Sequence record: PZ452584.1
Length of the DNA stretch: 64,000 nt
Origin: a phage
Direction: 5' to 3' (one strand)
Shown here: positions 1 to 64,000 of the stretch, in pieces
Layout: each line of letters begins with the position of its first letter
Numbering within the stretch: the first letter of the stretch is position 1
Made by a program: the position numbers and the translations under genes
Notes under the pieces: model-generated
The model's input: the letters and a program-made list of their open reading frames with translations, nothing else
What the model was told of the DNA's origin: nothing
Database searches by the model: none

Positions 1-194
1 GAATTACGTAGAAATATCCTGCTTTTGAGAGGTCTTTATAAGTTCCAATCAAGAAATCGTTATTCTCAAGATGTAGTTCTTCAACTAATTCATTAACAAT
101 TGAGTGGTATAAATTTGGTAGAAACTTATATAGCTTTTCTAGAATATCAATTTTGATTGTATATTGAACCGCAGATTGAGAATCAATAATCATA
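1..194 (-). CDS. hypothetical protein, N-terminal fragment (gene runs off window start)
   Basis: ATG near 192-194 with purine-rich RBS upstream on minus strand; frame open to window edge; read from text, approximate. Confidence 0.3.
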
Positions 195-276
195 GACCTT
201 CCCCTTATGTTTCTGTTTGCGATTAGATTCTTTAAACGCTTTCTTCTTATCTTTATGGACAGAAGCTTTATTAAAA

Positions 277-495
277 TTATGTTTTGCGACTAAATTGTTC
301 ATAATGCTGAATTACCTCTCTTAAACATTTGCATGTGAATGAAAACTTTTTAGCTACACCACATTCAAATATATGTTCTCTTAAATCACGTGTATCAGTA
401 TATTCCATCTCAACAATAAAATGCCGTATTAGATTTTTATCTTTATCATTGAGAGAATTAAAATAATCCGACTTTGAATTAATTTCCCTGGCCAA
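277..495 (-). CDS. hypothetical protein (72 aa as listed; start uncertain)
   Basis: ORF track; first codon appears to be TTG, an internal ATG would give 43 aa. Confidence 0.4.
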   Translation of the reverse strand: MAREINSKSDYFNSLNDKDKNLIRHFIVEMEYTDTRDLREHIFECGVAKKFSFTCKCLREVIQHYEQFSRKT

Positions 496-775
496 ATTGA
501 ATCACCTTCAGTTGACGTTTTAGCTCTTTTATCATCTCTTCGTTCATCGCAATATAAAGATCACGTAAAGCAGGTTTTAGCATTCCATTTATTGGGGAAC
601 TAAATGGACATACATAATCTTTTCCTACGAGCTTTTTAGTGAATTCCATGTCACAAAACTGAAATGCAGGTTCATTAGCATAAATTCCCCAATTGGTTGA
701 CATCATTTTATTGGCATATTCCAATGCTTGGATTTGATTAGTAATTCCATCAATTTGAAACTTTTTAATATTCAT
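479..775 (-). CDS. hypothetical protein 98 aa
   Basis: ORF track; ATG start with GAGGA RBS; stop/start overlap with upstream gene. Confidence 0.55.
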   Translation of the reverse strand: MNIKKFQIDGITNQIQALEYANKMMSTNWGIYANEPAFQFCDMEFTKKLVGKDYVCPFSSPINGMLKPALRDLYIAMNEEMIKELKRQLKVIQFGQGN

Positions 776-1236
776 TAGTAAAGGTCCTCAGAGTAAAGTT
801 CTTTTTCACTACCACCGCGTTCAATACGTACTTGTCCAGCGTAAGTTGCAATAATCATTGCTTCTTCACGTGTCCAATAATTACTATATTGGTCAATAAA
901 CCCTTGGTCATCATCACAAACTTGCTGAGTAACTAATTGGGGTTTAACTACATCTAAAACTTCTGCCATATCTTTAGAATAATGACGAGCACCCGGAATA
1001 ATAAGAGTTCGTCCATCTTTTAATTTAAAACGGTTGGCTGCGCAAACAATTCGTCGTTGATACTTTTGGTTTTCATCCCAGTATGCAGACTGCCAGCAAA
1101 TTTCAGGAACTTCTTTCAGAATATCTTCTTCTGTGCATTTATAACCATGTGCTTTAAATTTTTGAACAAGACTTTCTGGAGTCTCACGAGATAAAGGAAC
1201 ATTCAACATTTTTAAACGATTAATAAATGGGTTCAT
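775..1236 (-). CDS. hypothetical protein 153 aa
   Basis: ORF track; ATG overlaps stop of upstream gene; AAGGATGG RBS. Confidence 0.55.
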
Positions 1237-1562
1237 TTAAACCATCCTTTAATACGCTGCCACAAAGTTTTCTGTTGAGCTTTGTTAACACCAATCGAGC
1301 GAATAACTGGTTGAGATTCCTGGAATTCTTTATAATCAGCAAGATAAATTTCGTAAGCTGCATCTGTAAAGGAACTTATCGCTGCCATAAAATTATTGCG
1401 AATACCTACTGGAGCATCTTTACTTTCACGAATAATCATGTATTTACCAGTCTTAATCTTTACGATAGTTCCAAGATAAGCTCCATGGTACCAAATATCC
1501 CAACCCTCTTGAGTAGGTTCTGCACAACGACGAAGTTCATTAACAATTTCTAACTTGTTCAT
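1233..1562 (-). CDS. hypothetical protein 109 aa (motA.1 position)
   Basis: ORF track; ATG with GAGGAA RBS; directly downstream of motA. Confidence 0.6.
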
Positions 1563-1572
1563 TATTTATTCC

Positions 1573-2208
1573 TCACAGTTCAGATGCTACAGTGATTACA
1601 GCTTCAATGTTTTCTGCCGAGCGTTTAATGTCAAGATATACATTACCATTTTTAGCGATTTTACATGACATACCGATATCAGTAAATTTCTGAATATGAT
1701 GTTCCATCATTTTGTATCCAAAAATTCGCATATTTCCATTATTGTTAATTTCAAAATTACGAATTCCGTGAGTGCGTTTTTCTAAAATAGCGAGATAGTT
1801 ACTACGGTAAGTTTCAACTTTTTTAAGAACAAATCCATTTTCATCTAAAAGTTTTAGCATGAGGTCTTTATCTTCTTCCATATCGGAAGTAATCTCGCGA
1901 GCTTTACGAGTTGCTCGTTTTTTCAGCAGTTCCGGAGCATTTTCCTGTGCGTATAAAGTTGCTGCATTTGAAATAATATCCTGAGCTTCACCAGTAATGA
2001 TTAATCCATCACCAGATTTCTCCACCAGGCCTTTTTTAATCAATACCCCAATATTACTATTAACTACTGCATTACCTAAATCTGGATGCACCTCACGAAC
2101 TTCTGCAGCTGTAATGAAATCTTTCTTAGCAATAGTAATTAAAATCGCAGCAGTTTTTTCATTCAGAACATCGTTAGAAGCTTTGATGATGTAAGTTACT
2201 TTAGACAT
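1573..2208 (-). CDS. motA: MotA, activator of middle transcription
   Basis: 211 aa, same length as T4 MotA; sequence recognised; conserved position next to gene 52; own early promoter upstream. Confidence 0.9.
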   Translation of the reverse strand: MSKVTYIIKASNDVLNEKTAAILITIAKKDFITAAEVREVHPDLGNAVVNSNIGVLIKKGLVEKSGDGLIITGEAQDIISNAATLYAQENAPELLKKRATRKAREITSDMEEDKDLMLKLLDENGFVLKKVETYRSNYLAILEKRTHGIRNFEINNNGNMRIFGYKMMEHHIQKFTDIGMSCKIAKNGNVYLDIKRSAENIEAVITVASEL

Positions 2209-2214
2209 TTTCTA

Positions 2215-2300
2215 ATCTCCGTAATTCTGTATCAGTAGTTGATAGTTGTATAGTACCACAGTATGCTTTGGTTGTAAACCGTTTTGTGAAAAAAATTTTG
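2215..2300 (-). repeat. PeSL-like cassette copy 1 (early promoter, conserved leader stem-loop, RBS) upstream of motA
   Basis: Minus strand reads GTTTAC-N18-TACTAT, then CAACTATCAACTACTGATACAG and GGAG before the ATG; same about 75-nt block recurs at six other sites; approximate. Confidence 0.7.
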
Positions 2301-2310
2301 AAATAAAAAA

Positions 2311-2330
2311 GGGAGAGCCTCGGCTCTCCC
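2311..2330 (-). terminator. intrinsic terminator after gene 52 unit
   Basis: GGGAGAGCC...GGCTCTCCC perfect inverted repeat followed on the minus strand by a T-run; approximate. Confidence 0.6.
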
Positions 2331-2335
2331 TAAAA

Positions 2336-2485
2336 TTACTGCATGACTGTGATAACTGTCATGATAACACGTTGAATTCCGAACGCAAGAAGACCTCCTG
2401 CTACGGCTGGAACAACGCCTAAACCCGCCAGTAAAATGCTACCGGATACTAATGCAGCGCTTGTAATACCAATGAATGGACTCAT
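2336..2485 (-). CDS. small hydrophobic protein about 49 aa
   Basis: ATG overlaps gene 52 stop (ATGA); predicted single TM helix; below ORF-track size cutoff; read from text, approximate. Confidence 0.3.
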   Translation of the reverse strand: MSPFIGITSAALVSGSILLAGLGVVPAVAGGLLAFGIQRVIMTVITVMQ

Positions 2486-3810
2486 TTGATTTCCTCTAAA
2501 TCTTTAGTGTATTCTGTAACTACATCAGTAGTTTTCCAATATTCGTTTTCTTCTTTTTTGGCTTTAGCTTCTTCAGCAAGTTTCTTCGCTTCATCGGAAG
2601 TCATATGAAAAATATTCATTCCAACCAGTTTATCAACATAAGAAGAATACATATTGATTTTCGAAAGTTCTTCGGTCAGTTCTTTACGAGTTTTACCCTG
2701 TACAACAATTTCACCTGAAATTACTTTCTTAATGAAATGTGCCTTGGCAAAGGCTAAACGAAAAGCGGACTCAGTTTCTTTAATTTTGTTATCAATTCGT
2801 TTTTGGACATAAGTTTTACGAACTTCAACAAAGTCTTTAATTAAATCAACTACGTTATCGTAAACTTGTAGTTTTCCTTTCTCATTAATAACCGTAATAT
2901 TCTGAGAACGACGCTCAATCAACCCGAAGTCTTTCATAATTTTTGCATGACGTTCTTCTTCATTATCGCTCAAAGAATATTCTTTGCGGAATTTAACTTT
3001 GAATCCAAAACCATGCTCACCACAAGCATCATCCCATGTAATGAAGCCTTTATCTTCAAGTGGGTCTAAGATTTTACTCACATAAGTTTCACGATCATAC
3101 TTATACGGAATCTCAGTGATATTCATTTGAGTTCGTGAAGTAAACTTGTACGTTCCACGAATTTCATATTGCCCATCAATTTCAACGACTTCACCACGAA
3201 ATTCTGGGAATTCTACCTTCGGTTTAGTTACTTTCTTTCCTTGAAGAGCTTGTAATACAGCTTTCTTGACAGAAGAAACACTATGAGGAAGAATGTAAGT
3301 TGCATAACCAGTTGCAATACCGGAAACGCCATTAAGAAGAACAGTAGGAATAATAGGCAAATAGAAAGCAGGCGGAATGTGTTCTTTATCTTGATGTACC
3401 GGAGCATATTCAGTATCTTTATATACGTTATAGAAATTTTTACTTACACGAGCAAAAATATAACGACTTGCTGCTGCTTTTTGGACGGTACGAGAACCAA
3501 AGTTTCCTTGACCATCTAACAGAGGAAAGTTATTATTCCAAGTGTTAGCCATCAAAGCACCTGCGTCTTGCGCAGAGTTTTCACCATGATGATATCCAAG
3601 GTCCGCTACACCACCTGCAATAGAAGCGAGTTTGTGAAACTTATCTTTATTTCCTCGTGCCAAATCAAGAGCTCGAGCAATAACAAATCGTTGAACTGGC
3701 TTAAATCCGTCAATCATATTTGGGATAGCACGATTTTCAACCGTGTACATAGCATAAGCCAATGCTTCATTATCAATGATACTTTTTAAATCGCGATTAT
3801 TCAGTTGCAT
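2482..3810 (-). CDS. 52: DNA topoisomerase II medium subunit (GyrA-like)
   Basis: 442 aa, same length as T4 gp52; sequence recognised. Confidence 0.95.
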   Translation of the reverse strand: MQLNNRDLKSIIDNEALAYAMYTVENRAIPNMIDGFKPVQRFVIARALDLARGNKDKFHKLASIAGGVADLGYHHGENSAQDAGALMANTWNNNFPLLDGQGNFGSRTVQKAAASRYIFARVSKNFYNVYKDTEYAPVHQDKEHIPPAFYLPIIPTVLLNGVSGIATGYATYILPHSVSSVKKAVLQALQGKKVTKPKVEFPEFRGEVVEIDGQYEIRGTYKFTSRTQMNITEIPYKYDRETYVSKILDPLEDKGFITWDDACGEHGFGFKVKFRKEYSLSDNEEERHAKIMKDFGLIERRSQNITVINEKGKLQVYDNVVDLIKDFVEVRKTYVQKRIDNKIKETESAFRLAFAKAHFIKKVISGEIVVQGKTRKELTEELSKINMYSSYVDKLVGMNIFHMTSDEAKKLAEEAKAKKEENEYWKTTDVVTEYTKDLEEIK

Positions 3811-3814
3811 AAAT

Positions 3815-3955
3815 TTACCATACTAGTGAATGTAGTGCCATAATAACATCAGAAATGAAAAGCACGACTTGAATTAATCCGAACATTACTCCATAATATA
3901 GTGCTACCAATAAAGTAGCAAGGGATAATGAATAGCCCAAGATTTTCTTAATCAT
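3815..3955 (-). CDS. small membrane protein about 46 aa (T4 52.1 position)
   Basis: ATG-initiated hydrophobic micro-ORF ending just upstream of gene 52 start; read from text, approximate. Confidence 0.4.
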   Translation of the reverse strand: MIKKILGYSLSLATLLVALYYGVMFGLIQVVLFISDVIMALHSLVW

Positions 3956-4106
3956 TAGTAGATAACAACACAAATGTTAAATATGCACACATACCCTGGG
4001 CTAAAGCTTGTGAAAACACACTGCTAGCATCGATACAGATAGTTAAAACACATGCTACTATCCAACAAATAAATGAAATAACTCCTAATAATTTTGCGAT
4101 ATTCAT
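3948..4106 (-). CDS. Ac-like small membrane protein, 52 aa
   Basis: ORF track trimmed to internal ATG (M11) preceded by GAGGAG; paralog of the adjacent 51-aa ORF (shared ...SVF.QA.AQG... core). Confidence 0.5.
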   Translation of the reverse strand: MNIAKLLGVISFICWIVACVLTICIDASSVFSQALAQGMCAYLTFVLLSTND

Positions 4107-4116
4107 AATATTCTCC

Positions 4117-4272
4117 TCAACTATTTTTAGAACCAATGTACGCGAATAATGATAAAATCGCTAATACGCCCTGAGCTGATGCTTGCAAAAATACTGAAGT
4201 TTCTCCAGTTATTACTGTTCCGATGCATAAAAAGAACCAACAGAAAAAGGCTATACCGTGAACAAATTTCAT
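4117..4272 (-). CDS. ac: Ac-like small membrane protein, 51 aa (acridine-resistance protein position)
   Basis: ATG-initiated 51-aa hydrophobic ORF immediately downstream of stp, the T4 ac position and size; read from text, approximate. Confidence 0.4.
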   Translation of the reverse strand: MKFVHGIAFFCWFFLCIGTVITGETSVFLQASAQGVLAILSLFAYIGSKNS

Positions 4273-4279
4273 ATTTTCC

Positions 4280-4360
4280 TCACTGGCGTCCGAAGACGCC
4301 TTTGGTTTTAAGATTGTTACGATAGAACTGCATCACATGTTCGTTATGGAAATTACTCAT
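4280..4360 (-). CDS. stp: Stp peptide (26 aa), activator of host PrrC anticodon nuclease
   Basis: Translation [26 protein letters not shown] matches T4 Stp as I recall it; ATG overlaps ndd stop (TAATG); below ORF-track size cutoff. Confidence 0.8.
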
Positions 4361-4803
4361 TAATATGCCTGCAAAACAAATTTAAAGTTATCAGCCAACA
4401 TACGGTTCATTTCTTCAAGTGTTTGATACTCAGAATGATGATTACGAGTAAACGCTAAAGCTAACTGACCTTTTCCAAATCCTGTCGTCAGAGGTTTCAT
4501 CTTAGAAGCAGGCAGATAAAATACTGTGTATACCATATTGTTATTTGCAATAGTACGCGCAAGTTGAGACCGGCGTTGACGAATATGACTTAAAACCGCA
4601 CTAAATCCTTGCTTAGAACGCTGATTACCTACATAAAATCGTGCAGATACGCATGAACCATCGAATTCACTTACTAAAAAGTAAAATCCAGGTTTAGACA
4701 AAATGTCTTTATGCGGGGTTCCCAAAAACCATTCACCACCCTTAATTGTACCAATAACAGTTGCGCCTGCATTATTCAGATCAGTAACAGTCATATATTT
4801 CAT
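4360..4803 (-). CDS. ndd: Ndd, nucleoid disruption protein
   Basis: ORF track trimmed to internal ATG (M17, MKYMTVTDL...) with AGGAAA RBS; sequence recognised as T4 Ndd. Confidence 0.85.
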
Positions 4804-4863
4804 TTTAATTTCCTCTAAATTATTTTCTACTCCAAGGCCGCATGAATACACACGGCCGATAAA

Positions 4864-4980
4864 TTAATCGTCGCAGTCGACGCTCAATTCCCAAAACTCT
4901 TCTACGGTATAAGTTTCAGTATCATTTTCAATACAGAAACGTTCATTACTGTTATTTGCTAAAGTAGCGTTAACTGTCAT
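4864..4980 (-). CDS. micro-ORF about 38 aa
   Basis: ATG overlaps stop of upstream micro-ORF (ATGA); read from text, approximate. Confidence 0.25.
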   Translation of the reverse strand: MTVNATLANNSNERFCIENDTETYTVEEFWELSVDCDD

Positions 4981-5078
4981 TTTCTCGCTAGTCTCTTAAG
5001 AGGTGAAATACGAATTAACTGATCACCATTATCTAAACAAAAAATTTCACCAACTTTTACATCTTTAAAAATTTTCAT
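4977..5078 (-). CDS. micro-ORF about 33 aa
   Basis: ATG with GAGGTG RBS; read from text, approximate. Confidence 0.25.
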   Translation of the reverse strand: MKIFKDVKVGEIFCLDNGDQLIRISPLKRLARK

Positions 5079-5086
5079 AATTCACC

Positions 5087-5194
5087 TCAGGGAGTATAAA
5101 ATCCAAATGCAGTTGTTGACCATCCCATCCAATATGGGATATTTGCGCCAATGTAAAATACAAGAATATAAAACCAAATGCTTAGTAAATTCAT
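5087..5194 (-). CDS. hydrophobic micro-ORF about 35 aa
   Basis: ATG overlaps stop of upstream ORF (TAATG); predicted TM peptide; read from text, approximate. Confidence 0.25.
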   Translation of the reverse strand: MNLLSIWFYILVFYIGANIPYWMGWSTTAFGFYTP

Positions 5195-5391
5195 TATTTT
5201 ACACCATTCCAAATTGTTTCAACCACAGATTTCAAACCATTTTGGTGAATATCCATTCCGACAACTGCCATCAAATAAATTCCAACTACAACTGAACCTA
5301 AGGCAAAAATCAGCATGAAAATGAATAAAGCCGGAAAAATATTATCGAAAAACCATTCAATAAATGTAAAAGCACTACGTTTACGCTTCAT
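5194..5391 (-). CDS. small membrane protein 65 aa
   Basis: ORF track trimmed to internal ATG (M8, MKRKRSAF...) with GAGGAAA RBS. Confidence 0.45.
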   Translation of the reverse strand: MKRKRSAFTFIEWFFDNIFPALFIFMLIFALGSVVVGIYLMAVVGMDIHQNGLKSVVETIWNGVK

Positions 5392-5398
5392 ATTTTCC

Positions 5399-5512
5399 TC
5401 ACATAAATCCAAAATAAGCGTTTAATACATCAATCATTAAAACGATTGGGAATATACTCAAAACTATTAGTATTATAACTACATTCCATATAGCTTTAAT
5501 AATCTTTTTCAT
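5399..5512 (-). CDS. small membrane protein 37 aa
   Basis: ORF track trimmed to internal ATG (M46) that follows the PeSL leader and GGAGG RBS; the listed N-terminal extension is read through the leader. Confidence 0.4.
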   Translation of the reverse strand: MKKIIKAIWNVVIILIVLSIFPIVLMIDVLNAYFGFM

Positions 5513-5514
5513 TT

Positions 5515-5590
5515 TCTGTTCCTCCATAGTTGATAGGGTAATAGTACCACGGAGGAACAGTCTTGTAAACCACTTTTTTAAAAATATTCG
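5515..5590 (-). repeat. PeSL-like cassette copy 2
   Basis: GTTTAC-N18-TACTAT plus CCCTATCAACTATGGAGG leader variant; approximate. Confidence 0.65.
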
Positions 5591-5787
5591 TAATAAATGT
5601 GAATACCAATCACTACCGCCGAAACTTGCGCAACCCACCACGCACAAGCAATAAGTACAGAATTCAAAATTTTCATAATAACCTCATTACAAAAGTAAAT
5701 GTTAAACAAATTACTGGAATACTAATTAACCAAATAAAACACCACCATAGTGAACTCATAGTTCAATCTCAACGATTTTCATTTTAC

Positions 5788-5994
5788 TCAATAATCCGCT
5801 AAAAGATCGACGATTGCATCACGAAGACACTTATTCGCAATACGTTTAAGAGCAATTTCAGTTTCTGGAGCATTTTGAATAATCATTGAATTCAATTCAG
5901 CCTCAGCAAACTGAAGTTCTTTAACTAATTCAGCTTTATATTTTCCTTGCCCTTTCTTAGCTTTTGCTCGTTTTAATTCAGCTGTAGTAAACAT
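5788..5994 (-). CDS. hypothetical protein 68 aa
   Basis: ORF track trimmed to internal ATG (M34) following PeSL leader and GGAGAA RBS. Confidence 0.5.
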   Translation of the reverse strand: MFTTAELKRAKAKKGQGKYKAELVKELQFAEAELNSMIIQNAPETEIALKRIANKCLRDAIVDLLADY

Positions 5995-5996
5995 TT

Positions 5997-6080
5997 TATT
6001 CTCCAAATCCGTATCAGTTGATAGTTGTATAGTACCACGGTCCTTGTGGTATGTAAACTGTTTTGTGAAAATTTTTAAAT
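5997..6080 (-). repeat. PeSL-like cassette copy 3
   Basis: GTTTAC-N18-TACTATACAACTATCAACTGATACGGATTTGGAGAATAAAATG; approximate. Confidence 0.7.
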
Positions 6081-6632
6081 GGAAAGATACCATCCGTTGT
6101 AGTTGCTTTTTCTTACAACCTTACGAAGGTCTTCTCTATCACCGATGAACTTCGGAGTGTACTGGATGACACCTGGATGAATTTCTTTAGTGTTGAATAT
6201 AATTATACAGTCAGCGACTTGATGATTCAGAATGGGCCCTAGATTTATTCCAGAGCCATATGGATACTCTCCGCTGCATCCGGTTGTTACCGAAATCCAA
6301 CGCGAGTCAGTTTGATGTGTTTTGACTTCTACACGAAGCCCACAGTATTTTGGATGCGCCAATACATCCCATGCATATGTATATGGGTCATTAACATCCT
6401 CTTGGCCTTTGTTAACATACCCACTCAACCAATCTGCTACCACATACTCGGCATACACAGCAATACGACATCTTTCGATAACTTCTGCCTTATCCTGATT
6501 TGGATTTTGTTTTAAAGAGTATCTTGCAGTATCAGCAATTTTGGCCTTCATTTCACTAGTCAAGTCACTGTTAGATAGGGTAAATAACGGAATCTGAAAT
6601 AGTCTCTGCAAACCCGGATTCGTTTTCTGCAT
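6075..6632 (-). CDS. denB: DenB, endonuclease IV
   Basis: 185 aa, same length as T4 DenB; position between rIIB and ndd. Confidence 0.8.
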   Translation of the reverse strand: MQKTNPGLQRLFQIPLFTLSNSDLTSEMKAKIADTARYSLKQNPNQDKAEVIERCRIAVYAEYVVADWLSGYVNKGQEDVNDPYTYAWDVLAHPKYCGLRVEVKTHQTDSRWISVTTGCSGEYPYGSGINLGPILNHQVADCIIIFNTKEIHPGVIQYTPKFIGDREDLRKVVRKSNYNGWYLSI

Positions 6633-6698
6633 TTAAACTTTCCTTTATGTCGGAATCACTGATATTCATATAATAAATCATAATTTCTCTTAAAACAA

Positions 6699-6714
6699 AA
6701 GGGCCGAAGCCCTT
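6699..6714 (-). other. C(UUCG)G intercistronic RNA hairpin
   Basis: AAGGGC-UUCG-GCCCUU on the minus-strand transcript; same motif near 6927-6942, 34567-34584, 36739-36752, 42920-42937, 44189-44208 and 46296-46311, several overlapping stop codons; approximate. Confidence 0.6.
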
Positions 6715-6717
6715 ATT

Positions 6718-6912
6718 TTATTTGAATTGTGCAATTCTTTTCTCTAGACATTCAGCATAAGATTTCATTGAGATGAATTGTGAAAGCAGCAGTTCTTGCT
6801 CAACTGCACTAACCGTTAGAAACTTTGCGCTTTCTAAAAATTTGCTCAGTGCATTAATTTTGAGCATTAATTGATCGTATTCTTCTTTTACTCGTGCTTG
6901 ATAACCTAACAT
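6718..6912 (-). CDS. hypothetical protein 64 aa
   Basis: ORF track; ATG preceded by GAGGAAA; immediately downstream of rIIB. Confidence 0.55.
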   Translation of the reverse strand: MLGYQARVKEEYDQLMLKINALSKFLESAKFLTVSAVEQELLLSQFISMKSYAECLEKRIAQFK

Positions 6913-6940
6913 AATTTTCCTCAGTTAAGGGCCGAAGCCC

Positions 6941-7879
6941 TTATTTAAATTGTTCAGTAACGTCTTCAACTACTTCGTATTGGCAGGTACGCATTTTAGC
7001 ATCGTTGTAATCAATCGGAATTGATACTACATCACGTGGATGTACTTTAACTTTTACAACTCGGCTGGTTGAACTGCCAAAGTGACGAATATAAGATTTA
7101 GAACACACATGCAGACCACGAGAACAAGTTTGTGTATCATCGTCATTCACACGAGTACGTGGCATTTTAACTACTTTACCCGGACTGTTATCAAAGGTAT
7201 TTGAGTGACAGTCAAAGTAATTGCTGCGAACTACTTTCCAAGCATAGAAGTAACCATCTTCTGTAATTTCAATATCGTTTGCTACTAAGAAATCAAAGAG
7301 TCGAGATACCGCTTTTTGGCTTGGGTTTTCCAACAGATTTTCCAGGAACGGAAAATAAAATTCAAAGTTTTCACCTTTTTCCATCGAATCGAGAATACGA
7401 TCAACCAAACCAGACCGCAATTCAATATTTTGATAGAACAAGCTTCCACCTTCAATTCGAACATCACCGGAAATATATTTTTCAACAGCGCGACGAACAT
7501 TAATTTTTTGTGCCGCTTCTTCTAACTTATCTGCTACGAGCAGATTAAGAATTTCCTGGAAGTTTGAATGAGTATTAGGAGTTGCGTTATAAGTTACACC
7601 ATCGACAGTAATTGAAATGAATTTTTTAGATGCATTCCAAATAATGTCAGATTTAGCAACTGGAGCAATAACTGCATCGCTATTAACTTTAACTGTAATA
7701 TCACCGCTAATAGTAACTTTAGAGTGTTTAGCTTCTTCAGCATTTTTCAAAACACGACGGATTGTGTCAACCGATACACCTTGCCAATCAGCCAATTCCT
7801 GTTGGGTGTAATTACCACTTGAATACAGCTTAACAATTTCAGCTTGTTCGTTTTTGGTCAGGCATTTAATATTGTACAT
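6941..7879 (-). CDS. rIIB: rIIB, rapid-lysis/membrane protein
   Basis: 312 aa, same length as T4 rIIB; sequence recognised; start and stop verified in text. Confidence 0.95.
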   Translation of the reverse strand: MYNIKCLTKNEQAEIVKLYSSGNYTQQELADWQGVSVDTIRRVLKNAEEAKHSKVTISGDITVKVNSDAVIAPVAKSDIIWNASKKFISITVDGVTYNATPNTHSNFQEILNLLVADKLEEAAQKINVRRAVEKYISGDVRIEGGSLFYQNIELRSGLVDRILDSMEKGENFEFYFPFLENLLENPSQKAVSRLFDFLVANDIEITEDGYFYAWKVVRSNYFDCHSNTFDNSPGKVVKMPRTRVNDDDTQTCSRGLHVCSKSYIRHFGSSTSRVVKVKVHPRDVVSIPIDYNDAKMRTCQYEVVEDVTEQFK

Positions 7880-7890
7880 AATTTTCCTTA

Positions 7891-10068
7891 TTAGGCCGCA
7901 AGGGCCTTCATAGTTTTAGCGATTTGGGAAACTTCATCATCACTTAAAGAGTTGCGATAACCGATGAAGTCGGAAACAATACGGAATTTCTTGGTAAACT
8001 CAGCAACCATTTTATCACTATTTTTTGAAGCATTATTTGATAATACATCAAAAAGATTAGTTACTGTCCAGATGTCATGACCGATGGTATCTTTTCCACC
8101 GTTGAAATATACACCCTGTAATGAACTAACCATATTAGCGAGTCGTGTATATTCTTCAGAAACTTCATCTACACTGAAGTACTTCATCATAAAATCTAAC
8201 TCAGGATACTTGATAATTTTATCAATATATCGTTTAGCTGAACTTGAATAACCTACATACTTATCATAATCTACATCATCAAAAGCATCTACATATAAAT
8301 CACGCAGAGTTTCAAAAATACATTGGCACTGACCAAGTTCTTTTACCTTTTTCTGTAAAAGCGGACGAATAACATAAAATTCATTAATGCCAATAAGATT
8401 AGCCATACGAATCAAAATATTCATAGATGGATGACAAAGAGATGTAGTACCATCCATAGAGAAAATATCAGAACGATGCATGTATGCTACATAACCAGTA
8501 ATTTCATCTGCTTCTGATGTGAGCGTAAATAGTTCCTCTTTTTCCCATCGCCCATCTTTAATTTCAAACTTAAATGCTGTAGCAGCTTTAGGACGAGGAG
8601 CTTTACTTTTAACTACCTTTGGAATATAGCTTTTAACTAAAGCTTCGATTTCTGACAAATAATGAATGTTAACTTCATCACTTTCAAACATCGCCATAAT
8701 ATCAGGAAGCAAATCAATCTGCGATTCTACTTCCGGATTAATAAACAGAAGACGCTCATTGTGATGAATATTTAAAGTGTTATTAAATTCACTATCATCT
8801 AACGCATGTGCTAATCCACGGACAATATTAACACGATTTTTAATATTATCAATAACAATATTAATTTTTGTCGTATTAATACCAAACAGACGATAACTTG
8901 ATGCAACGGCTGAAGTTTCATGACTTTGTTTAATGCGTTTCAGTCGAGGGTCAAGATTTACTTCATACACAACTCCTGCATTGCATAACTTACTATCAGG
9001 TTCAAACATACTCTGCATCTTCTTATATGACAGATTTTTAGTCGTGAATTTGACTGAATTACTAATCATATAATCTCGAGCAGAATACCCCATCTTCATC
9101 AATTCACGATATGTATGACGGGGAGATGTAGATTCTTTAAATCGTTTTACATCTTCATTAAATGCTTTCTCACTGAGTTCTTTAACTCGTTCAATAATAT
9201 TTTTACGAGTACGATCATCCAATGAAAGAGCCTCACGAGATGGAGCAATATCAAGTGAACCCATTGGAAACTTAATGTAATTCACTTCATTACGGATGCT
9301 TAGCCAGTTACGGTCTCTAATAACACCGTCGATAGGATAAACAATACCGCCATAGATAGCATATAATCCACCACGATCAGGCCAGTATCTTTCTGGATTT
9401 ACGCCGTAATAATCATCAAAATCCGGAAAATAATCAATTTCGCGGTCAAGACCATTAATGATAGCCAAATCTTTGAACGGTCGCATGATATAAGAAACTT
9501 CATAAGCAAAGTTTCTAAAGTCTTTTTCTTCAACTGGAACTACGATTTCAATACCAGTTTTATCATCTGGACCCATTTCTTTTACGAATGTAGGTTTAAT
9601 CTGCGGACCGTCACCATCCATGTAAGCTACATAACCACGAATTTCGCCTTTATGATATGAAGTAATACTAAATGTATCAGTATAACTAAACGGAGATTTA
9701 GAACCTAAACCAAATCCGCCAATGAAATCGTTAGATTCAGCCTTAGATGAACTGAAGTATGAATTATACAGACCAGGAGAATTATCATCACCCTGAATAT
9801 CAAAATCACTCATACCCGGACCAAAATCTCGGCAAACAAATCGTGGATCTAAACGTCCAGGAACTTGAATGATAAATTTTTCAGGATTTCCATTGAGAGC
9901 ATGGGCATCAATCATGTTGGTAATCAATTCACGGACTACTGCGCGAATTTTGTTTGTATACAAATCAGATGACAGAATTTTAAATACTTTAGGAGATGCT
10001 GTGATGCTAAATGCTTTTGATTTAGAACCATTACCAAGAATTGTTTCTTTTTCAGTGGTGATAATCAT
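7891..10068 (-). CDS. rIIA: rIIA
   Basis: 725 aa, same length as T4 rIIA; sequence recognised. Confidence 0.95.
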
Positions 10069-10078
10069 AATTTCCTCA

Positions 10079-10282
10079 TTAATTCATATTACGCTTAATA
10101 ACTTCAGCAACTTCTAGTAGTTCGTCTTTAGTTGCGGTGTCGGATTGAATTTTATCTCTAATATCTTTAAAGCGGTTTTTAAATTCTTCGGCTTCTCCCA
10201 TATCGAAAAAGCGTTGAATGATTCTATATTCTCGATGAACTGCTTTATCAAAAAGTTCTAAATTTACTTTATATGATTTCAT
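10079..10282 (-). CDS. hypothetical protein 67 aa (rIIA.1 position)
   Basis: ORF track; lies between early promoter and rIIA. Confidence 0.65.
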
Positions 10283-10307
10283 TTCAATATCCTCATTTGC
10301 CCAATTA

Positions 10308-10337
10308 ATTATACCACATCCTTGTGGTAAAGTAAAC
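10308..10337 (-). promoter_or_regulatory. early promoter (GTTTAC -35, TATAAT -10) for rIIA.1/rIIA
   Basis: Minus strand GTTTAC-N17/18-TATAAT overlapping the 3' end of gene 39; approximate. Confidence 0.6.
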
Positions 10338-12157
10338 TACTGGCTCATCCATTCTTTACGAAGGTCAGCATTATCTCCCATGAGCATTTCAAAAAGCTCT
10401 TTCCAGTTCTCAGGAAGTTTAACAACATCATATACTGGGTTTTGAATCATCTCACGATATTCAGATTTTTCCAAAGAGCCAAGTCCTTTAATATAACGGA
10501 TGCTATGTTTAGGTAGAGCATCTTTGGCACTCTCATATTCAGCGACTGTATAAAACCATTCTTGTTTTTTACCGACCTGAGCGATGATTACAGGAGTTTT
10601 GACAAAGCGAATTCGTCCTTGCTCAAACAATTCTGGCCAATTACTAAAAAATCCGAGCAGAGAAGGATAAATGCTTCCTAAACCATCATGGTCAGCATCA
10701 GTCATAATAGCAATATTATGATAATTCAAGTTTTCAGCTTTTTCACCAAGAACTAATCCAGTGATTGCGCAAATATCAAACAATTCTTTGTTTTTAAGCA
10801 TATCGGCATATGACATACCCCAGCTATTAAGAACTTTACCGCGCAATGGATAACCACCATGAAGTTCTTTATCACGAACATCAATAAGATATCCGATAGC
10901 AGAATCACCCTCAGTCAAGAAAAGAGTAGTATCAGCATCTTTACCACAAAGATTCGCTTTAATATGTTTATGAACCTTAGCTTTAGAAGCCTTTTTAGCT
11001 GCTTTAGTTTCTGCTGCTTTTTCTGCCGCCAATTTACGAGCCAAGGCAGCTTCAATAATTGGCATTAAAATTGCTTCATTATTTAGAATAGCACGTGAAA
11101 TCTTTTTAGCATCAAGCTGAATATGACTACGAATTTCACCAAATGGAGAAGTAAGTCGTTCTTTAGTTTGAGAATCAAATCGCATGTTTTTCATATCACG
11201 AACAAACATAACGATAGTCAAACATTCTTTAACGCGTGCTTTAGTTACATCAATTTTGAACTTACGTTTGATTTGTGGAATAAGGTCTTCACAAATATCA
11301 TCCATAACACAATCAATGTGATGGCCACCATTCTTAGTATGAATGTTATTCACATAAGTTAATTGACGAAATCCATCAGGTGAACGACCAACCGCAATAG
11401 AACAATTTTCTTGTTCTTGAACGATAGCATGTTCATCATACTGCCGTGCATATTTCTTAAAATTACCCTGAACCTTTTTACCATTAAAGGTAAATTGAAT
11501 ATCAGGATAAACAACAGCAAGTGTCTGGAGACGATCTAGTGTAATGTCAAGATAAACTTGGGACAGCTCATTAGTTTCAAATGACATAAAATCAGGAATG
11601 AAAGTAACACGGGTTCCTTTCCATTTTCCAGGAATAGTTTCCCAGGATTTATTTTCCATGCCATTTGAACAACGAACTACAATATTATTTTGACCATCGC
11701 CAGTTTCACCGACAAACATCACAGAAAAAATGTTAGTTAAACTAGAACCAACACCATTCATACCACCGGTGACACGTTCTTTATCATCACCAAAGTTACC
11801 ACCCGCTTTTGGAATAGTCCAAGCAGCAACTGGACCAGGAATTTCTTCACCGGTAGGTGTTTTAACCATCGCTTGTGGAATACCACGACCGTTATCTTCA
11901 ACTGTTACTTGATTGTTTTTGATAGTAACATTAATTTTATTTGCGAATTTAAACTTAGTACGAATACCTTCATCTACTGAGTTATCGATAATTTCATCAA
12001 TAAGCTTAACAAGACCAGGTACATACTGAACACTTTCCCATTTACCAAACAGAAAGCGCTCATGCATTTCATTAGCTGAAGAGCCAATGTACATGCCACT
12101 ACGCTTTTTGATATGTTCAATATCGCTCAGAATTTTAATTTCATTCTTAATCATCAC
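10337..12157 (-). CDS. 39: DNA topoisomerase II large subunit, unsplit (GyrB-like ATPase plus Toprim)
   Basis: 606 aa single ORF covering what T4 encodes as gp39 plus gp60; T2/T6-type arrangement. Confidence 0.95.
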   Translation of the reverse strand: MMIKNEIKILSDIEHIKKRSGMYIGSSANEMHERFLFGKWESVQYVPGLVKLIDEIIDNSVDEGIRTKFKFANKINVTIKNNQVTVEDNGRGIPQAMVKTPTGEEIPGPVAAWTIPKAGGNFGDDKERVTGGMNGVGSSLTNIFSVMFVGETGDGQNNIVVRCSNGMENKSWETIPGKWKGTRVTFIPDFMSFETNELSQVYLDITLDRLQTLAVVYPDIQFTFNGKKVQGNFKKYARQYDEHAIVQEQENCSIAVGRSPDGFRQLTYVNNIHTKNGGHHIDCVMDDICEDLIPQIKRKFKIDVTKARVKECLTIVMFVRDMKNMRFDSQTKERLTSPFGEIRSHIQLDAKKISRAILNNEAILMPIIEAALARKLAAEKAAETKAAKKASKAKVHKHIKANLCGKDADTTLFLTEGDSAIGYLIDVRDKELHGGYPLRGKVLNSWGMSYADMLKNKELFDICAITGLVLGEKAENLNYHNIAIMTDADHDGLGSIYPSLLGFFSNWPELFEQGRIRFVKTPVIIAQVGKKQEWFYTVAEYESAKDALPKHSIRYIKGLGSLEKSEYREMIQNPVYDVVKLPENWKELFEMLMGDNADLRKEWMSQ

Positions 12158-12182
12158 TTATCCTCGTTTGGTTTCGGGAATA

Positions 12183-12207
12183 TTATACTCCGGTAATCAT
12201 AAAGCTA
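12183..12207 (-). promoter_or_regulatory. middle (MotA-dependent) promoter candidate for gene 39
   Basis: Minus strand AGCTTTA (near-MotA box) 12 nt upstream of TATAAT; approximate. Confidence 0.45.
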
Positions 12208-12224
12208 AAGGCCCGAAGGCCTTT
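12207..12224 (-). terminator. C(UUCG)G hairpin upstream of gene 39 promoter
   Basis: AAAGGCC-UUCG-GGCCUUU on minus-strand RNA; approximate. Confidence 0.5.
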
Positions 12225-12484
12225 TATTTAAAACGAATAGTTGAATCCTTAAAGAACAGCCCAGAACATACTGTTCCTTCTACTTTCTGCCCAGTAGGTC
12301 CAATAGCACGAAATCCAGTATGCTGGAAATCATTTTCAGAGCAACCGAACCAATTATATCCAGTGATTTCAATATTAGTAAAACCGCTTGAAGACAAAAC
12401 TTTAGTTGCATTATCAGCATCAGTACATCCTACTAAAGACACTACTAATACTAATGCTGCAATAGAACGATTAATATATTTCAT
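12224..12484 (-). CDS. putative lipoprotein 86 aa
   Basis: ORF track; N-terminal signal peptide with lipobox LVGC. Confidence 0.6.
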   Translation of the reverse strand: MKYINRSIAALVLVVSLVGCTDADNATKVLSSSGFTNIEITGYNWFGCSENDFQHTGFRAIGPTGQKVEGTVCSGLFFKDSTIRFK

Positions 12485-12486
12485 AA

Positions 12487-12663
12487 TTACCCTTTAAGCA
12501 AGTCGTAAAATCCGCCATTCACATGCTTAGGAGCGGAAACTAACCGAATAGCAATCCGATGACAATCAGGACATACATCAGTATCCCTTTCAGAAATTTT
12601 CTTGATTTTTTCGTATTCTTTTGCACAGTCTTTGGATTGACATTTATAATCATAAAGAGGCAT
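12487..12663 (-). CDS. FmdB-like zinc-ribbon protein about 58 aa
   Basis: MPLYDYKCQSKDC...CPDC pattern (two CxxC pairs); ATG start, TAATTATG junction with downstream gene; read from text, approximate. Confidence 0.45.
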   Translation of the reverse strand: MPLYDYKCQSKDCAKEYEKIKKISERDTDVCPDCHRIAIRLVSAPKHVNGGFYDLLKG

Positions 12664-12665
12664 AA

Positions 12666-13085
12666 TTATTCCTTAAAGTGAGCTTTCAACATCTGATACA
12701 AGGACCATGCCTGTTCATTATTTTCAATAGTAACTTTCATGACCGGGAATTCTGTGAAATCTTCTATTTGTTCTTGCTCTTCCTGTTCTTGCTCTTCAGC
12801 TGCCTGATATGGATTTTCCACTTCATCAAAGAACCCAGCTTCGTTAGTAGAAAGCCAGATAAAGTTTTCGTCAAGGATATCAGCGCCGGCACAACGTTTG
12901 AGTACACCTGTGGATGTCATAATTTTAGTAGGACGCCCAAGATAATCAGCATCTAAAATTTTAAAAGGTTTCATACCTAAACGCCGTGCGTAGATTCCGT
13001 TATCAGTATGGTCTTTAATAAAATTTTCTTGAGCTTGTTTATTTTTAAATTGATACCATTTATTAACTTCAAATTTAATAGCCAT
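12666..13085 (-). CDS. hypothetical protein 139 aa with acidic EQEQEEQEQ tract (T4 goF position)
   Basis: ORF track; position between cef and gene 39 as for T4 goF (141 aa); identity not verified. Confidence 0.65.
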
Positions 13086-13300
13086 TAATAAATTTCCTTC
13101 CAGTAAGTTGTGCCATCTTCAGTAATTTCACGAAATACACCGTAAATTGGTTGTTTATCACCAACCTTTTCATACACATAAACCGAAGTCAAGTGAGTAA
13201 ACTTAACGGTATGTTCCTTTTGAACTACTACCAAATCTGGATCGAATAATACATCTTCAAATTCGTCATTAGTACAATTCTGAACAATTTTACGTTTCAT
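13085..13300 (-). CDS. cef: Cef-like protein (tRNA processing modifier)
   Basis: 71 aa, same length and position as T4 cef. Confidence 0.65.
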
Positions 13301-13313
13301 TACAATTTCCTCA

Positions 13314-13583
13314 TTAATTGAACAGTGGAGCGATGCGTTTCAGAAGAGCAGCAGCACCTTTGGCAAATTTTACATCATGAAAAACAGTTTCTTCTTCCGT
13401 TACAACACGAGCTTTAATGTTTTCACAATCCCAATTTTTGCGAACAATCTTCAAAAGCTGCAGTAAATCTTTACATTCAGCAATATCGATAACACATCCA
13501 CGAGAATCTTCCATTATCGCACGATAACCGTAAGCCATACCATAATCGTTGAAAGATTGCTCGATGATAATTAAGTTTTCCAT
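13314..13583 (-). CDS. hypothetical protein 89 aa
   Basis: ORF track trimmed to internal ATG (M5) after a degenerate PeSL leader. Confidence 0.55.
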   Translation of the reverse strand: MENLIIIEQSFNDYGMAYGYRAIMEDSRGCVIDIAECKDLLQLLKIVRKNWDCENIKARVVTEEETVFHDVKFAKGAAALLKRIAPLFN

Positions 13584-13585
13584 TT

Positions 13586-13680
13586 TATTCTCCAAGTTGT
13601 TTTCTGTATCAGTAGTTGATATTGATATAGTACCATAATCAACTACTGATGTATATAGTTTTATGAAAAATTTTAAACTT
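13586..13680 (-). repeat. PeSL-like cassette copy 4 (degenerate -35)
   Basis: Conserved leader GGTACTATATCAATATCAACTACTGATACAG and GGAGAATAAAATG present, -35 region diverged; approximate. Confidence 0.5.
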
Positions 13681-14168
13681 TATGCATAGAGAGCATTGCT
13701 ATAGTGTTTAATCCAACTTTCAGGAATGACTTTGTATGTTCCTAAAAATACCACGTTGTACAACTTAACGCCATCTTCTACCCATTGATCGGTAATGTAT
13801 CCACACATAGCGCGAGTATAAACAGCCTTTCCATCATCTTTGATAAATTTAAATTCGCAAGGAGCAATGAACTTAATAGCTTGACCGAGTTTCCACTTAA
13901 AGTCTACACCTACATGCGAAGTATCAATCGTTTCAATTCCTTTAGCGGGAACAGCTTTCAAAAACGCAGATTCAAGAAATTTCGCGCGAACATAACCAAA
14001 CTGAGGTTTAGACTTTCCATCTTTAGGAATGATACGAACTTTTACTTCAGAATCTTCATCTTTAACACCATGTTTAAGCTGAATGCTTACAATTTCAACC
14101 AATTTTCCTGCTGCTTTAGAGCGGGATTTATCAGATACACGAGCTAATTCACCAATATTAATAATCAT
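13680..14168 (-). CDS. motB: MotB-like protein
   Basis: 162 aa, same length and position as T4 MotB; early promoter upstream. Confidence 0.75.
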   Translation of the reverse strand: MIINIGELARVSDKSRSKAAGKLVEIVSIQLKHGVKDEDSEVKVRIIPKDGKSKPQFGYVRAKFLESAFLKAVPAKGIETIDTSHVGVDFKWKLGQAIKFIAPCEFKFIKDDGKAVYTRAMCGYITDQWVEDGVKLYNVVFLGTYKVIPESWIKHYSNALYA

Positions 14169-14212
14169 AGTTATCTCTCACTTGTTAAAAAGATTTTATA
14201 CTCCATAGGACC

Positions 14213-14242
14213 ATTATACTCTGGTCCCAAGAGTTTGTAAAC
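14213..14242 (-). promoter_or_regulatory. early promoter for motB
   Basis: Minus strand GTTTAC-N17-GTATAAT; approximate. Confidence 0.6.
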
Positions 14243-14244
14243 TA

Positions 14245-14784
14245 TTAATTTAAAATAGCTACCACCGCACTACGAGGTACTACGCTAAAATCACCTGCAT
14301 GAACAACGTTCAGAAGTTCAACACCATCTTCAATCCATTGGTCTGTTACCCAACCACAGACCGAAATAAATGGAGTCTTGATAGCTACCGCATGAGTTAG
14401 AAGGTCAGTAGGATCGCATTCTTGAAAGAGGATGAACTCTGCTTCAAAAACTATAGTTTTAATTACTTCATCATTATCTAAACGGCGTACTCGAATCACG
14501 TAAGCTTTATTCTTATCATACCAGTTACTTTTTGAAAAGCTTTTAACCACAAACTCGCCTTCACCAAAAACATTAGTCAATGCTTTATAACCCAAATTTA
14601 GTTCAGTAGTTTTAATTTCAGTTTCAACCAGTTTGTAGGTTTTGCCGATTTCAATAGCGGTAGTCATAGTAGGTTCCTTAATTTCCAGTGGTTTAACAGG
14701 GCATACATAAGTGCTTACAACATCAAAATCAATCAGTTTAGCTACCGGATTTGGTATGTATTCAGGATTATAATTAAATTTCAT
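14245..14784 (-). CDS. MotB paralog 179 aa
   Basis: C-terminal third aligns with the adjacent MotB-like protein (..TDQW[IV]EDGV.L.NVV..G...V[IV]P..). Confidence 0.7.
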   Translation of the reverse strand: MKFNYNPEYIPNPVAKLIDFDVVSTYVCPVKPLEIKEPTMTTAIEIGKTYKLVETEIKTTELNLGYKALTNVFGEGEFVVKSFSKSNWYDKNKAYVIRVRRLDNDEVIKTIVFEAEFILFQECDPTDLLTHAVAIKTPFISVCGWVTDQWIEDGVELLNVVHAGDFSVVPRSAVVAILN

Positions 14785-14786
14785 AA

Positions 14787-15287
14787 TTATCTCATTTCAA
14801 TAAAATCTACGAGTTCAGCATGCGATTTGCGGAACATTACTTGATGCCCACCAATGATAACTTCATCTTCAGGAACTTCGTATACAGCGAGATAAAATCC
14901 TTTAGAAGATAATTCTTCCCGCTCTTCTTGTGTGAACCATCTCATCATATCATATTCGCTAGCGAAAGCAAAATGATAAAGAGCTATAAACCATCCTGGA
15001 ATATGATATTCTACTCCAACATAATCTTTCTTGAACTTAGTATTAATTACTATATTAGCGTTTTTAACTAATAGTTTATCTTCGTGTGGTAAAGGAATTC
15101 TTTTATTATTATCGCTATGATGCATAAAATTAGGTCTGTCATAACCTACGTGTAATAACCACTCTTCGCTCCATGAATCTATTATACTCCTGTACGGCGT
15201 TATTTGAACACAAAGATTTCGACGTATTGTTATAGCATCTTCATAATCAAGAATACTAAACGATGATTCAACACGATAAATTTTCAT
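14787..15287 (-). CDS. hypothetical protein 166 aa
   Basis: ORF track; early promoter immediately upstream. Confidence 0.65.
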   Translation of the reverse strand: MKIYRVESSFSILDYEDAITIRRNLCVQITPYRSIIDSWSEEWLLHVGYDRPNFMHHSDNNKRIPLPHEDKLLVKNANIVINTKFKKDYVGVEYHIPGWFIALYHFAFASEYDMMRWFTQEEREELSSKGFYLAVYEVPEDEVIIGGHQVMFRKSHAELVDFIEMR

Positions 15288-15314
15288 TTTATTATCCTCA
15301 GTAGCTATGGTGTT

Positions 15315-15344
15315 ATAATACCATAACTAACCGAGGAAGTAAAC
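15315..15344 (-). promoter_or_regulatory. early promoter for gene at 14787-15287
   Basis: Minus strand GTTTAC-N18-TATTAT; -10 sits inside a short inverted repeat; approximate. Confidence 0.5.
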
Positions 15345-15350
15345 AACTTT

Positions 15351-16034
15351 TTATCGTTTAGTTGGAAGAGATAGAGGATCGCATTCTTCCTCTGATGGAG
15401 CGTCTTCAAGACCCATAGCATATCGCAAAGCATACTTCATCATCAGGATGTCTTTCGCACAGTCATGAATAGAATCATGTGCAACGAATCCATCTAAAGT
15501 TCCCTTTGGAAGAGGACACGTGGTCATATCACGAACAAGCAGAAGTGCTTCAATTCTGGTACGAATATCACGCTGATTCCAGAATTTACACGGTTCTAAC
15601 TTAAATGTGTCAAGCTCATTCTCAGAAACACCATTAAAACGTTGAATATCACGAATAAGATCGACTAAAATTGGAAAATCAAACGACATTCCACGGCACC
15701 AGCCTTGAGATTTCCAAGGATCGATATTATGTGCATTGATGTAATCATTAAATTTTGCAATACCATCGATAGTGCTTACATCTTCATCTGATGGTGCAAT
15801 ATTTTTTCTAGCTTCAGGTGATTGATTTTTCCACCATTCGATAGTGCTTTTAGTAAAAAGACGATGTCCTTTTTGGCTTTTTAAATCAAATTTGATTTTA
15901 ATGCCACGTGAAACTAATTCATCAAACGTTTCAACGACTTCTGGATTAGGGTCAAAAGCAATTACAGCCAAATCAATAACAGCTGCTTTTTCACCACTTC
16001 CCATTGTTTCAAAATCTATAATAAAATCAAACAT
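15351..16034 (-). CDS. dexA: DexA, exonuclease A (DnaQ-like 3'-5' exonuclease)
   Basis: 227 aa, same length and position as T4 DexA. Confidence 0.85.
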   Translation of the reverse strand: MFDFIIDFETMGSGEKAAVIDLAVIAFDPNPEVVETFDELVSRGIKIKFDLKSQKGHRLFTKSTIEWWKNQSPEARKNIAPSDEDVSTIDGIAKFNDYINAHNIDPWKSQGWCRGMSFDFPILVDLIRDIQRFNGVSENELDTFKLEPCKFWNQRDIRTRIEALLLVRDMTTCPLPKGTLDGFVAHDSIHDCAKDILMMKYALRYAMGLEDAPSEEECDPLSLPTKR

Positions 16035-16276
16035 TAAACTTTCCTCGCTAAATCGCGAATTTGGCCTACAGTATAGTCTTGAATATAAACTTTATTAATA
16101 GGTTCATCAATAAATTTTGCCATAGATTCAATATCTTTTTGCATCTCTTCAAGACTGTATATTATCTTTAAAGCTTTTTCGCGAATAGTAATATTTTCAG
16201 GACCAGAATTTTTCTCAATGACAGCTTTAACATTTGTCATAAGAGATTTAAACTGACACCAACTTAATTCAATCAT
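16034..16276 (-). CDS. hypothetical protein about 80 aa (dexA.1 position)
   Basis: ORF track; listed first codon is GTG, trimmed to internal ATG (M12). Confidence 0.5.
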   Translation of the reverse strand: MIELSWCQFKSLMTNVKAVIEKNSGPENITIREKALKIIYSLEEMQKDIESMAKFIDEPINKVYIQDYTVGQIRDLARKV

Positions 16277-16514
16277 TAATAACCGCCTTATAAAGATGGC
16301 TAATTTCACCTAAAATGTAATCACTGATTGTAACAGTTTTTACTTCACCACAAAAGAATTCTAACGCAATCAAATCTCGTTCAATTTCTTCCAATTGAAG
16401 CATTAACTTGCCTGATTCAGTTTTCACATTTTTGCGATTTTTGCTATAAGCTATTTCATAAATTTCGCTTACTTTATCTTGAAGAAGATAAAACTGATCT
16501 TTAGTTATTTCCAC
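16269..16514 (-). CDS. hypothetical protein about 81 aa (dexA.2 position)
   Basis: ORF track; listed TTG start has no RBS, a GTG five codons in has GAGGAAG six nt upstream; start uncertain. Confidence 0.45.
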   Translation of the reverse strand: MEITKDQFYLLQDKVSEIYEIAYSKNRKNVKTESGKLMLQLEEIERDLIALEFFCGEVKTVTISDYILGEISHLYKAVIND

Positions 16515-16535
16515 GAATAGCTTCCTCAAATTTAA

Positions 16536-17855
16536 TCATACATAAAATACATCATAACGACCACGTGTTACACCAACATAAAGAAGCTGCTGAGCTAGTT
16601 CAACATCTGCATAATGAATACAAGGCGTATAAATGAAAGCACGGTCTACAGACATGCCCTGCGCTTTATGGAATGTTGATGCAGGAAGTGCTTTCACTTT
16701 ACTAAACTGTGATTTAGCATCCCAAAAATCACTCCATGGAGCTTTTCCGCCTTTGTTCCAATTTTTATAAGTTTCTGCCGTTTTACCTAAAAATAAGTTA
16801 AACTTATACAGTTCTTCATCAGATGAAATTATTTTAATCTTTTCACGATAATATTCATCATCACCGTAAGTTTCTACTGTTAAATCCCAATGACGAATTA
16901 GATATTCCCCAGAAACACCACGAGCTTTAACAAAGGTTGATGTATACTTTGCTTCTATAATACGAACTAATTGTCCGTTATTAAAAATAATTTCTGACAC
17001 AGGCTTTCCATCAATTTTATATGTTTTAATTAATGGTTCCTGCATTACAATAATTTCACCGACAATAAAATCTTTATCAGTTTCAAAAATCTTTTTACGA
17101 ATAATGCTATTTAACTTGTCAACAGATTTATTCGTAAATGCCATTACGCGATTTTCAAACAAATCATCTAGAGATTTGACGATTGAAAAATAATTTACCA
17201 TAAAATCGCGTAAAGCGGTATCACCAGTAAATCCACGTACTCCATGCCCGTCAACAACTTTATCATAAATCCACTTACCGTTACGAACGTCAGTAGCTAC
17301 ATCAATAATAGGAGCATTACTGCGTTTAACTTCAGTGAGTTCACACTGATAAAAATCTTTATGTGTAAAGAATGGACTGATATAAGCAGTGTTTTCTCCT
17401 GGGTCAACAGGTCTGATTTGCTTATTATCCCCTATTCCAATTATAGTACACCAAGGTGGAATAGTTGAAAGCAGAATTTTAAATAGCTTTCTATCATACA
17501 TTGACACTTCGTCGCAGATTAATACCCTGCATTTAGCTAAATCTGGTACTTCTTTTTGTTCAAAAAGAACATTTTCTTCATATGTTACCGGGTTAATTTT
17601 AAGAATACTATGAATAGTACTCGCTTCTTTCCCTGATAGTTTTGAAAGAATCTTTTTAGCCGCATGTGTAGGAGCTGCTAAAATAATACCAGTTTCACCC
17701 GTAGATATTAAAGCTTCAATGATGAACTTAGTAAGAGTAGTCTTACCAGTACCAGCAGGTCCATTAATAGTTACATGATGTTTCTTTTCTTTAATAGCCT
17801 TCATAACAATGTTAAAGGCATTTTTCTGGCCTTCGGTCAAATCATCAAATGTCAT
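16536..17855 (-). CDS. dda: Dda DNA helicase (SF1)
   Basis: 439 aa, same length as T4 Dda; Walker A GPAGTGKT. Confidence 0.95.
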   Translation of the reverse strand: MTFDDLTEGQKNAFNIVMKAIKEKKHHVTINGPAGTGKTTLTKFIIEALISTGETGIILAAPTHAAKKILSKLSGKEASTIHSILKINPVTYEENVLFEQKEVPDLAKCRVLICDEVSMYDRKLFKILLSTIPPWCTIIGIGDNKQIRPVDPGENTAYISPFFTHKDFYQCELTEVKRSNAPIIDVATDVRNGKWIYDKVVDGHGVRGFTGDTALRDFMVNYFSIVKSLDDLFENRVMAFTNKSVDKLNSIIRKKIFETDKDFIVGEIIVMQEPLIKTYKIDGKPVSEIIFNNGQLVRIIEAKYTSTFVKARGVSGEYLIRHWDLTVETYGDDEYYREKIKIISSDEELYKFNLFLGKTAETYKNWNKGGKAPWSDFWDAKSQFSKVKALPASTFHKAQGMSVDRAFIYTPCIHYADVELAQQLLYVGVTRGRYDVFYV

Positions 17856-18163
17856 CGGAAAGTCCCTGCAATTGGAATACTAACAATACGACCAGTATCT
17901 AAAATTCGCTGATATAATCTTTGTGTGTCTACGTCAGGCTTAACATGTTTAACTTCTATTTTATTAAACCAAAATTTACGTGGAGTCTCAACTAATCTTG
18001 GAATTCCCTTACCTAAAGCTAGTTGATACTGCTCTTTAAGAGTGGTAAATACTTTATCAGCAATCTTCCATTCAAAAAATACAGCAGGACGATGTTCATC
18101 AAGCGGAACTGGCGCAGTAAATCCGTCTTTGTCTCGGTAAACTATCGCATATACATAAACCAT
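17852..18163 (-). CDS. hypothetical protein 103 aa (dda.1 position)
   Basis: ORF track; start overlaps dda stop. Confidence 0.6.
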   Translation of the reverse strand: MVYVYAIVYRDKDGFTAPVPLDEHRPAVFFEWKIADKVFTTLKEQYQLALGKGIPRLVETPRKFWFNKIEVKHVKPDVDTQRLYQRILDTGRIVSIPIAGTFR

Positions 18164-18164
18164 A

Positions 18165-18911
18165 TTATCCTCGGATAAGTTTAAAAATTGAACAATTTAG
18201 CGGGTATCCTCTTTTCAGTTTAAGTTTATCAATAAAAGACAAATTTTGATACCGCTCTACACCTTGAATAATTTTATCACACATATCATATTGCATTTCT
18301 GCTTCTGACAACTTTTTCACAATTTTCCAATCCGAACCTTTAAGAAGAACGTTCAGTTTAACAACTTCAGCGCCTTCTGCTATGCGAGAACCATCAATAC
18401 GAGCTTTAAGTGCTATAATTCTTAGCTTAATGTCAGAGGTCTGTTTTGATTTAGAAAGCTGAGAAATGTGTTCAATTCGGTTTTCACGTTTTTTCTGTAT
18501 AGCTTTAATTTGATTATAAGTCTTTTTGATTTTAGCCCATTTCTTTTCATCTAAATTTAGTTTATGAACTTTTTTCGCAGATGAACGACCAATTCGCAAA
18601 GCAAATAAATCACGCTTTTCAATCAACTCTTCTAAAGTATAATCAGAACGAAATGTATTATACTTTTTCTTTACTGCAATAACATTCCCTTTAATGTATC
18701 CAACGTTATTATCAAAACGTTCTAATGATAATTTCTCTCCTTCAATACGATTATCAAAAGGTTCTCCCGAGTAAGCGCAAACTTTTTGGTCTAAAATGTT
18801 CTTAATGTAATTGAAGTCTAAGTTAAAATCTTTAGAACGTCTTTTTGCAGATGCCTGAGTGTGCTCTAAACGACGTTTAATTTTACGAATTTGATTATTA
18901 GACAGTTTCAT
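18165..18911 (-). CDS. srd: Srd-like protein, 248 aa
   Basis: Position between dda and modA as in T4; early promoter upstream; identity by synteny only. Confidence 0.55.
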   Translation of the reverse strand: MKLSNNQIRKIKRRLEHTQASAKRRSKDFNLDFNYIKNILDQKVCAYSGEPFDNRIEGEKLSLERFDNNVGYIKGNVIAVKKKYNTFRSDYTLEELIEKRDLFALRIGRSSAKKVHKLNLDEKKWAKIKKTYNQIKAIQKKRENRIEHISQLSKSKQTSDIKLRIIALKARIDGSRIAEGAEVVKLNVLLKGSDWKIVKKLSEAEMQYDMCDKIIQGVERYQNLSFIDKLKLKRGYPLNCSIFKLIRG

Positions 18912-18949
18912 ATTTTTCTCACATCTTACGGACGATTTAATACTTTATT

Positions 18950-18979
18950 ACTATAACATTTTTACCTTAACTTGTAAAC
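18950..18979 (-). promoter_or_regulatory. early promoter for srd
   Basis: Minus strand GTTTAC-N18-TATAGT; approximate. Confidence 0.55.
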
Positions 18980-18991
18980 AACTTTATGTAA

Positions 18992-19016
18992 AAATGCTTT
19001 AAAAATTTCATGGTAT
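18992..19016 (+). promoter_or_regulatory. plus-strand middle-promoter-like element (MotA box plus extended -10)
   Basis: Plus strand aaaATGCTTTAaaaatttcaTGgTATAATg: TGCTTTA box 12 nt upstream of TGnTATAAT; would fire antisense into modA; approximate. Confidence 0.3.
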
Positions 19017-19036
19017 AATGAATCTAAGTCCTTCCA

Positions 19037-19639
19037 TTATAGATTAAATCCTTCAAAATCAAGAGTATAGATAGTGTATGTTGAATACTTTTTGTACTCA
19101 TATCTATCTGCAATTCTAAATACACTTCCAGCTGGTATCATTACTTCTTGTTCATCTGAAACTAATTCCATATTACGATAACGATGACTATCCGGAAACT
19201 TAAAGTTTGGATTGTATTCTTTACAGCGTAGAGCTTTTATAGCATACTCCTGGAAATTGAATACCATAGGAGCTTTGAATTCAAAAATAACTTGTGTGTT
19301 ATACTCTAAACCGGAAGCAAAATGTAGAGCTATATTTTTATCATATGAAGCTGATACGACTTTATCAAATGTAATAATATCAATTCCTTGATTTAACACT
19401 TGCTTAGTCTCGACTGGAACACCTCTCCAAAGAGGTTTATCGTTTGGGACCAAACGAGATTTGATTATTTCATTTAACCAAGAATGATCGTCTGGTTTAT
19501 TAGTAATACAATGAATTAAAAGTTCAATTTCAGATAAATTAAACCCTTCAGAAAGTAATTCTTCACGAATAGAAGCACGCACCGATGCATCCATTGATTT
19601 TATTTTAAAATCTTTTAGTTGTATTACTGAGTATTTCAT
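19037..19639 (-). CDS. modA: ModA ADP-ribosyltransferase
   Basis: 200 aa, same length and position as T4 ModA. Confidence 0.8.
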   Translation of the reverse strand: MKYSVIQLKDFKIKSMDASVRASIREELLSEGFNLSEIELLIHCITNKPDDHSWLNEIIKSRLVPNDKPLWRGVPVETKQVLNQGIDIITFDKVVSASYDKNIALHFASGLEYNTQVIFEFKAPMVFNFQEYAIKALRCKEYNPNFKFPDSHRYRNMELVSDEQEVMIPAGSVFRIADRYEYKKYSTYTIYTLDFEGFNL

Positions 19640-20259
19640 TCAACTACCTCAATATCATAAACTTTAAATGTTCCAAATGAATCGTGTAATTTTTCTTTTG
19701 AAATAGAAGTTATTCTATACTTTCCAATTGGAATCATCCATTCTTGTTCATGCACAATCATCATTAAGTTATCAGTACGCTCTGAATCTAGCCCATCAGT
19801 ATCTTCATACGTGTACTTAAACTCAGTATTAGGAGAAGAAAGTATAATATCGCTGATATGGTCAGAGTAATTAAAAGCTTTATCAGTTTTTAAACGAAGT
19901 ATTGTTTCAGTGAAATATTCAGCATAAGAAAAAGAACATGCTGTGTGCAAACTAGTAGTAAATGAATCTACCCTGTTCGTTGAAAACACTTCTCCAACTT
20001 GTAAATCTTTAATAAGTTCTTTTGTCGATTTTGATATACCACGATATAACTGATAAGGCGATTTAGTTAAATGCTTTTTAATGATTTTATTCAATTGCCG
20101 ATGAAGAGCTTCATTCTTTTTAGCTTCCATACATTGCCAAAGAATTGACTGCTCAAAGTCAGTAAATTTTTCACAGACTTTTTTATACATATCATATTGA
20201 AAATCAACGCTTTCAGCTTTTATAGATAACTGTTCAACATCTGCAGGATTAATAATCAT
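19636..20259 (-). CDS. modB: ModB ADP-ribosyltransferase
   Basis: 207 aa, same length and position as T4 ModB; overlaps modA start. Confidence 0.8.
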   Translation of the reverse strand: MIINPADVEQLSIKAESVDFQYDMYKKVCEKFTDFEQSILWQCMEAKKNEALHRQLNKIIKKHLTKSPYQLYRGISKSTKELIKDLQVGEVFSTNRVDSFTTSLHTACSFSYAEYFTETILRLKTDKAFNYSDHISDIILSSPNTEFKYTYEDTDGLDSERTDNLMMIVHEQEWMIPIGKYRITSISKEKLHDSFGTFKVYDIEVVE

Positions 20260-20284
20260 GATAGCCTCCGTATACTTCAGAAGC

Positions 20285-20315
20285 TATCATATCATCGTTA
20301 GAAAGGAAAGTAAAC
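20285..20315 (-). promoter_or_regulatory. early promoter candidate for modB
   Basis: Minus strand GTTTAC-N17-ATATGAT; approximate. Confidence 0.45.
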
Positions 20316-20326
20316 AACTTTTTGAA

Positions 20327-20509
20327 TTATTTTGCCCAGGGAGCCCAGGGCGGAGGGTCAAGATGGTATGAAGCTAGTTCTTCTAGAAGAGCATCTGGGG
20401 CTTCAATTCCATAATTCTGTAATACTATACGGTATTCTTTCTTATAATCACTAGAATCATTCTGGATATTCGTAGAATGATTATCTTCTAACATCTCAAA
20501 TAAATCCAT
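20327..20509 (-). CDS. hypothetical protein 60 aa
   Basis: ORF track; ATG with AGGAAT RBS. Confidence 0.5.
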   Translation of the reverse strand: MDLFEMLEDNHSTNIQNDSSDYKKEYRIVLQNYGIEAPDALLEELASYHLDPPPWAPWAK

Positions 20510-20517
20510 ATTAATTC

Positions 20518-20988
20518 CTAGCGATAAAAACCAAAGTGACGATTAGCTTCAACAATCTTTCTTTCTTCTTCAGACATTCTCCAGCGTAGTCCAACATCAA
20601 AATGAGCCCAGACCATCCTAACAAATGCATTTATATCTTTAATATCTTCAATAATGAATGTTTTACTTTTGGAAGGCTGACTTGCCAATTTAACTTTATC
20701 GTCTTCAAACATGTCAAAAAGACCATATTCATGAGCTCTTTTATAGCCTTTAATAGTTAAAGCTTCAGAAGAAGAAAACGGTGAATCAGTATTCTGCAAA
20801 ATATCTTCAGTATGCTTTATAATTAGAATAACATTTTCTGGATATTTTCTTTCTTTTATATCTTTAATTAAAAAATCCGGATTTTCTGCTAAAGGAATAA
20901 TTAATGAGCAGTTTTTATCAAGTGTATTTACTGATTTACCTTCTTTAGACATAAATTCTATTGAATAATGTTTTGCTACTTCAATCAT
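20518..20988 (-). CDS. hypothetical protein 156 aa
   Basis: ORF track; ATG start. Confidence 0.6.
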
Positions 20989-21145
20989 GGGATTTCCTTT
21001 TGCCTACTAATGGACCATCAGGAATTTTGTTTTCCTGGATATATTTCTCATTTTCTTCCATCATTTTACTACCTATTTTAAGAAGCAAATCCATTGCTTC
21101 ATTTGCTTTTGCTTTAGCCTCTTCCAATGTTATATCTTTGTTCAT
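20981..21145 (-). CDS. micro-ORF about 54 aa, charged
   Basis: ATG overlaps upstream stop (ATGA) and its stop overlaps the downstream start; read from text, approximate. Confidence 0.3.
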
Positions 21146-21345
21146 GATTTATCACCATAGATGTCTCTCATCAATTTAAGCGCTGAGCGTTCTAATTTCT
21201 TTTCTTTCTCAGCACTAATCATTGATTTCATCCATTCTTCCGATTCGTTCTGCATTTCTTTATTTGCCTGTTCAACCCAACCATCATCAATATACATTGA
21301 GTTTGGTCTACTGAACCATTCAAGAATCTTCTTGAGAGCTTTCAT
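21142..21345 (-). CDS. hypothetical protein 67 aa
   Basis: ORF track; ATG start. Confidence 0.5.
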
Positions 21346-21805
21346 TTATTTTACCTAAAACAATAGTAGGAGCATCGTCAAATTTATGAATTTTTAGCAA
21401 ATTTGGATTTAAATTATTCCATAAAGAGGTAATAAAATATGATAGCGCACTTTCGTCTGTAATTATAAATTTATTTCCTTTATCTATTTTCCAATCATAT
21501 ATTGAATCATATGAATAGAAGGACAATGGTTTATTATTATAATACGCTTCACTAACATCAATATAGTTAGATTTAGTAAATGCTTGAATTGACATAAATG
21601 GAGAATTTTGTACAGTTTCAATAATTCCGATCTTTTTGAGTTTTATTTCAACATCTTCTGGAACTGGCATTGAAATAAAATCTTCTACTAGATACATGTT
21701 ATTGTCATATCTTTTATCAATCATTACTGCTACGGTAATTGGAACATCCTTGACAAACGCCATACTAATACTATTGATAGACATTTCAAACAAAATTGCT
21801 TCCAT
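21320..21805 (-). CDS. hypothetical protein 161 aa
   Basis: ORF track trimmed to internal ATG (M5) preceded by GAGGAAAATT. Confidence 0.6.
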
Positions 21806-21813
21806 AATTTTCC

Positions 21814-22146
21814 TCAATCACAAGATGTAGATGAACAACTAGAATCACAAGAACTTCCGCATGAATCACCTGCCCATATGTGAACAGGGACATTTGTATC
21901 ATATGAAGAATTAGAACTTTTAACTTCGTTAGAAGATGCAGGTACTGACCAGCGCCAAGGATTTTTATAATATTCTTGGGCTTCTTCATAAGTCATAGTG
22001 ACTGCTTCTACTGTTCCATCTCCCATATAAACATATTCAACTACAGTTAAAGGAAGGTAGTCATTTGAAATAGGAACTACACCTTCTCCAGGAGTCGTAG
22101 AGAAAAAATTCGTAAAGAAACTTTTAAACCAATTAAAGATAAACAT
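21814..22146 (-). CDS. hypothetical protein 110 aa with Cys/Ser-rich C-terminus
   Basis: ORF track; ATG start; C-terminal ...[15 protein letters not shown]. Confidence 0.55.
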
Positions 22147-22358
22147 TACAAAAAGCCTCTTTGAAATTCGACTCTTTGAAATCCATCCCAGTCAGTGTAT
22201 CGCATTTCAGCATTGAACTCGACTGAACCATCTGCATGCATCATGAATGAATGCGTGACGATATCACAATCCCAGCTTTTCATACCCCATTTATCAGAGA
22301 TAGCTTTATCAAGAACCTTCTGGAGGTCTTCATTTGGTTTAATCCAACGATTTAACAT
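22146..22358 (-). CDS. hypothetical protein 70 aa
   Basis: ORF track; ATG with AGAGGAG RBS and early promoter upstream. Confidence 0.55.
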   Translation of the reverse strand: MLNRWIKPNEDLQKVLDKAISDKWGMKSWDCDIVTHSFMMHADGSVEFNAEMRYTDWDGFQRVEFQRGFL

Positions 22359-22383
22359 GGTGTTCTCCTCTATAAGATATTTT

Positions 22384-22414
22384 TATTATACCATACTCAT
22401 TTTGGAAAGTAAAC
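22384..22414 (-). promoter_or_regulatory. early promoter for gene at 22146-22358
   Basis: Minus strand GTTTAC-N17-GTATAAT; approximate. Confidence 0.55.
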
Positions 22415-22426
22415 CATAAAATGAAA

Positions 22427-22448
22427 AAGGACTCCCGAAGGAGTCCTT
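22427..22448 (-). terminator. intrinsic terminator after soc
   Basis: AAGGACUCC-UUCG-GGAGUCCUU followed by UUUUCAUUUU on the minus strand; approximate. Confidence 0.65.
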
Positions 22449-22454
22449 GAATTA

Positions 22455-22700
22455 TTAACCACCAGTTACTTTCCACAAATCTTCGTTTGCAGCAATCCAT
22501 TCAGTACGCTGATTTTCTTCATATACAGTAGTATATGCTGCTTTTTCTGAAGGGAACGTCTGGTAATGAGCACCAGAAATTTTGTGAACGTCAGAATAAA
22601 GAGGGAAAGCTACTGAAATTTCCTTTCCTTCAATTTTCTTATTTCCATCTAATTTCTGCTCAAATGTTTTGATATTAACATAACCGCGAGTACTAGCCAT
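22455..22700 (-). CDS. soc: Soc, small outer capsid protein
   Basis: 81-aa ORF (T4 Soc is 80 aa after Met removal); sequence recognised; late promoter TATAAATA upstream, terminator downstream. Confidence 0.9.
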   Translation of the reverse strand: MASTRGYVNIKTFEQKLDGNKKIEGKEISVAFPLYSDVHKISGAHYQTFPSEKAAYTTVYEENQRTEWIAANEDLWKVTGG

Positions 22701-22730
22701 GTAATTCTCCTTTTATTTAAATTACATGAT

Positions 22731-22738
22731 TATTTATA
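22731..22738 (-). promoter_or_regulatory. late promoter TATAAATA upstream of soc
   Basis: Exact T4 late consensus TATAAATA on minus strand about 30 nt upstream of soc ATG; approximate. Confidence 0.7.
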
Positions 22739-22768
22739 ATAAATTCTCGCGGCTTTTAAGACGAGCTG

Positions 22769-23287
22769 TTAATAACCTCGGTCTTGACGAGCGAAATTTT
22801 CAGCATTTTTCAGATAATAAAGTTTAAAGATTTCTTCAGCTGTAAGACCAAGACCCTGGAACATATTCAGAACGAAATGAAGAATATCAATCATTTCAAA
22901 TTTAATTTCTAACTGGTCTTGCGGAGACAAATCAGTAATCAGAGTTTCACGACGTTCACCATGCTGCGACTTCCAAGGTTTCCATACAGCAGATGCATCT
23001 TTTTCGCCATTGCTCATACCACCAAGAGAAGTCAGAAGTTCGCGGAATTCATCATCAATATAATCTTTCTGATTACGCAGCCAATCAACAACTTCACCTG
23101 CAGTAGCCAAATCATCAGGATGACGGTTATATTCAGGTTTATCTTTAGCTAAACGAATCTGTAGAGATTTCTGCATATCAAGCATTACCTGCAGCGGGTC
23201 TTTTTCATCACCGAGAATATCCCAATATTCATTTTGAGCTTTATCAGCGCCTTCAATCAGTTGTGAACATTCATTAAAGTATGCCAT
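22769..23287 (-). CDS. 56: dCTPase/dUTPase gp56 (MazG-like NTP pyrophosphatase)
   Basis: ORF track trimmed to internal ATG (M32, MAYFNEC...), about 172 aa like T4 gp56; the listed N-terminal extension is non-coding read-through. Confidence 0.85.
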   Translation of the reverse strand: MAYFNECSQLIEGADKAQNEYWDILGDEKDPLQVMLDMQKSLQIRLAKDKPEYNRHPDDLATAGEVVDWLRNQKDYIDDEFRELLTSLGGMSNGEKDASAVWKPWKSQHGERRETLITDLSPQDQLEIKFEMIDILHFVLNMFQGLGLTAEEIFKLYYLKNAENFARQDRGY

Positions 23288-23321
23288 TATTTTTCCTTTC
23301 AATTCATGGGTTAGTAGATTA

Positions 23322-23345
23322 ATTATACAATAAATATATAAAGCA
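23322..23345 (-). promoter_or_regulatory. middle (MotA-dependent) promoter candidate for gene 56
   Basis: Minus strand TTGCTTTA (MotA box) 11 nt upstream of TATAAT; approximate. Confidence 0.5.
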
Positions 23346-23358
23346 ATAAGGAGGACAT

Positions 23359-23559
23359 ATGGTACAAAAATTAATGGCACTTGTTAATGCCATAAAAGGT
23401 AATAAAAAACGTATAGCTTTTACTATTTCTGCTATGATAGGAATTTTACTCTGGAATTTTGTTTTATCACCAATTGCTATTGCTCATGGTGTTAATATTC
23501 CAGTAATTACTCTTGATACATTCGTAGATTTAGCATTTGCTTTGGTTGGGTTAATTTAA
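23359..23559 (+). CDS. candidate small membrane protein 66 aa on the opposite strand
   Basis: Only plus-strand ORF not inside a minus-strand gene; ATG preceded by AAGGAGG at optimal spacing; two predicted TM helices; no homolog known to me. Confidence 0.3.
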   Translation: MVQKLMALVNAIKGNKKRIAFTISAMIGILLWNFVLSPIAIAHGVNIPVITLDTFVDLAFALVGLI

Positions 23560-24584
23560 ATCTTAGCATATTTAGATAGCCGCATTTTAGCCATCAACCC
23601 TTGGGCAATATTATTTTTCATATATTCCATAATTTGTTTAGGGGTTGCACCTTCCTTTCTAATCATATCATTAACATCTTTTGATTTCCAGGGAGATTTA
23701 TCCCAAAACATAACCCTTTCTCCTGCATCAACTAATTTAGTCATTCGCTTAATAGTGTCAGGGTGACGAGGTTCATTATCTAAAACCCACACTCGTCTAT
23801 CTTTAAATGGAACAACTTCTAGGTCTAATTGACCACCCGTAATAGCTATACCATTTTCAATAAAAAGTGAATCTATAGGTCCTTCTAGAACATATACATC
23901 GCCATCTTTAACTCGTTCGACTCCATATATTTTTGTTGCCTCAGGATAAGCTTTAATGGTGATATATTTTTGAGGAGCATCTTTCTTTAATGCGCGTCCT
24001 TGAAAAGACTCAGCCTTTCCGTCAGCATTATAAATTGGAATAACAAGACGAGGCTCAGAAATTTCCTTTTTATATGTTCCCGGTACTATGCTATTAACTA
24101 ATTTAGGCCATTCGGTTGTAAACCAAAGATATTTCCATTTATCCTTTGGAATACAACGAGCTTTTACATATTTTATAATTGGATGGTCTTCCGCCAGTTT
24201 ATCTAATCTAACACATGACGGAAGAGATTTAATTATTTTCTTCTCAGGTTGTTTAGGAAGTTCTTTAGGTTTTTCTACTGGACGACTTTTACCTTTTTCT
24301 TTTCTTATTTCAAAGATATACTCACGATATAAATCAGGTTCAAACTCCTTTAAATATATTCCGATTGGTGCATGATAGTTACAGTTATAACAATGAATAT
24401 TTCCTTCATTATTATCACCATAATACCATCCACGCGCTTTATTTTGGTCGGTTTTTGAATCTCCACATACTGGACATCTAAACCGCAATTTAAAAGTTGA
24501 ACTATTATTTACTTGTGTGAATTTAGGTAAATGAGCTAATGCACGATACGCAAACTCATTATCAATCCAAGGTATTGATGACAT
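23556..24584 (-). CDS. 61: DNA primase gp61
   Basis: 342 aa, same length as T4 gp61; N-terminal zinc-binding CPVCGDS...CYNC. Confidence 0.95.
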   Translation of the reverse strand: MSSIPWIDNEFAYRALAHLPKFTQVNNSSTFKLRFRCPVCGDSKTDQNKARGWYYGDNNEGNIHCYNCNYHAPIGIYLKEFEPDLYREYIFEIRKEKGKSRPVEKPKELPKQPEKKIIKSLPSCVRLDKLAEDHPIIKYVKARCIPKDKWKYLWFTTEWPKLVNSIVPGTYKKEISEPRLVIPIYNADGKAESFQGRALKKDAPQKYITIKAYPEATKIYGVERVKDGDVYVLEGPIDSLFIENGIAITGGQLDLEVVPFKDRRVWVLDNEPRHPDTIKRMTKLVDAGERVMFWDKSPWKSKDVNDMIRKEGATPKQIMEYMKNNIAQGLMAKMRLSKYAKI

Positions 24585-24586
24585 TT

Positions 24587-24751
24587 TTACTCTTCTTTTT
24601 CTTTAGATTCCTCTTTTTTCTTTTTAGGAATCTGTTCAGGACCTTTATTTACTACAGCACCTGATGTTGTTCCAGTAGAGATATTTTCAGGATTACCACC
24701 TGAATCTCCAGCAACCATATCTTCTTTGATAAATTCTTTATATGTTTTCAT
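24587..24751 (-). CDS. micro-ORF about 54 aa, Lys/Glu-rich (61.1 position)
   Basis: ATG with GAGG RBS; stop three nt before gene 61 start; read from text, approximate. Confidence 0.35.
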   Translation of the reverse strand: MKTYKEFIKEDMVAGDSGGNPENISTGTTSGAVVNKGPEQIPKKKKEESKEKEE

Positions 24752-24752
24752 A

Positions 24753-25109
24753 TTAACCTCTATTCATAAAAGCATTAAAAATTTGGTCATCAATAGATGG
24801 AATAACAACCTTTTCGGCATCATTTAGCAAATCATTAATTTCATCAGATAGCATAACACATGTACCTTTATTTCCTGTAATTGTTACTGCGCAATTACGA
24901 ACGTTTTCTTTATTAAATTTTAGGTTAATATTTTCGTAATGAAAATCCTTTAATGCTGAATATATTTTTAAAATGAAATTGTCTTTTACTACAATAAACC
25001 CAACCTCACTATTAAAACGCGGTTCATGGAAACTGTAATAAACCTTTTCATCTATAAAATCGTATGAAATTTTTTCCATTTTTAAATATGAAAATTCAGA
25101 ACTATACAT
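24753..25109 (-). CDS. hypothetical protein 118 aa
   Basis: ORF track; ATG with AGAGGT RBS. Confidence 0.6.
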   Translation of the reverse strand: MYSSEFSYLKMEKISYDFIDEKVYYSFHEPRFNSEVGFIVVKDNFILKIYSALKDFHYENINLKFNKENVRNCAVTITGNKGTCVMLSDEINDLLNDAEKVVIPSIDDQIFNAFMNRG

Positions 25110-25121
25110 ATTAACCTCTAA

Positions 25122-25415
25122 TTATTCACCTACCACTTCAGTGATGATATTTTTATTATTAAAGTTTTTATCGCAATACAAAACATAATTATACTGCATT
25201 ACACCACCAGACTTAAGCTGTTTTTGTACTTCAGCTTTCATTTCAGGGCGATCACGCTCAACGATATTCATAATATCTGCTTCAATCTGAGTTTCAACTT
25301 CAGTCTGATCCGCAGTCATAGACCATTCACACAAATCTTTATCATAACCTGCCATAGCAGGCTGAGCAGCACAAGAAGCTAAAGCAAAAATTGCAGCAAA
25401 AACAAATTTTTTCAT
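25122..25415 (-). CDS. sp: Sp (spackle), periplasmic superinfection-exclusion protein
   Basis: 97 aa with N-terminal signal peptide; position between 61 and dmd; sequence recognised. Confidence 0.75.
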   Translation of the reverse strand: MKKFVFAAIFALASCAAQPAMAGYDKDLCEWSMTADQTEVETQIEADIMNIVERDRPEMKAEVQKQLKSGGVMQYNYVLYCDKNFNNKNIITEVVGE

Positions 25416-25443
25416 GATAATCTCCTCAGTAGTTTATGTTTAT

Positions 25444-25473
25444 ATAGTATCTCAATTTCCAACAAAAGTAAAC
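25444..25473 (-). promoter_or_regulatory. early promoter for sp
   Basis: Minus strand GTTTAC-N18-TACTAT then GAGGAG RBS; approximate. Confidence 0.5.
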
Positions 25474-25475
25474 AG

Positions 25476-25733
25476 TTATTTTAAAACTTCTGCATAATCA
25501 CATGTTACAAACTGTTTCTCTAACTTGACGATTTTACGAAAGTATCTTTTGCATTGACGAATCTGTCGCTTCGTAGGGCGCACAGCAAACTTAATAAATT
25601 CCACTCGACCAAATGGAGGACTTTCTTCTGGTGGAATATCTAACACCAATTCCCACGTATCTGCAATAAGTGCTTTGAATTGCGTATTTTTCCTGACGTT
25701 ATACGGAGTAGGTTTAAATAAAACAATATGCAT
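25476..25733 (-). CDS. hypothetical basic protein 85 aa (61.4 position)
   Basis: ORF track; ATG start. Confidence 0.55.
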   Translation of the reverse strand: MHIVLFKPTPYNVRKNTQFKALIADTWELVLDIPPEESPPFGRVEFIKFAVRPTKRQIRQCKRYFRKIVKLEKQFVTCDYAEVLK

Positions 25734-25734
25734 A

Positions 25735-25917
25735 TTATCCTCGGCAATCTACTTCACATACTTGCTTGTCATCAACGAAAGCTTTAACTAATGCTTTATT
25801 AACTTCAGCATATTGAGTAGTAGCCCATTGAACGTCATCTTTCATCATTGTGATTTCTTTAGTAAACATGCTTTCATTCTTAAACCACCCCATAAAAACT
25901 ACCTTTACCAATTCCAT
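25735..25917 (-). CDS. dmd: Dmd, antitoxin against host RnlA/LsoA RNases
   Basis: 60 aa, same length as T4 Dmd; sequence recognised; immediately downstream of gene 41. Confidence 0.85.
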   Translation of the reverse strand: MELVKVVFMGWFKNESMFTKEITMMKDDVQWATTQYAEVNKALVKAFVDDKQVCEVDCRG

Positions 25918-25946
25918 AACAATCTCCTTATTTAACCAACAAGACT

Positions 25947-25976
25947 ACTATACCATAGTCTTGTCAGCTTGTAAAC
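25947..25976 (-). promoter_or_regulatory. early promoter for dmd
   Basis: Minus strand GTTTAC-N17-GTATAGT, spacer palindromic (CAAGACTA...TAGTCTTG); approximate. Confidence 0.55.
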
Positions 25977-27403
25977 TAAAATTTTAATTCATTTGCCAAA
26001 GCATCTAACTGAGCTCGAGTGGATTCATTTCTTTGATAGCGATTCTGTTCAGCTTGAATCTGTTGTGAACCTGCTACTTCACTCACTTCAGTTGGAGTAG
26101 AATCTTGTTCAATTTCTACCCATTTCTGATTTCCTTTTTGAACACCCATCAAAAACTTATTCCACTTATTCTTATCACCATATCGTGATTTGATTTGCTT
26201 AATGAGTTGTTGTTCAGCAGCTGCTAGCTCCTCGGTTTCAATGACCGCAAGCATAAAATCAGCTGTTGCTGGAAGACCAGCAGATTCTGCGATATCACTC
26301 ATGTTAACATCAGAAGAGTCCCAAGCTTGTTTACCGACCTGTGCCGCAGTCCAAAGAACAGTTTCTGTTTCAACAGCCAAAGCACGCAATTCCTCTGCAA
26401 TAGCTTTAACAGTTGTATAACTATTTTCTGAATAAACTCTAATGCGGCAAGATTTACAAATACCTAGATAGTCGACAATAATGATTGTTGGAACAAAATT
26501 CTTTTTGAGCTTCAATTCATTCAAGAGAGACCTGAATGTATTAGCGTCTGCTCCACCAGTAGGATACTGTTTAACGATTAAACGACCGAGAGTAGATTTC
26601 TCACGCCATTTTTCCATTTTTCCTTTATACTCAGCGTAAGAAATATGCCCATCATCAATGTCATCAAGAGAAACATCGAGCATATTAGCGTCAATACGTT
26701 TAGCACAGACTTCTTCTGCCATTTCCATGGAGATATAAAGAACGTTATGTCCGAGCTGTAAATAATCTGCTGCTAATGAACAAAGTCCTAATGATTTACC
26801 AACGTTAACGCCAGCCATTAAAACGTTCAGTGTTCCAGTCTCAGCTCCGCCTTTAGTAATTTTGTTTAGAATTCTGAGTTTAAATGGAACCTTACGAGCT
26901 TTATTCATATAAGATAGCCAACGTGCTTCATAGTCATCCATCCAATCATGGCCAACGTAGCTATCAAATGAAATTGATAATGCTTGGCGCATGATGTCAG
27001 GAATAGCACCTACATCTGGCATTTTCTTATTTCGTTTTTCCGGAGGAAGCTCAGCATTAGTTTGAATTTCGATTATTTTAGAAGTAGCATTAAACATCGC
27101 CCTTTGCTGAACATATTTTTCTGTTTCTTTTACTAACCAACTGTGGTCTTCTGGAGAATCGGCTAGTTTTGAAATAAGTGTTTTTACACCAGAATATTCC
27201 GTTTCAGTAAATGAACTATTTTCTAATGCAACATTTAACGCATTAATAGATGGAACGCTATGATACTCATTAACATGAGATTTAATTAATTTGAACGTAT
27301 TTTTAGCTGGACCACTTTCAAAATATTCTGAATCCATATATGGCCAAACTTTTGAAAAATAAGCTTGATCAAATATGAGATGAGAAAGAATAATTTCTAC
27401 CAC
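25976..27403 (-). CDS. 41: replicative DNA helicase gp41 (DnaB-like)
   Basis: 475 aa, same length as T4 gp41; Walker A GVNVGKS. Confidence 0.95.
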   Translation of the reverse strand: MVEIILSHLIFDQAYFSKVWPYMDSEYFESGPAKNTFKLIKSHVNEYHSVPSINALNVALENSSFTETEYSGVKTLISKLADSPEDHSWLVKETEKYVQQRAMFNATSKIIEIQTNAELPPEKRNKKMPDVGAIPDIMRQALSISFDSYVGHDWMDDYEARWLSYMNKARKVPFKLRILNKITKGGAETGTLNVLMAGVNVGKSLGLCSLAADYLQLGHNVLYISMEMAEEVCAKRIDANMLDVSLDDIDDGHISYAEYKGKMEKWREKSTLGRLIVKQYPTGGADANTFRSLLNELKLKKNFVPTIIIVDYLGICKSCRIRVYSENSYTTVKAIAEELRALAVETETVLWTAAQVGKQAWDSSDVNMSDIAESAGLPATADFMLAVIETEELAAAEQQLIKQIKSRYGDKNKWNKFLMGVQKGNQKWVEIEQDSTPTEVSEVAGSQQIQAEQNRYQRNESTRAQLDALANELKF

Positions 27404-27412
27404 ACTTACTCC

Positions 27413-27757
27413 TTAAAAGAATTTAAACTTTTTCTTTGACCTTTTATTAAATGCATCTTGTAGTTGCATTGTAATACATTTTTCTACATGAGGAGCTAAC
27501 TCAGCTTTTCTTTCTTGGTCAAGAACAGCAAAGTCCATTACAACCTTTCCATTAACCCAATCTAATTTTGTCACATACACAATGTGTGTAGAACCATCTT
27601 CTAGTTTAATGACAATCTCCTGGATAACATTTTCCATAGCGGATTTAATTATCTTAAGAGACTCATTAAAAAGACGTTCTTTTCTTTCTTCTTCCCCCTC
27701 CGAAGAGGGGGATTCATCGATAATTTCTAGATCTAAATCTAAATCATCTTTATTCAT
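27413..27757 (-). CDS. 40: gp40-like protein (head vertex assembly)
   Basis: ORF track trimmed to internal ATG (M7), giving 114 aa; position between uvsX and 41. Confidence 0.65.
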   Translation of the reverse strand: MNKDDLDLDLEIIDESPSSEGEEERKERLFNESLKIIKSAMENVIQEIVIKLEDGSTHIVYVTKLDWVNGKVVMDFAVLDQERKAELAPHVEKCITMQLQDAFNKRSKKKFKFF

Positions 27758-28931
27758 TAAATTCTTCCATATCACTTAGCTGATCTAGGTCAGTTTCTAA
27801 ATCAGCCGCTGATTTACTTTTACTTTCTGGAGATTTAAATTTTTCAACTTTTGAGTTAATTAATTCATCAACTTCCGCTTCAACAATTTCATTACTATCA
27901 ATAGCACCTAACTGATAAGCACGTTTAATAGCATCTCGGAATGGTTGATGCTTAAATAAAGGACCCCAGAATGTAGTGCAGTTAGTATCTTTTGCACGCC
28001 AAGATTTTTCTTCGCGAATCATCTCGCCGGTTTCTTCGTCAAGAAATTCACGAGCATACCAACCATTCTTAGGTTTTACAACAAATCCTAATTCTAGAGC
28101 CATATCTAACAATCCAGAATAAGGATCGATACCACCGTCAAATTTAACATCAATAAAGAATTTACTTTTTTCTTTAACGGTACGAGATTTTTCTACATTT
28201 AGAACAAATTGATACCCCTGAAGATCAGAACCATCTTTAATCTGACGTTTACCGATAATGAATACAGTATCAGCCGAATACATTACGCCTGTACCACCTG
28301 TCATCACGGTTTTACTAAACATTTCAATTGTTTCAATTGTATGGTTAACCGCAACACATGGAATATTTTTAATGCTAAAGTAAGGAGTAACAATACGGAA
28401 TAATGACTTCAGTGATTTAGCACGAGTCATATCTGCCACAGATTTTTCATTCAAGGCATCTTCCGTTTCTTTCTTAGAAGCCATATTACCGATTGAGTCG
28501 ATGAATACAATAACTTTTTCACCGCGCTCAATAGCTTCAAGCTGATTCACCATATCAATTTTCAGCTGTTCAACTGACTGGATTGGCGTATGAATTACTC
28601 GTTCCGGGTCAACTCCCATGGATCGCAAATAAGCTGGAGTAATACCAAATTCACTATCATAGAATAGACAAACCGCGTCAGGATATTTGTTTAAATATGC
28701 CGCAACCATAGTCAAAGACATATTTGATTTAAAGTGTTTAGAAGGACCTGCAAAAATGGTTAAACCAGACTGCATACCGCCATCAATCGCACCAGAAATA
28801 GCGATATTAAGCATTGGGATTTTTGTACGGATTACATCCTTTTCATTAAAGAATTTAGATGTAGTCAGTTCAGCAGTCATTTTAGAAGTGGAAGCTTTAA
28901 TCAAACGGGATTTTAAATCTGCAATAGACAT
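27750..28931 (-). CDS. uvsX: UvsX recombinase (RecA-like)
   Basis: 393 aa; near-identical to T4 UvsX across the length as I recall it. Confidence 0.95.
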   Translation of the reverse strand: MSIADLKSRLIKASTSKMTAELTTSKFFNEKDVIRTKIPMLNIAISGAIDGGMQSGLTIFAGPSKHFKSNMSLTMVAAYLNKYPDAVCLFYDSEFGITPAYLRSMGVDPERVIHTPIQSVEQLKIDMVNQLEAIERGEKVIVFIDSIGNMASKKETEDALNEKSVADMTRAKSLKSLFRIVTPYFSIKNIPCVAVNHTIETIEMFSKTVMTGGTGVMYSADTVFIIGKRQIKDGSDLQGYQFVLNVEKSRTVKEKSKFFIDVKFDGGIDPYSGLLDMALELGFVVKPKNGWYAREFLDEETGEMIREEKSWRAKDTNCTTFWGPLFKHQPFRDAIKRAYQLGAIDSNEIVEAEVDELINSKVEKFKSPESKSKSAADLETDLDQLSDMEEFNE

Positions 28932-29008
28932 TCATTTTTTCCATAGGCATCATTATATTTTCCTCACTGGTTAAAGATAGAGTAATTATAACACAATAAA
29001 TTTAGGCA

Positions 29009-29851
29009 TTAATCAACTGCTATTGGATGAATAGCATTAAACTTATGAAATGCTTCTGATTTTTCTTTACGCGAAACACACATGCGAAGAACCTTTAATG
29101 GCTCGTCTTCTTCACCCAACGATTTTCGTTTTTCAATATTAGAAGTTTTCCAACGAGCTTGCTCTGGAAACTCTCTATTGATTTGCTCAAGCGCTCTATT
29201 ATGTTTAGAATTACTACGAATTGAACTACACCCACCAGGAGCTTGTGCTTTTCCAGATACAACCAGATATTTGAACAAGGCCAAATGCGGATAACCTTGA
29301 TTAATTAAATTGAGAAATGCATACATATCTTCGCACAAATCAATTTTTCCATACCCAATTTGTTCTGTCGTAAGTTTTCCAAGGTCATACCATGTATTCG
29401 TGAATCCATATGAATTTTCACGATAATTACCCCAAGATGAAGTAATTTTAAAAATTGGTAGGCGAGCATGACCGTGATAATACCCGCAATCCATGGCATC
29501 TTCGACGTATTGAATCAATTCATAGAACTGTTCATGAGTCAATTGATTGACTTTATCCACGCAACGACGGTCATCTCTTTTTCGCATTGAACTCATACGA
29601 ATAGTAGTATCATCGTCAATCATCCAGATTCGTTGGCCTGCATACATATCAGTAATTGCTTTACGAGTACCGGCAATTCCGTTTACATCATCAGGAATAG
29701 TTATAATTTTAGCTCTAGACCCATAGGCATCATAATAAGCTTTTTCTTCATGTTCACGCACTACAATATGGGGTTCATAATCAGTCGGAAACATATCAAG
29801 GGCAGAAACTGCCCCGACACGCTGATAACTTGGAATTACGAATTGAATCAT
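29009..29851 (-). CDS. putative glucosyltransferase, DxD (GT-A-like); candidate beta-glucosyl-HMC alpha-glucosyltransferase
   Basis: ORF track trimmed to internal ATG (M3), 280 aa; occupies the T4 beta-gt slot between uvsX and 42 but is not T4 beta-gt; WMIDDD motif. Confidence 0.55.
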   Translation of the reverse strand: MIQFVIPSYQRVGAVSALDMFPTDYEPHIVVREHEEKAYYDAYGSRAKIITIPDDVNGIAGTRKAITDMYAGQRIWMIDDDTTIRMSSMRKRDDRRCVDKVNQLTHEQFYELIQYVEDAMDCGYYHGHARLPIFKITSSWGNYRENSYGFTNTWYDLGKLTTEQIGYGKIDLCEDMYAFLNLINQGYPHLALFKYLVVSGKAQAPGGCSSIRSNSKHNRALEQINREFPEQARWKTSNIEKRKSLGEEDEPLKVLRMCVSRKEKSEAFHKFNAIHPIAVD

Positions 29852-30588
29852 TTCCACTCACCTTTATAGTCTTTTTTCACAATATGAGTTTCGCCAGTAT
29901 TCCACCAATGATCAACCAAGTAAAAATGACGAGAATATACATGAAGACTTCCAACATTCCATATAATAGAACCTGCTTTATACTGACGAGTTGAATCGCC
30001 GACATTCAAATCAGATACTAATTTATCTAATACGTATTTTTGCCATGCATAATCATTACGGAATCCGAAGACCACGTCATTTGAGCGCATGCTTACTACT
30101 GCATTGACTTTCTTATCACGAATCAGGTACTGTACTGTATTAGTACACATGAAATCTGACATACCATCTTTATTGTAGTCAAATTGCATGGATGGACGAG
30201 TATAAATCATGATACCACGTCGAGAATCAGGATTTTGACCAAGTTCAGCTAAACACATATCATACTGGGCATAGTTATCTTCTGACCAAATAGCCCAACC
30301 ATAATTCGAGTTAATTTCGCCTTTAGAAGATGCTACCTGCTGCCAAATCTTTGGTGTTTCGCCTGGAATATCTTTAACAAACAAGCTCTTAGATTTATAC
30401 CATTCAAGTTCACGCTGAATGTATTCATCATTAAGAGCGCCAAAAATAAACGGTTCATCTGCTACAAATGATGCGCCAATAATTTCAATAGTTTTAACAC
30501 CAGTTTTATCAACTACGAAATCTTTTTCTTTTAATGCAAGCCCCAAATGAAGACGGATTTCTTCAACTGTCATAGAGTCACTAATCAT
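29848..30588 (-). CDS. 42: dCMP hydroxymethylase gp42
   Basis: 246 aa, same length as T4 gp42; thymidylate-synthase-like fold. Confidence 0.95.
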   Translation of the reverse strand: MISDSMTVEEIRLHLGLALKEKDFVVDKTGVKTIEIIGASFVADEPFIFGALNDEYIQRELEWYKSKSLFVKDIPGETPKIWQQVASSKGEINSNYGWAIWSEDNYAQYDMCLAELGQNPDSRRGIMIYTRPSMQFDYNKDGMSDFMCTNTVQYLIRDKKVNAVVSMRSNDVVFGFRNDYAWQKYVLDKLVSDLNVGDSTRQYKAGSIIWNVGSLHVYSRHFYLVDHWWNTGETHIVKKDYKGEWK

Positions 30589-30595
30589 TTAAACC

Positions 30596-30745
30596 TCAAT
30601 TGATACATTCATATTTAAATTGTAACAGTAATAAACCCCAACCTAAAATAATAGTTGGAATCATAAGAGGAACCGTTACACTATAGTATATACTTATTAT
30701 AATCATCAAGATTAAAAGCAACACTGTTATAATTTTGCTTTTCAT
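30596..30745 (-). CDS. hydrophobic micro-ORF about 49 aa
   Basis: ATG overlaps imm stop (ATGA); two predicted TM segments; read from text, approximate. Confidence 0.35.
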   Translation of the reverse strand: MKSKIITVLLLILMIIISIYYSVTVPLMIPTIILGWGLLLLQFKYECIN

Positions 30746-30993
30746 TCCTTCTCTCTGATGATAATTACCTGATTTGGCTGTGCAGACTTTTTAGTTTCAC
30801 CCGCAATTGACCAAATAAATGTAATAAACCAACCAATAATTGACCAGTTAAACAGTAAAGATGTGAAAAAGATTCCTACTGTCGATTTTGACCCACGCAT
30901 CAAGGCGATAAACCATGGAAGCATGTATATAATAATAGCCAACACACCTGAAACTAAAACCATAAAAATTGAACCTGCTACTAAAGTTTCCAT
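30742..30993 (-). CDS. imm: Imm, superinfection immunity membrane protein
   Basis: 83 aa, same length and position as T4 Imm; two TM helices. Confidence 0.8.
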   Translation of the reverse strand: METLVAGSIFMVLVSGVLAIIIYMLPWFIALMRGSKSTVGIFFTSLLFNWSIIGWFITFIWSIAGETKKSAQPNQVIIIREKE

Positions 30994-31000
30994 GTTTTCC

Positions 31001-31381
31001 TCACTTAATCAAATTTTTTACACATGAATTATAAGAATTCACTACATACTCCATCGGAGCATTTTTACCAGTACGCCATTGGTAATTATTAGCCCAATTT
31101 GCCCAAAGCTCGGCGCAGTAGTTTTCAATTTTTTCTTCGCGTGTAATTACATCCGAATTACGATATGCTTGAGCAGATTCATCTGGACGAATAGCTTCGT
31201 CAAAATTCGCCTGCATTTGTTCTACTGTTTGCTTTGGAGCTTCTTTATAACACTTGACATTAGGATTATAAAATTTGCTTGAACAGTTTACAATTTTTCC
31301 TACATCAGACTGATTTACTACCGGTCCTTGAGCTACACAACCAGTAAGACCTAATGCAATAACCAAAATAGCGATTTTCAT
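31001..31381 (-). CDS. putative lipoprotein 126 aa
   Basis: ORF track; signal peptide with lipobox LTGC. Confidence 0.65.
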   Translation of the reverse strand: MKIAILVIALGLTGCVAQGPVVNQSDVGKIVNCSSKFYNPNVKCYKEAPKQTVEQMQANFDEAIRPDESAQAYRNSDVITREEKIENYCAELWANWANNYQWRTGKNAPMEYVVNSYNSCVKNLIK

Positions 31382-31391
31382 AATAATTTCC

Positions 31392-31628
31392 TCAAATGCA
31401 AGTAGTAATTACTCCAGTAGTGCTTATGCAGGTATTACCCATTTGCACACCTAAAGATCCATTTGTATTCACATGAAGATTATCATCAATTTTAACTGAT
31501 ATTTTACCATTAGTGTGAATAACGGTGCTAGATTCAATCACAGGTTGAGTATCATTTTCAACACTAACAAATGGAACTGCTGCTAATGCAACTAAACAAA
31601 CTGCTAAGCATCCCATAACAATTTTCAT
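31392..31628 (-). CDS. small secreted protein 78 aa
   Basis: ORF track trimmed to internal ATG (M5) after PeSL leader; N-terminal signal peptide. Confidence 0.55.
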   Translation of the reverse strand: MKIVMGCLAVCLVALAAVPFVSVENDTQPVIESSTVIHTNGKISVKIDDNLHVNTNGSLGVQMGNTCISTTGVITTCI

Positions 31629-31629
31629 T

Positions 31630-31715
31630 TTATTCTCCAAATCTGTATCAGTAGTTGATAGTTGTATAGTACCATGGAAGAACAGTCTTGTAAACAGTTT
31701 TGTGAAAATTTTTTA
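31630..31715 (-). repeat. PeSL-like cassette copy 5
   Basis: GTTTAC-N18-TACTATACAACTATCAACTACTGATACAGATTTGGAGAATAAAATG; approximate. Confidence 0.7.
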
Positions 31716-31781
31716 GGGAATTCTAAAGGTCCAGAATCATCTGTTTTTCATAAGTATAGATTTATATTACTTGTATGAAAA

Positions 31782-31799
31782 AGGGACCCGGAGGTCCCT
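31782..31799 (-). terminator. intrinsic terminator after gene 43
   Basis: AGGGACC-UCCG-GGUCCCU followed by UUUUUCAUAC on the minus strand; approximate. Confidence 0.6.
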
Positions 31800-31811
31800 A
31801 GATTTATTCTA

Positions 31812-34508
31812 TCAGCCAAACAGGAAGTCTAACGAAGCTTTTTCTTCATAGTCCATACCAGCCGATTCACACATGCCTGCAAGCGGTTTAACAAACGATT
31901 TTTGGAACAAAGTTGAGTAGTCAATCCAAGACAGTACGTCAGAACGAATTTCTTTTGGAAGTTCTGTACCCGATGGCCAAGCAATGCACTTGTCACCAAA
32001 TGGATTTCCTTCACGCAATGGAAGAACCATTACTTTATTTCCATCCAAAATTGGAGCTACACCCAGACCACTAACAGCTCGACGATAAGTTAGCACACCA
32101 CGAATATGGAACGGGCATTTAAATCCTGGCCAACCTTTATCATCATATTTCGCTATATCGTTCGCAGTTTTTACTTCAGCAATAACTTTATAGTCAAGTT
32201 GACGATATTCTTTCTCGAAGTTCTTGTAATATTCTTGGACAGACTCTTCACCTTCCTGAAGAATACGACGAATACTTTCTTCAAGAGCTTCTTGGACCGC
32301 TTTAGGCGTTGAACTCTGCTGAGTTTCCATACCCATGATTTTTAGATGCGGTTCAGCAAATCGCTTATCTTCCATATCATAAACGTTCAGAGCATAACGC
32401 TTTTTCGCTTTCCAAAATCCACCAACGCCCTTTGAACCAAGTGGAGGGCAAGAAATAGCTTCACGGTCCATATGCATCAGATGCTCGCGGTTATTCATAT
32501 AATCACATAACTCACGATATGCAACATCAATCATAGGTTCCATCTTTTTCTTACCGAACTGATTCATGAATTCAACTAAATCGTTCTGCTCTTTGAATCG
32601 GTCAAGACCAACTTTTTCAATAACTTTATCTACACAAACATATACCGAATCAGTATCACCTGCTGCGATGAAATCTTCGCCATTAGTTCCGCATACTTTA
32701 TTCAGATACTCATTAATTTTACGAGCAATCCACTGAATACCAACTTGACCAAAAATTGTGATAGCAGTAGCATTTCGCAAATCATAGTAACGGAAATGAA
32801 TATTACCAAGAGCACCATAAAGACTGTTAATAAGAATTTTACGGTTCAGCTGATTTGTGTTAGCAAGTGTAGCTGCTTTTTCACATTCTTCGATCAGACT
32901 ATTAAGAACAGATTCAGTATAATTCGATAGTTCATTTAAGAAATCATCACTGAACTTGACATATCGTTCAACTTCAGGTTTAGTTGAACAAGATCCTGCG
33001 CCTTTCATAATAATCTTTTTAATAGCTTCGGCATTCATTTCTTCAGCGAACATTTTCTTTTTCCAATCTTTACGCTGGAAAAATACTTTAGCGATTTCCT
33101 TTGGAATGATACCTTCTTGATGCTTATCGTACATCCATCCATTCGGAGAACAAGAATATTCATCACTCGGTTTAGGAGCTGTTCCTGCGATATATTCATG
33201 AATTGGATGAACTTTAAACTGACCACGAATAGTCTCAGGACTAATGTTAACCTGACGAATAATGCTCGGATACAGAGACGTCAAGTCAAAACTCATAATA
33301 TATCGACGAGCAATTGGTTTAGGTTCAAACACAAATGCACCCGGAAAACTCTGTTTAACATGCGAACCTTGTTGAGGAATAACTTTATGTTCACCTTTCA
33401 ATGAGTTAAAAATAATAGCATCCCAGGTTTTAATAGGACTCATTACACCAGAAAAAGGCATTTTAGCGTAATAAGACATACTTAAAACTAGATCGATAAA
33501 CCCGCGAATTTTATCAATTGCTTGAACTGATTCTACGTCAATGATGTTATAACTAATGTATCGTTGATGATTAGTCTCACGAAGTTTATTAATAGGACCG
33601 TCGTATGGTAATTTACCTTTTTTGGTTTCGTGTTGAGCAACTGATTCCAATGAGAATGATGGTAAATTAGTAAATGCAAATTTCTTGTACAAATCTAAAT
33701 AATCAAGAATAGATACGCCATCAATAGAATAAATTTCTTTGCTACCGTACATATTTTGGATAAGTTTAGATTTTACTCGACCGATTGGAGAGAAGCGTTT
33801 CATACTACGTTCACCGAGAACCATTTTAACGCGATTCATGATATATGGAACGTCAAATCCCTCAATATTCCAACCAGTAAAAATAGCAGGTCGTTTCTGT
33901 TCCCAAAGATTAATATATTCCATGAGCATATCACGCTCATTATCGAATGGCATATAAATTACTCGGTCAAGAATTTCTTGAGGAACTTCATCACCACCTT
34001 CACAGTCAAGCTTAGCAGCTAACTTTGCATCCCATTTTGATACTGAACCATACATTGAATTCAAAAGGTCGAAAACATAAAAACGATCATCAATTGAATC
34101 GTAATGAGTGATAGCATCAATTTCATATTCAGCTTTCATTGGGTCCGGAAATTTATCACCAGTAACCTCAATGTCACAGTTAGCTACACGAACAAATTTT
34201 CGGTCATAAACAATTTCTGAACCATACGTATCACTGATATAAGCGAGTTTAAAATCGTTCATACCGAGAGCTTCGAGACCGATGTCTTCCATTCGCTTCA
34301 TCCAATCTCGAGCATCTTTCATTGATGGAAATTTTTGAGGAGCGCAATTTTTACCATAGATGTCTTTGTATTTTGACTCTTCCTTACAATGCCTAAACAT
34401 AGTCGGAAGATATTCTACTTCACGAGTACGTTCCTTTCCGTTTTCATCAATATAACGTTCAACAATGTTATTTCCGACTGTTTCAATAGAGATATAAAAT
34501 TCTTTCAT
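31812..34508 (-). CDS. 43: DNA polymerase gp43 (family B)
   Basis: 898 aa, same length as T4 gp43; sequence recognised; translational operator hairpin upstream. Confidence 0.97.
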   Translation of the reverse strand: MKEFYISIETVGNNIVERYIDENGKERTREVEYLPTMFRHCKEESKYKDIYGKNCAPQKFPSMKDARDWMKRMEDIGLEALGMNDFKLAYISDTYGSEIVYDRKFVRVANCDIEVTGDKFPDPMKAEYEIDAITHYDSIDDRFYVFDLLNSMYGSVSKWDAKLAAKLDCEGGDEVPQEILDRVIYMPFDNERDMLMEYINLWEQKRPAIFTGWNIEGFDVPYIMNRVKMVLGERSMKRFSPIGRVKSKLIQNMYGSKEIYSIDGVSILDYLDLYKKFAFTNLPSFSLESVAQHETKKGKLPYDGPINKLRETNHQRYISYNIIDVESVQAIDKIRGFIDLVLSMSYYAKMPFSGVMSPIKTWDAIIFNSLKGEHKVIPQQGSHVKQSFPGAFVFEPKPIARRYIMSFDLTSLYPSIIRQVNISPETIRGQFKVHPIHEYIAGTAPKPSDEYSCSPNGWMYDKHQEGIIPKEIAKVFFQRKDWKKKMFAEEMNAEAIKKIIMKGAGSCSTKPEVERYVKFSDDFLNELSNYTESVLNSLIEECEKAATLANTNQLNRKILINSLYGALGNIHFRYYDLRNATAITIFGQVGIQWIARKINEYLNKVCGTNGEDFIAAGDTDSVYVCVDKVIEKVGLDRFKEQNDLVEFMNQFGKKKMEPMIDVAYRELCDYMNNREHLMHMDREAISCPPLGSKGVGGFWKAKKRYALNVYDMEDKRFAEPHLKIMGMETQQSSTPKAVQEALEESIRRILQEGEESVQEYYKNFEKEYRQLDYKVIAEVKTANDIAKYDDKGWPGFKCPFHIRGVLTYRRAVSGLGVAPILDGNKVMVLPLREGNPFGDKCIAWPSGTELPKEIRSDVLSWIDYSTLFQKSFVKPLAGMCESAGMDYEEKASLDFLFG

Positions 34509-34511
34509 AGA

Positions 34512-34546
34512 TATTCCTTAGTTTATAGCCCGAGTTATTAGGCTCT
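34512..34546 (-). promoter_or_regulatory. gene 43 translational operator hairpin
   Basis: Minus strand GAGCCUAAUAACUCGGGCUAUAAACUAAGGAAUAUCUAUG: hairpin with loop AAUAACUC next to the gp43 RBS, matching the classical T4 operator as I recall it; approximate. Confidence 0.6.
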
Positions 34547-34586
34547 TGATATATTATACTCCAAATAAGGGGCCGAAGCCCCTTGC

Positions 34587-34808
34587 TTAAATTAGTACTA
34601 TTTGTCGGTGAAAAATTGTCATTCCATCTGCATTAATTGACTTAACGACTGCGGTAAAGTGTTTTTGTTCTGGATGAATTAATTTTTGAAATTCTACCTG
34701 AAATTTTAGTTGGAGGTTTTCTGGTAAATCAAAAAGTGTTTCTGTTGCAGAAAGATTATATTTTTCTTTAAGAGACGCCATGTATTCTTGTGGAGTTATA
34801 GCAGTCAT
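34587..34808 (-). CDS. hypothetical protein about 73 aa between regA and 43
   Basis: ORF track trimmed to internal ATG (M15) to avoid a 41-nt overlap with regA; start uncertain. Confidence 0.45.
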   Translation of the reverse strand: MTAITPQEYMASLKEKYNLSATETLFDLPENLQLKFQVEFQKLIHPEQKHFTAVVKSINADGMTIFHRQIVLI

Positions 34809-34809
34809 A

Positions 34810-35178
34810 TTAATTACCAATCGTATATTTAGGAACGAGTTTCCATTCATGTTTTTGTTTAAAAGAAATAACTCGGAAGTTATTAGTTAAATCTTTCATA
34901 AAAGTTCTTTGACCGGGAACGATTTCAATCAGTCCCCAATCTTCTAACAGCCATGCAATCGAATCACGACGAACTTCATCTTCTTCTGTCATTTCAACTT
35001 GACGGCCATCCATACGAAGCATTTCTTTAAAATGAACGATATAGTATAGTCCTTTTTTCTGAAGAATATGACAGGACTGATACAGAACTTTATCTTTATT
35101 ATTAGCAATTCCCATACGAGTCAAAGTTTCTTTTACTTTCAGAAAATCTTCAGGTTTTTTAAGAGTAATTTCAATCAT
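34810..35178 (-). CDS. regA: RegA translational repressor
   Basis: 122 aa, same length and position as T4 RegA. Confidence 0.9.
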   Translation of the reverse strand: MIEITLKKPEDFLKVKETLTRMGIANNKDKVLYQSCHILQKKGLYYIVHFKEMLRMDGRQVEMTEEDEVRRDSIAWLLEDWGLIEIVPGQRTFMKDLTNNFRVISFKQKHEWKLVPKYTIGN

Positions 35179-35179
35179 T

Positions 35180-35743
35180 TTACCATTCCAATGCTAGTTT
35201 TTTGAGTTGTTTCTGTTCTTTTACGTTCTTAGTCACTTCTTTCAAAAAATCATCCGTGACTAATCCTTTAAGTTCTTTTAATACTAAAGGTAGTTTTCCA
35301 TTTTTAGTAAGAATTGATTTATAGTTAATTGCATCATTTGTGTTAACTTGATACCGCTTAGCAAGTAACTTAATAATCAATACTTCGGTGGAATCTTCAA
35401 CTAGTTTTGCCCATTTACCATATCTTTTACCACGAGGAACAGCAGCCATCAGATAATTAAAATGGGCTTCATCGCTTAAGCCTGATCCAATTAAATTCAT
35501 AGCATATACAGCTGGCATGCACTCTGGAAATTGTGATAATGCATTTTCAACCATGAATTTTGAATAATCTTTTTGAGCAATAGAGCATTTAGTTTTATTA
35601 TTAATAGCTCCAATTATTTCAAAAAATTCATTTTCAGCTTTTTCTTTAAAAGAATCAGCAGCGGATTGGACAGCTGTCCAATCTTTTGAATACCAAGCAA
35701 CTTGATGCTCGTTTAATTGAATATCATCTTCAAATAAGCTCAT
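35180..35743 (-). CDS. 62: clamp loader small subunit gp62
   Basis: 187 aa, same length and position as T4 gp62. Confidence 0.9.
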
Positions 35744-35744
35744 A

Positions 35745-36704
35745 TCACTTCCACTGCATTTCGCATGCTAATTGAATGAAAAGATAAGCTAAATGTAATT
35801 CAGTATTAGCTGCAATACCATGATACTGATTATTTTCGCCGACAATTTCGTACATACGAATAATACTCTGTGGAGTTACACGTGAATAGATTTCTTCGGC
35901 AAGTTTACCCACGAACCACGAATAATCGGCTGCATATTTTGGTGCTAAAGCTCTGAGTTGTTTAACATCTTTATTTTTGAGAGACTCAAGAACATCATCA
36001 ATAGCACCACGATCGTTAGTAACCAGTGATAAAATACCAGCATCCAAAACACCTTTAGATGAATAACTATCGAGCTCGCCAATAGTTTTACGAAAATCAG
36101 GAAAATTCTTTTTAACCAAAGCTGCTACAACTTTCATATCAGCTATAGCAATACCTTCATGTTTACAGATTTCAGTCAATCGACGAATCATCTGCTTCAT
36201 CATTTCAATTTTATCTTCATCGGTCGGTTGACCGAACGTAATAACTCGGCAGCGTGACTGAAGTGGTTTAATAATACCATCAATATTGTTAGCAGTAATA
36301 ATAATACTACAGTTTGAACTATAAGCTTCCATAAAGGAACGAAGATGTCGCTGAGATTCTGCTAAACCTGAACGGTCAAATTCATCAATAACGATTACTT
36401 TTTGACGACCATCAAATGAAGCGGCGCTGGCAAAATTAGTCAAAGGACCACGAACGAAATCAATTTTACAGTCTGATCCATTTACAAACATCATATCAGC
36501 ATTTACATCATGACACAATGCTTTTGCTACAGTTGTTTTACCTGTTCCTGGAGAAGGAGAATGAAGAATAATATGTGGAATCTTACCTTTACTTGTAATA
36601 GATTTAAAGGTTTCTTTATCAAAGGCGGGAAGAATACATTCATCGATAGTAGATGGACGATATTTCTGTTCAAGAATGTGTTCTTTTTCATTTACGGTAA
36701 TCAT
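35745..36704 (-). CDS. 44: clamp loader ATPase gp44 (RFC-like AAA+)
   Basis: ORF track trimmed to internal ATG (M6, MITVNEKEH...), 319 aa as T4 gp44; GAGGAAATT RBS; Walker A SPGTGKT. Confidence 0.95.
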
Positions 36705-36755
36705 AATTTCCTCATTCAAGTTTTAGTGTAAATTATAAAGGGCCGAAGCCCTCTA

Positions 36756-37442
36756 TTAAAAATCGTGGGTAGAATCAGCTTCAAGAGCTACTACATAATT
36801 CGCATGTTCACCTTCAAATTTAGCAGCACCTTGTTTACCTTTTGCCCAGAGCAGAAGTTTATAATTTCCTGGTTGCATTTTCATATTTGCCATATTGATA
36901 ATGAAATTAAATGTATTTTCACCATCATAATCACCAAGAGTCAAAGAATATTTAACACGGGTCAGAGCAGAATCTTCTACTTTATTAAAACCGTTAATTA
37001 CGATTTTACCTTCTTTTACTGTGATAGCAATTGTATCAATTTGCAGACCACGAGATACACGCAACAGTTGTTGAAGGTCTTCAGCTTTAATTTCAGTAAC
37101 AACAGATGCTACCGGGAATGGAATTGGTTTATTAGGAGCAACTACTGTACTCGGATCGGCTGCTGGCCAAAAAATTGTTGAGCGGGCATCAGCAATTTTA
37201 ATATTTCCATCTTCTGACTGGGAAATTTCTGCATCATCATTAACTAGAGACAGAATACCGAGAAAACCGTTCAAATCGTAAATTGCTACATCAAAATCAA
37301 TAACGTCAGAAATATTCGCTTCCGCATAAGTTGTACCATTAACTGCGCGAGTCATAATAAATTGACCGGATTTAAGCATAATACCAGAGTTAATAGTAGC
37401 GAAATTTTTCAGCAGAGCAGTAGTATCTTTAGACAGTTTCAT
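36756..37442 (-). CDS. 45: sliding clamp gp45
   Basis: 228 aa, same length as T4 gp45. Confidence 0.95.
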   Translation of the reverse strand: MKLSKDTTALLKNFATINSGIMLKSGQFIMTRAVNGTTYAEANISDVIDFDVAIYDLNGFLGILSLVNDDAEISQSEDGNIKIADARSTIFWPAADPSTVVAPNKPIPFPVASVVTEIKAEDLQQLLRVSRGLQIDTIAITVKEGKIVINGFNKVEDSALTRVKYSLTLGDYDGENTFNFIINMANMKMQPGNYKLLLWAKGKQGAAKFEGEHANYVVALEADSTHDF

Positions 37443-37497
37443 GTAATTTCCTTCAATTCAAATGAGATTTAATTTTATAACTAATTTAATAAAGCAA

Positions 37498-37887
37498 TTA
37501 ACGATTAAAATCAGCCGCAATTGTTTCCGCAACAATTTGAGCAGCAACAATTAGACGTTCATCTGCATTACCGCAATAATCATCTTCAAGGCGTTCACCA
37601 CATGAAGTCATAATAAATTTAGCACCAGCATTTAAAGATTCTGTCGTATGTTTGCGCATTAGTTCAATCCATTTATCACTCACTTCGCGATCGATAGCTT
37701 CATAATACGCATGACGAGCAGGTGCAGATTTAATTTTGTTCTGAATAACTTCCATTGCGTTATCAGAAAGAGACAAAACCCATGCTCGACGAATTTTATT
37801 TTGGTTTTGTGGATTTGATTCAGAACGCACGTGTTTTGGCTGAATATCTTTTACATCAACAGTATAATTCACAGTAATTTTAGTCAT
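37498..37887 (-). CDS. rpbA: RpbA, RNA polymerase-binding protein
   Basis: 129 aa, same length and position as T4 RpbA. Confidence 0.75.
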
Positions 37888-37896
37888 AATACACCT

Positions 37897-38085
37897 TTAG
37901 TCATAATAATCAGTAACAGTCCAAGCTTCATTTCTATTGGACATTATTTTTGTATATTCTGCTTTAAATGCATTCCTAAGCATAGATTCAGTAACTATAT
38001 GCTCTTCATTAGAAAAATTATTTCTCAGAATATATCGTTTTATTTCAGGAATAGTTAATAGATGCTGTCCAGTTGAATATTCCAT
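37897..38085 (-). CDS. hypothetical protein 62 aa (45.2 position)
   Basis: ORF track; ATG with GGAGGAAAAAC RBS; MotA-box middle promoter upstream. Confidence 0.5.
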   Translation of the reverse strand: MEYSTGQHLLTIPEIKRYILRNNFSNEEHIVTESMLRNAFKAEYTKIMSNRNEAWTVTDYYD

Positions 38086-38102
38086 GTTTTTCCTCCATAG
38101 AG

Positions 38103-38126
38103 ATTATACTCTAATAAATTAAAGCA
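38103..38126 (-). promoter_or_regulatory. middle (MotA-dependent) promoter candidate upstream of 45.2/rpbA/45
   Basis: Minus strand ATGCTTTA (MotA box) 11 nt upstream of TATAAT; approximate. Confidence 0.5.
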
Positions 38127-38140
38127 TAATCTCTTATAAA

Positions 38141-39823
38141 TTAAACCATTACAGTAAATCGACCAACTTTCTTCATTTGAAGATGCTGACCATATTCTTG
38201 CGGGTCATGGTCTTTATGCGAAATTATAAAAACATTAGTGTTTTTCATTGAATTTATAATATTAGCTACACCTTTAATACCTTCGGCATCAAATGACCCG
38301 TCAAACACTTCATCAAGAATTAATGTACTAATACTAACACCAGATACGATAGAAGCAATATCACGCCAAGTAAATAAAAGAGCAATATCAATTCGTGCCT
38401 TTTCACCTTCACTAAATGAAGCATAACTAAAATCTTCACGACCACGGGATTTAATTGTCTCATTAAATTCTTCATCTAATGTAAACACATAATCCGCTTC
38501 CATTATTTTAAGATAATGGTTAATCTGCTTATTAAATAATGGAATGTACTTTTTAATAATAGCACCTTTAATACCAGAATCTTTGAGCATATCAGTCAAA
38601 ATTCCTCGGTGGTATTTTTCCATTACTAAATTAGTTTTTGTCTTAACAATTTTATCAAGTTCTTCTTGAAGCAGTGCTATTTCATCAGCATGGTCAATAA
38701 ACTCAGAAGATGCTTTTTCTATAGCTGCTTTAACTTTTTTAGCTTTATCTACCGTCGTGATTAGAGATTGCTTTTTATTGCGAATATCATTTGCCAACGA
38801 CTGCTGGGTTTTAATATTATCTCGGTATTCATCAACAAGAACTTTTAAATTATCACGATGTGTTGAAAGCTGTTCAAACGAATGCGTACATTCAGAAACT
38901 TTATCTTTAATTTTAGAAACAACTTTATCACCGGAACTTAATTGTGACAGACAGGTTGGACATAATCCGCCTTCGTGATACATATTAATGACTTTATTAT
39001 ACGAGTCAATTTTTGATTTAATTAAAACTGCTTCTTGACCGATTTTATTAAATGCATCAGTCGGGTCTTCATCCAAAACAATATTAACTAATCTTTCATT
39101 AGCTTCTTCTATTTCCGATTTTAGCGTTCTAGCTTCTTTTGCCAAATCATCATACATATTTTGCAGACGAGTAAGATTGTCACCCGTTAATTTTTTCTGG
39201 CGTTCAACGTTATCATTATATATTTTAATTTGTTGGATAATACTATCTTTTTTAACATCAAGCACTTGGTTTTGTGAATTTAATTCACGTATTAGTGCTT
39301 TATTAAGCTTATCCATTTCAGCTAATGTTCCTACCTCAAGCAGGTCTTCCACAAGCTTTCTTCGTGCAGGGGTCGACAAACCCATGAAAGGGGTATACCC
39401 TGCTGTACCAAGGACAACAATCTGCTTGAAACTGGCATATGACATTCCGATAAGCTGTTCAAATTCTGCTTGGAAATCTTTACTGCTGGCAGATTCATTA
39501 AGACGTGTACCGTTAACGGTGATTTCGAAAACGTTTGGTTTTTGTCCTCTTTTGATATAGTACTTTTTCTCATCATATTCCATCCACAGTTCAACTAAAA
39601 GTTCTTTCTTATTTGTGCTGTTTATTAATTGACCTTTCTTTACATCACGAAATGGCTTGCCAAAAAGCCCAAATGTGATGGCTTCTAACATAGTAGACTT
39701 ACCACCGCCATTTCGTCCAGTAATAAGAGTTTTTTGAACCTTATCTAATTGAATGTCAACTCCATTTTGACCAACTGACATTATATTTTTATATTTTACT
39801 CTATTAAGTTTAAATGATTTCAT
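38141..39823 (-). CDS. 46: recombination endonuclease subunit gp46 (Rad50/SbcC-like ATPase)
   Basis: 560 aa, same length as T4 gp46; Walker A GRNGGGKST. Confidence 0.95.
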   Translation of the reverse strand: MKSFKLNRVKYKNIMSVGQNGVDIQLDKVQKTLITGRNGGGKSTMLEAITFGLFGKPFRDVKKGQLINSTNKKELLVELWMEYDEKKYYIKRGQKPNVFEITVNGTRLNESASSKDFQAEFEQLIGMSYASFKQIVVLGTAGYTPFMGLSTPARRKLVEDLLEVGTLAEMDKLNKALIRELNSQNQVLDVKKDSIIQQIKIYNDNVERQKKLTGDNLTRLQNMYDDLAKEARTLKSEIEEANERLVNIVLDEDPTDAFNKIGQEAVLIKSKIDSYNKVINMYHEGGLCPTCLSQLSSGDKVVSKIKDKVSECTHSFEQLSTHRDNLKVLVDEYRDNIKTQQSLANDIRNKKQSLITTVDKAKKVKAAIEKASSEFIDHADEIALLQEELDKIVKTKTNLVMEKYHRGILTDMLKDSGIKGAIIKKYIPLFNKQINHYLKIMEADYVFTLDEEFNETIKSRGREDFSYASFSEGEKARIDIALLFTWRDIASIVSGVSISTLILDEVFDGSFDAEGIKGVANIINSMKNTNVFIISHKDHDPQEYGQHLQMKKVGRFTVMV

Positions 39824-39838
39824 TTTGTATCCAATTGT

Positions 39839-40693
39839 TCACAATGAAGAAAATTCTTTAACTAAAGCCTGTAATGAAGCCTCTATTGGATATCCATTCT
39901 TAACTAACATTTTCCTAAACATCACATGTTTAGGACGATTATATGATATCCACAATTCATACAATTTATCTTTATTATCCCAATGATAGCCTTTTCGTCG
40001 AGATGCTATATGAGCTTTTCTAATCTCCGGATTTTTCCAACTAGCAGCTACTGAATTTGATATAGCTATTTTATATTCAGGTTTTGATAAAGCAGCACGA
40101 ACAGCCTTTTGGTGTTTAATTTTATTTTCTTCGTTATTAAACCATTCCCTTGAAGCCATTGAAATTTTTTGTTTTGTTTTAAAATTATTTAATCTTTCTT
40201 TGTTATCTTTCCTATTTTTTGCTACTGAAAAATATTTTAATGCCCTTTCTCTAGCAGCATTTCTATTTTGCGGATTTGAATAATATTGTTGAAGCCTTTT
40301 TGATATTGTGTCACTTACATCTTGTTTTATAAAACTATATTCAGCAGCTATTAAATCAACTTCGGCTAAAGATAAATTTTTATATGTTTTTCCTGACATC
40401 ATTCTATTTAAAGCATTTAGCATTTTTCCATTTTTACCTTTTGCTAATAAGAAATGTGCTTTAAAATGATTAAAATGACTTAAATTAACTAAATTCCATG
40501 TAGATTTTAAATATTCAGGAAATATTGATTTAGGAAGCACGTGATGTGCTTCCGTTTTACCTGGAGTTTTAACAGTTGAATTCATAGAAATAAAATTAAT
40601 GTAAGACTTGGCGTCTTCTTCACTCAACGCTAATTTTTCAACTAATTCCTTTATTAAAAATTCATCATTAATGTCAAGTTTAAAATTCTTCAC
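39839..40693 (-). CDS. putative HNH homing endonuclease (Mob-like) 284 aa
   Basis: HH...N...H pattern (EAHHVLPKSIFPEY...NLVNLSHFNHFKAH) plus repeated basic DNA-binding modules; paralog of the ORF at 48376-49215; inserted between 46 and 47. Confidence 0.7.
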   Translation of the reverse strand: MKNFKLDINDEFLIKELVEKLALSEEDAKSYINFISMNSTVKTPGKTEAHHVLPKSIFPEYLKSTWNLVNLSHFNHFKAHFLLAKGKNGKMLNALNRMMSGKTYKNLSLAEVDLIAAEYSFIKQDVSDTISKRLQQYYSNPQNRNAARERALKYFSVAKNRKDNKERLNNFKTKQKISMASREWFNNEENKIKHQKAVRAALSKPEYKIAISNSVAASWKNPEIRKAHIASRRKGYHWDNKDKLYELWISYNRPKHVMFRKMLVKNGYPIEASLQALVKEFSSL

Positions 40694-40905
40694 AAAAGAT
40701 TCCTTTTAATGTATCTTTTAGACCATTCTATCATATCATCATAATCTAAAAAGTATTCATCAAATTCAGCCATGCAAACAACGCCTTGTGCTGCTTTTGA
40801 TGTGATATAAATTATTCCAACATATCTAGAATCTTCTTCGGTATAATCAATGTTTGCTATGAATTCATCATTGATGTCAAATGTCGAAAACTTCACAGTA
40901 TGCAT
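40690..40905 (-). CDS. hypothetical protein about 71 aa
   Basis: ORF track trimmed to internal ATG (M17) to reduce overlap with upstream ORF; start uncertain. Confidence 0.4.
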   Translation of the reverse strand: MHTVKFSTFDINDEFIANIDYTEEDSRYVGIIYITSKAAQGVVCMAEFDEYFLDYDDMIEWSKRYIKRNLL

Positions 40906-41140
40906 CCTTAATACAAGATACAGCCATATCTCGTAATGATTTAGGTGTGTCATTATCTAAAATGTTGAAGTTAAAAGATACAGCCCAGTCAGTGCAGACC
41001 GTAACCTTTTTAATACAATTATCTTCAACCTCTAGCGGTTCAAACCAATATTCAATAATTTCTTTATGCCCAATATCATCTTTTACTTCGCATTCAAAAT
41101 GCTGACTCATCATAACATTTTTAAATTCATCAAAAGTCAT
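40877..41140 (-). CDS. hypothetical protein 87 aa
   Basis: ORF track; ATG overlaps gene 47 stop (ATGA). Confidence 0.45.
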   Translation of the reverse strand: MTFDEFKNVMMSQHFECEVKDDIGHKEIIEYWFEPLEVEDNCIKKVTVCTDWAVSFNFNILDNDTPKSLRDMAVSCIKDAYCEVFDI

Positions 41141-42156
41141 TGTGTTGCCTCTACATATAACTGATTTGCATATTGAATAAGTGCTTCACGGTCAGAATCA
41201 GTGATGTCTGGAATTGCATTAATGTATTCTTCCATCAACGTCTGAAGAGATTGAACTTCAACTTCTTCACTGTCATCTGACTCGACAGAGTTATCAATCT
41301 TTGACACAACTCGTAATGAATGCACAACTTTTTCTAGTTCAGATTCGAACTTCGTCAGATTTTTGTCTACTTCAGTTACTATAACACGTACTGATAGATT
41401 TGTAAAATCTTTATAGTCAATTTTTCCTTTAAATGGATAATGAATTCTACGATGCCAGGTAGTATTGTTTGGAATAAATTCCATTCGTTCTGTTTCTGTA
41501 TCAAACATCCAGAACCCGCGAGGGTCATTCTCGTCACCTGCAGTTAGTGTCCATGGTGTCCCAATATATCTGACGTTAGCAGCCTCAGAGATAGTATGGA
41601 AGTGACCAGACCACACCTCTTTATAAGTCTTAAGGAAATCAGGTTCAAGACCATGAGATTTCATTCCTTTATAAAAATAAAATCCATTCAGTTCCCAGTG
41701 ACCAACACAAAAAGAAGCAGAAGAAGTTTTTATGTGCTCGAGAATTTCACCAGTATTTTCTTCACACATCCAAGGAATTAAATCAATTAAACATCCGTCA
41801 AAATCTACTGTAGTAGGCTTATCATATACTTTAACATTAGGATATTTAGCCAAAAGCTCAGTAGAGGCATTTGGATGCATTACATTTTTGTAGTGGAGAT
41901 CGTGATTTCCTACAATAGTATGTAATGTGATTCCAGCGTCATCAAGCATTTGAACTATTTCACGGGCAAACTCCATAGTTTTATGTGTGATTGCTTTTCG
42001 CACATCAAAAATATCACCATATTGAATCCATACAGTAATTCCATTTTTCTTAGAATATTCTATCGCTTGCTTAATTCCATCAATTTGAATACCGCGAATC
42101 CACTCATCATCAGCTTTAACGCCTAAATGCCAATCACCCGAGTTTAGTATTTTCAT
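41137..42156 (-). CDS. 47: recombination exonuclease gp47 (Mre11/SbcD-like phosphoesterase)
   Basis: 339 aa, same length as T4 gp47; metallophosphatase motifs DWHLG, GDIFD, GNHD. Confidence 0.95.
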   Translation of the reverse strand: MKILNSGDWHLGVKADDEWIRGIQIDGIKQAIEYSKKNGITVWIQYGDIFDVRKAITHKTMEFAREIVQMLDDAGITLHTIVGNHDLHYKNVMHPNASTELLAKYPNVKVYDKPTTVDFDGCLIDLIPWMCEENTGEILEHIKTSSASFCVGHWELNGFYFYKGMKSHGLEPDFLKTYKEVWSGHFHTISEAANVRYIGTPWTLTAGDENDPRGFWMFDTETERMEFIPNNTTWHRRIHYPFKGKIDYKDFTNLSVRVIVTEVDKNLTKFESELEKVVHSLRVVSKIDNSVESDDSEEVEVQSLQTLMEEYINAIPDITDSDREALIQYANQLYVEATQ

Positions 42157-42766
42157 GGTGTCTTTTCCATCCTAATTTAGCTGCTTTTGAAACTAGTTCT
42201 TTAATTTTTCCTTTTGTCCATTCAGGACCAGGAGGTTCATGACATAACATTTGCTTAACTCCGTTATTATACCATTTTTTACCTTTATTATGTGATGAAG
42301 CTTTAAATTTATTTGACCTTCCTTTTACATAACCTTCTGGAATATAAGGCAAAAAGGCAGATTTTCCTGTTAATGGATCATGTGAATGTATATTTCCTTT
42401 ACAATTATGAGAACCATATAATGGATGATTTTGTCCTTTATTATCTCTTCCAAATGAACCTTTTGGAGCAGCATATGACATATTAAAGAATAATGGATTT
42501 TTAACTGCATCATGCAATCGTTGATAATATAACTCGCATTTAATAGCTTCTTCACGCGTATCAAATTCAGCTAAAATGCATGAATCAAATAAGTGAGGAT
42601 TATCTGAAAGCTCTTTATTATAAATTTTCTTATACTTTTTAGATAAAACTGAACCATGATATCCAGCTAAATGCCTATCTAAAGACGTAGATCCAATATA
42701 AAAAGGAGGAAGTTTATCTCCACTATATATATTGTTAAATAAGTTATATATTTTTTCATATATCAA
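42134..42766 (-). CDS. GIY-YIG-like homing endonuclease (Seg-like), possibly degenerate
   Basis: N-terminal NIY-x8-YIG with downstream R and E, then N.P.YG linker motif typical of free-standing phage endonucleases; no in-frame ATG before the catalytic motif (TTG start listed). Confidence 0.5.
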   Translation of the reverse strand: MIYEKIYNLFNNIYSGDKLPPFYIGSTSLDRHLAGYHGSVLSKKYKKIYNKELSDNPHLFDSCILAEFDTREEAIKCELYYQRLHDAVKNPLFFNMSYAAPKGSFGRDNKGQNHPLYGSHNCKGNIHSHDPLTGKSAFLPYIPEGYVKGRSNKFKASSHNKGKKWYNNGVKQMLCHEPPGPEWTKGKIKELVSKAAKLGWKRHHENTKLG

Positions 42767-42896
42767 GAACCGTCATTGAAATGCAAAATAAAATTATTGA
42801 AATAAACCCATCTGGTGTGCTAAAGAACCCAATCCAACATGCTTTAGTGAATAGATAAAATGCAAGAAAAAGTATCACATATCCAAGAAATATCAT
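42756..42896 (-). CDS. hydrophobic micro-ORF about 46 aa
   Basis: ATG with GGAG RBS; stop overlaps the TTG start region of the GIY-YIG-like ORF; read from text, approximate. Confidence 0.3.
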   Translation of the reverse strand: MIFLGYVILFLAFYLFTKACWIGFFSTPDGFISIILFCISMTVLDI

Positions 42897-42935
42897 TATA
42901 TCAAACTCCGTATAAAGCTAAAGGGCCGAAGCCCT

Positions 42936-44138
42936 TTATTTTGTAATAATGTCAAACTGTTCTTTAAAGCAGAAGCTTGAATCTTGATGCTGATACAAAA
43001 ATTCATAAGCTTTTTCACGTTCACGGTCATAAAGAGCTCGGTCAGATGACAGTTCTTTAATACGTTCAAATGTTGATTCCATGTCATTTTCATCAAACCA
43101 AACGATACCGCTATCATGTGAAATTAACGGAGTATTATCAACACGGAATTTTAAATTTTCGCCAGTAGATTTCCAAAATACCGGAATTGTTCCACATGCA
43201 CCAAGCTCGAGATGAGTATATTCTAAAGAACGTTGTAGATATTTTTTATCCAACTTACTCAACTGATAACCAAAACCGGATTTACTCATACGTTCAAGCA
43301 TTTCGCTATTTACATAACGGTCAAGAATTTGCGTTGGTAAATTAGGAGCAATTTTAATTTGGTCTACTTGATGAAGACGATAATACTCGTATGGAATTCC
43401 TTTTTCTTTAATAGGAATGAACGCTGGAGAACGTTCCAGACCTTCCATAATAGTACTTAGTCCTGCAGGTTTAAGATGTTTTTCGTGAAAATCAAACATC
43501 TGATAAAAACCTTTCCATGTAGTCGTACGACCAATCCAACGGTTGATATTCATGTTAATTTCAGAAACATCTTTCCAGTAGGTTGATCGAACCTTCGCAA
43601 TATCCATAGGAGGCTGAAAGTTGTATACGGTCGGTGCTTCTTCAATGTCATCAAACAGAGAAACTGTTTCAGGATACCATTCTTTCATCAGAACTTTATT
43701 AAAATCGCCATTATCAGAATGACTAAAAATAACATCAGCTCGACGAACAGTTTCTTCTAATCCCAAATTTCGACGCAAAGAAAGAGAAGAATGGTCATGC
43801 TGATAAACTACAACACGAACCGAAGGTTTAATGTTATCAATAATTTTTTTATAGTTATTAATAGTGTCTTCTTCAACTGAAGTAGCAGGAACTGAATTGA
43901 TAATTAGAATATCACAATCATTTACCAGCTTAAGTGTTTTATCGTATTCTTTTGCCAATAAAACCGGAATTGAAAATGATTTATAATCATGTGCACAGTT
44001 ACGAGTAAATGATTTATCTTTAGCATAAACCAAAGTTACTTCATGACCATTTTTAATAAACCAATCACGTTGCTCAAGAGAAAATTTAGTTACACCACAA
44101 CCTTCAAGACCTCGAGCCATAAAAATACATACTTTCAT
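42936..44138 (-). CDS. agt: alpha-glucosyltransferase
   Basis: 400 aa, same length as T4 alpha-gt; N-terminus recognised. Confidence 0.9.
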   Translation of the reverse strand: MKVCIFMARGLEGCGVTKFSLEQRDWFIKNGHEVTLVYAKDKSFTRNCAHDYKSFSIPVLLAKEYDKTLKLVNDCDILIINSVPATSVEEDTINNYKKIIDNIKPSVRVVVYQHDHSSLSLRRNLGLEETVRRADVIFSHSDNGDFNKVLMKEWYPETVSLFDDIEEAPTVYNFQPPMDIAKVRSTYWKDVSEINMNINRWIGRTTTWKGFYQMFDFHEKHLKPAGLSTIMEGLERSPAFIPIKEKGIPYEYYRLHQVDQIKIAPNLPTQILDRYVNSEMLERMSKSGFGYQLSKLDKKYLQRSLEYTHLELGACGTIPVFWKSTGENLKFRVDNTPLISHDSGIVWFDENDMESTFERIKELSSDRALYDREREKAYEFLYQHQDSSFCFKEQFDIITK

Positions 44139-44204
44139 TTAATATCCTCTTTGTTTTGGTTTATTTTACCAAAAATTTATAAAGCAATATAGGAGCCGAA
44201 GCTC

Positions 44205-44396
44205 CTATCCGCATAATACACCATACAAAGGCTCATTAGAGCTTCTAAATTTTATGCGCTTATATGTTATAGTTCCTTCTGCTTTAGCTTTATCATGAGA
44301 CTCTTTAAAGCGTCTCATCATTTCCTCTTTAGAGGAACGAATTTTATTATAATCTATTTCAGAAGTCTGGTGTTCATCTTTCACAGTTGCCACCAT
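44205..44396 (-). CDS. hypothetical protein 63 aa
   Basis: ORF track; ATG start. Confidence 0.45.
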   Translation of the reverse strand: MVATVKDEHQTSEIDYNKIRSSKEEMMRRFKESHDKAKAEGTITYKRIKFRSSNEPLYGVLCG

Positions 44397-44584
44397 TTTT
44401 TGACTTGATAAGAATCAACCCACACTTTCATATTAGGGTCTGCTCTTACAATAGGAGGATTAACTTCTTTAATTGAACTATCATGGTATTCTTTTTCAGA
44501 AATTTTCACACAAAGATGACCATTCAAAGATTCAGTAAATCCTGCATTAATTTTAAGACGCTTGAATTTTACGTGTGTAAGCAT
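44381..44584 (-). CDS. hypothetical protein about 67 aa
   Basis: ORF track trimmed to second codon ATG (listed first codon TTG). Confidence 0.4.
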   Translation of the reverse strand: MLTHVKFKRLKINAGFTESLNGHLCVKISEKEYHDSSIKEVNPPIVRADPNMKVWVDSYQVKKWWQL

Positions 44585-44870
44585 CAATCATATCCTCAAT
44601 TTGCGATCTAGTAGTCTTCCAAAGAATACTAATGAGTTCATCGTTATATGGCTGTTTTAGAATATCCCGACTTTTCTTGATAGCATATTCGTATTGAGCA
44701 AAATTATTATTTTCAGCTGCGATCTGAGCGTGCTTATAAAGACGATTCAGTTCGCGTTTGTTTTTAGACAATAACTTGTTTGCTTTTCTTTCTGCTTCAA
44801 GACGGTTCTTTTCTTCAATAGAAGAAATAAGCTTTTCCACTTCATCATTAATTTCGGGTTTATCAGTCAT
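44553..44870 (-). CDS. hypothetical protein 105 aa
   Basis: ORF track. Confidence 0.5.
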   Translation of the reverse strand: MTDKPEINDEVEKLISSIEEKNRLEAERKANKLLSKNKRELNRLYKHAQIAAENNNFAQYEYAIKKSRDILKQPYNDELISILWKTTRSQIEDMIDAYTRKIQAS

Positions 44871-44871
44871 A

Positions 44872-45090
44872 TTATTTCTCTAATATAAAATAAAAATCAT
44901 CATCTGTTAAATGATACCGATAGTTTAATTCTACACCATTAGATTTAAAAGCGGTATCATACGGATTTTCTGGATCAATATCAATGTCAAGAGCTAAAAC
45001 TTCCCTGAGATACATTTTAAGTAAATAGGGAATAGCTTCAACTTCAGGTATTTCTTCCAAGAATCCGGAGAGGTTAATCGTTAGCCTCAT
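44872..45090 (-). CDS. hypothetical protein 72 aa
   Basis: ORF track; immediately downstream of gene 55. Confidence 0.5.
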
Positions 45091-45631
45091 ATAAAAAATC
45101 CAAACTAGGAGAATCGTCTACAACACTTTTCTTTTCAGCCCCCGGTGTTCTATAGGTTGATTCTTCGTAATGCGTCATTTTATCGTAGATGTCTTGAATA
45201 AAAGTTTCATCTACTAACGCAACCATATCGTCGTCACGGCTGTCATAGACATTGTGAACGAAGTAACTATATTTCTTTGCAACTTCCTTACGTTCTTTTT
45301 TAATACGTTGGACGAATGCATTAAAACAAGCTTGAGTTATATACGCATGTGGGTTTTTATATTTCGTTTCATCAAAATTATGAAGCCCCTTAATAGAAGC
45401 TTCTATACCATCTGCAATCATTTCTTGTTTCCAAGACTGGGTGTATCCTGAAAAGTTGAAACGTTTAGATAAGCCTTCTGCAATAAGCATAATGGCTAAT
45501 CCAATAGTATCATTCTGACGAACTACTTTATTTGGGTCTTTATTATTTGCTAATTCTGTTTTCCAATCAATAATAGCTTGTAAAAGCTCTTTATTGTTTA
45601 CGTAATTATATTTAGGCTTAGTTTCTGACAT
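45074..45631 (-). CDS. 55: late sigma factor gp55
   Basis: ORF track trimmed to internal ATG (M3, [10 protein letters not shown]...), 185 aa as T4 gp55; AAGAGGTGAAA RBS. Confidence 0.9.
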
Positions 45632-45713
45632 TTTCACCTCTTAGCTCAATTCATAGATCTATTATATCATAATATTTGAAGATCTATCTTAAAGCACAGA
45701 GGATGAATCAATT

Positions 45714-45929
45714 TCAAGCATTCATCAGCTTAGCTGCTCCAAGAGCTGCATCTAGTGAATCAAATTGGTCAACATATTCAATCAATTCGCCGTAATTAGC
45801 ATATAACCACCATTGGCTAAATTCATACTCAAGGATGAATCCGTTTCCTTCAATTTGAGTTAAACCAATGCCATTTGTATTTACTTCATATCCAGCAAGA
45901 CGCAAATCGTTAATAAGAGCTTCGTTCAT
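45714..45929 (-). CDS. hypothetical protein 71 aa
   Basis: ORF track; ATG start. Confidence 0.5.
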   Translation of the reverse strand: MNEALINDLRLAGYEVNTNGIGLTQIEGNGFILEYEFSQWWLYANYGELIEYVDQFDSLDAALGAAKLMNA

Positions 45930-45931
45930 AA

Positions 45932-46258
45932 TTATACCTTAGTAATTTTCAGGTCTGCAAATTTTTTCTTGCGTTGATTTTTCATGCGACGAATAGTTTT
46001 ATCGGAAATTTCATGCTTTTGATAAGCTTTAGATTCTACACCAAAAGCTTTAACATCAAATTCTGACAAGATATATTGAACCAACAATTCACGGACAGTA
46101 TTGCGTCCAATCTTCTGATCATTCTGTTTCATCGTCTGATGAAGCTCTTTTTCCCATTTATCCAAAATTTGAGGAGTTACAATATCGCCTTTTTCTAGCA
46201 AAGAAACTACTTTATCATATGCGTAAGAATTAATGACGTTTTTAATTTGAATAGTCAT
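45932..46258 (-). CDS. hypothetical protein 108 aa
   Basis: ORF track; ATG start. Confidence 0.55.
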   Translation of the reverse strand: MTIQIKNVINSYAYDKVVSLLEKGDIVTPQILDKWEKELHQTMKQNDQKIGRNTVRELLVQYILSEFDVKAFGVESKAYQKHEISDKTIRRMKNQRKKKFADLKITKV

Positions 46259-46309
46259 ACATTATCCTCAATTACGTTAAAATTTTATTATCCAAAAGGG
46301 CCGAAGCCC

Positions 46310-46510
46310 TTAGCTAAACTTTTTGGCACCCTTCCAGCCTTCGTACATCATTGCGACTGACAATGACAAAGCTCCTTCGCATGCTGCATACTTATTATTC
46401 CAGAACCAATTTAGAAAAACTTCATCCTCAATACCATTGTGTTTCATGTTCTGGAAAAATTTGGCGCGTTCTTCAGCAATTCGCTGCGATAATTTAGATT
46501 CAGGATTCAT
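46310..46510 (-). CDS. hypothetical protein 66 aa
   Basis: ORF track; ATG start. Confidence 0.5.
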   Translation of the reverse strand: MNPESKLSQRIAEERAKFFQNMKHNGIEDEVFLNWFWNNKYAACEGALSLSVAMMYEGWKGAKKFS

Positions 46511-46642
46511 TTAAATTTTCCAGTTACCGTTTTCATCAATAAATTTAATCCAGTCATTTACTGACCACTTAGTTGTATCGCCTTTTGGGGCAGAATTTAA
46601 AGTGTAGAACCCTTGCTTAAAAAGCCAGCGTTTGATATTCAT
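46511..46642 (-). CDS. hypothetical protein about 43 aa
   Basis: ORF track trimmed to internal ATG (M29) preceded by GAGGAAAAT; the listed extension overlaps the upstream gene by 77 nt. Confidence 0.4.
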   Translation of the reverse strand: MNIKRWLFKQGFYTLNSAPKGDTTKWSVNDWIKFIDENGNWKI

Positions 46643-46649
46643 ATTTTCC

Positions 46650-46943
46650 TCAGCTGTAACGATAACACTCGTTTGATTTACGTTTAGCAACTCGTTGAGA
46701 AGTATTATAATCAAAATCATCATCAATGTAAACTGATTTTTTCAACTTTCTTACTTCACCGCGTAATTGACGATTTAACTCATCTTTAACTTCTGAATCA
46801 ATACCTTTCATTCTACGCCATTTATCTGAGCGAAAAATGTTTTTAACCATATCTTTATGACTTACACCATCAGGAGCTTTACGCTTTCCGAAATAGTCAT
46901 AATCACGCACTTTTAAGTCTTTACGACGATACGTTTTACCCAT
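46650..46943 (-). CDS. hypothetical basic protein about 97 aa
   Basis: ORF track trimmed to internal ATG (M16); listed first codon is GTG. Confidence 0.5.
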   Translation of the reverse strand: MGKTYRRKDLKVRDYDYFGKRKAPDGVSHKDMVKNIFRSDKWRRMKGIDSEVKDELNRQLRGEVRKLKKSVYIDDDFDYNTSQRVAKRKSNECYRYS

Positions 46944-47118
46944 GGAGTTTAATTTCCTTAGCAACTGAACTAAATACAGCACGGTCACAAATCATCTGTT
47001 TATGTAACTTAAGTATAAGATAATAAACTTCAAAACCGTTTACATAAGTAACACGAACAACATTACCATTAATAAAATAATATTGTCCCTTTTTAATTTC
47101 TTTATCAACCACAACCAT
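46936..47118 (-). CDS. hypothetical protein 60 aa
   Basis: ORF track; ATG start; early promoter upstream. Confidence 0.5.
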   Translation of the reverse strand: MVVVDKEIKKGQYYFINGNVVRVTYVNGFEVYYLILKLHKQMICDRAVFSSVAKEIKLHG

Positions 47119-47148
47119 ATCAAATCCTCAAAGGCAATTCATGTGTTA

Positions 47149-47178
47149 ATAATACCACAGTTTGAACTTCTTGTAAAC
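47149..47178 (-). promoter_or_regulatory. early promoter for gene at 46936-47118
   Basis: Minus strand GTTTAC-N17-GTATTAT; approximate. Confidence 0.5.
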
Positions 47179-47239
47179 AACTTTGTGAAAATTATTTTAG
47201 GGAATGATAAGAAGGGAACGATAGCTTAGAATGGTAATA

Positions 47240-47262
47240 TACAGAATGCGAGAAAGAAAGGC
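47240..47262 (-). terminator. hairpin terminator candidate after nrdH
   Basis: GGCCC-AGA-GGGCC stem-loop then U-rich tract on the minus strand; approximate. Confidence 0.45.
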
Positions 47263-47276
47263 CCAGAGGGCCCGTC

Positions 47277-47585
47277 TTAATCTTCTATGATATCTCTATC
47301 ATATCCAAGTGAAATGAGAGTTTCTTTGAAGTGTTTAATGTTCTTTTGTCTAGAATCATTAATGAAAATGACCGGATAACGAATGTTAAGAGATGTGAAT
47401 CCAGCGCGTTTAGCAAGAGATACAATCAGCGGACGATCATACTCAATCTTACCGTTATTTGTAAGAACTTTATAGAAAGTAAAAGGAGCATTGAGCTCCT
47501 TTAGAAGTTTTGTAACTGATTGACATCCAGGACAACGACCTACTTCATCTGGAATTCCATAGACTTCAATCTTATTTTGTTTCAC
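47277..47585 (-). CDS. nrdH: NrdH glutaredoxin-like protein
   Basis: 102 aa thioredoxin-fold with CPGC active site; apparent GTG start six nt after AAGGA; position next to nrdG. Confidence 0.8.
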   Translation of the reverse strand: MKQNKIEVYGIPDEVGRCPGCQSVTKLLKELNAPFTFYKVLTNNGKIEYDRPLIVSLAKRAGFTSLNIRYPVIFINDSRQKNIKHFKETLISLGYDRDIIED

Positions 47586-47587
47586 AA

Positions 47588-47800
47588 CTATTCCTTACTA
47601 AGAGCAGCATTCAGCTTGTTAGTAATTTTATCCAGACGCTCATTGAACTCACTAGAAGATAAGCCCTTTTCTGGAGAAATCAAACTAATTACGAAAAATA
47701 TAACAATAAAAGGAATAAGGAAAATAGCTCCAACTGCCATGAACAAAAAGAATGTTACAGTTGTAAGAAAATCAGCTAAACCTTTACGAAATTTATACAT
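47588..47800 (-). CDS. small membrane protein 70 aa
   Basis: ORF track; ATG with AAGGGTAAAAT RBS; central hydrophobic helix. Confidence 0.55.
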   Translation of the reverse strand: MYKFRKGLADFLTTVTFFLFMAVGAIFLIPFIVIFFVISLISPEKGLSSSEFNERLDKITNKLNAALSKE

Positions 47801-47915
47801 ATTTTACCCTTAATTGATTAACCAAGCATTGATAAGCACTAAACTATATTGCGAATAAAATTCTGGACCAAAATGAAAAATCATATCATTTATAGTATCC
47901 ATAATGTAATTCAAT

Positions 47916-48386
47916 TTAATCATGTTTCCACACCCCATCGGTATTTGACCAAAGTCGCTGATTATCTGATCCTCGCCACAGCTTTTTGGTCGGAAGATTT
48001 TTCTCATACTTCCCATCAATAATAACATCAACATATTTAAGCATTTCTAGTTGTTTAATATCTTCAAACTTATATCCTGTCCACAACCAAATGCTTTTAT
48101 TGGGATAAAGATTTTTTACTGTTTGAACAATGCAATGAATAACATCTCGATTGTCAGGATAAAGAGGGTCACCTCCGGTTATAGTTAATCCTTCTATATA
48201 ATCATTATTCAAACATTCAATTAATTGTTCTAGTGTTTCACCAGTGAATGGAATACCATTTCTAGCATTCCATGTTGATTTATTATAACACCCTTCGCAT
48301 TTATGCAAACAACCTGTAACGAAAAGAACTGTCCTGCATCCAGGACCATTAACAAAGCAGCACGGGTATATTCTGTCATAATTCAT
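47916..48386 (-). CDS. nrdG: NrdG, anaerobic ribonucleotide reductase activase (radical SAM)
   Basis: 156 aa, same length as T4 NrdG; Cys cluster C..GC......GC.KCEGC. Confidence 0.9.
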   Translation of the reverse strand: MNYDRIYPCCFVNGPGCRTVLFVTGCLHKCEGCYNKSTWNARNGIPFTGETLEQLIECLNNDYIEGLTITGGDPLYPDNRDVIHCIVQTVKNLYPNKSIWLWTGYKFEDIKQLEMLKYVDVIIDGKYEKNLPTKKLWRGSDNQRLWSNTDGVWKHD

Positions 48387-49215
48387 TTATATATTTCCAA
48401 TTATAGCCTTCAACACTTTTACGTTCGCCATTTAAACATTTTAAAATATTTCCTTTGCTAGAAATATTAAAATATTTTGCTGCGTCTGGTATATAATTAA
48501 ATGTTTTTAAAAGAACACCATCTTTATATGCGCCAAATAAATTAAGAGTATATTTTTCTCGAAGACGCTGATGTTTCCTTTTCATAACCTCAGGATTTGC
48601 ATACGCCAACTTCAATGAATTTCTGTGTTTTTCTTTTACTTCAGGTTTTTGCATTGCTAACTTAGTTAGCCTGGAAATTTTATTTCTAACTTCGTCAGTT
48701 TTCATTGCATTTGACAAATTTAATAAAGTTTTATTTCTAACTTCAGGTTTTTGCATTGCTAACTTAGTTAGTTCTCTATGTCTTTTTCTAAAATCGTCAT
48801 CCTTCCATATATTTTTCGATAATTTTGACATAGAGCGGTGAAATAATTCCTTTTCACTGGAATACAATTTAAAAATTTCATCCAATTCATCCGCATTAAA
48901 TCTATCGGTATTCGAGTTTATCATTCTATGAAAGGCATAACACATTTTACTATTGCTTGTTTTAGCTAAATAGTAATGAGCTAACGCATGGTCATAATAT
49001 GACAAATTAACAATATTCCATTTATCTGTTTTATATTCAGGAAATATAGATTTGGGAAGCACGTGATGTGCTTCCGTTTTTCCTTTTATTTTAGGATTAT
49101 TATAATTTTTTGTTATCAAATCAACATATGACAATAGTAAATCATTATTTTCTTCAAATATTAAAGCTAATTTATCATTCACAAAATCGCAAGGATAAAA
49201 TCTATCATAATTCAT
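48376..49215 (-). CDS. putative HNH homing endonuclease (MobD-like) 279 aa
   Basis: KTEAHHVLPKSIFPEY...NIVNLSYYDHALAH HNH-like motif plus repeated KLAMQKPEV modules; first 9-10 residues mirror the nrdG N-terminus; sits between nrdD and nrdG. Confidence 0.75.
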   Translation of the reverse strand: MNYDRFYPCDFVNDKLALIFEENNDLLLSYVDLITKNYNNPKIKGKTEAHHVLPKSIFPEYKTDKWNIVNLSYYDHALAHYYLAKTSNSKMCYAFHRMINSNTDRFNADELDEIFKLYSSEKELFHRSMSKLSKNIWKDDDFRKRHRELTKLAMQKPEVRNKTLLNLSNAMKTDEVRNKISRLTKLAMQKPEVKEKHRNSLKLAYANPEVMKRKHQRLREKYTLNLFGAYKDGVLLKTFNYIPDAAKYFNISSKGNILKCLNGERKSVEGYNWKYINEL

Positions 49216-51029
49216 TGGTGTTTAACCCTATGCATGATTTCTTTATTTTTACCGAGATTAAATCCGCGTTCGTTCGGGTTTCCAAGATATCCGCATGTTC
49301 TTCTTATTGTATTCATCTTTTTAGGATCAGTTTCTCCACAAATAGAACAAACAAATCCGTTTTCAGTAGGAGTCATTTCATGGGTACTTCCACATGTAAA
49401 ACATTTATCTACTGGCATATTAACACCAAAATAATCTAAATGTTGTGCAGCATAATCCCATACGGCCTCAAGGCCTTTTAGGTTATTTTTCATATCAGGA
49501 AGTTCAACATAAGAAATGTGACCACCTGTCGCAATGAAATGATATGGTGCTTCACGAGAAATTTTTTCAAACGGAGTAATATTTTCTTCTACTGAAACGT
49601 GGAAACTGTTAGTGTACCATCCTTTATCAGTAACATCCTTTACACTTCCATATTTTTCGGTATCGAGTTTACAGAAGCGATAACAAAGGTTTTCAGCAGG
49701 AGTAGAATACAAACTAAAAGCAAATCCGGTTCTTTCAGTCCACTGTTTAAGATGGGCATTCATTTTAGTTAAAATTTCTTGTCCAATATCACGACCGGCA
49801 AGAATATTCAATTCGTGAATACCAATGTATCCTAGAGACACTGAACTTCTACCGTTTTTAAATAACTCAATTATGTCGTCATCAGGTTTAAGACGAACCC
49901 CGAATGCACCTTCTTGGTAAAGAATAGGAGCAACAGTAGCTTTAACTCCTTTTAAGGAACTAATTCTACACATCAAGGCTTCAAAACATAAATCCATTCG
50001 TTCATTGAACAATTCGATAAATTTCTGTTCATTGAACTGTGTTCCAATATAAGAATCTAACGCAATACGAGGAAGATTCAGTGTTACAACACCGAGATTA
50101 TTACGTCCATCAAGAATTTCATTGCCAGTCGAATCTTTCCATACGCTCAAGAAACTACGACAACCCATTGGAGAAACAGGAATAGATGAGCCGGTGATAG
50201 CTTTATTGTTCTTAGCTGAAATAATATCAGGATACATTCTTTTGCTTGCGCACTCTAGAGCAAGCTGTTTAATATCATAGTTCGGATCGTCTTTATAAAG
50301 ATTAACACCTTCTTCAACGAACATAACAAGCTTAGGGAAAATAGGAGTTATCCCATCACGACCGAGACCTTTAATACGATTTTTCAGAATTGCTTTCTGA
50401 ATCATTCGTTCAGTCCAGTCAGTTCCTGTACCAAATGTAATTGTTACAAAAGGTGTTTGTCCGTTTGAACTAAAGAGAGTATTTACTTCATATTCATAAG
50501 CTTGGAATGCATCGTATACGTCTTTTTCTGTTTTAGATTGGGCATAATTCAGTGCATCGGCGATTTGCCATTTTTCTGCGTCCTCGATATGTTTTGCATA
50601 GGTGCGTTTAACATAAGGAGAAAGTACTTTATCTACATTCGCAAAAGTCGTTCCGCCGTATTGGTGAGAAGCAACCTGTGCGGTAATTTGTGCCATAATT
50701 GCAGTAGCAACGCCAATTGATTTAGGAGTTTCAATCTGCGCATTACCAAGCTTAAATCCGTTCTCAAGCATTCCTTTTAAATCTACTAAACAGCAATTAG
50801 TAAATGGAAGAGCAGGGGAATAATCAATATCATGAAAATGAATAATTCCGCTTTCATGCGCTTTCATAATAAAAGACGGGACCATATTTTTGGCAATGTG
50901 TTTAGACACAATACCAGCCATAAGGTCCCGTTGAGTTGGAAAAACACGAGAATCTTTGTTAGCATTCTCGTTTAAAAGGTCTTTATTAGTTTTATGAATC
51001 AATCCTTCAATTTCTTTTTCAATTGTCAT
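49212..51029 (-). CDS. nrdD: NrdD, anaerobic ribonucleotide reductase (glycyl radical enzyme)
   Basis: 605 aa uninterrupted; C-terminal glycyl radical motif RRTCGYLG; same length as spliced T4 NrdD. Confidence 0.97.
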   Translation of the reverse strand: MTIEKEIEGLIHKTNKDLLNENANKDSRVFPTQRDLMAGIVSKHIAKNMVPSFIMKAHESGIIHFHDIDYSPALPFTNCCLVDLKGMLENGFKLGNAQIETPKSIGVATAIMAQITAQVASHQYGGTTFANVDKVLSPYVKRTYAKHIEDAEKWQIADALNYAQSKTEKDVYDAFQAYEYEVNTLFSSNGQTPFVTITFGTGTDWTERMIQKAILKNRIKGLGRDGITPIFPKLVMFVEEGVNLYKDDPNYDIKQLALECASKRMYPDIISAKNNKAITGSSIPVSPMGCRSFLSVWKDSTGNEILDGRNNLGVVTLNLPRIALDSYIGTQFNEQKFIELFNERMDLCFEALMCRISSLKGVKATVAPILYQEGAFGVRLKPDDDIIELFKNGRSSVSLGYIGIHELNILAGRDIGQEILTKMNAHLKQWTERTGFAFSLYSTPAENLCYRFCKLDTEKYGSVKDVTDKGWYTNSFHVSVEENITPFEKISREAPYHFIATGGHISYVELPDMKNNLKGLEAVWDYAAQHLDYFGVNMPVDKCFTCGSTHEMTPTENGFVCSICGETDPKKMNTIRRTCGYLGNPNERGFNLGKNKEIMHRVKHQ

Positions 51030-51499
51030 TTTAAACTCTTTCTAAGCTGCTTCTTAAATGAAGCTATTAATTGTGTTTTGGTGTCAGATTCATTATATTC
51101 AAATCCTCTTTGAAGCATCTCGGCCATCATTTCCTCTTTTCCTAAACGAGAAAATTCCTTTGATTTATCTCCAACAAAGTTAGGGTGAATATTATTTTGG
51201 GTGTAATCGGATTTTAAATAAGTAAGTAAATTTTCTAACCATTCAAGATAATCAACACCTTGTCCCTTTAAGCCAGAACGATTAAATTTATGCTTCATTT
51301 GACCTTCTGCGGCATTGCAGAGATTACAAAGCAATCCACGCACCTTTCCTGCTTTTGGTCCATTTAATTCATGGTCATGGTCGAGGTGATTAGCTTGAAC
51401 GTCAGGATTTAGTTCTCGTTGGCAAATTAAGCATTTACCGTTTTGTGCATCATAAAATTTCTGTTTTTCTTCTTTATATAATTTGCCAGTCAATAACAT
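51026..51499 (-). CDS. 49: endonuclease VII (Holliday junction resolvase) gp49
   Basis: 157 aa; sequence recognised as T4 endo VII; zinc-binding CLIC...H-N-H region. Confidence 0.95.
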   Translation of the reverse strand: MLLTGKLYKEEKQKFYDAQNGKCLICQRELNPDVQANHLDHDHELNGPKAGKVRGLLCNLCNAAEGQMKHKFNRSGLKGQGVDYLEWLENLLTYLKSDYTQNNIHPNFVGDKSKEFSRLGKEEMMAEMLQRGFEYNESDTKTQLIASFKKQLRKSLK

Positions 51500-51540
51500 A
51501 ATAAACCCTTACCTTAAATAGATAAGGGTATTTATTATTT

Positions 51541-52026
51541 TCAAGTATTGTAAAACATTTGATTCAATCGCTTATATTGCCGAATCTTTTGGTCAGAAAA
51601 AGAAATTTGAGTTTCAAGCCATTCAATATATTCTGCCGCAGCTTGCATCAAATTTCCTTCATAACCATCGTTATTTTCTTGTGCAGCTAATTTAGCTAAT
51701 GCATATGAAATACGTTCACCTTGAAAATCGGCTTTAGGCTTCTGAACAACTTGATTAGTTCGCTCTACAACTTCTTCAATTTCGCCATTTTCGACTGATT
51801 CAGTATTCCACAAGCACCAATACGTAATTGGCTTATCGTAGATGTTAATAATCTTTCCATCAGAAAGTTCAATTTCAATAATTCCAGTATCAGGCTCTAT
51901 ATCATCTTCACATTCTTTTGCAAGTTCACGAACTTTAAAGACAGTACCTGCACTAAGTTCCGGCCAGTAATTACATAGCCCTGTATCAGCACGATTAATT
52001 CTAAACCACTTATCTACTGTAATCAT
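51541..52026 (-). CDS. pin: Pin-like protein (inhibitor of host Lon protease), 161 aa
   Basis: ORF track trimmed to internal ATG (M7) with GGAG RBS; size and position downstream of gene 49 match T4 pin; identity by synteny. Confidence 0.55.
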   Translation of the reverse strand: MITVDKWFRINRADTGLCNYWPELSAGTVFKVRELAKECEDDIEPDTGIIEIELSDGKIINIYDKPITYWCLWNTESVENGEIEEVVERTNQVVQKPKADFQGERISYALAKLAAQENNDGYEGNLMQAAAEYIEWLETQISFSDQKIRQYKRLNQMFYNT

Positions 52027-52148
52027 GTCCCATCTCCATATCAATTAAGTCATTTATCGTTGGTTCATTATATACTGTTTCTTCATCAGTGTAAACCGGT
52101 TCTTCCGGCTCTGGCTCTACAGTTTCCCATCTAACCGCCCACCAGGGT

Positions 52149-52319
52149 TTAACCCCGAAGCTTATTAAGTTCTTCATAATCAATCCAGGATTCTAATCCT
52201 GATGGCAAATCAGATTCAATTTCCCAAAGAAGTTCTTCAATTTTCTGAAGACGATCTAATTCTTCAGCTGGAATAGTAACCATTGATGGAGTTCTTGATA
52301 CACTAATATCGTAAATCAT
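52149..52319 (-). CDS. hypothetical acidic protein about 56 aa
   Basis: ORF track trimmed to internal ATG (M9); listed first codon TTG. Confidence 0.45.
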   Translation of the reverse strand: MIYDISVSRTPSMVTIPAEELDRLQKIEELLWEIESDLPSGLESWIDYEELNKLRG

Positions 52320-52321
52320 AT

Positions 52322-52537
52322 TTACCCCAGCTTGACCATGCAATCACCGTATTTCCACTTAGAAATAGACTTTTCGCCATTAGAATAATAAACTTCAAGT
52401 TTAGCACGGTTATTTTTAATTTGAATAACCTTGGCTGTCATCAAAGTTCCATACCCATAGTAAACTGCAACTTCATCACCTACATATACCGCGCTTCCGC
52501 GGTAATCGTGAATATAGTCAGTTCCTTCGAGCATCAT
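52322..52537 (-). CDS. hypothetical protein 71 aa
   Basis: ORF track; ATG overlaps nrdC stop (ATGA). Confidence 0.5.
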   Translation of the reverse strand: MMLEGTDYIHDYRGSAVYVGDEVAVYYGYGTLMTAKVIQIKNNRAKLEVYYSNGEKSISKWKYGDCMVKLG

Positions 52538-52797
52538 TTAAAATATTCCCGCAATTGGTCAAAGCCGCCAATATGACTTCCATCAGGAGCAAATACCTGA
52601 GGCATTGTCAAGCCGATTTGAGTATCACGACCTAGTTTAGTCAGAAGCTCAGCGATTTTCTCATCATCAAAAACACCTTTTTCCGGCATAATGTTGATAA
52701 ATTCAAACGGCTGTTTCTTCACGGTCAAAAGACGTTTTGCATTATCGCAATACACACATTTATGGATGTTGCTATCATAACCATATACTTTAAACAT
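52534..52797 (-). CDS. nrdC: NrdC thioredoxin/glutaredoxin
   Basis: 87 aa; sequence recognised as T4 thioredoxin; CVYC active site. Confidence 0.9.
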   Translation of the reverse strand: MFKVYGYDSNIHKCVYCDNAKRLLTVKKQPFEFINIMPEKGVFDDEKIAELLTKLGRDTQIGLTMPQVFAPDGSHIGGFDQLREYFK

Positions 52798-52798
52798 A

Positions 52799-53041
52799 TT
52801 ATTCCTTAATTCCTAGTACTTGTTTAAAAGTCTCGTCGTAATCAAGACTTTGGCCCGTTTGTTCTTTATGTTTGTATATAATATCACTTACTTCTGATAG
52901 CATATTTTTATATGAACGAGTTAAAGCAGATTTAAGCACGCTGTATCTATCAGGAAATTTACCGTGTTCATTATAATAAGCTATTGCTAATTCACGGACT
53001 GCCTTTTCGGCAGTCTCCATATATTCTTTACGCTTTGTCAT
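52799..53041 (-). CDS. hypothetical protein about 80 aa
   Basis: ORF track trimmed to internal ATG (M6); listed first codon TTG. Confidence 0.5.
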
Positions 53042-53345
53042 TTTCTTCTCGGTCAAATCGGTGTTTACAATGGCGACATTTATAACGAAGATTATTAGTC
53101 TGCCAATGGACTAATTGCACCTGTTCAGTTCCACATTCAGGGCAATTAGGAACGTTTTTAGAAGCTCTTTCACGTCGCTCAACCATAACCATAATAGCGT
53201 CCCAGGCTGGCGGTTTAAAATCTAAATCGTCACAACCATGAATCTTTCCACGCATTTCCAAATCGTCTTCTTCACCAGCCATAATAATTTTAATTAGACT
53301 AGAATTACTTGAAGCTGCAATATCTTCTAATAAACGCTTTTTCAT
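53028..53345 (-). CDS. zinc-ribbon protein 105 aa
   Basis: ORF track; C-terminal CPECG...CRHC four-Cys ribbon. Confidence 0.55.
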
Positions 53346-54268
53346 TTCAATACCTCAATAGCATTACGTAAACCATTTGCTTTGGCGGTTAAAGTCTTAA
53401 GAACTTTAGTATGCTCTTCAATCTGTTTTTCAACTTCAATCAAACGGGCACTGAGATATTCGCGTTCTTCTTTCATATTATCATTCCCATGATTGGGCTT
53501 TGGCGTAGGTTTAAATTTATTAGGGTCCTTTAACTTAATAACAACTTTAGTTTCAAACAGTGAAAGACCATAATTCGTATTATCATCAAAGGATTCAACT
53601 ACGTCCATTTTAGACAATAACGTATGAAGATTATAAGTCAAAGAACGAATCGTTTTATTATGTTTATTAGCTTCACATGGTTTCATATATGGAAGATTTT
53701 TATATATTTCATGCGGAGCACAAACAATAATTGACAATTCAAATGGTCCATTCTGTGATGATGGAATGAATTTAGCCGTAACCCAATCTTTTACATTTAC
53801 ATTAATAGTACGATCATCGCCATGACAAAACAGTCTACGAGAATGCTTAAAAAGCATATTCACATTATTATTAAATTCGTGTGAAAACTCACTGGCAAAT
53901 TTTTCTTTACTATTTTTAGAAAACCATTCTTCTAAATAAGTTCTTTTCACGTCATTAATAATATTAAATGTAACAACATTATCATTTGATACATTAGTCT
54001 CAATGTAGCTTGGATACATAAATTTTTTAACATTATTAACAGCTATCACAGAAGATAGTAATCGGGAACGTTTGAACCACTCGAGCAAAGAACCAAGAGA
54101 ATGTGAATACGCATTTTGTGTATCTTTACAAATATGGTTTTCCCATCCAATATAGTCTAAAAAATCACGAAGAATATTATTGATTACTGCTCTGTGTCCT
54201 ATCTGATAATTACGATGTTTAGTAATAAGACTGTCAAAATAATCAATATAATGTTTACGAGTTTTCAT
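53342..54268 (-). CDS. coiled-coil protein, tandem paralog family member 1 (308 aa)
   Basis: ORF track; starts MKTRK; C-terminal about 45 aa predicted coiled coil; shares architecture with the next three genes. Confidence 0.7.
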   Translation of the reverse strand: MKTRKHYIDYFDSLITKHRNYQIGHRAVINNILRDFLDYIGWENHICKDTQNAYSHSLGSLLEWFKRSRLLSSVIAVNNVKKFMYPSYIETNVSNDNVVTFNIINDVKRTYLEEWFSKNSKEKFASEFSHEFNNNVNMLFKHSRRLFCHGDDRTINVNVKDWVTAKFIPSSQNGPFELSIIVCAPHEIYKNLPYMKPCEANKHNKTIRSLTYNLHTLLSKMDVVESFDDNTNYGLSLFETKVVIKLKDPNKFKPTPKPNHGNDNMKEEREYLSARLIEVEKQIEEHTKVLKTLTAKANGLRNAIEVLK

Positions 54269-54320
54269 GTTCTTCTCACTTGGTTAATGATTTATACTCC
54301 GAGCCATCCTTGGCTTTAAA

Positions 54321-55322
54321 TTACTTAATTAACTGTAAAGCTTGTTCCAAACTATCAAGACGATTAACAGATTCTTCCCAAATCCTTTTAGCCTGCTCAT
54401 ATTCTTTCTGCGCTTTATTAGAAATTTCTAGAGCTTCTTTATAAGCTTTTTCTAATGCAATAACTTCTGGACGAATTTCTACCGGTTCAGGTGAATCATC
54501 AAGATTATCCATTAGTTCCTCAAGGGTAGTTTCTTCTTTAGGAGTATTCACAATTTCATCACATTTTTGTTGGTAAATTTCTTTATCAGTAGGTGAGTAC
54601 GCGCACTTTACTTCACGAAGACTAATTACAATTTTATATCCTTCCCAGCCGCATATATTCTTAAAAGGATATGTATGAATATTTTCTACTGTTTCCATAC
54701 AAAGTAATGCGGTCTCTAATTGACGAGTTATAGTGCTAGCAATTGAGAAAAATTTATTAATGTTCTTTTGGTTAGTTTCTGGTGTAAAAAATCCATAATT
54801 CACAAAAATAGATACTTTATTTTTATCAAGTTCATATTCTTTTATGATAATCATATCAGAAGCCAAAGGATGAATTTGACGATAATCGCCATAACATAAT
54901 TTAGAAGCTGATTTTAGAATCTGTCCTTTGAAAAGTCTGAAATTACTAATCCAACGACGAGTAAAAATATTCTCAGGGTCTTCTTTATTATTAAGATGAT
55001 AAGAATTAACATCACCGAACCAATTATATCCTACTACATCTTTGGTTCGTTTAATTTCTTTCCCAAAATTACCAAGAATATCCCGATTAACCAAATATGA
55101 AAGAAGACGAGACTCTTTAAAGGTTTTCTTGATAACATCTTTATCTACACGGCTAGAAATTTTACGAATTTCATGAATAAATTTAGTAGAAGAAACAATA
55201 CTTGCATCAACACTATTGAGCCATTGATTGATAATAGAAAGAACGATATTTTGACCAAACATCGGTATAGCTTTATCATCAATAACGCTATTGAATGATT
55301 TGATATATTCGTTACGAGTCAT
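54321..55322 (-). CDS. coiled-coil protein, tandem paralog family member 2 (about 333 aa)
   Basis: ORF track trimmed to internal ATG (M18, MTRNEY...) with GAGGAG RBS and early promoter upstream; C-terminal coiled coil. Confidence 0.7.
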   Translation of the reverse strand: MTRNEYIKSFNSVIDDKAIPMFGQNIVLSIINQWLNSVDASIVSSTKFIHEIRKISSRVDKDVIKKTFKESRLLSYLVNRDILGNFGKEIKRTKDVVGYNWFGDVNSYHLNNKEDPENIFTRRWISNFRLFKGQILKSASKLCYGDYRQIHPLASDMIIIKEYELDKNKVSIFVNYGFFTPETNQKNINKFFSIASTITRQLETALLCMETVENIHTYPFKNICGWEGYKIVISLREVKCAYSPTDKEIYQQKCDEIVNTPKEETTLEELMDNLDDSPEPVEIRPEVIALEKAYKEALEISNKAQKEYEQAKRIWEESVNRLDSLEQALQLIK

Positions 55323-55351
55323 ATTAATCTCCTCAGTAGAAAGTAAGAACA

Positions 55352-55380
55352 TTATACCACATCCTTGTGGCAAAGTAAAC
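55352..55380 (-). promoter_or_regulatory. early promoter for coiled-coil paralog 2
   Basis: Minus strand GTTTAC-N17-GTATAAT with palindromic spacer CCACAAGGATGTGG; approximate. Confidence 0.55.
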
Positions 55381-56399
55381 TAGTTCAGTGCATTTAGTGC
55401 ATTGTTCAGTTTAGAACGTTGCTTTGTCAGATTTTGAACCCTTGACTGAGCTTGTTCTAACACCTTTTCAGCTTCTAGCACTTCATTGGTCGCTTTAACG
55501 AGTTCATCATCTACTGCCTTAAGAGACTTCTCAATCGCGTCAGCGTGCCATTTTTCTACAGGTTTAAAATTTGAATTTTCAGTAGGAAGAAAACTCACTT
55601 TATTAAGTTTACATGCATCTATATTGCTTGAGCTATACATCCAAAATTTAGGATCGTTTGATAAGTAATTGGATAAATTTAAGTTATCTTGCACTTCCTG
55701 CTTTTTCTCTTGCGGGACTTCGTCCTTTCTCAAAAAATCGTATTTAAATGAAACGATCATATCAAGTTCATATGATGTTGTATCTAACTTAAATCGTTCA
55801 AAACGAGGTAAAATCTTAGATTGAACAGCAGCAACAACATCCATATACTTAAATGCTTCTGTCAATTGTGATTTAAGGCATTCACAAATTGAAAGAGAAT
55901 TTTTTGTATTAGGTTTAAAGCTAATTCGTGCAGTTCTATTATTTTCTTTTAACGGTCTTACTTCCATCTGAAGAGTATAACCATCAAATTTCAGGTTCTT
56001 TAAGTTAATATCAGAGCCTTTTAATCGACTAGCAGTAGACAAAATTTGCTTTAATTGTCTACGGAACAGAGCAATAAATCTCCATTCAATACGATAATGA
56101 TTTGGATTGAAAAATCCAGATGATAAATCGACCTTACTTTGACCAACGCCTTGAACAAATAGAGGATTTTTATAATCAATAGTTTTACAGAAATCGGTGA
56201 GCTGCTCACGAGCAGTTATTTGTGTAATATACCCCGCTTTACTAAAATGACGTAACCATTCACTGTTGTTCATATATTTAAAGTGAATATCACGATTAAC
56301 TTTATCAGGGTCTAAATTATTTTGGCACAAAAATGTCATAACATCACGAGTATAGCTGGCATTACGAACCATATCTTCAATTTGAGAACGAGTTTTCAT
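55380..56399 (-). CDS. coiled-coil protein, tandem paralog family member 3 (339 aa)
   Basis: ORF track; starts MKTRSQ; C-terminal coiled coil ...LEAEKVLEQAQSRVQNLTKQRSKLNNALNALN. Confidence 0.7.
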   Translation of the reverse strand: MKTRSQIEDMVRNASYTRDVMTFLCQNNLDPDKVNRDIHFKYMNNSEWLRHFSKAGYITQITAREQLTDFCKTIDYKNPLFVQGVGQSKVDLSSGFFNPNHYRIEWRFIALFRRQLKQILSTASRLKGSDINLKNLKFDGYTLQMEVRPLKENNRTARISFKPNTKNSLSICECLKSQLTEAFKYMDVVAAVQSKILPRFERFKLDTTSYELDMIVSFKYDFLRKDEVPQEKKQEVQDNLNLSNYLSNDPKFWMYSSSNIDACKLNKVSFLPTENSNFKPVEKWHADAIEKSLKAVDDELVKATNEVLEAEKVLEQAQSRVQNLTKQRSKLNNALNALN

Positions 56400-56407
56400 G
56401 GTGTTCC

Positions 56408-57322
56408 TTAAGATTTAAGTAAATCAACAATTTTAATTAACTTTTCACGCTCAGATTTAGCTTTACTACTCAATCCAGATAGTCTGAAAATTTCATCATC
56501 ATATTGTTGAATAGAAATATTCAGCTCTTCAATTTGCTTATTAAAATAATCAATTTGTTCAGAATGTTTTTCGTTACTACGAACTGGTACAGGTTTTGTA
56601 GGCAATTTAGTTGAACTGAATTCATCCGGGTGATAAATTAAAATACAACTTGAACCAATAGGGCATTTTGCACCAGATGAATATTCTAATGTTCCGGCTT
56701 CTTTTAAAACTTCAAAAGCTAAACAGAGATGATGCCCCATATTAACATAATCTGTAGAGTGAGCTCTGACGTAATAATCATCTCCACGAGTGCTAAATTT
56801 AAAGCATTTAAGGTCTTCTGTATTATTAGTTTTAAAAATCATTTGTTTATCTAGACCTTTAGCCAATCGAGCACCTAATGCTAATAATCGTCGTTGATTT
56901 TCCCACAAATCCGCAATCATTTGATCGAATGATAATTTTGGCATTAGTCGACCATAAAGGTCATATCCTTTATTATAATTACGAAGGATTTCACTCGCGT
57001 TAATACGAGACAATGCTCCAATTTTATTAAGGGCTTTCATAATGCGATTAGATAAACTCATTCCAGATCCGTTTGTTCGCTGTAAATGTTTTTCTAATCC
57101 AAATCCAATATCAACTTTAAACTTATCTAAAATTTCGGCGTGAACATCTCTGTCAATAACATTCAAATCCAAAGTTGTGTTAAATCTATGAAAAAATTTA
57201 TCTGGCTCTCCACGACGAAATACAGTCCATTCATTCATCATTTTTTTATTAACTAAAGATTTAATTACTGCATTGACATTATTAATTACTACTGACATAT
57301 TTTCCTCACTCAATTTTACCAA
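56408..57322 (-). CDS. coiled-coil protein, tandem paralog family member 4 (about 300 aa)
   Basis: ORF track; C-terminal coiled coil; start may be internal (M9). Confidence 0.65.
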   Translation of the reverse strand: MVKLSEENMSVVINNVNAVIKSLVNKKMMNEWTVFRRGEPDKFFHRFNTTLDLNVIDRDVHAEILDKFKVDIGFGLEKHLQRTNGSGMSLSNRIMKALNKIGALSRINASEILRNYNKGYDLYGRLMPKLSFDQMIADLWENQRRLLALGARLAKGLDKQMIFKTNNTEDLKCFKFSTRGDDYYVRAHSTDYVNMGHHLCLAFEVLKEAGTLEYSSGAKCPIGSSCILIYHPDEFSSTKLPTKPVPVRSNEKHSEQIDYFNKQIEELNISIQQYDDEIFRLSGLSSKAKSEREKLIKIVDLLKS

Positions 57323-57707
57323 TTACGCGGAATAAGATTGAACAGACTATATAAGTACCACATATAGATTGAACTAATGCCATTCCAAAGAACCAAACAA
57401 TATTATCAAACCATGTCTGTTTTACGTCGAAAGGACGTAAACTTACAGTAATATTATCACCTTTTTCTATTGAAGAATACATCTCTGGGGAAATATATTC
57501 ACTAAATCTATAACCGTCTTTGAGTTCATATACAGCAATAAACGATAAACTAGACCCCTTTCCTTGAGTTCCTGTAAGGGTATTAACTACAGTAACATCA
57601 TAATCTTTATAATGCATATAATCATTAATTGCGTAATAACCATATGCAATTACTATACATAAACAACATATCAATAAATTCAATCTTTTAATTATCAACT
57701 GTTTCAT
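57306..57707 (-). CDS. membrane protein 133 aa
   Basis: ORF track; N- and C-terminal hydrophobic helices. Confidence 0.55.
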   Translation of the reverse strand: MKQLIIKRLNLLICCLCIVIAYGYYAINDYMHYKDYDVTVVNTLTGTQGKGSSLSFIAVYELKDGYRFSEYISPEMYSSIEKGDNITVSLRPFDVKQTWFDNIVWFFGMALVQSICGTYIVCSILFRVIGKIE

Positions 57708-57762
57708 AATAATCTCAATTAAAAGGGCTTAGAACCATTATACCATCCTTGGTATAAAGCGG

Positions 57763-58290
57763 TTATGCGAGTACCGTCTTTAACCGTTCTTCAAACTTCC
57801 GAAGAGTGTTCTGGCGTTCAGCTCTTTGCTTTTTGTAAGTTTCAATACGCTCTGAAATGAGAGTGTATCGTTCATTTACTGATTCTTTCATAAAATCAGG
57901 AATTTCACGAGAAGCTTTAATCTCGTCAAATTTATCAATAACAGCTTGCTCTTCAGCAATTAAGTTATCATACATCAAAATATCTTTCTTGATGAACTCA
58001 ATATCTTCTTGAGTTACACGAGATAATTTAGATGCTTTATCCTTTTTGTACTGTTCGTTAGTATCACGAGACCAGTGTAATGTACGATTTTTATTCGTAT
58101 TTTTGTAAATTTCTACAATACCAATCTCATCGATAATAACGATCCAATTCCAACGGGATTTATAAATTTGTCCTCCATCAACCGTGATTTCACCTCCGAT
58201 TGAGATGTCATTAAAGAACTTGCTTTGTGCTTCAGATTTAAATTTACCATCGTTGTAATTTACCAGGTTGAAAATATCTTTAGCATTCAT
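57763..58290 (-). CDS. hypothetical protein about 175 aa
   Basis: ORF track trimmed to internal ATG (M21) following PeSL leader and GGAGGAACAG RBS. Confidence 0.6.
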   Translation of the reverse strand: MNAKDIFNLVNYNDGKFKSEAQSKFFNDISIGGEITVDGGQIYKSRWNWIVIIDEIGIVEIYKNTNKNRTLHWSRDTNEQYKKDKASKLSRVTQEDIEFIKKDILMYDNLIAEEQAVIDKFDEIKASREIPDFMKESVNERYTLISERIETYKKQRAERQNTLRKFEERLKTVLA

Positions 58291-58291
58291 T

Positions 58292-58370
58292 TTCTGTTCC
58301 TCCGTAGTTGATAGTTGTATAGTACCACAGAGGAACGGTCTTGTAAACAACTAAAAGAAACTTCTTTCAC
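58292..58370 (-). repeat. PeSL-like cassette copy 6
   Basis: GTTTAC-N18-TACTATACAACTATCAACTACGGAGGAACAGAAAATG; approximate. Confidence 0.7.
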
Positions 58371-58665
58371 AATTTTTTCCACTGAACCAAGCGCTCACTG
58401 CTTTCTTAGTCTCAGGAGCAGTATTATCCATAAACCATTCAAAGGCAGCCTTTTTATGATTCTGGAGGGCTTCTCGGGCTTTAATCTGCTCACGGTCTAT
58501 TAACACTAACATATGAGCCTTTCTTGTCACCAGGGGCTTCTTATGATTTTTTGAATATTCCCAATCATTTGTCCATCGCATCGTTGTTGCGAATTGAAGT
58601 ACAGCTTCTTTAATCTTAGTTTCGTAAATTTCACGAGCCTTTGAGTATAACATCATTACCTCCAT
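58351..58665 (-). CDS. hypothetical protein 104 aa
   Basis: ORF track; start among ATG GAG GTA ATG ATG uncertain. Confidence 0.5.
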   Translation of the reverse strand: MEVMMLYSKAREIYETKIKEAVLQFATTMRWTNDWEYSKNHKKPLVTRKAHMLVLIDREQIKAREALQNHKKAAFEWFMDNTAPETKKAVSAWFSGKNCERSFF

Positions 58666-58755
58666 TTACCAGTTTAATTCTAGTCATCTTTTTAATGGCA
58701 GTCCATATAATCTATTTCTGAACTGCCTTTTTGTCTTAGAAGTCCTCTTATGAAT

Positions 58756-59724
58756 TTATTTCAGAAGAGTAACCTCAGCGATTTCTTCCCAGCCGTTTTT
58801 GTCGGTCATAATAAAGTCAGCAAGATAAAGAGCAGTACGCAGTGAAACATTGCGTAAACGATTAACATTGACTTTCATCCATGATAATGCTTTATAAGTT
58901 TCTTCATCAGAAAGACCACGCTTTTGCATCATGTCGGTTGAAAGAATAACATCTTCAACCCTGACCATAATTTCTTCATTAGTGTGAACACCCAAATCCA
59001 AATAAACTGAGCGGGACACTAATGCTTGTAAATGTGGAGCAAGTTTAGTACCACGGTCTAATTCGCGGTCAATGTCAACGTTTGTGATAAAAACAATCGT
59101 TCCTTTAAATTCAAACTCACGCTCAATGCCTTTTTCTTCTAAGTAAGAAGATGCAGTGCTCCAGCAGACTTTACGGGTCTCTCCAGTGTCCAGAGCGGCT
59201 TTTAGAAGATTAAGAATATCCATATCAGAGAAAACATCCACATCATCAATCAAAAGGACAGAATTCTCTTCACGATTATTCCAAAGCTGCTCATAAAGAC
59301 CGATACCGGAGATTTTACCGTTAATGCTTTTATATTCAATGTATCCATTATCATTTGCTTTATTTAAAGCTTTATCTAAAGAATACGTTTTACCAATACC
59401 CGCCGCACCAGAGATAATTAATGAACGAATGTTTCCGTTAATAATACCATTCGTCATCATTCCCATAACATTAAATCTTTTATTAATGCGGGTTTTCATA
59501 TCTTCATATGATTCTTTAACTTCTTCAACTTTTACACCATCATATGAAATGTCTGATTTGTAAACCCAAACACCGCGACGTTTACCGTCAATTTCAACAA
59601 AAACTTTACCATCTCCTTGTGCATCTACCGGAGCATTATCTGGGAACCATTCACCTAAGAGCTCAAAAGTTCCAGAGATTTCTTTACCAAAGTAGATACC
59701 CTTATTGATAGTTACAGTTTTCAT
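58756..59724 (-). CDS. P-loop NTPase (Walker A/B) 322 aa
   Basis: ORF track trimmed to internal ATG (M5) after PeSL leader; Walker A GAAGIGKT, Walker B-like VLLIDDVD; own promoter, terminator hairpin upstream. Confidence 0.7.
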   Translation of the reverse strand: MKTVTINKGIYFGKEISGTFELLGEWFPDNAPVDAQGDGKVFVEIDGKRRGVWVYKSDISYDGVKVEEVKESYEDMKTRINKRFNVMGMMTNGIINGNIRSLIISGAAGIGKTYSLDKALNKANDNGYIEYKSINGKISGIGLYEQLWNNREENSVLLIDDVDVFSDMDILNLLKAALDTGETRKVCWSTASSYLEEKGIEREFEFKGTIVFITNVDIDRELDRGTKLAPHLQALVSRSVYLDLGVHTNEEIMVRVEDVILSTDMMQKRGLSDEETYKALSWMKVNVNRLRNVSLRTALYLADFIMTDKNGWEEIAEVTLLK

Positions 59725-59725
59725 T

Positions 59726-59810
59726 TTATTCTCCAAATCCGTATCAGTTGATAGTTGTATAGTACCATAAAGCTTTATGCTTGTAAACAGTTTTGTGAAA
59801 AAATTTTTGA
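59726..59810 (-). repeat. PeSL-like cassette copy 7
   Basis: GTTTAC-N18-TACTATACAACTATCAACTGATACGGATTTGGAGAATAAAATG, preceded by a terminator hairpin; approximate. Confidence 0.7.
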
Positions 59811-59816
59811 AATAAA

Positions 59817-59840
59817 AAGGGGGACCTCTAGGGCCCCCTT
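59817..59840 (-). terminator. intrinsic terminator between the 59848 gene and the ATPase cassette
   Basis: GGGGGCCC...GGUCCCCC hairpin followed by UUUUUAUUUC on the minus strand; approximate. Confidence 0.6.
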
Positions 59841-59847
59841 TATGCTT

Positions 59848-60333
59848 TTATTCCATTTCTATTATATGCATGTTCTTTTTGCTATCAAAATATATGTTTT
59901 TAACTGTTAACTCCGAATTAATTGGCAATAAAAACTCTCTTTCATAATCTACCATACAAAGGTTATCATAAAGCTTGTTAAGCTTATCATCGTCAGTTTG
60001 GCCAGATTCTTCAATTGCGATTAAATTTTCTAAAATGTCAATCATAGCAGTCGAATAGTCAAAAACGTTTGCATTTTTTAACACTACTAAAACATTAGTC
60101 ATATAGCGTTCTGCAGCAAACGTTTCAGCTATATGAGACTCACTGCTAAAGGAAGTTATTCTTTTAAATTTGATTCTCCTATTAACTTCAAACTTATAAG
60201 ATAGTACTTCCTCTATTGTAAGTCCTCTAAAAAGCACGTCTTTAATCTCAAGTTTGTCTTTAATGTAATCATTAACACGCTTATGATTAAAATCATTAAT
60301 TTTGTTGCCAAGGCATTTCATTAAAATATGCAT
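59848..60333 (-). CDS. hypothetical protein about 161 aa
   Basis: ORF track trimmed to internal ATG (M11); listed first codon TTG; own early promoter after a terminator hairpin. Confidence 0.55.
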   Translation of the reverse strand: MHILMKCLGNKINDFNHKRVNDYIKDKLEIKDVLFRGLTIEEVLSYKFEVNRRIKFKRITSFSSESHIAETFAAERYMTNVLVVLKNANVFDYSTAMIDILENLIAIEESGQTDDDKLNKLYDNLCMVDYEREFLLPINSELTVKNIYFDSKKNMHIIEME

Positions 60334-60381
60334 TGTGTTTCTCTTCAATTTTTTAAAGAACAATTAATTAACTACAAATAT

Positions 60382-60411
60382 ATTATAATATGCTTTATGA
60401 TAGAAGTAAAC
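60382..60411 (-). promoter_or_regulatory. early promoter for gene at 59848-60333
   Basis: Minus strand GTTTAC-N17-TTATAAT immediately after the terminator hairpin that follows the nucleotidyltransferase gene; approximate. Confidence 0.5.
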
Positions 60412-60440
60412 AACTTTGTGAAAAATTTTTGAAATAAAAA

Positions 60441-60458
60441 GGGAGCCCGAAGGCTCCC
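60441..60458 (-). terminator. intrinsic terminator after the nucleotidyltransferase gene
   Basis: GGGAGCC-UUCG-GGCUCCC followed by UUUUUAUUUC on the minus strand; approximate. Confidence 0.65.
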
Positions 60459-60460
60459 TA

Positions 60461-61474
60461 TCATTTATAATAACTTCGGTGGTTTTCAAGATACACCTTC
60501 TCAAGGAAGTCATCCCAGAAACCCATGTCTACTTTTTGCTGCATACCGTTCTTAGAAGCTTCAGTAGATGCTGCTTCTACTTGATCGACCACATCTTCCA
60601 AAAACTCTTGAACTGTTTTAAATGGATGCTTACCCAACTTCACGTCGAGAATAAATGGAGCATCTTGGAGTGGATAAACCAAGTCACCAGTTTTGTAAAT
60701 TTCCAATAGTTGGAGTCCACCACGACAAGCATGACTCAGAGCTTTCCAGTCAATACCTTCATTGGCTTCGGCCTTACGAGCACGTTCACCGTATTCAGCA
60801 TCAAGTTTATTCAAAGACTGCTTAAGCTCAATAAGAGAAAGCGTTGTCTGATATTTACGACCCAACACAGTGTAGAACGTTTGTGGGCCTGTTTTCTCAT
60901 GATTATGGAACACCCATTCACAGAATTCGTTTTCTGGAAGACGATGCTTAATATCTTCAACTTTAGTACGACGCTGCTTAATGGAACCGTCTTCTTGGTA
61001 ATCAACCCATTGCTCAGGGATTTGATTAACTACTTTCAATACATCGCGTAATGCAGCCAAACGAGAACCCTTGACACCGTATTTAGAAGCTTGCTTGCGA
61101 ACATATCCTAAATAAGATTTCATGTTAGTCGTATAAAAACGAGAACGGTTGTCTTGAATAAACTTCCACACATCAGGCAAATCAGATTTAACCACTAATT
61201 CAGGTGGAGTGTGAAGCATATCCAATGCTACAGTTTCACCATCTGCTGCTAATTTAAAGAAATACTTAAGACTATACAATTCGTGGTCAATATCATCTTT
61301 AGTGTTTTTAGATGATGTGTTGTTGGTGTTTTTACTCATGTGCTCTTTGACATTTCCGATAAGAATATCGCGAGCAGGAGGAACAAAAATTTCTTTAAAA
61401 TCTACATCAGATTCTGGGGTAGAAGTTCCATAAAGATGACTACCAAAATAGCTTTTCATTACTGTTTTCATCAT
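60461..61474 (-). CDS. Pol-beta-superfamily nucleotidyltransferase domain protein 337 aa
   Basis: N-terminal GS-x11-DVD motif (FGSHLYGTSTPESDVDF) with a downstream hDh carboxylate (VALDML), the minimal nucleotidyltransferase signature; C-terminal 200 aa unassigned. Confidence 0.7.
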   Translation of the reverse strand: MMKTVMKSYFGSHLYGTSTPESDVDFKEIFVPPARDILIGNVKEHMSKNTNNTSSKNTKDDIDHELYSLKYFFKLAADGETVALDMLHTPPELVVKSDLPDVWKFIQDNRSRFYTTNMKSYLGYVRKQASKYGVKGSRLAALRDVLKVVNQIPEQWVDYQEDGSIKQRRTKVEDIKHRLPENEFCEWVFHNHEKTGPQTFYTVLGRKYQTTLSLIELKQSLNKLDAEYGERARKAEANEGIDWKALSHACRGGLQLLEIYKTGDLVYPLQDAPFILDVKLGKHPFKTVQEFLEDVVDQVEAASTEASKNGMQQKVDMGFWDDFLEKVYLENHRSYYK

Positions 61475-61592
61475 TCAGCCTTATATTCAATAACAGGACA
61501 TACTTTAGCTTTACGGGCTTTTAAAAATTCGACGATAATAGATTTCTTGGGTTGAATAGGAGGTAAACCTTTATACGCCCTATCAATATTTT

Positions 61593-61931
61593 CTACATGT
61601 AAAGCATAATCCTTTTCCATTTATAATCTTTATATTTTTCATGCAGTTGTGCAGGAATAACAAATGAACCGATAATAAGTAAAACAAGCAAAATGGCAAG
61701 TATAAATGCTGATGGAATAAGAGTCCATAAACTACCAAAAATAAGCCATTTCTGTATGATTTCTGCACAGATGATAGTTAGCCCTACGAGTATAGCACAT
61801 CCGAAAAAAGAAACGAAAAATGTAGGAATAACAATAGACCAAAAATATGCACATAGTGTCTTAGGTCGTTGCCATTCATCGTTAAACAATTTGAATAATT
61901 TATAGTGCCAAGAGTTTTCATTAATAATCAT
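61593..61931 (-). CDS. polytopic membrane protein 112 aa
   Basis: ORF track; about three predicted TM helices. Confidence 0.55.
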   Translation of the reverse strand: MIINENSWHYKLFKLFNDEWQRPKTLCAYFWSIVIPTFFVSFFGCAILVGLTIICAEIIQKWLIFGSLWTLIPSAFILAILLVLLIIGSFVIPAQLHEKYKDYKWKRIMLYM

Positions 61932-61933
61932 AA

Positions 61934-62455
61934 TTATCCTTTCATTGAAGGCGTAACGGTTGTTAAATATTTAATCATAGCTTCAGCTTCTGATTTTGAT
62001 AATGAAATTTCTCCATTGTTTTGACGAATAGAAATAAAATCCGGATGACGGTCACCACCAGCTTTTAAAACACACATATAAGTATCAACTTCGCCTTCAA
62101 TATTTGAAATGATTGAAGCAGTTCCACATGAATGCGGTTTTTGATAAATCAACACAGCTTTTCTTCCGCCATTTGACTGCTCATAGGCTTTTAATACATC
62201 AAGCAAATCAGTTCTTTTATCAATAGCTAAAATGTTATTTTCATCTTCAATGTTAAATCCTTCGGATACTTCATAAAGCGTTACCCATAAATCACCAATG
62301 TCAATAACAGCATTTACTTTTCCACGGCTTTCAAGAGTATGACAAATTTTCTTGATTTCGTCATAACTCATTTTAATAATATCATCTCCTTGACTAAGAA
62401 AGATGTCATTTTTAAATTCAACACGAATTAAACCGCTTCCACTTGAAATAAACAT
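61934..62455 (-). CDS. hypothetical protein 173 aa (paralog pair member)
   Basis: ORF track; shares GFNIE core and C-terminal ...YL.[ST]V.P[ST]M... with the next gene. Confidence 0.55.
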   Translation of the reverse strand: MFISSGSGLIRVEFKNDIFLSQGDDIIKMSYDEIKKICHTLESRGKVNAVIDIGDLWVTLYEVSEGFNIEDENNILAIDKRTDLLDVLKAYEQSNGGRKAVLIYQKPHSCGTASIISNIEGEVDTYMCVLKAGGDRHPDFISIRQNNGEISLSKSEAEAMIKYLTTVTPSMKG

Positions 62456-62461
62456 ATTTCC

Positions 62462-62995
62462 TCACTTTGAAATCATAGTTGGAATAACAGAATCAAGATA
62501 AGTCTTTAGTGCAATAGCTTCGTCTTTGGTAAATGTGACAATATGTGCTCGAAAATCATCAATTTGACGAATAGTTAAGACATCTCCATCTTCATAACAT
62601 TTTGATACGTTTAAAACAGTTTCATCATTCTGATTGCAAGCGTTAGTAATAATAGCATTGCAATTTTTAAACCATTTTAAACTATGTTTTCTTTCATTAG
62701 AATAATAAAAATATTTAATCTTATCTATAAAACTGTCCCAATGGATAACTGATAAGCATATTGACTCGCTTTCAATATTAAATCCTGGGCATGAAGAATA
62801 AAAATGAATTTTATGCTCATCATTAATGCTTACAATTTTATCAGTATAAGGATATTCAATTTGGGTTAAATGAATAATTTCACTAGGTGTAAAATACAGC
62901 ATATCGTCTTCTTGCGTCAAACGATACATATTATTTACTTTTTCTATAGCCAATTCGCCAAAAAGCGGACTAACTTCTAATACTAATCGTTTCAT
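62462..62995 (-). CDS. hypothetical protein about 177 aa (paralog pair member)
   Basis: ORF track trimmed to internal ATG (M8). Confidence 0.55.
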   Translation of the reverse strand: MKRLVLEVSPLFGELAIEKVNNMYRLTQEDDMLYFTPSEIIHLTQIEYPYTDKIVSINDEHKIHFYSSCPGFNIESESICLSVIHWDSFIDKIKYFYYSNERKHSLKWFKNCNAIITNACNQNDETVLNVSKCYEDGDVLTIRQIDDFRAHIVTFTKDEAIALKTYLDSVIPTMISK

Positions 62996-62996
62996 A

Positions 62997-63263
62997 TTAA
63001 TCCTTTTTAATGGCATGAATTTGTTCTAAAATTTTAGAGTATTCCTTTATATCAGATTTACGTACAATCGATACACTATAAGGCATACTATCGGTGTCTT
63101 TTATAAAGCGTTCCAAATGACACTCTAACAAAATTTCTGGATTATAAATCGTGTACATCAAATTACCTGTTGCTCCACGATATTGACAGATTTCTACTGA
63201 TTGAGCATCATTCCACAATTTTGTTAAGACTAAATCACCTACTTCTAATTTAGGAAAGCCCAT
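62997..63263 (-). CDS. hypothetical protein about 88 aa
   Basis: ORF track trimmed to internal ATG (M5); listed first codon TTG. Confidence 0.5.
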   Translation of the reverse strand: MGFPKLEVGDLVLTKLWNDAQSVEICQYRGATGNLMYTIYNPEILLECHLERFIKDTDSMPYSVSIVRKSDIKEYSKILEQIHAIKKD

Positions 63264-63264
63264 G

Positions 63265-63450
63265 TTATTCACCAATTAAAGTTTCAATATAAGAATCAAG
63301 ATTTACTTTAGCTTCTTCCATAAGAGTTTTGTATTTAATCTTGTTAGCATGTCCGGAGAAAGCTGATTCATCAATAACTGTTGCTGTATGAACAGCTTTG
63401 CTATATGTTTCAATTAATTCTCTTAATTTAAAAGCCTGCTCACTTGTCAT
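63265..63450 (-). CDS. hypothetical protein 61 aa
   Basis: ORF track; ATG start. Confidence 0.45.
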   Translation of the reverse strand: MTSEQAFKLRELIETYSKAVHTATVIDESAFSGHANKIKYKTLMEEAKVNLDSYIETLIGE

Positions 63451-63574
63451 TACATACTCCTCTGAATCATATCAATAATATTGTTCACCAGATTATAAGT
63501 AAACATTGGGTAATTATATTGAATCATCACATACACAACAAACAAAACTTTCATTCTCTTCTCCTTGGCAGTTG

Positions 63575-63612
63575 ACAAGATTACTATACCATAACCTTGC
63601 CAACTTGTAAAC
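63575..63612 (-). promoter_or_regulatory. early promoter candidate
   Basis: Minus strand GTTTAC-N17-GTATAGT followed by AAGGAGAAGAGA RBS and a 34-codon micro-ORF; approximate. Confidence 0.45.
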
Positions 63613-63777
63613 CATTAAATGACGTTTTCAATAAAATTCTGGAGTTTTGTGTGAGCATCAACCATGATTTTCATTTCTTCCTTTGCGAAAGCTATGCCTC
63701 TTTCCCGAGAAGAACACTCATAGTCAGAAACTGCATTAGCATATTCTTCAATTAGCTTCATTAAAAACATCTGCTTT

Positions 63778-63972
63778 TCAGTTTTCATTATTCCACCTAA
63801 TCATTTCAAGATATTGAACTAACTTAGCTTTGGATTTATCCAAATCCTTTTTAGCTGCTTCTATACCGTCGTATGAATATCCTTCACAATGCTCAACTGC
63901 TAATTGATATGAATCTATTTCAATATCACGTGCTAATTTAATGATTTTTTCAAACTGTTCGCGTGTTAGCAT
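63778..63972 (-). CDS. hypothetical protein 64 aa
   Basis: ORF track; ATG start. Confidence 0.45.
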   Translation of the reverse strand: MLTREQFEKIIKLARDIEIDSYQLAVEHCEGYSYDGIEAAKKDLDKSKAKLVQYLEMIRWNNEN

Positions 63973-64000
63973 ACTTAAACTCTCGTATTATGATCGATAA

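Follow-up and report, generated by a model that had tools for sequence, protein, structure and literature searches.

What do four consecutive genes in the nrdC-tk region of a T4-like phage encode, and are their products related to one another? T4 is a reference phage, yet nrdC.5 is known there by its genetic phenotype only, and nrdC.3, nrdC.4, and nrdC.6 have no assigned function. The window analyzed here is a 64,000-nucleotide stretch of phage DNA (PZ452584.1), for which an original prediction had described four consecutive minus-strand genes that it could not assign to a known family. The genes were found as described, and their ORF coordinates give products of 308, 333, 339, and 296 aa. The failure to place them was an error: the genes are nrdC.3-nrdC.6 of T4, with membership in curated families of both Pfam and PHROG. 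The window comes from a Tequatrovirus whose array region has 97% DNA identity to T4. Because of this identity, the gene-by-gene agreement of annotations, and the Pfam and PHROG assignments, the four genes are, on sequence grounds, orthologues of nrdC.3, nrdC.4, nrdC.5, and nrdC.6 (hereafter C3, C4, C5, and C6). The genes themselves are already known, and their unification at the family level is a modest addition.

Layout and family assignment

All four genes lie on the minus strand. The nrdC.3 orthologue C3 (308 aa) is located at 53342..54268 with a stop codon that overlaps the nrdC.2 start, and its product is 96.8% identical to T4 NrdC.3. C4, the nrdC.4 orthologue, occupies 54321..55322 and encodes 333 aa from the ATG at 55322; its mechanical ORF (54321-55373) extends to a TTG at 55373. 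The nrdC.5 orthologue C5 (339 aa, 55380..56399) is situated between nrdC.6 and nrdC.4, as in T4 NC_000866. C6, the nrdC.6 orthologue, encodes 296 aa with an intact C-terminal tail from the ATG at 57298 (56408..57298), and its ORF before the choice of this ATG covers 56408-57322. The gaps between consecutive genes from C3 to C6 are 52, 57, and 8 bp. Start codons and lengths of all four agree with annotated T4-like phage records, and the N-termini read as predicted: MKTRK in C3, MKTRS in C5, and MTRN in C4. Relative to T4 NrdC.3/NrdC.4 and NrdC.6, the window genes are about 97% identical, with gene order and strand conserved.

Both C3 and C4 were placed in PF26897 by their phrog_1435 matches (E=7e-102 and E=3e-168, respectively), the C4-family HMM, hhalign, and the Pfam labels of their homologues; among the matches listed, all C4 homologues carry PF26897. 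C5 matches the HMM of DUF7235 (PF23882) with 386.7 bits (cut-off 30; E=1.1e-115) over profile positions 1-307 of 307. C6 matches phrog_2257 (E=3e-151), and PF26899 is carried by 105 of its 105 homologues.

The array appears to be transcribed early, based on a promoter-like site at nrdC.4 and on the description of nrdC.5 as an early gene by Srikant et al. (PMC9391042). The site, GTTTAC...gtggTATAAT (55351..55379, minus strand), resembles T4 early promoters and lies directly upstream of nrdC.4, where a promoter scan returned TTTACT-17-TATAAT with a TG extension. Phage SA20RB has an annotated early promoter at the equivalent position.

Relationship among the four families

Pfam keeps NrdC.3/NrdC.4 (PF26897, Phage_T4_Y04OP), NrdC.5 (PF23882), and NrdC.6 (PF26899, Phage_T4_Y05B) separate, whereas the present analysis joins them. 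Pairwise similarity was nearly invisible to BLASTP, while profile-profile comparison and structure linked all four. In a nine-protein database BLASTP aligned C3 and C4 at 24.7% identity over 275 aa (E=0.002) and gave no match of C6 to its paralogues; with the C3-C4 pair alone reaching borderline significance, pairwise BLASTP was set aside as too insensitive a test of paralogy. Profile-profile alignment with hhalign gave probabilities of 98% for C3-C4 and 92.5% for C4-C5. When the bodies were aligned without their tails, the link was strong for C3-C4 (P=5e-14) and C4-C5 (P=5e-7), followed by C3-C5 (P=3e-3, or 6e-6 in global mode) and by weak links for C5-C6 (P=3.5e-3) and C4-C6 (P=0.044); reversed-sequence controls gave P=0.25-0.6. 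Among HMMER family profiles run across the four families, the C4 profile scored C3 at 49 bits and nothing further was detected.

In the second halves of the C4 and C6 AlphaFold models, the secondary-structure elements follow one another in the same order. Moreover, in Foldseek both models match the same uncharacterized BFVD proteins (A0A7G3KGN9, A0A0A0PZG4, E5EPQ6, A0A345AUV5, E5E4A2, and A0A1V0DXL6) with E=1e-7 to 1e-4. A 332-aa Karamvirus ORF, from the genus of one of these shared matches, was also found to match the C6 profile (91%, E=1e-6). An N-terminal motif, M(K)TRxEYIxxF, is common to C3, C4, and C5, and the tails of all four families end in roughly [RK]-x-[KR]-L-x-x-A-[LI]-x-x-L-K. 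Because of the hhalign links, the element order and BFVD matches shared by C4 and C6, the Karamvirus ORF, and the shared motifs, we propose that C3-C6 form one rapidly diverging structural superfamily of T4-like phages. The tie of C6 to C3-C5 comes mainly from predicted structures, its sequence link being weak. The suspected tandem family of diverged genes, located in the accessory nrdC-tk region of this T4-like phage, was thus recovered through profiles and structures. NrdC.8 (57763-58290) is at most a tentative fifth member: its tail shows the heptad pattern, but hhalign detected no profile similarity.

Body, linker, and C-terminal tail

AlphaFold2 monomer models were built for C4 and C6 (pLDDT 83 and 79, respectively). 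The body of about 250 aa followed by a C-terminal heptad segment, as originally described, was recovered, with a low-confidence linker between the two. The N-terminal region is basic and helical, and the N-terminal halves have a net charge of +5 to +12 and a pI of 9.2-10. Because the proteins are basic, the idea that they are DNA mimics was ruled out. Such strongly basic halves could mean nucleic-acid binding instead of protein inhibition. The N-terminal region is followed by an alpha/beta domain with the predicted order helix-helix-short helix-strand-strand-long helix-strand-strand. In each family this domain is the least conserved segment and the tail the most conserved.

At the fold level only, the modeled alpha/beta domain may resemble tail terminators and tail completion proteins, namely lambda gpU, SPP1 gp17-like proteins, T5 p142, and DUF3168. 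That the four are divergent structural proteins of this kind, acting in virion assembly, is highly improbable: no tail family was matched in Pfam, PHROG, or NCBIfam, no sequence match was found in the PDB, and the array belongs to the nrdC-tk early region, with an early-type promoter-like site at nrdC.4, and not to a late-expressed module of tail genes.

The tails were examined with a home-made, crude a/d-register heptad score over the last 55 aa, compared with 1000 shuffles per protein. The observed score was reached by none of the 1000 shuffles for C3 or C5, by two for C6, and by 17 for C4. Together with the long terminal helices in the models, this substantiated the heptad-like Leu/Ile/Val spacing noted earlier. 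The C3 tail, identified by its heptad score, comprises the last 50 aa (53345..53494, minus strand) and is 92% conserved across C3 lineages. For C4, AlphaFold2 predicted a single 48-residue terminal helix (285-332); the conserved segment, residues 285-333 (54324..54470, minus strand), ends in ...NRLDSLEQALQLIK and is 86% conserved across genera, compared with a family mean of 40%. The C5 tail (about residues 284-339; 55383..55550, minus strand), which also has a high heptad score, ends in ...QRSKLNNALNALN and is the most conserved block of its family. In C6 the tail, supported by the model and the heptad score, spans residues 243-296 (56411..56572, minus strand) and ends in ...EREKLIKIVDLLKS; it was modeled as two helices (243-272 and 278-295) preceded by a low-confidence linker. 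The window has the full 296-aa form of NrdC.6, whereas T4 NC_000866 has 275 aa and a frameshifted tail.

A conserved tail of this type may oligomerize an inhibitor or dock it on a common partner. It is unlikely, though conceivable, that the four proteins assemble through their C-terminal helices into one hetero-oligomer with a single function. This would fit the adjacency of the genes on one strand and the nature of the tails, which in every family are better conserved than any other part and have related terminal motifs; however, a plasmid carrying nrdC.5 alone restored a T4 deletion clone (in which the other three genes were perhaps still present), and the genus-specific subsets of C3-C6 given below argue against an obligate four-part complex.

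No transmembrane-like segment was found in any of the four proteins, whose maximum 19-aa Kyte-Doolittle mean is 0.7-1.15, in comparison to 2.2 for the neighboring membrane protein NrdC.7. We therefore regard superinfection exclusion, which the original prediction had offered among its readings, as unlikely. Accessory-region position would suit superinfection-exclusion or membrane-associated exclusion proteins, but with no such segment, no match to PADLOC models, and predicted folds that are soluble, this explanation is given very little credence. C3-C6 are instead proposed to be soluble cytoplasmic accessory proteins, based on their sequences and models.

NrdC.5, Dsr1, and a proposed wider role in anti-defence

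The functional evidence for the array comes from T4. T4 nrdC.5 was found to overcome the SIR2 defence Dsr1, and supplying nrdC.5 on a plasmid allows a T4 deletion clone to plate again on E. coli with ECOR17 dsr1 (Srikant, Guegler and Laub, eLife 2022, PMC9391042). A phage major capsid protein is reported to act as the trigger of the Dsr1 TPR sensor (2026 preprint, PMC12803255). C5 is 93.8% identical to T4 NrdC.5 (Y05A_BPT4), with the same neighbors and a full-length Pfam match, and can be regarded as its orthologue; it is one residue shorter and differs at about 6% of residues, and the anti-Dsr1 activity is known for the T4 allele. By the plasmid-complementation genetics of that allele, T4 NrdC.5 neutralizes the host SIR2 NADase Dsr1. 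The variable body would bind the cognate host immune protein. For NrdC.5 the target would probably be the TPR sensor region of Dsr1, and its occupation would keep the capsid-protein trigger from setting off NAD+ depletion. C5 may work similarly to DSAD1 of phage SPbeta, a protein that inhibits the SIR2 defence DSR2. DSAD1 is reported to bind this SIR2-family sensor in competition with the structural-protein trigger (PMC10973363, PMC10981675). Viewing NrdC.5 as modular divides the question of its mechanism against Dsr1 into two parts, the identity of the binding domain and the need for the tail.

The best overall explanation, which we consider somewhat more probable than its competitors taken together, is an early soluble superfamily in which NrdC.5 acts against Dsr1 and its paralogues are inhibitors of other defences. 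Like NrdC.5, the other three proteins would act as stoichiometric protein inhibitors, but directed at defence proteins other than Dsr1. By paralogy, nrdC.3, nrdC.4, and nrdC.6 are good candidates for similar anti-immunity roles. The anti-defence function put forward originally thus stands for nrdC.5 through published T4 genetics (PMC9391042) and would extend to the other three through paralogy alone; the accompanying host-range claim holds as immune evasion and not as receptor binding. If the four are one modular family in which a fast-changing body is joined to a conserved, oligomerizing tail, the search for new immune antagonists can focus on nrdC.3, nrdC.4, and nrdC.6, with practical use in host-range prediction and in the engineering of therapeutic T4-like phages. 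No resemblance of the four proteins to known anti-defence proteins was found. PDB sequence searches with single proteins and profiles returned nothing credible, an NCBIfam search gave no match, and PADLOC defence models yielded no families at E<=0.1. Literature searches under other gene names recovered no functional report besides Srikant et al. (2022).

A variant of this explanation draws on the predicted fold. The superfamily may have arisen by duplication, into the early region, of a phage protein with the tail-terminator fold, its members serving as early decoys or blockers of immune sensors of conserved virion folds, with the tail providing oligomeric avidity. Dsr1 and Avs-type TPR sensors would be the targets, one for each paralogue, and would already be occupied when the late structural proteins are made. 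We regard this as a speculative proposal with a small chance of being correct.

Divergence and distribution across T4-like phages

Comparison with phage KMB22 revealed that genes flanking the array have 99-100% protein identity and dN/dS of 0-0.08. C4 (89% identity, dN/dS 0.28) and C5 (86%, dN/dS 0.21) are more divergent, and in C3, at only 63% identity, the body has been replaced between termini that are conserved. Further analysis showed that C3 occurs in three discrete identity classes (654 phage records), and identity in the C5 family falls to 21-27% across genera, where its specificity may differ. This divergence, the allele classes, and the differences in copy number can be read as signs of an arms race. 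With dN/dS below 1, the divergence can be attributed equally well to relaxed constraint or to positive selection. In C6 dN/dS is low (0.10), and the protein has a long invariant motif, GYDLYGR ... NQRRLLALGARLAKG.DKQM.FKTN.

The constraint on C6 bears on a less probable but serious alternative, in which only NrdC.5 is an immune antagonist and NrdC.3, NrdC.4, and NrdC.6 are paralogues with other functions in host takeover. The basic N-terminal helices would then possibly bind host or phage nucleic acid or a housekeeping protein, as their charge and pI allow. An invariant motif and a dN/dS of this size suggest more constraint than in an arms-race gene, and literature searches gave no function for nrdC.3, nrdC.4, or nrdC.6. 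On the other hand, C3 and C4 share the raised protein divergence and allele replacement of C5, and the family is absent or variable in copy number across T4-like genera, which is unusual for housekeeping takeover functions.

Four copies are found in T4 and three in VR7, JS10, and JS09. By genus, the subsets are C4-C5-C6, C3-C5-C6, or a single recognized copy, the last in Karamvirus KMB19. A 257-aa ORF of KMB19 has no tail and was not counted as a member, and neither were two ORFs of about 350 aa adjoining nrdC.10 in Aeromonas phage AhMtk13a, which do not have the linker-plus-tail architecture. A search of 1.84 billion representative proteins with the C4-family profile gave seven matches, all of them C3/C4 family members or fragments; it detected no bacterial or distant relatives and hence provided no functional lead. 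If the family-level reasoning is true, it extends to structural relatives in T4-like phages of Acinetobacter, Enterobacter, Pectobacterium, Yersinia, Klebsiella, and Serratia. Acinetobacter phage Acj61 has two such structural homologues, p120 and p121. Comparison of these with the four families by hhalign gave no sequence signal; they are Foldseek matches in a syntenic location, putatively linked to the array by predicted structure, position, and architecture only.

Gene content and setting of the array

Four consecutive ORFs occupy 53342-57322 on the minus strand of the window, and their shared architecture, a body of about 250 aa followed by a C-terminal heptad-helix tail, confirms the observation made in the original prediction. 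With starts set at the ATGs annotated in T4-like records, they encode C3 (nrdC.3 orthologue; 53342-54268, 308 aa), C4 (nrdC.4; 54321-55322, 333 aa), C5 (nrdC.5; 55380-56399, 339 aa), and C6 (nrdC.6; 56408-57298, 296 aa), all on the minus strand. Protein identity to T4 is 97% for C3, C4, and C6 and 94% for C5. The region 53000-58400 is 97% identical to a T4 assembly, and its relatives were found in 743 phage records, nearly all of them T-even phages of Escherichia, Shigella, or Yersinia. To one side of the array lie nrdD, gene 49 (endonuclease VII), pin, and nrdC, and to the other nrdC.7 to nrdC.11. Based on this identity and the same neighbours, the four genes are orthologues of nrdC.3 to nrdC.6, which are themselves already known T4 genes. 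A T4 early-promoter-like sequence is located directly upstream of nrdC.4.

nrdD (49212-51029) is a single unbroken ORF of 605 aa in the window, whereas T4 nrdD is interrupted by a group I intron with I-TevII and followed by mobC. Since the intron is absent, the phage is a relative of T4 and not T4 itself. Directly downstream of the array lies a further variable small gene, the nrdC.2 orthologue (53028-53345, 105 aa), which contains a zinc-ribbon-like CxxC...CxxC motif (CPECG...CRHCKH). Its C-terminal end is swapped in the Tequatrovirus KMB22, where the protein has 129 aa and the final 25-aa block shows 0% identity. The nrdC.10 orthologue (58756-59724) gave sub-threshold P-loop/STAND-like NTPase matches (nSTAND3, AAA_16, AAA_22; E ~1e-4) and is much more widely spread than the array, with 1312 phage records that extend to Klebsiella, Vibrio, Acinetobacter, Aeromonas, and jumbo phages.

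Family assignment and paralogy

The proteins had been described as fitting no known family, which was wrong because Pfam and PHROG families match all four. C5 gave a full-length match to Pfam DUF7235 (E=1e-115), while C3 and C4 matched phrog_1435, C5 phrog_2351, and C6 phrog_2257. Homologues of C4, C5, and C6 in a large protein collection carried PF26897 (Phage_T4_Y04OP), PF23882, and PF26899 (Phage_T4_Y05B), recent Pfam families of which none has a known function. Judged from profile searches, the NrdC.3-6 families are very narrow, since the C4-family profile matched just 7 proteins among 1.84 billion representatives. Solved structures searched by sequence gave no match to the array proteins, nor did defence models and NCBIfam.

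Paralogy was nearly silent in pairwise BLASTP, where C3-C4 was the sole pair to align (24.7% across 275 aa; E=0.002 against a very small database) and C6 matched none of the other array proteins. It emerged for three of the four by profile comparison. Family alignments built from homologues were compared with hhalign after removal of the last 60 residues, as coiled-coil composition could yield false similarity. The bodies of C3 and C4 aligned with 98% probability (P=5e-14), those of C4 and C5 with 92.5% (P=5e-7), and those of C3 and C5 with P=3e-3 (6e-6 in global mode). Controls with reversed sequences stayed at P=0.25-0.6. C3, C4, and C5 are thus homologous. The sequence link to C6 is weak (C5-C6 P=0.0035, C4-C6 P=0.044), with collinear aligned segments.

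AlphaFold2 models of C6 (pLDDT 79) and C4 (pLDDT 83) have the same order of elements in their second halves: two helices of ~10 residues, then a short helix, a pair of strands, a long helix, and a second pair of strands, ending in a low-confidence linker and the terminal helix. In BFVD both models matched the same uncharacterised 300-335 aa proteins (E=1e-7 to 1e-4, 11-16% identity) from the T4-like phages Enterobacter IME523, Pectobacterium PM2, Acinetobacter Acj9, fHyAci03, and Acj61, and Yersinia fHe-Yen9-01. A 332-aa ORF of KMB19, a Karamvirus like IME523, matched the C6 profile (91%, E=1e-6, 203 columns) and may be orthologous to the IME523 protein. The Acj61 matches, E5E4A1 and E5E4A2, are the neighbouring genes p120 and p121 between nrdC and nrdC.10, a tandem pair at the syntenic position. 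C6 therefore very probably belongs to the same superfamily as C3-C5, one that spans Straboviridae. The merging of three Pfam families into one superfamily, widespread in T4-like phages, is a modest addition to what is known of these genes.

Conserved tails, variable bodies, and a possible tail-terminator-like fold

The heptad periodicity of the C-terminal segment is well above shuffled sequences in C3, C5, and C6 and modest in C4, with 0, 0, 2, and 17 per 1000 shuffles, respectively, reaching the observed score. The endings form a related motif (C4 RLDSLEQALQLIK, C5 RSKLNNALNALN, C6 REKLIKIVDLLKS, Acj61 p120 KTLNKALEIMML; C3 likewise), and C3, C4, and C5 have an N-terminal M(K)TRxEYIxxF motif in common. 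In each family the tail is the best-conserved block (C3 92%, C4 86%, C5 53%, C6 73%), against family means of 66%, 40%, 24%, and 41%. The alpha/beta domain, which lies between the basic helical N-terminal region and the linker, holds the lowest or near-lowest conservation in C3, C4, and C6, and conservation of C5 is low throughout. The contrast between a conserved tail motif and a variable body is a second modest addition. The proteins are basic overall except C4 (pI 6.2). The N-terminal halves of all four carry a net charge of +5 to +12 and are therefore basic, which rules out a DNA mimic.

Several tail variants were observed. NrdC.6 of the T4 reference NC_000866 (locus L008, 3467-4294) is annotated with 275 aa and ends in ...IEELIFLFNNMMMKFSDYLD, which is the window tail read in another frame after QIEEL and fits a 1-nt deletion. 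The 296-aa form with a coiled-coil tail is found in the window, the T4 assembly OZ209023, and most relatives. The frameshift, which removes the conserved tail, is either a sequencing error in the reference or a mutation that arose in the lab strain. NrdC.6 of Shigella phage Sf25 (378 aa) contains an internal tandem duplication of ~82 residues (IRAHSTDY...NKQIEEL) with its junction at the same QIEEL site; it could be genuine or an assembly artefact. A protein from a 167-kb contig is a natural fusion of NrdC.5 145-271 (its residues 1-129) with RB3-type NrdC.3 139-309 (its residues 130-299). Lost in the deletion are the C5 tail, the whole of nrdC.4, and the N-terminal region of C3, so that two alpha/beta domains and a single tail remain. 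The nrdC.8 orthologue (57763-58290, 175 aa) also ends in a heptad helix (0/1000 shuffles reach its score) resembling the array tails, ...LRKFEERLKTVLA. Its conservation is high (100% identity to KMB22, 67-84% across genera), and profile comparison showed no similarity to C3-C6. The protein may be a shorter relative with only the tail in common.

Among the best 55 fold matches, ~22 were tail terminator, tail completion, or collar proteins, with alignments spanning 83-119 residues. They included GTA particle protein 6tba, the phage 812 terminator, SaPI1 DUF3168, SPP1 gp17-like, P74-26, T5 p142, the Mu terminator, and lambda gpU. Foldseek gave weak matches to ~150-aa proteins, one of which carries the name tail completion protein. 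The likeness, a further modest addition, would be one of fold and not of membership: sequence matches are absent, and the genes appear to be early as well as accessory and dispensable. It is a long shot that the family arose from a protein of the virion and today serves as a decoy towards sensors that recognise conserved virion folds.

Divergence and antagonism of Dsr1

Compared with KMB22, the flanking NrdD, EndoVII, NrdC, and NrdC.8 are 99-100% identical (dN/dS 0-0.02, dS 0.12-0.19). C4 is 89% identical (dN/dS 0.28), C5 86% (0.21), and C6 96% (0.10). C3 is 63% identical with dS ~1.1; its two ends (first 25 and last 25-50 residues) are conserved and its body is 28-56% identical, which looks like a swapped ancient allele. 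Across phage records C3 identity forms three classes, >90% in 137 records, 60-80% in 359, and <60% in 155. Proteins named 'nrdC.5' in Gaprivervirus, Dhakavirus, and Mosigvirus share just 21-27% identity with C5. Composition of the array also varies by genus: T4 has C3-C4-C5-C6, C4-C5-C6 occurs in VR7, JS10, and a metagenomic contig, and C3-C5-C6 in JS09. Divergence and varying composition fit an arms-race locus; dN/dS below 1 would equally accommodate relaxed constraint.

Dsr1, a bacterial SIR2-domain immune protein, is thought to deplete NAD+. In the literature searched, the only functional report on array genes concerns this protein. A T4 clone short of accessory genes failed to plate on ECOR17, deletion of host dsr1 gave plating back, and cloned dsr1 guarded MG1655 against the clone; plasmid-expressed T4 nrdC.5 led to recovery of infection (Srikant, Guegler and Laub, eLife 2022, PMC9391042). 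The predicted anti-defence role is thus published for nrdC.5 and plausible for the other three, while superinfection exclusion, also proposed, is unlikely, as a search of all four proteins revealed no transmembrane-like segment. Overall the earlier interpretation is partly supported.

The best reading is that the NrdC.3-6 family would be stoichiometric protein inhibitors of host immune sensors, and genetic antagonism of Dsr1 by T4 nrdC.5 is the one part demonstrated. Specificity would reside in the variable body and oligomerisation or docking in the conserved tail. A 2026 preprint describes a Dsr1 TPR sensor, common to Avs7, that is triggered by a phage major capsid protein (PMC12803255). A literature search for a mechanism of NrdC.5 found none published; by analogy with DSAD1, the SPbeta phage inhibitor of DSR2, we infer that NrdC.5 binds Dsr1 and would block access of the trigger to its sensor. 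In Acj61, whose genome also has the tandem NrdC.3-6-like pair p120/p121, nicotinamide phosphoribosyltransferase and ribose-phosphate pyrophosphokinase genes are adjacent (locus L012, 1229-3938). NAD+-rebuilding gene pairs have been reported to counter NAD+-depleting defences, and by comparison the Acj61 genes look like such a pair.
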